Shown one piece after another: positions 1 to 32,000 of a DNA stretch of 32,000 bases. A program made the position numbers and the translations under genes. The stretch is from Mycoplasma mobile 163K (GTDB taxonomy: Bacteria > Bacillota_I > Bacilli_A > Mycoplasmatales > Metamycoplasmataceae). The DNA is taken from contig NC_006908.1 of the NCBI RefSeq assembly GCF_000008365.1, positions 1 to 32,000 of the forward strand. Direction: 5' to 3'. Numbering within the stretch: the stretch's first letter is position 1; every line of letters begins with the position of its first letter. The notes under the pieces are model-generated. The model had not been told where the DNA came from, ran no database searches, and saw only the letters and a list, made by a program, of their open reading frames with translations.

Positions 1-38
1 AAACAGTAAAGTTTTAATATTTTTTGAATACAAATTTT

Positions 39-67
39 AAAAACACTTAAAATTTTAAGTGTTTTTT
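39..67 (+). terminator. Rho-independent terminator-like palindrome, probably ending an upstream + strand gene
   Basis: Perfect palindrome aaaaacacttaaaa/ttttaagtgttttt followed by extra T residues. It lies upstream of dnaA. Confidence 0.55.
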
Positions 68-126
68 ACTTAAAAATAAAGATGAACTTTAATTCTTATT
101 TGTAACTTTACATAAATTCATAAATA

Positions 127-169
127 TGTTTATAAAAATGTTAATAAAATGTAAATTCATTGTAAATTA
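127..169. promoter_or_regulatory. Candidate oriC DnaA-box-like cluster: four phased TGTWWAWWA motifs
   Basis: tgtttataa (127), tgttaataa (139), tgtaaattc (150) and tgtaaatta (161) are spaced 12, 11 and 11 bp apart, just upstream of dnaA. tgtttataa differs from the complement of the DnaA box (TGTGGATAA) at 2 positions. Confidence 0.4.
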
Positions 170-214
170 AAAAAATTAGAACAATTTAAATCTTAAATTA
201 ATTATAATGATTCC

Positions 215-1603
215 ATGAAAAAAGAAATCTTTGATAATAAATATGATTATTACCTAAAAACCAAGAATTTAATTGATTATATTGACTCAGCAATTAATGA
301 CGAAATGTTGATGAAAAATTTTTTTTCTAATTTAGAAATTGAAAAAGTAAACGATAATGAAGTTTTTATAAAATTTGGAAATGAAAAAATTACAAATTTT
401 ATAAAGGAAAATTATTTTTATATAATAAAAGATGGGATAAAACAAATCTTTTTAAGAGATTTAAATGTTATTTATCTTACTAAACAAGATAAAAAAACTA
501 ATTTTGATAGTGATGATATAAACAAAATAGACAAAATTATTAATAAAAAAACTAATTTTGAAAATTTTATTAATAAAAAATTTACATTTGAGAATTTGGT
601 TGAGTGTGATTTTAATAAAGATGTTTTAAGAGCAATTAAAAATGTTTATAAACAAGAAGAAATTATCTTTAATCCAATTTTCATTCACTCTAATTCAGGT
701 TTGGGTAAAACTCATTTACTCCATGCGCTTGGAAACGAAATTTTAAAAGAATCTAATAAAAGTGTTGTTTATATAAATCCTGATTTAATTACACAAAAAA
801 TGGTTTTTTTAATGCAAAAAGGAAATAATGAAGAATTAGAAAATTTAAAATCTTTCTATAAAAATGCAGATGTTTTACTTTTCGATGATGTGCAAAATTA
901 TAAAAATAAAGAAGTTATTTTAAAAATAGTTTTTGACATAATAAACAATAGTTTAGAACAACAAAAACAAATTGTTATTTGTTCTGATAAAAAACCTGAT
1001 GAATTAGGAGGATTTGAACAAAGATTCATAACAAGATTCAAAAGCGGATTAACTTTAGGGATGAAAAAAGCTTCTATAAATGATTTAAAAACAATTTTAA
1101 AATTTTTAGTTATTAAAGAAAAACTAAATCCCGATAAATGAGAAGAAGAATCTTATGAATTTGTTGCTAAAAATCACTCTAATTCAATAAGGGATTTAAT
1201 AGGGGCACTAAATAAAGTAAAATTCTATTCAAATGACTTCGCTAAAAATACCCCGTATTCATATTTGGTTTTGAAAAATATTTTCAGTGACTTAAAACTT
1301 GATAAAAACAATATAAATGAAGATAAGATAATTTCTATTGTTACAAAATATTATAAAATATCAAAAAGTGATCTTATTTCCAAAAGTAGAATTCCTAATA
1401 TTGTACTTGCTAGGGATATTACAATGTGATTAATAAGAAATGTTTTAGAATTAACTTTTGAAAAAATTGGTGAAATTTTCAATAATAGAACTCATAGTGC
1501 TGTTATTACGTCAATTAATAGAATAAATCAAAAACTTATAAACGATGCTAATCTTAAAAATATTTTAGGTGAAATTGAAAACAAAATAAACAATTTTGAA
1601 TAA
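215..1603 (+). CDS. dnaA: Chromosomal replication initiator DnaA (462 aa, read through TGA at 1139 and others)
   Basis: Walker A motif SNSGLGKTHLLHA and box FDDVQ. After TGA=Trp the frame continues into domain IV (RIPNIVLARDITMWLIR...HSAVITSINRI). First TAA in frame is at 1601-1603. Length is 1389 nt, a multiple of 3. Confidence 0.97.
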
Positions 1604-1738
1604 CCAATTTACATAGATAAAATTTTAAAAACCTTTATTCTGTCTACCTTAAATGACTTATTTACATAATTACACTACTAATAATAATAATTAATAAATA
1701 TTAAAATATAATTTATAAAAAAACAATAAGGATAATAT

Positions 1739-2848
1739 ATGAAAATTAAATCAAATAGAAGAACACTTGAGAAAATCTTAGATATATTTAATCCAACTAT
1801 CGATTCTACTAATCCATTTCCTGCTCTTTTAGGTTTGTATTTTGATGTAAATGAATCTACAACAACTATTATTTCATCTAATGGAGATGTTTCTATAAAA
1901 CATAAAATAGTTTCTAATGAAAATTTTAAAATAATAGAACCTGGTATTTTACTTATTCCTTCTTCGCTTTTTAGAAATATTATAAAAAAAATAGATGGTG
2001 AGGTTTTTATAAGGAATGAAGGTTTGATACTTTATTTGGAAAATGAAGGAAATATTTATACAATAAATTGTTTAGAAAGTGAAAATTATCCAAAAATTGA
2101 TTTTAATTTAATCGATCATAAAAAAGTAGTTATCAATTCTTCATTTATTAGGGATGTAATAAAAAATGTTTCTTTTGCTTCTAGTTCATCCGAAACAAAT
2201 AATTTAGTTTTAAGTGGAGTGAATTTTAATTTGAATTTAAATAAAATAATAGCAACCGCTACAGATTCCTTCAGATTAGCACAAGAATCGAGTTCTACTT
2301 TAACAAATGGAGATTTCAATATTACAATCACAGCAAAAAATCTTCGCGATCTCTTTTCTAATTTAAATTCAGAAAAAGTTGAATTATTAATTGATGAATA
2401 TAAAATTAATATAATTGATGAAAATACAATTTTCCAAGCAAAACTTATAAATATGCCTTATATTGATGTAACAAAAATAATTCCTAAAAATTTTGAGAAA
2501 AAACTTTATATTGAGAAAAGAGTTTTGAATAATTATTTAAATAAAGCAATGGTTGTTTTAAATGAAAGATATAGTGCAATAGATGTTAGTATTTCAAATG
2601 AAGAAATAATTTTTACTTCCCAAAGAAAAGAAGTAGGTGCAACAAAACTTGTTTTAAAAAATGATAGTTTTACTTTTGAAGGAACACCAATTAAAATTCG
2701 TTTAAATTCAAGATTTATAAAAGAAGCAATAAATGTTTTTGAAAATAATATTGAAATTTTAATGAATTCAAGTGAAAAACCTGTTTTAATTAAAGATAAA
2801 GACTCTTTTAATAATTTACAACTAATTTCACCACTAAGGATAAATTAA
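1739..2848 (+). CDS. dnaN: DNA polymerase III beta sliding clamp
   Basis: 369-aa intact ORF directly after dnaA. Clamp-like pattern ATDSFRLA and C-terminal PVLIKD...LISPLR. Confidence 0.93.
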   Translation: MKIKSNRRTLEKILDIFNPTIDSTNPFPALLGLYFDVNESTTTIISSNGDVSIKHKIVSNENFKIIEPGILLIPSSLFRNIIKKIDGEVFIRNEGLILYLENEGNIYTINCLESENYPKIDFNLIDHKKVVINSSFIRDVIKNVSFASSSSETNNLVLSGVNFNLNLNKIIATATDSFRLAQESSSTLTNGDFNITITAKNLRDLFSNLNSEKVELLIDEYKINIIDENTIFQAKLINMPYIDVTKIIPKNFEKKLYIEKRVLNNYLNKAMVVLNERYSAIDVSISNEEIIFTSQRKEVGATKLVLKNDSFTFEGTPIKIRLNSRFIKEAINVFENNIEILMNSSEKPVLIKDKDSFNNLQLISPLRIN

Positions 2849-3054
2849 TGCTTAAAATTGAAATTAAAGATGATTTTATTACATTATCGCAATTTTTAAA
2901 AATATCTTCTCTCATTTCAACAGGTGGAGAAAGCAAAAACTTTATTATTGAAAATAATGTTAATTTAAATGGTAAAAGAATTTTTGAAAGAAATAAAAAA
3001 ATTTATAAAAATGATATTGTTGAAATTAATAACAAAAAGTATCAAATAATATAA
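2848..3054 (+). CDS. Small S4-domain RNA-binding protein (YaaA-like)
   Basis: 68-aa ORF. Its ATG overlaps the dnaN stop (taATG). It has an S4-like pattern (ITLSQFLK...GGESKNFI....V.LNG) and the conserved position after dnaN seen in Firmicutes and Mollicutes. Confidence 0.75.
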   Translation: MLKIEIKDDFITLSQFLKISSLISTGGESKNFIIENNVNLNGKRIFERNKKIYKNDIVEINNKKYQII

Positions 3055-3075
3055 AAAGCACTAAAAGTGCTTTTT
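3053..3075. terminator. Bidirectional terminator hairpin between convergent genes
   Basis: aaaaagcac-taaaa-gtgcttttt: 9-bp stem with an A-run before and a T-run after. It overlaps both convergent stop codons. Confidence 0.75.
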
Positions 3076-3443
3076 ATATTATTTTCAAAAATATTTCAAA
3101 CTCTCCAATTAAATTTTTGGAAAAATCTTTTAAAAAATATTTAAAGTTAATGTCATTTTCAGATTTTATTTCTATTTTATTCATGTGAGTCAGTAAAAAA
3201 ATTTGAGATTTATCTATTTTATAAATTATTTCAATATCTTTATTTAATTCTAATTCTAATGAAGTTTGTCCTGCGAAAATTCTCACAAGAGTCCCATCTT
3301 TTTTAATTTCTATTAAATTTGCTATTTTGTTGCTTGGTTCGTCAAAACGATAAGAAAAAAAATCATTTTCATTTTCAAATTCAACTTGAGATGAAAATTC
3401 AATAACATTTTCATTTTCATTTTGCCTTGCAATACTTTTAAAA

Positions 3444-3454
<11 letters not shown>
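3074..3454 (-). CDS. Hypothetical protein, possibly a DUF1934-like small beta-barrel
   Basis: 126-aa intact ORF overlapping the gltX end by 11 nt. Alternating beta-strand-like pattern (FSYRFDEP...LIEIKKDGTLVRIFAGQTSLELEL). The family call is weak. Confidence 0.6.
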
Positions 3455-4838
<1,384 letters not shown>

Positions 4839-4924
4839 ATATTAAATTCTATATTAATATCAATTAATATTTTTTATATAAAATTTATTTTTAAAAATCA
4901 CAAATTATTAATTTACTTTCAAAT

Positions 4925-6607
4925 CTAAAAATTATCAAAAGTTATAGAAATAATTTGCTTTGAATTTAAACCTAAACTAGAAATTCCAAGATTAGCCGCT
5001 TCATTATCAACTAAAATTTTAAAAAATTCTCTATTTCCAGGTTTAGTTTCCATTTCATTATTTGTAAAGAGATTTATAAATAATCCAAGTGTTGCATGTA
5101 CACTACCATTAAAATATCATGTGTATTTTGATTTTTCTCCAGTAGGAAGAAAAGTGTTTTTAAAAGTTGTTATTGCTTTATTTTCACTAATAGTTTTTAC
5201 TCTTATGTAAATTTCATTATTAATAGTTATAACAAGAGCACTTTGTCCTTCATCTAAATAATTTTTAATAAAATTCATTGATTTTTCATCCAAAATAACA
5301 GGACTACTTGCATTGCTAATTATTTTTAAATTGTTAAAAATAATGTCATTAAAACTTTGAAGTTCATCATTCAAATAATCAGTTACATTTTGACCTAAAG
5401 TATCTAAATTAACAAATGAATTTATTTTTTGTCCCAAAACTTGTGCATTCCCATTTCTCAAATATGCATTTCATTCAATAGGTTTTCCTAGTGATAATCT
5501 AGGCGTCATTCGTGTAAAACTTTTTTCACCATCTTTTCTAGCGATATCAGCAAATGTTATTGAAGTAATATTGCTATTAAAAGTAAAACTAAAAGCATTT
5601 TGTGAGACTTGATTAATTTTTCATGTATCTTTATTTATTAATTCACTTGGATGAAAATGTTCATTCAATGGATTTCTAATAGAAGGATCTTTTGAAAAAG
5701 AACCATCTTCATTTTTTACATAACCTCATTGTTTAATTATTTCAGCAAAGATTTCAGGACTACTAAAAGTGTTCTCTATTTCTTTAAAAGATTCTTGAAT
5801 ACTCTTTCCAGGAAGAGATCTATTATGTTGAGAACCATAATAAGAAGTACTTAAAGAATTAGTGTTAAACCTTATACGTCTTCCTATAAAATTATTTGGA
5901 TTCATTTCTTCTTGTTTTTTAATTACTCCGCTTGCAATTGCAGTATCGGTAAAAAATAAGTTTTGAATAAATGTTTTCATACTTTCTTCAGTATCTTCAA
6001 CATTATCAAAAACTAAAACTAAAGCATCACCCTTACCCATCATGATTGATTTATTATTATCTGTTGTTTCCAGAGTTTTAAATCTTGGATTTCCTTCAAC
6101 ATTGATTCTACCTGAGTAAAATTCATTAGTTAAAACAAATTGATCTGAAGATGTTTTAATTTCAAACATTTGATTTAATTTTTCTGTTTTAAATCCTAAA
6201 AGTATCAATTTATCACTTTGGATTTCATTTTTTTCAAAAATTACTTCTAATTTTCCATTTAAATCATCATGAATAAATTCAAAATTATCAAAACTATCTT
6301 TTGTAATATTTTTGTCATTTTCAAAATTAATATTTTTAAAGAAATTATCAATATTAATTTGACTTGGTAAAAGATTGTTAAATTCATTTGTTATGTTATT
6401 TTTTATTAAACTAAAATTATTATTTTTAATAGCTAAATTAACCTCTTCTAGAGTTGAAATAATATTGGGTTTAACAGGATCAACTGGAGGAGTAACAGGA
6501 TCAACCGGTTTAGTTGGATTTGAAATAGAGCAAGAAACAACTGTTATAGGAATTAATCCTATTGTTGCTAATTCTGCTGAGAATAAAAGTTTTTTTCTTA
6601 ATTTCAT
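4925..6607 (-). CDS. Lipoprotein, unknown function (560 aa)
   Basis: Signal peptide plus lipobox (IPITVVSC), followed by a Pro-rich linker PTKPVDPVTPPVDPVKP. Track fragments 5726-6607 and 5117-5461 are in frame. I translated downstream through TGA to the first TAG at 4925-4927. Confidence 0.85.
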
Positions 6608-6642
6608 GATTTTTTTCCATTCTTTATTTATTTTTTGTAACT

Positions 6643-6672
6643 AAAATGTTAATAAATTGTTAATAACATTTT
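6643..6672. promoter_or_regulatory. Inverted repeat in a divergent promoter region (candidate operator)
   Basis: aaaatgttaataa-attg-ttaataacatttt: 13-nt arms with 1 mismatch. It lies between the divergently transcribed lipoprotein gene and the ECF-S-like gene. Confidence 0.35.
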
Positions 6673-6748
6673 AAATTTGGGGGAAGTTTATGATAACAAA
6701 AAATTTTCAATATTTTAAAATTTTAAGAAAATAAGTTAACATAATTTC

Positions 6749-7897
6749 ATGCTTGAAAATAATGGTTGGAATGCAAATACAACAAAAATCTCAACAAGAA
6801 AAGTCACTGTTATGGCTTTACTTTGTGCTATTTTATTTGCCACCAAATTAGCTTTTGGTTTTGTTCCTGGAATTGAATTTGTAACATCTTTATTTCTTAT
6901 TTATGCAATTTTTATGCCTTATAAAGAATCTTTAATAATTGTTTTTATTTTCAATATTCTTGTTGTGATATTTTATGGTTTTGGAGCATGATGATTAATG
7001 TATTGGCCAATTTTTATAACAAATGTAACTATTGGAAGAGTTTTCAAAAAATGGTTTAAAAACAAGTATGTTTTAGCTTCATTTGCTTTTTTACAAGGAT
7101 TTAGTTTGATTTTTTGATTTTATTTAAGTGATTTAATCTGATTTGGCCAAGCTTTTGCATTTTCAAATATCATAAGTGCATTCCCAATTAATTTAATTGA
7201 AGGTTTTTCTAATTTTTTATTTTGTATTGTAGTAGCTCCTAATTTAGTTAAAATTCTAAATAAAAATTTACCTAATTTGTGAGGCGAAAAATTTACTTTT
7301 ACATTTAAAGAAATTAAATTCAAAAAAATAAATTTTTTTTCAAGTATTTTTTTATCATTTATTTCTATTTTTGCTCTAACAATTACTTTTGCTTACAACT
7401 CAACTTTTTTAAATCTTGCACAAATTGTTAGAATAAATACAATAAGACCAAATCCAAATCCAAATCCTAATGAAATTTTTAATTTTGATTTGAATAATTT
7501 ACCTATTGAAAATGGATTATTGACAGTGGAAGCTATTTGATTTTTGCAATCTAAAATGGAATTAACTGATACGGCAACTGTAATTATAATAAATAATACA
7601 GCATATGTAAATATCAACAAAAACTCGGTAAAGCATAATAATTTTGCAGTCAATTATTTAAAGTCAGAAGAAAATAATTGATATTTAACAGGTAGAGATT
7701 TTCCTCTTTTAGGTCTTTTTGTTGAAAAATTTTTTAAAGATGATGTTGAAGTTTTTTCTCCAAAAATCCCGGCTTTATATTTTGTTGTAAACAACTCAAC
7801 AAAAAATATTTTCTCAAGTGTTGGAATAAGTTCTTTAAGTACAAATAATCCTAAATTAATTTTTACTTTTACTTTTGATAATGGCTTTTCTCAATAA
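6749..7897 (+). CDS. Membrane protein: ECF-transporter S-component-like N-terminal domain fused to an extracytoplasmic C-terminal domain of about 190 aa (382 aa)
   Basis: I translated the whole frame by hand and found it open with 7 TGA codons, ending at TAA 7895-7897. N-terminus TRKVTVMALLCAILFATKLAF plus about 5-6 hydrophobic helices resembles ECF S components. It is followed by an NPNPNPN linker and a soluble-looking domain. Confidence 0.7.
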
Positions 7898-7958
7898 GAA
7901 AAATAGAATAAAAGTAATTATTTTAGATGTAATTTGTGTAGTATAATTAAACTAAAAT

Positions 7959-9176
7959 ATGAAAAAATTAACAAAGATTATTTTAGCAAGTACAGGTGCA
8001 ATAACGGCACTTGGAACTTTAATTGGATTTTCAACTTCTTTTAATTCAATTAATGTAGTATCTATTGGGGGTTCAGCATCTGTTTTACCTTTGGTAACAG
8101 AATTAAGCAATATTTTTACTAAAGCAGATATTGTGACTCAAAGTGGTGGTTCAGGAGCCGGAATTAGGGCAGCAATTGATGGTTCAAGAAATATTGGGAT
8201 GGCTTCAAGAACACCAGGTGTTAGTTTAAATGATGAAGATTTAAGCCGTAGAATTGCTAATATTGATCTTCAATTAGCAAATTCTTCTCTTTCTTTAGAA
8301 GAAAGAAACTCTTTAGATAGACAAAAAATTTCTATAACTAGAGATGCAGCTGCTTGAAGAGAGAAAAATATTAAAACAGTTACTATTGCTTGAGATGGAA
8401 TTGCAATTTTATATCGCCCAGCTAATATGGGTTCCAAAGAAGAATTAGTTTTAACGGCTGAAAATGTAGCAAAAATTTTTGCTGCTTTTTCTGGAGTGAT
8501 TCCTTTAAAACTTTCAGATTTAGATGGTTTGAGTGATAATAATTTAATTATTCCTTATCCAAGAGCTGGAGGAGCAAATGTTTCAGGAACAGCAGAAGCT
8601 TTTGAAAGATCTTCAAACAGGAATTGAGAAGATACAAATTTTTTTAAATCATTAGGAAAAACTGATCAAAATTTGATTAAAAACGCTTTAGAAACAGGTG
8701 CATATGTCGGAAATAATGTAAGGCAAACAGCTGAGGCGAACTCACAAGCATGATCAATTGCAAGAAATGGAAAAATTGGTTCTATGATTTATTTATCAGC
8801 AGGTTTTGTTAATAATAATATAGAAGAAATTGAAAAAGCAGGTTTTAAAGTAGCTTCTTATGATCCCGGTGTACTCCCAACTGCAGAAACAGTTTCAAAA
8901 ACTTATGGCTGATTCAGGCCTTTTAATTTGATGCTACCTATTGGCTCTTCAATTCCACAATTAGATTTTATTAGCTGAATTTTAGATTTAAATAATACCC
9001 CTGGAGTAAATGACACTCCTCAAGAAAAAATAATTAAAGAACAAGGTTTTATCATTTTGTCTAGAAGCCAAATTCTTTCAATGTCACAAGGAATAGATGA
9101 ACAAGAAAGAATTAATCAATTTTGAAAAGCAAGCGATGCAATTTTACAAAGGAGTGGAGCTAATCCAGAAGCTTAA
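7959..9176 (+). CDS. pstS: Phosphate ABC transporter substrate-binding protein PstS (405 aa)
   Basis: GGSASVLPLV...QSGGSGAGI...ASR motifs. Track fragments 7959 and 8427 are in the same frame. TAA at 9174-9176. The N-terminal hydrophobic anchor has no lipobox Cys. Confidence 0.88.
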
Positions 9177-9181
9177 AGATA

Positions 9182-11209
9182 ATGAGTTTATTCAAAAATA
9201 ATCGTTCAAAAGAAATAAAAATAAAAAGCAAAAAATCTCAGGATTTTAATATTAAAACTTTATCTTTAGTTGTTTCTGCTTTTGTAGGTATTTTATTTAT
9301 AGCCTTAGTTATTTATATTTTATCTTTTGCTATTATTGGTTTTACTAATTTTGGAATTCAAAATATTTTATTTACTTTTGATTTTAATCCTTCTTTAGGA
9401 CAATATTCATTTTGGCTTCCTTTTTTTACTACAATCATTACTTCGGTAATTGCTTTGCTTGTAGCTGTGCCTTTAGGGATTAAAGTAGCAGTTTTTACGA
9501 AATTTAGAATTAGAAGTCCAAAAATAAGAAAATATGTCTTGATTATTTTTCAAATTTTAGCAGGAATTCCTTCAGTAATTTTTGGGCTTTTTGCTTCACA
9601 ATCTCTAGGGATTTTATTTCAAGGTGCTTTTGGAATTCAACCTAATAGTATTTTTAATGGCTCTATTATGCTCTCTTTTATGGTAATTCCAACAATTGTT
9701 GCATTGACTTTAGGTTCATTAAATTCATTAGATCCAAATTTAATTTCCAATCCTTTAGCTTTAGGAAATTCAAAAACTAGAGCAATTTACAAAATTGCAA
9801 AAAAAGCAGCAAGGCAAGGAATTGTTGTAGCAGTAATTATTGCTCTAGCTAGAGCAATTGGAGAATCGATGGCAATCTCAATGATTTTGCAATCATCCCC
9901 ATCTAATTCACTTTTTTCAAATGGACTTTTTGGTGTTCTAGATTCAGGAAGTCAAACAATCGGTGCTTATATTTCAGTTTCAATGTTTGCAGATGGTGAT
10001 CCAGAAAGAATAAGGCCTTTGCTTTATGCTTTTGGATTAATGATGTTATTTTTTTCGATGATTTTGAATTTAATGATTCTTGCTTTTACAAAGAGAAAAA
10101 AACAACAAAATTCAAAAAAATATTTTAAATTTGAAAAAAATATTAGTGACTTTGTTCTCTTTATTCCGACACAATTAAAAATTTTATTTGAGAGAATACT
10201 TTTTCCTTCTAAATATGTGATAAATTCAATAACTACTGAGAATATTTCAAATTATATTAATGATCGAAATTTTAACTATAAGTTTAAAGATGTTTATCAT
10301 TTTTACAAACTTTTTTGGGAAATAGTTTCAACTCTAATTTGTGCAGCTTTTATACTTTGAATTGTTGGAGATGTTTTAATCAAAGGACTTGCTTTTTCTG
10401 TAAGCAATTCTCAAAATGCCCTTTCTTTATTTACATATGGCAAAAATACTATTTTCCAATCTTTTTTAAATACTTTATTAGTTATTATTACTTGTTTAGT
10501 TATTGCCTTTCCAATTGCTTTATTAATTGCCATTTATATAAACGAATACGCAAATGAAGGTTTTGTAAAAAAGACAATTCTTTTCTTTTTAGATTCTTTA
10601 GGTGCAACACCTTCGATTTTGTTTGGACTCTTTGGACTTTTATTTTTTATTCAAACAGTGGGAATAACTTCTTCAGGAACAGCAGGCAATAGTTTAATTG
10701 CAGGAGCATTTACTTTAATGATTGTTATTATTCCATCTTTTACAAGACAATTAGAACAAGCTTTAAAAAATGTTCCTCTTGAAATAAGATTAAATTCTTT
10801 TGCATTAGGAAATACTAAATGAGAAACAATTAGAAAATTAGTTTTACCAATTGCTTTTGTAGCAATAATTACAGCCATTATTTCTTCCATTGGAAGAATT
10901 CTATCAGAAACAGCCCCTTTATATTTAACAGCCGGGCTTTCAAGCTCTATATCAACTACTTTAGATCGTCCTGGAACAACTTTAACAACCCATATTTATG
11001 CTCAACTATTTTCAGCCTCACCAAATGCTGTTGGAATTCAATTCCAAGCAGCAATGATCACAATGATTTTAGTTACTTTTTTAGTATGATTAGGTTATAT
11101 TATTATTCCAAACCGAATTACTATTCAGAATTGAATTAGTACTAAATTTAAAAACATTAGAAGTTTTGTTAGAAAAAATAAATTAAAACAGGAGGGGTAT
11201 AATGTTTAA
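9182..11209 (+). CDS. pstCA: Fused phosphate ABC permease PstC-PstA (675 aa)
   Basis: Fragments 9182-10360 and 10619-10822 are in one frame, and I translated the gap as open. Each half carries a permease EAA-like loop (ALARAIGESMA in the first half, SETAPLYLTAG region in the second). Confidence 0.88.
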
Positions 11210-12047
11210 GTTTTTTAAAAATAAACAAGATAATAAAAAAATTGAAAGAAAAATTGAATTTAAGGAAAAATTAAATTCACTAGAAGAAAATGTTGTTTTT
11301 AAAATTGAAAATTTATCTCTTTGATATAAAAAAGGTGAAAAACAAGCTTTAAAAAATGTTAGTGCAAACATTGCAAAAAATCATGTGACAGCTTTGATTG
11401 GACCTTCTGGATGTGGAAAAAGTACTTTTTTAAGAGAATTAAATCGAATGAATGACACGATTGAAGGTGTTTTAACAGATGGAAATATTTTCTTTGAAGG
11501 TAAAAACATTAAATCAAAAAAACTACCTGTTACTTTTTTAAGGACAAGAGTAGGAATGGTTTTTCAAAAACCTACACCATTTCCTATTTCTATTTATGAT
11601 AATATTGCTTATGGCCCAAGATCTAATGGAATTCACAATAAAAAAGTTTTAGACAAAATTGTTGAAAATGCATTAAAATCAGCAGCTTTATGAGAAGAAG
11701 TAAAAAATAATTTAAAGGATTTAGGAACTTCTTTAAGTGGTGGACAACAGCAAAGATTATGTATTGCTAGAGCAATTGCAATAGAGCCCCATGTTTTATT
11801 AATGGATGAACCCACTTCTGCACTCGATCCAATTGCAACAGCTAAAGTTGAAGAATTAATTTTGAAACTTAAAGATAGATATTCTATTGTTATTGTTACC
11901 CACTCAATGTCCCAAGCTCAAAGAATTAGTGATGATACGTTGTTTTTTTATGCTGGGGAAATTGTTGAAGCAAATAAAACCAAAGAGATCTTTTTAAGAC
12001 CTCAATTAAAAAGAACAAGAGATTATATTAATGGAAGGATAGGATAA
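11202..12047 (+). CDS. pstB: Phosphate ABC transporter ATP-binding protein PstB (281 aa)
   Basis: ATG at 11202 overlaps the pstCA end by 8 nt. Walker [10 protein letters not shown], signature LSGGQQQRL, Walker [12 protein letters not shown]. Three fragments in one frame are joined by TGA. Confidence 0.95.
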
Positions 12048-12048
12048 A

Positions 12049-12744
12049 ATGCCAATAAATTATAATATTTTATTAGAATCAGAAAAAGAGTTAAAACGTT
12101 TAAAAATTGAATATTTTGAGTATGTAAAATATATACACACAAAAATGTGAAAAGAAATTTTTGAAAAAGAAGCAAAAAAAGAAGAAATTATTTCAATCGA
12201 ATATAATGATGTCATTTTAAGAAGGTTGGATCAAGCAGCTGAATTAAATTCAAATCTAATTGATGAGTGTGTTTGAACAATTTCAAAAGATAGTCCAAGA
12301 GCAAATCACTTACGTTTTATTATTTCAATTATTCAAAGTGCTAAAGATTTAGAAAGAGCTTCCGCTTATGCTTTTATTATTTCTAAAACAATTACAAGGA
12401 GAAAAATTTTAATTAAAAATCTATCCCTTCTAAAACCTATAGTTTTTAAATATCTTGAGATTTTTGATTTATTTATTAATTTATATAAAACATCAAGCAT
12501 TTCTAAATTGGAAAAAGTAGATGAAATTATAAGCGATTTTAAAGAAGCGGAACACAAATTTTCTAAAAATCTTTGAAAGAAGTTTGAAAATGAATCTTCT
12601 GAATCAGAAGTTGAGTATTTTCCAATTTCTTTAGTATTGAAATCAATTGAATCAACAGTCGAAAGAATAAAAGGTGTTTTTGGATCAGAAAAATTTGTTA
12701 ATACAAAAACAGCTCTTATTGATTTAAGCGAAGATCTTAAATAA
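12049..12744 (+). CDS. phoU: PhoU-family phosphate transport regulator (231 aa)
   Basis: Starts 1 nt after the pstB stop. Helical protein in the canonical pst-operon position. The frame is open with TGA=Trp as far as TAA 12742-12744. The track shows only an antisense artefact here. Confidence 0.75.
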
Positions 12745-12767
12745 AAAACCACATGTAGTGGTTTTTT
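12743..12767. terminator. Bidirectional terminator hairpin
   Basis: aaaaaaccac-atgta-gtggtttttt, located between convergent stop codons. Confidence 0.75.
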
Positions 12768-13473
12768 AATTTCCTTTTATTCTAAAAACATAAAAGTTTT
12801 TATTTGTATTTAAACTTTGGTTATCTTTTAAAATATCAGTTTTTTTACCTAGTAATAATGGTGAAAAAATAAGCATATTGTCTTTTTTTAGTACATTTTG
12901 ATAAGAACTTTGCAAATAAAAATTATCAATTTTTAAAACATATTCTATATCAATTAAAGTATTTTCATTTTCATTTAAAAACTTTAAATTAAATGAGCTT
13001 TTAATTAGATCATTATTTTTATCTAGAAAATATATTTTTTCATTATTTATCAATTCAAAAGAAACATCAATAGACCAAAATACTCTTTGTTGAGTTTTAT
13101 ATTTTAGTTCAATTATAAGATCATTTTTATTTAAGTAAAAATTTAATTCTAAGTTTAAAAAATTTTTTATTTTGTCCAAATTTTTTACAATAACCATTTT
13201 TAAAAATTTATTTTTTTTATAAATTAAAGAAGCTTTTTCAAAAATGTTTCACTCTGAATTTATTTCAATTAAATCTAATAATTCTAAATTTTTTTCATAC
13301 AAAATTTCTTTAATTAGTGATTTTTGAACACCAAAAAAATTTACTTTATTAAATAACAATGTATTTTTAAAGTAAATTTTTTCTAATATATTATTTTGAT
13401 TTAATTGGACTTGAAAATCTCCTAAATCATATTTCATTAAATTAACCAATTTTCCGTTTGGAGAAAATATCAT
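12766..13473 (-). CDS. Hypothetical protein, last gene of the sugar ABC operon (235 aa; alternative ATG at 13437 gives 223 aa)
   Basis: Fragments 12766-13197 and 13249-13473 are in frame and joined by one TGA. I translated the gap as open. No motif recognised. Confidence 0.6.
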
Positions 13474-14749
13474 AAGTTACAGCAGCAGCTAAAACAATAC
13501 CTGTAATAATATTAATAAATGCAGCTTCAACTTGATTTACAACTAAACCAAGATTAATTGTAGCGATTATTAATGCCCCCATAATGGATCCAATAACTGT
13601 TCCAATTCCCCCAGCAACACTAGCTCCACCAATGAATATTGAAGAAATTACATTTAGTTCAAATCCTGCAGTTCCATTTGGTTGAGCTGCTTGAAAATTA
13701 CCTGCAAAAATAATACCAGCAAAAGAAGTTATAATTCCCATGATCACAAAAATAGCAAATGTTGTAAATTTAGCATTAATACCACTTAATTCAGCAGCTT
13801 TTCTATTCCCACCAATAGCATAAATAGATCTACCAAATTTTGTATATTTAGTTAAAATTACAAACAAAATAATTAAAATTAAAATATAAAGCATAAATAA
13901 TTGTAATCCAATTCTTGACATTGCTGTTAAAATAGCCAGAACAAAGAATAAACCAATAACAAATAATTGTTTAATCAAAAATACAAAAAGATTTTCAACT
14001 TCTAAATTATATTTTTTTGCTTTAAATCTTCTTTGAAATGAATAAGCTACTAGTAAAGATCCGATTACTAATAAAATTAAAAATGAAATAATTCAAAAAG
14101 GATTTTGAGTAGTTCCTAAATTAAAATCAGGAAAAGGAGCTTGAGAAAATTGTACAAAGCTTGTATCAAAATCGACAATTAAAGGTTGACCATTTGTTAA
14201 AACTAATTCAAGACCTTGAAAAATTAGCATCCCCCCCAGAGTAATAATGAATGCTGGAATTCTATAGTATCCAATCATAACACCTTGGATAATACCAACC
14301 CCTGCTCCTAATAACAAAGTAAGAATAATTGTTAGAAATATGTTTCCGCCAGTTACATTATTAAAAAGTGTTAAAGCAATTGCACTAGAAAATCCTAAAA
14401 GCCTCCCAACACTTAAATCTATATTTCCACTTACAATAACTAGCAACATTGGTAAACCAATTATAAAAATATACGAATTATTTCTTAATAAATTAACAAA
14501 CTGATTCGGACTAAAAAAAGTCAAGCCATTTCCTATTGAAACTGTCGAAAATACTAAGACCATCAGCCCTAATATATAAAACATTGAATACTTGTTAAAA
14601 TGTTTTAATCCTATTTTTAAATATTTGTTAATAAAAATAAAAAAGGATATTTTCAAAATATGGTTTTTTATTTTTTTAATGTTGTTTGTAAAAATATTTA
14701 GAGAATCAGAAATATTTTGTTTAAATTTATTAAACATATTTTGTTTCAT
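13442..14749 (-). CDS. Sugar ABC transporter permease (CUT2/RbsC-XylH-like, 435 aa)
   Basis: Fragments 13442-13978 and 14093-14764 are in frame, and I translated the gap as open. About 10 hydrophobic helices and a GNRKAAELSGINA loop typical of RbsC-family permeases. The first ATG is at 14749; the track start at 14764 is a TTG. Confidence 0.82.
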
Positions 14750-16295
14750 TTTTTTCCTTTCCAATTCCTAATTGAATTATTTTTTCCTGAGTTGCATCAG
14801 AAGTTTTTATTTGACCTTTAATTTTTCCTTGGGACATAACATAAATTCTATCTGTTGTTCCAAGTAATTCTTCAATTTCTGAAGAAATAATAACGATTGC
14901 TTTCCCTTGTAAGGCAAATTCTTGAAGTAGAGAATAAATTTCAAATTTAGACCCAACATCAATTCCTTTTGTAGGTTCATCAATAATTAATATTTCAAAT
15001 TTTGTTGTTATAGCTTTAGCGATAACAACTTTTTGCTGATTTCCACCACTTAGTGTTTCAACTTTGTAATCAATATTTGGAACTTTGATTTTAATTTCCT
15101 TTTTTAATTCATTACTATTTTTAATTTCTTTATTTAAATTTAAAAATCCAAATTTTGAATTTAAATTCATGGCAGCTAAATTGATATTAAAATTGATATC
15201 AAAAATTTGAATTAATCCAGTACCTTTTCTATCTTCGGTTGCATACATTAATTTATTTGTAATTGCTTTTTTAGGGGAGTTTATATTCATTTTTTTTCCA
15301 TTAATAAAAATTTCTCCCGAAAGTACTTTTCCATATTGTTTTCCAAAAATACTTAAAGCTAATTCACTTCTTCCAGATCCTACAAGACCACTAATTCCAA
15401 TTATTTCACCTTTTTTAACATTAAAACTAGCATCTTGTACAACATTATACCCATCTAATTTAGGGTGTTCAACAGTAAAGTTTTTTACTTCTAAAGCAAT
15501 TTCTCCAATTTTCCTTTGAAGATTTTTCTCTGGAAATTTGGAAGATAATTGTCTTCCAACAATATCTTTAATTAATTGATCTTCAGAAATTTTAGTAGTT
15601 TCTTTGTTATATTGGGAAATAAATTTTCCATCTCTTATTACAATAATTTCATCTGCAACATATTCTACTTCATTTAATTTATGACTTACAAAAACGCTTG
15701 TAATACCACTTTTTTCTTTTAAATTCTTCATAATATTCAGAAGTTCAAAACTATCTTTATCATTTAAAGAAGAAGTAGGTTCATCTAAAATTAAAAGCTT
15801 TACCTCTTTACTTAAAGCTTTTGCAATTTCTACTAATTGTTGTTGAGCAACTGATAGATTAATCGCAAGAGTTCTAGGATCTATCTTAGGTAAGCCAACC
15901 TTTTCTAAAAGTTTTTTTGCTTCCACAATCATTTGATTTTGGTTTAAAATCCCAAATTTAGTTTTAAAATTTCCAATGAAAATGTTTTCATAAACTGGTA
16001 AATATGGAGAAATAGAAAGTTCTTGATGGATTATTGCAATTCCATCAGAAATTGAATCATTAATACTTTTGTAATGTTTTTCTTTACCTTCGTAAATAAT
16101 TCTGCCTTCTATTTTGTTAAAGGGAATAACACCAGAAATAACTTTTAACAAAGTTGATTTACCAGCCCCATTTTCGCCTACAATACTAGTAATTTTAGCT
16201 TTTTTCAAGTTAAAACTAACATCATTTAAAGCAATTACACCAGGATATTTTTTAGTCACATTTTCAAATTGAAAAATGTAATCATTTTTATTCAT
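14730..16295 (-). CDS. Sugar ABC transporter ATP-binding protein with duplicated NBD (521 aa)
   Basis: Intact ORF. Two Walker A sites (GENGAGKST, GLVGSGRSE), two signature motifs (LSVAQQQ, LSGGNQQK) and two Walker B motifs (LILDEPT, LIIDEPT). Confidence 0.93.
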   Translation of the reverse strand: MNKNDYIFQFENVTKKYPGVIALNDVSFNLKKAKITSIVGENGAGKSTLLKVISGVIPFNKIEGRIIYEGKEKHYKSINDSISDGIAIIHQELSISPYLPVYENIFIGNFKTKFGILNQNQMIVEAKKLLEKVGLPKIDPRTLAINLSVAQQQLVEIAKALSKEVKLLILDEPTSSLNDKDSFELLNIMKNLKEKSGITSVFVSHKLNEVEYVADEIIVIRDGKFISQYNKETTKISEDQLIKDIVGRQLSSKFPEKNLQRKIGEIALEVKNFTVEHPKLDGYNVVQDASFNVKKGEIIGISGLVGSGRSELALSIFGKQYGKVLSGEIFINGKKMNINSPKKAITNKLMYATEDRKGTGLIQIFDINFNINLAAMNLNSKFGFLNLNKEIKNSNELKKEIKIKVPNIDYKVETLSGGNQQKVVIAKAITTKFEILIIDEPTKGIDVGSKFEIYSLLQEFALQGKAIVIISSEIEELLGTTDRIYVMSQGKIKGQIKTSDATQEKIIQLGIGKEKNETKYV

Positions 16296-16317
16296 TTGTT
16301 AATCTCTTTTAAACTTA

Positions 16318-17934
16318 TTAAAATGTGAATAAAGTATTAACATTTGCACTTGTAACAGTAATTGGAGTTAATAAGAAAGTAATGATTTCTTTACCAGAAG
16401 ATGTTTTAAAATTTGTTCTATCAATACTAAATTTAATTAAAGGATTACGAACAGAAACAAATTCTTCTAGAGATTTTAATTGTTCAACAGTTCAAGCATT
16501 AGAAGCTCTAGTAGCAGCATTATTTGTGATTAAGTAATCTAAAATTGTTAAATTAACAGCAGTTAGATCAAAATCTGATTTTAAAACAGTCATGCTCTGA
16601 CCACCCTTATTTTTAATATTAACAACAGAAGTATCAATTGAATCTTGACCTGTTACATAAATTTTGCTTAAATCAAGTCTTGTTGCTCTTAAACCACCAA
16701 TAATTGAAATAGCTAAATTATCATTAGGTGCTAAAATTCCTCTCAAACTATTTCTTTGAGTTTCATTAGCAGCATCAATTCTTGTTTGATAATTGTTTCT
16801 AGCTGTTGTAGCATTTCAACCTGCAGTAGAAACCGAATTAAAATCTTCAGCTCCTAAGTAAGAAAAATTAGTTCCATAAGCTGTTTTGAATGCATCTAAA
16901 ACAGCTTTTGCTCCATTAAAGAATAATTGAGCATTGTTGTCAGCAGGATCTCCTGCAAAAAGCATTGCTGAAATAACCGGTTTATTTTCCATATTATTAA
17001 TAAAAGTAGTCATTTCATTAGTGTTAGCAAAAGGAGTTGTTCTACCAACTAATCCTGAAGCAAGAGCAAGTCCTTGTAAAGTTCCGACTCCAACATTATC
17101 AAAAGTTGTATAAAAATTATAAGAAGATGAATCATTTAAAATTAATCTATCATAAGCAACAACAGGTTTTCCAGCAGTAGCAGCAGATGTTAGAGATGCT
17201 CCAACTCCAGCTGATTCTGAAGCCCCTAAAGCAATACCTTTAACATTATTGTTAGAAATTTGATTTTGTAAAAAAGTATTTTGATTTGGTTGACTAATTG
17301 TATTATTTCCAAAAGTAGTAAAACCTAATTGAGTAGTATTTTGAAGACTAAATTTTAAAGCATCATCTCATCTTTTGTTTGTGTTATCCCCAAAAGCTGT
17401 TGCTATTGCTCCATTTTTAAAATTGGCTACAGGTGCTTTAAAACCAGGAATTTCAACTACAACAATAGATTCATTTCTATTTGATTGACTAACTGTTCCT
17501 TTTGAAAAATAAATAGGAACATTTACAACAGTATTAAATCTTGCATTAATTACAGGTGCTCCCATCCTAATTGAAACATCATTAGGTGTTCCAGGCAAAG
17601 TTGCAAGTATAGTAAAATCAGCAGCAGTAACAGTATTTGAAGCTTTAGTTTTTGATGCATCTAAAACACTAACTAAAGAAGCACGTTGTACATCACTTAA
17701 AGAAGAAACATATGTATTTACATCTGCTACATCTGCAGAAGCTCCATCCATAACACCAAAAATTGATTGCCCAGCCTTGTAAATTACTGTTCCTGTTTTT
17801 GTGGTTACTGCAACTGGTAAAATTTGATTAGCAACAGCTGCTGTATTTGTTCCGCAAGCTACAACTGTAACAATTGGAACTGCTCCCATTGCCACAACAC
17901 CACCAATTAATAAAAGTTTTTTCGATTTTGTCAT
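16318..17934 (-). CDS. Sugar-binding lipoprotein (PBP type 1) with an extra N-terminal domain of about 160 aa (538 aa)
   Basis: Lipobox VTVVAC. Three track fragments are in one frame, and I hand-translated both gaps and the tail to TAA 16318-16320. The KPVVAYDRLI and GQDS motifs are typical of XylF/ChvE/RbsB-like binding proteins. Confidence 0.78.
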
Positions 17935-18297
17935 ATATTTATAATCTCCTTGTTAAAATTAAATTTGTTTTTAGGGACTGATTGCTAGTTTTAAACAAAC
18001 AACTTCAAATCTCCTTAAATGTATTATAAATTAAAAAACTAAAAAAATTTATTTTGAACAATTAAATGTCAAAAAATTTACTATTATGAATAAATTTACC
18101 TTAATTTTTGAAAATTTTGCTTTTTATAAAAAATATTTTAATGAAATTGGAATAATTTTAAATAATTTTTGAAAATTTCAAATTTTTTACTCAAACTCTT
18201 ATAACATTTTATGTTTTAAAAATATTAAAAAAAAGTTACTATTTTTTATAAATTTTTCAAAAAAATAGCAATAATAAAAAGACTAAAAGGAGAAAAG

Positions 18298-20826
18298 ATG
18301 AAATACGATAAAGAGCAGGTTTTGCATTTAAACAAGACAATTGAAGCACATTTTCCACATATTTTTAAAATAAGTGATGATATGCAAATTTCACACCAAG
18401 GAGTATCAAGAATGGTCATGCTTGATCGGTACTCTTTAAAAGATGAATCATTAGCAACATTAGCTGAAGGAGATTTTGTAATTGTAAAAATTAAATATGA
18501 TCCAATGTTTCCTTCTTTAGGACTTGGAACCGTTTTAGGGTTCCAAAACGGAAGTGTAAGAGTGCAAATTCTTCCAGAATATGTACATCAAATCGATCCG
18601 ATTATTTTAGATAAAGAAAAAAAATTAGATGATGTTGTATGAGTACCAAAATCATACATTTCAAAACCTTTAGAAATATATTATGAGCAAATTGCAAAAA
18701 GAGTAGGTTTTGCAATTTCAAAAGATGAATCAAAAAAACACATTGAAGCAATTACTAAGGAATTAGCTGATAAAAATATTATTCCTGCAGGGAGAATTTT
18801 ATATGGAGCGGGTTCAAAAAAAGAAGTAACATTTTTTAACTGTTATGTAATGCCTATGATCCAAGATTCACGTGAAGGTATTTCAAAGCATCGTGGACAA
18901 ATTATGGAAATTATGTCTCGTGGTGGAGGAGTTGGAACAAACGGATCTTCTTTAAGACCCAAGGATGCAATTGCAATTAGTGTTGGTGGAAAAAGTAGTG
19001 GAGCAGTTTCATGATTAAATGATATTTCTCAATTAACTAATTTAGTGCAACAAGGTGGTTCTCGTCGTGGCGCTCAAATGATCATGTTAGGCGTTTGACA
19101 TCCTGATATTGTTGAATTTATAATTTCAAAAATGCAAAAACCTAACATTTTAAAATTCATTAAAGATAAATTTCATCATCCTTTAATAAAAGAAGCTGTA
19201 AATTTTAAATTGAATTTTAGACCTCTATCTCAAGAAAAACAAATGAATATTGACGCTATTCTAGCTCATAAAAATTTAATGCCTCATGGAGTTGTTGTTA
19301 ATGCAGAGAATTTAAAAAAAGCAGGTGGTGAATATGAAATTAATGATCCAGGATTTTTATCAGGTGCAAATATTTCTGTAGCCTTAACTAGCGATTTCAT
19401 GGATGCTGTTAAAAACAATGAAATGTATGAATTAAGATTTCCGGATTTAGAAAAATTTACAAAGGAGCAAAAAGCTTTTTATGATAAAGAATGACATAAC
19501 ATTGGAGATGTAAAAGAATGGGGAAAATTAGGTTATCCTGTTAAAGTTTATTCAACTATTAAAGCTAAAGAATTGTGAGATTTAATTAATTTATGTTCAA
19601 CTTATTCAGCTGAACCAGGGGTATTTTTCATTGATAGAGCAAATGAATTAACAAATGCTCAGTCATATGGACAAAAAGTTGTTTGTACAAATCCTTGTGG
19701 AGAACAACCTCTTGCTCCTTATTCGGTATGTAATTTAGCAGCAATTAATTTAGCAAATTTTGTTGATAAACATACTGGTAAAATCGATTATCCAAAATTA
19801 GAAAACACAGTTAAACTAGGTATAAGATTTCAAGACAATATTATCGATAAAACTTATTATTTTTTAAAAGAAAATAAAGACCAAGCACTTGGAGAAAGAA
19901 GAGTTGGACTTGGAGTTATGGGTCTTCATGACATGTTAATTTGAAGTGGTTTAAAATATGGCTCAAAAGAAGCAAATAAAGTTGTTGATAAAGTATTTGA
20001 AACAATCGCAACAAGTGCATATTTAACTTCAATTGAGTTAGGAAAAGAAAAAGGATCATTTCCATTTTTTACTAGTGTTGAAAGATTTTTACAGAGTGGT
20101 TATGTTAAAAAATTACCTCAAATTGTTATTGATGCCTTTAAAAAAACTAAAGCAATTCGTAATTCACACTTATTAACAATTGCACCAACAGGTTCAACAG
20201 GTACAATGGCAGGTGTTTCGACCGGTCTAGAACCTTATTATGCTTTCAAATATTTCCGTTCAGGTAGATTAGGTAAATTTATTGAAGTTGATCAAGATAT
20301 TGTTGCAGAATGAAAAAAAATTAAGAATTGACCTGCCGATAAAGCTTTACCAGAAATTTTTTCTTCAGCAATGGATTTAAAACCTGAAGAACATGTTAAA
20401 GTTCAAAACTTAATTCAAAGATGAATTGATTCATCTATTTCAAAAACTGTTAATGCTCCAAAAGGATATTCTGTTGAAGATGTTGAAAAAGTATTCATGT
20501 CTTTATATGATGGTGGCTCAAAAGGTGGAACTGTTTATGTAGATGGTTCTAGAGATGCTCAAGTTTTATCTCTTTCAAACGAATTAAATGATTTAAATGA
20601 AGGTGATGATCCAACAAGACCTCTTATTATTGCTGAACATACAAGAAAAGAAATTGAACAACTTGAGAAAAAAGTCTCTTCAGAACCTATTAACAAAGAA
20701 ATTGTTAAAAAATACGGAACTGAAATCGGAAACACTTGCCCAATTTGTAAAAATGGAATAGTTCAAGAAATTGGGGGATGTAATACATGTAGCGTTTGTG
20801 GAACTCAAATGCTTTGTGGTTTGTAA
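18298..20826 (+). CDS. nrdJ: Class II adenosylcobalamin-dependent ribonucleotide reductase (842 aa)
   Basis: TNPCGEQPLAPYSVCNL active-site loop, SRGGGVG and GGSRRGA motifs, and a C-terminal CPIC...CNTCSVC redox/zinc tail. Three fragments in one frame are joined by TGA. SD aaaggag lies upstream of the ATG. Confidence 0.9.
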
Positions 20827-20827
20827 A

Positions 20828-21331
20828 ATGTTGCATATTTATTATGGTTTTGGTAAAGGTAAAACAAGCACTTTAAATGGTTCTGCAATTAGAGCAAAAG
20901 GAGCAGATTTCAAAGTCGTAATTTATCGTTTTTTAAAAGGTGTAAAAACATCAGAAGATGAAGTTCTTGAAAAAGTAGGAATTTTTGTTAAAAAATTACA
21001 TCAGGGAACAAAATTTGTCTTTCAAATGAACGGAGAAGAAAGGCTTAATCTTCAAACTTTTATAAAAAAAGAATTGAAAGAAATTATCAAAATAAAAAAA
21101 GAATTTAATTTTTTTTGTTTTGATGAAATTATTGATTTAGTTGAAGTAAAATTAATCACAGAAGATGAATTGATTTCTTTTTTAGAGCATTTTGAAGAAT
21201 ATGAAGTTTTATTAAGTGGTCATTATGAGCTTAAAAAACTTTTTGAAAAAGCCGATTTAATCACTTTTTATGAAGCTAAAAAACATTATTTTGAAAAAGG
21301 TATTCAAGCAAGAAAAGGTATTGAACTTTAA
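20828..21331 (+). CDS. cobO: ATP:cob(I)alamin adenosyltransferase, CobO/BtuR/CobA type (167 aa)
   Basis: N-terminal P-loop YYGFGKGKTS followed by RAKGADFKVVIYRFLKG, matching the CobA/BtuR pattern. ATG lies 1 nt after the nrdJ stop. The upstream extension in the track (start 20771) overlaps nrdJ and is not credible. Confidence 0.8.
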   Translation: MLHIYYGFGKGKTSTLNGSAIRAKGADFKVVIYRFLKGVKTSEDEVLEKVGIFVKKLHQGTKFVFQMNGEERLNLQTFIKKELKEIIKIKKEFNFFCFDEIIDLVEVKLITEDELISFLEHFEEYEVLLSGHYELKKLFEKADLITFYEAKKHYFEKGIQARKGIEL

Positions 21332-21415
21332 TTAAATATCATAATGATTTAAAAATATTAAATTTAATTCTCTCTTTTTATTAAAGTAAAATTTTTAGTT
21401 TAATATTATAAATTA

Positions 21416-21447
21416 AAAAAGCATTTAGCTTATAGCGGATGCTTTTT
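21416..21447. terminator. Bidirectional terminator hairpin
   Basis: aaaaagcat-(14 nt)-atgcttttt, located between convergent genes. Confidence 0.6.
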
Positions 21448-21462
21448 ATTAATCTTTCTAGG

Positions 21463-21813
21463 CTAAAGTATTTTAACTTTAAGCTCTTTTTGAATTGTAG
21501 GAAGTGATTTTATCAAAGCAATATCTTTTTCAACATTTTCAAGTCTATTTTCAATTTTATCTAATCTTGTGTTTATACTTTTAGAAAGATTTTCAATTTT
21601 AGTATCAAAACTTTTAGAAAGATTTTCAATTTTAGTATCAAAACTTTTAGAAAGATTTTCAATTGCATTTAAAATATTTTGATTTGATTTTGTAGCTTCT
21701 TTTTTGATAAAAACTCCTTCAATAATATATTTATAAAAATTACCATCATTAAAAATTTCTTCTAATTTTTGAATTTCTGATTTTCTTATTATTTCTAATA
21801 TTTTCTTTTTCAA
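21463..21813 (-). CDS. Small coiled-coil protein with an internal 11-aa tandem repeat
   Basis: 116-aa intact ORF with a heptad-like C-terminal half (ENLSKSFDTKI x2.6, then LDKIENRLENVEKDIALIK). Confidence 0.7.
   Translation of the reverse strand: MKKKILEIIRKSEIQKLEEIFNDGNFYKYIIEGVFIKKEATKSNQNILNAIENLSKSFDTKIENLSKSFDTKIENLSKSINTRLDKIENRLENVEKDIALIKSLPTIQKELKVKIL
21578..21664. repeat. 33-bp in-frame tandem repeat, 2.6 copies
   Basis: cttttagaaagattttcaattttagtatcaaaa occurs at 21578-21610 and again exactly at 21611-21643. A partial copy runs 21644-21664. Confidence 0.9.
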
Positions 21814-22566
21814 TGTTCTCCTTTAATTTTATCTTTTTTGTATAAAAATTTAAAAAGTTTCAATTTTTTAAAGTTTTAAATTTTGTTATTGCAAATTTAA
21901 TTCAAGTAAAAAATCATTTTTTACAATAACTTATTTTAAGTATTTCTGAATGTCTTATTTTGTGTTTTTCAAAAACTTATAAAAACTTATTTTAATTTTT
22001 TCAAGCATCAAAATGAATTAAAGCAAACTATTGAGAATATTTTCTTTTGCATTTCTTGTTATATTGTTAAATTTTTTATTAATTTTAATTACATTTATCA
22101 AAAACACAATATTATTCTCTTTATTCAATAGATTTTTTAAGATACAATATTTAAATTTTCGTGAAATTTTAAATTTATCATTTATAAGAATTTAATACTA
22201 TGTTTTAAAAATATCTTTTTAGATTTTCAAGCTCGTAAATTTTAAAAGAATTATTTTATTTTTACTTATTAAACCTACCTTTCAATTATAAATAACTAAA
22301 AATAAGCCTATTTTAATAAATAATTAATTTTAAAAAGTGCTATTTATTTTTTAACTTTTGCTTTTTAAAATATTTTAAATTCAAAAAAATTATTTTTAAA
22401 TAAAATAGATATATTGTTTGATTTACATTTATTATTTAAAGAATTTTATGCAGAAATAATTTTCACCCAATTAAGTATAAATAAAGATAAAACATTCCAA
22501 TTTTTTAAAGAAAATTAAAAACATTTTATAATTTAAATGTAACTTAAATTAAATAGAGGAGAAAAT

Positions 22567-23049
22567 ATGAACCCAAAAAACATTAATAATGTTGAATTAA
22601 ACCCAATAAAAACAGTCGGAAGATCAGGGAACGCACTTGCTTTAGTTAATAACACAAAGCAAAATATTAGCTATTGATATTCTGATAATGGCGCTAATAA
22701 ATGGTACTTACACACAATAGGAGCAAATTTATCTACTTGAGATTGGCAATGATCAAACTTTTGAACAGGATATGCACTAGTAATAGAAGTACCACTTAAT
22801 GATAAAGAATCAAAATATATTGTTCCTGCTTTTTCAGAATATAAAAAAGAGGAATTTAAATTAACCGAATTTCCTATGACAGATATTTATACTCAAATCG
22901 CACTTAAAAATAAAGCTCCATTATTCAATAATGGAAAATGAATTTTGGAAAATACTTCCTTATATCCAGGTAAAATTGATAGTTTTGCAACTCATCATAC
23001 AAGATTTGTTTTAGAAAATGATGGATCTTTTTCCTGAGTTAATTTTTAA
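22567..23049 (+). CDS. Trp-rich small protein, paralog 1 (160 aa, 6 UGA + 2 UGG Trp codons)
   Basis: Absent from the track. I translated every codon by hand and found no TAA/TAG before 23047-23049. Strong SD gaggag lies 5 nt before the ATG, and TATAAT is at 22527-22532. A terminator hairpin follows. Confidence 0.8.
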
Positions 23050-23070
23050 AAACAAAGTAAGCAATTAGTT

Positions 23071-23106
23071 AAAAAATAGAAATTAAAATATTAATTTCTA
23101 TTTTTT
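23071..23106 (+). terminator. Rho-independent terminator
   Basis: aaaaaatagaaattaa-aata-ttaatttctatttttt. Confidence 0.7.
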
Positions 23107-23218
23107 AATTTTAAATCTTTTAATTAATAAAAAGTTTGTCTTCTAGTTTTATTTTTCTACTTAATTTTACAAATTTTTCCAAAATATTTTATAATTTTAT
23201 TTGAAAGAAGAGGAAAAT

Positions 23219-32000: not shown

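What the first reader, a model, noticed from the sequence alone, without database searches (positions are those of the whole stretch)
18298..21331. B12-dependent class II ribonucleotide reductase coupled to a corrinoid adenosyltransferase in a minimal genome
nrdJ is followed 1 nt later by a CobO/BtuR-type ATP:cob(I)alamin adenosyltransferase (P-loop GFGKGKTS). The two genes share one terminator (21416-21447) and form a compact module for making coenzyme B12 and using it for dNTP synthesis. To my knowledge, the Mollicutes studied to date generally rely on class Ib NrdEF and cannot make corrinoids. If that holds here, the organism must scavenge cobalamin from its host, and dNTP supply may depend on it. 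I did not see a B12 riboswitch in the 363-bp leader.
Basis: partly seen in the sequence, partly recalled or inferred. Interest (0 to 1): 0.6.

Follow-up and report, generated by a model that had tools for sequence, protein, structure and literature searches.

The report
Mycoplasma vitamin B12 scavenging module
This fish mycoplasma makes its DNA building blocks with a single vitamin-B12-dependent enzyme, and it carries a B12-activating gene next door and a probable B12 importer nearby; this set is old in mycoplasmas and was lost by most of them, and here it probably makes B12 essential.

Summary
Observation confirmed. nrdJ (18298-20826, intact class II RNR) is followed 1 nt later by cobA/btuR (20828-21331) and a terminator. 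The genome is Mycoplasma mobile (777,079 bp, complete). It has no other RNR, no cobamide synthesis, no other B12 enzyme and no deoxynucleoside kinase of the dNK family.

A third part lies 10 kb upstream: a CbrT-type ECF S component fused to a DUF4430-like domain (6749-7897), beside a lipoprotein with the same domain.

The module is not a horizontal oddity. NrdJ matches 57 of 398 Mycoplasmatales genomes, 52 of these have CobA, and NrdJ and CobA trees follow the species tree; a recent transfer from Erysipelotrichales is rejected. In relatives, cobalamin riboswitches head the cbrT/cobA and nrdFIE operons, and one genus has CbrT fused to CobA. M. mobile has no riboswitch.

Class II RNR in M. mobile is already tabulated (PMC4009431), and nrdJ-cbrT-adenosyltransferase clusters are known from Lactobacillus (PMC5997447). 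I found no paper on the order-wide B12 regulon, the fusions or the predicted B12 dependence, which is untested. Scan readers noted the S component on this window and nrdJ/B12 operons in other genomes.

The parts
18298..20826 (+). nrdJ, dimeric-type class II (AdoCbl) ribonucleoside-diphosphate reductase, 842 aa, PRK08115 family. Catalytic C182, N465, C467, E469, C478; C-terminal Cys cluster C814/817/828/831/834/840. The only RNR in the genome.
20828..21331 (+). cobA/btuR-type ATP:corrinoid adenosyltransferase, 167 aa, lacking the N-terminal extension of the Salmonella enzyme. P-loop, F91 and D127/E128 equivalents kept; W93 is F, R161 is H.
21416..21447 (+). Intrinsic terminator-like hairpin after cobA. 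It has an A run before and a U run after, so it is probably shared with the convergent ORF at 21463-21813.
17935..18297 (.). 363-nt AT-rich divergent leader between the sugar ABC operon and nrdJ; Shine-Dalgarno AAGGAG upstream of the start; no cobalamin riboswitch found.
6749..7897 (+). CbrT-type ECF S component (residues about 13-175), an extra TM helix, and a C-terminal DUF4430-like domain (about 250-382): predicted cobalamin importer.
4925..6607 (-). 560-aa lipoprotein divergent from cbrT. It shares the C-terminal DUF4430-like domain and resembles the lipoprotein encoded before cbrT in M. todarodis-group loci: candidate surface cobamide-capture protein (inferred).

Best explanation
A three-step cobamide scavenging module inherited from the Mycoplasmatales ancestor. 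(1) The CbrT-type S component (6749-7897) binds external cobalamin, perhaps helped by its own DUF4430-like domain and by the lipoprotein at 4925-6607, and imports it through the genome's shared EcfA/A'/T module. (2) CobA adenosylates it with ATP. (3) NrdJ uses AdoCbl to reduce NDPs, re-reduced through its Cys tail by thioredoxin. The genome has no other RNR and no dNK, so dATP, dGTP and dCTP most likely come only from NrdJ, and the cell would need a finished cobamide from host or medium. Expression is probably not B12-controlled, as the riboswitch is absent. SHOWN: family membership, active-site residues, gene inventory, co-occurrence, vertical descent, riboswitch and fusion links in relatives. 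INFERRED: transport, enzyme activity, the role of the extra domain, and essentiality (about 0.65 on its own).
For: Sole RNR. No CobS/T/U, EutBC, QueG, BtuC/F, PduO or B12-binding-domain proteins. No dNK by Pfam or by a custom HMM, whose best hit is thymidylate kinase-like, while 168 of 179 family genomes have a hit. EcfA/A'/T, TrxA and TrxB present. The S-component profile has CbrT 6FNP as its only significant PDB match, E 1e-16. In the family, CobA occurs in the 9 NrdJ genomes plus one with a decayed nrdJ, and in none of the other 169; the CbrT-like gene occurs in 7, all NrdJ-positive. In the order, 52 of 57 NrdJ-matching genomes have CobA. A cobalamin riboswitch above the Rfam cut-off heads an operon holding cobA and cbrT in G152; similar elements precede cbrT-containing loci in about 10 genomes and nrdF loci in 8. 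A CbrT::CobA fusion follows nrdJ in G218. Trees agree, and the AU test rejects grouping this NrdJ with Erysipelotrichales rows, p 0.004. GC3 of nrdJ, cobA and cbrT is within the genome range.
Against: No activity or transport data. No flavodoxin or NrdI was found to reduce Co(II) for CobA. CobA scores below the NCBIfam equivalog cut-offs and has W93F and R161H. CbrT was not found in 2 of the 9 NrdJ genomes of the family (83% and 87% complete) nor in G305. Three family genomes show neither NrdF nor dNK nor NrdJ (G109, G145, G174), so either searches miss genes or another deoxynucleoside salvage route exists. CobA persists in 13 genomes without a strong NrdJ match. The DUF4430 link is distant.
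Confidence: 0.85

Rival explanations
1. The module is real but not essential: M. mobile also salvages deoxynucleosides through an unrecognised kinase or a nucleoside phosphotransferase, so B12 is only helpful.
For: Three family genomes lack any detected RNR and dNK. Thymidine kinase is present. Pyrophosphate-dependent nucleoside phosphotransferase activity has been reported in mollicutes (own knowledge, not checked here).
Against: Eight of the 11 family genomes with no dNK hit have an RNR. All three genes are intact in a 777-kb genome, and the order nrdJ-cobA is kept in a relative whose NrdJ is 82% identical.
Confidence: 0.3
2. nrdJ-cobA was acquired horizontally by the M. mobile lineage from another Firmicute.
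For: Rare in the family (9 of 179). The deep NrdJ and RpoB branches do not match fully (11 of 16 strong splits shared).
Against: The family's NrdJ and CobA proteins each form one clade (100), and all Mycoplasmatales NrdJ form one clade (98). Most conflicts involve long-branch rows; patristic rho 0.82. AU p 0.004 against an Erysipelotrichales grouping. TGA=Trp use and GC3 are native. Decayed copies in relatives show loss.
Confidence: 0.04
3. The S component at 6749-7897 carries another vitamin, and B12 enters by another route.
For: It lies 10 kb from nrdJ. Foldseek ranks many S components similarly and did not list CbrT. About 20% identity to the cbrT beside nrdJ in Fundicoccus.
Against: CbrT is the only significant PDB sequence match. 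Orthologues lie next to nrdJ or cobA, downstream of cobalamin riboswitches, or fused to CobA. It is restricted to NrdJ genomes in the family.
Confidence: 0.08
4. CobA has a second, NrdJ-independent role, which explains its survival after nrdJ loss.
For: 13 genomes keep a CobA match without a strong NrdJ match, several apparently intact.
Against: About half of these cobA copies are broken or truncated. Lag after loss would explain the rest, as would a need for AdoCbl as riboswitch ligand. No other B12 enzyme was found in this genome.
Confidence: 0.1

Closest known systems
nrdJ-cbrS-cbrT-pduO cluster of Lactobacillus delbrueckii (ECF-CbrT, PDB 6FNP; PMC5997447)
   Same: The same three functions: ECF CbrT uptake, adenosyltransferase and class II RNR in a B12 auxotroph.
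   Different: Here the adenosyltransferase is CobA/BtuR, not PduO. CbrT is fused to a DUF4430-like domain and lies 10 kb away. The RNR is the dimeric-type PRK08115 family. There is no riboswitch in this genome.
NF005991/PRK08115 and TIGR02504 class II RNR (Thermotoga maritima NrdJ 1XJE is the closest structure)
   Same: Above both cut-offs; all catalytic residues and the C-terminal Cys/zinc-finger tail (PMC9669993) are present.
   Different: Nothing essential. It has an N-terminal region of about 130 residues not covered by the T. maritima match. Class II in M. mobile is already listed in PMC4009431 Table 2.
CobA/BtuR ATP:corrinoid adenosyltransferase (PF02572; Salmonella CobA 1G5R, 4HUT)
   Same: P-loop GxG(K/R)GKT, F91 and D127/E128 equivalents; full-length Pfam match.
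   Different: Lacks about 30 N-terminal residues; W93F and R161H; below the NCBIfam cut-offs; no flavodoxin in the genome.
B12-auxotroph signature in gut bacteria (PMC6593275)
   Same: Loss of all synthesis genes, keeping an adenosyltransferase and a transporter.
   Different: That survey counts Mycoplasma and Ureaplasma only as auxotrophs; the passages read do not describe the mollicute NrdJ/CbrT/riboswitch set.
AdoCbl-II cobalamin riboswitch (RF01689)
   Same: Relatives carry a compact element with the conserved core and covarying helices, upstream of uptake genes and of nrdF-nrdI.
   Different: Most mollicute copies score below the gathering cut-off (5 of 38 genomes above). Absent from M. 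mobile.

Membership tests
Class II RNR (NrdJ) | Score above class II family cut-offs, below class I | tested here: met
   NF005991 1528/854, TIGR02504 557/400; NrdE_NrdA 257/341
Class II RNR (NrdJ) | Thiyl Cys, Asn, Glu and the redox Cys pair | tested here: met
   C182, N465, C467, E469 conserved in 75 of 76 rows and C478 in 76 of 76
Class II RNR (NrdJ) | No R2 subunit or class III partner in the genome | tested here: met
Class II RNR (NrdJ) | AdoCbl-dependent reduction of ribonucleotides | not testable with these tools
   needs an enzyme assay
CobA/BtuR adenosyltransferase | PF02572 above cut-off over the full length | tested here: met
   134.7 vs 25.7 bits, residues 1-166
CobA/BtuR adenosyltransferase | Short P-loop and the aromatic pair (F91/W93) that displaces the lower ligand | tested here: met
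   GFGKGKTS; F91 kept in 24 of 24, W93 is F here; the residue roles are from own knowledge
CobA/BtuR adenosyltransferase | NCBIfam equivalog cut-off (TIGR00708, NF004637) | tested here: not met
   71/168 and 86/185 bits: a divergent, N-terminally short member
CobA/BtuR adenosyltransferase | Adenosylation activity with a physiological reductant | not testable with these tools
   no flavodoxin found
ECF S component CbrT | Six-helix S-component fold | tested here: met
   Model helices H16-173 at pLDDT about 80-94; top Foldseek rows are S components with probability about 1 but E>0.001; Atlas features agree
ECF S component CbrT | Closest characterised S component is CbrT | tested here: met
   6FNP E 1.1e-16, the only significant hit
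ECF S component CbrT | Genomic link to B12 genes or riboswitch | tested here: met
   In orthologues; in this genome only a 10-kb proximity
ECF S component CbrT | Cobalamin binding and ATP-dependent uptake | not testable with these tools
   needs a transport assay
DUF4430 / transcobalamin C-terminal-like domain | Pfam PF14478 above cut-off or a clear fold match | tested here: inconclusive
   No Pfam hit for the window proteins; homologues hit at E 0.008-0.044; the profile retrieves a five-repeat DUF4430 protein at E 3.8e-7 from 1.8 billion; the poor model (pLDDT 54) gives Z 3.4 to 3U7Z and 3.1 to intrinsic factor
Cobalamin riboswitch regulon | Riboswitch upstream of nrdJ or cbrT in this genome | tested here: not met
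   the one weak partial RF01689 hit (E 0.009) is 300 kb away, before unrelated genes

The most novel reading that the evidence does not exclude
Mycoplasmatales ancestrally had a full B12 regulon (CbrT importer with its own DUF4430-like capture domain, CobA, NrdJ, and compact cobalamin riboswitches that switch off class I nrdFIE). M. mobile has reduced it to a constitutive, essential route with no backup, so it is an obligate cobamide auxotroph whose surface proteins may take B12 from host carriers, and whose CobA works without a flavodoxin.
Probability: 0.4. Interest if true: 0.68.

Novelty: new variant of a known kind. Interest (0 to 1): 0.5.

Why it matters
It changes the picture of how near-minimal cells get DNA precursors. 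In this family there are three strategies: class I NrdFIE (45 of 179 genomes), no detected RNR with dNK salvage (most of the rest), and B12-dependent NrdJ (9). M. mobile, a model for gliding and minimal-cell work, sits in the third group without the salvage backup. That predicts a medium requirement that is easy to test. It also suggests that uncultured marine and arthropod mollicutes carrying the module may need cobamides to grow. It gives likely functions to two unassigned genes (6749-7897 and 4925-6607), and points to a CbrT::CobA fusion and a set of sub-threshold riboswitches. The enzymes themselves are ordinary members of known families.

Tried and rejected
Horizontal acquisition: rejected.

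Riboswitch in the nrdJ or cbrT leader: none by Rfam at gathering score or at E<=10, by a custom covariance model, or by nhmmer over the genome. NrdR was not found. The promoter scan was at chance level.

Fold of the C-terminal domain: the model was too poor, and the VIA-align, PDB profile and Atlas searches gave nothing decisive. hhalign to one DUF4430 protein gave probability 25%. Iterating from a single DUF4430 seed did not reach the mollicute domain. My third riboswitch helix was placed in the wrong columns and is not used.

I sent it to no remote tool afterwards and rebuilt the domain alignment without it. An earlier alignment holding part of it had already been accepted.

Sequencing runs: no RNA holder listed.

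Literature: the M. mobile genome paper was not available under the id I tried, so I cannot say whether it discusses nrdJ. Searches for Mollicutes + nrdJ and for Spiroplasma + B12-dependent RNR returned 0 papers; the riboswitch search was uninformative. The library lacks most subscription papers.

Full report
IDENTITY AND OBSERVATION. The window is the first 32 kb of a complete 777,079-bp genome that reads with code 4. 18298-20826 encodes an unbroken 842-aa protein above the cut-offs for the B12-dependent RNR families NF005991 and TIGR02504. Its NF005991 score may be inflated if this protein is in the model's seed. Catalytic C182, N465, C467, E469 and C478 and the C-terminal Cys cluster are conserved across 76 homologues; such tails are zinc fingers in most dimeric class II enzymes (PMC9669993). 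One base after the stop, 20828-21331 encodes a 167-aa PF02572 protein. It matches Salmonella CobA structures and keeps the P-loop, F91 and D127/E128, with W93F and R161H, and lacks the N-terminal extension. A hairpin with a U run follows at 21416-21447.

GENE INVENTORY. NrdJ is the only RNR large subunit. There is no NrdF, NrdD, NrdI or NrdH and no NrdR. CobS, CobT, CobU, EutBC, QueG, BtuC, BtuF, PduO and B12-binding-domain proteins were not found; diol dehydratase and the upstream cob/cbi genes were not searched one by one. So the cell can adenosylate a finished cobamide but not build one, and NrdJ is its only recognised B12 user. Thioredoxins, thioredoxin reductase, thymidine kinase and one EcfA/A'/T module are present. 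No flavodoxin was found, so the reductant for CobA is unexplained. No dNK-family deoxynucleoside kinase was found by Pfam or by an unfiltered HMM built from mollicute dNKs, whose best hit looks like thymidylate kinase; 168 of 179 family genomes have a dNK hit. From this I infer that dATP, dGTP and dCTP depend on NrdJ. Caveat: three family genomes show neither an RNR nor a dNK, so an unseen salvage route or missed genes are possible.

THE THIRD PART. In M. marinum, M. todarodis and related MAGs a membrane protein gene lies beside nrdJ. Its only homologue here is 6749-7897, in the same window. A profile of these proteins has L. delbrueckii CbrT (6FNP) as its only significant PDB match, E 1e-16 (6FNP is ECF-CbrT, PMC5997447). 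The model shows a six-helix S-component fold. After an extra helix comes a soluble domain that is also found at the C-terminus of the divergent lipoprotein 4925-6607 (E 1.5e-7) and nowhere else in the genome. A profile of that domain finds 25 proteins among 1.8 billion, one with five DUF4430 repeats, and some members hit DUF4430 weakly. DUF4430 is the C-terminal domain type of transcobalamins (PMC4350170). Structural support is weak, so I call it DUF4430-like, membership inconclusive.

DISTRIBUTION. In the family (179 genomes) intact NrdJ occurs in 9 genomes of 5 genera. CobA occurs in those 9 and in G070, which has a decayed nrdJ and a class I operon, and in none of the other 169. The CbrT-like gene occurs in 7, all NrdJ-positive; it was not found in two incomplete MAGs or in G070. 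NrdF is above cut-off in 45, and only G064 has both intact classes; 124 genomes gave no RNR match to this query. In an even sample of the order, 57 of 398 match NF005991 (49 above cut-off) across 11 families counting the own, 65 have CobA above cut-off, and 52 of the 57 have both. Kin are not independent, so no statistic is claimed. Direct nrdJ-cobA adjacency recurs in G006, G064, G372, G376, G444 and a close Logan relative, but in most genomes the two are apart. Among 200 sampled Bacilli genomes, 55 carry the same NrdJ family.

ORIGIN. In the NrdJ tree all Mycoplasmatales rows form one clade (SH-aLRT 98) near Erysipelotrichales rows, and the family's proteins form one clade (100) whose well-supported inner order matches RpoB. 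Eleven of 16 strongly supported NrdJ splits recur in RpoB, five of six conflicts involve long-branch NrdJ pairs, and patristic distances correlate at 0.82. CobA recovers the same family clade. Forcing this NrdJ to group with Erysipelotrichales rows is rejected (p-AU 0.004); that group was chosen after I had seen the tree. GC3 and TGA use are native. These are quick single-model trees, so old transfers within the order are not excluded. Vertical inheritance with repeated loss is the best reading, and broken copies in several genomes show loss in progress.

REGULON IN RELATIVES. In G152 an AdoCbl-II riboswitch above the Rfam cut-off heads an operon of a domain protein, two lipoproteins, cobA, cbrT and a second domain protein, just downstream of nrdJ. 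A search of 38 genomes gave hits in 28, above cut-off in 5. The elements share a conserved core, and two helices are supported by compensatory changes. They lie upstream of cbrT-containing loci in about 10 genomes and of nrdF loci in 8, G070 included; several others precede unassigned lipoproteins. By established riboswitch logic this would repress uptake and the class I enzyme when B12 is present (inference). In G218, nrdJ is followed by a 358-aa CbrT::CobA fusion; G249 and G261 have the same spacing. M. mobile has no such element.

WHAT IS KNOWN. PMC4009431 Table 2 lists M. mobile as class II only. The nrdJ-cbrS-cbrT-pduO cluster and CbrT transport are established in L. delbrueckii (PMC5997447). 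Keeping only an adenosyltransferase and a transporter is the common B12-auxotroph pattern (PMC6593275). Mollicute RNR work has centred on class Ie (10.1101/348268). I found no paper on the mollicute CbrT fusions, the riboswitches, the order-wide spread, or B12 dependence of M. mobile, in a library that lacks many papers, including the genome paper.

VERDICT. Real and correctly identified, but a known kind of module and not a rare acquisition. The added value is the importer, the ancestral regulon, the fusions and a testable prediction of obligate cobamide need. New variant of a known kind; interest 0.5.

Noticed in passing
L137:6517-7593 (G218; same spacing in G249, G261): 358-aa fusion of a CbrT-type S component and a CobA adenosyltransferase directly after nrdJ, followed by a small exported protein; uptake and activation may be coupled.
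   Followed up: partly
L227-L256, around position 1500 of each: Compact cobalamin-riboswitch-like elements in many Mycoplasmatales, mostly below the Rfam cut-off, before cbrT/cobA loci, nrdF-nrdI loci and unassigned lipoprotein genes.
   Followed up: partly
L232 and L144:5980-6650 (G070): Genome with a decayed nrdJ and a divergent cobA that keeps a cobalamin riboswitch before nrdF: a module in the course of loss.
   Followed up: partly
G109, G145, G174: Family genomes with no detected RNR and no detected dNK; their dNTP source is unexplained.
   Followed up: no
L095:1349-1413 and L142:5890-5983: A 2dG-I riboswitch upstream of nrdJ in G298 (on the same strand) and a TPP riboswitch before an S component-kinase fusion divergent from nrdJ in G006.
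   Followed up: no
window 24776-27181, 28562-30964, 31005-31886 (-): Two membrane-anchored ORFs of about 800 aa with matching internal ORF patterns, plus partial copies (27222-27647, 31005-31886): looks like a recent tandem duplication.
   Followed up: no
window 22567-23049 and 23201-23707 (+): Two paralogous Trp-rich proteins of about 160 aa in tandem, function not examined.
   Followed up: no
window 21463-21813 (-): 116-aa ORF convergent on cobA with an internal direct repeat and a coiled-coil-like tail.
   Followed up: no
window 12766-17934 (-) and 7959-12744 (+): A sugar ABC operon divergent from nrdJ (synteny kept in a close relative) and a pstSCAB-phoU operon lie between cbrT and nrdJ.
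   Followed up: no
L065:1471-2694 (G068): A second CbrT-fusion paralogue with its own riboswitch-like element and lipoproteins in M. todarodis-group G068.
   Followed up: partly
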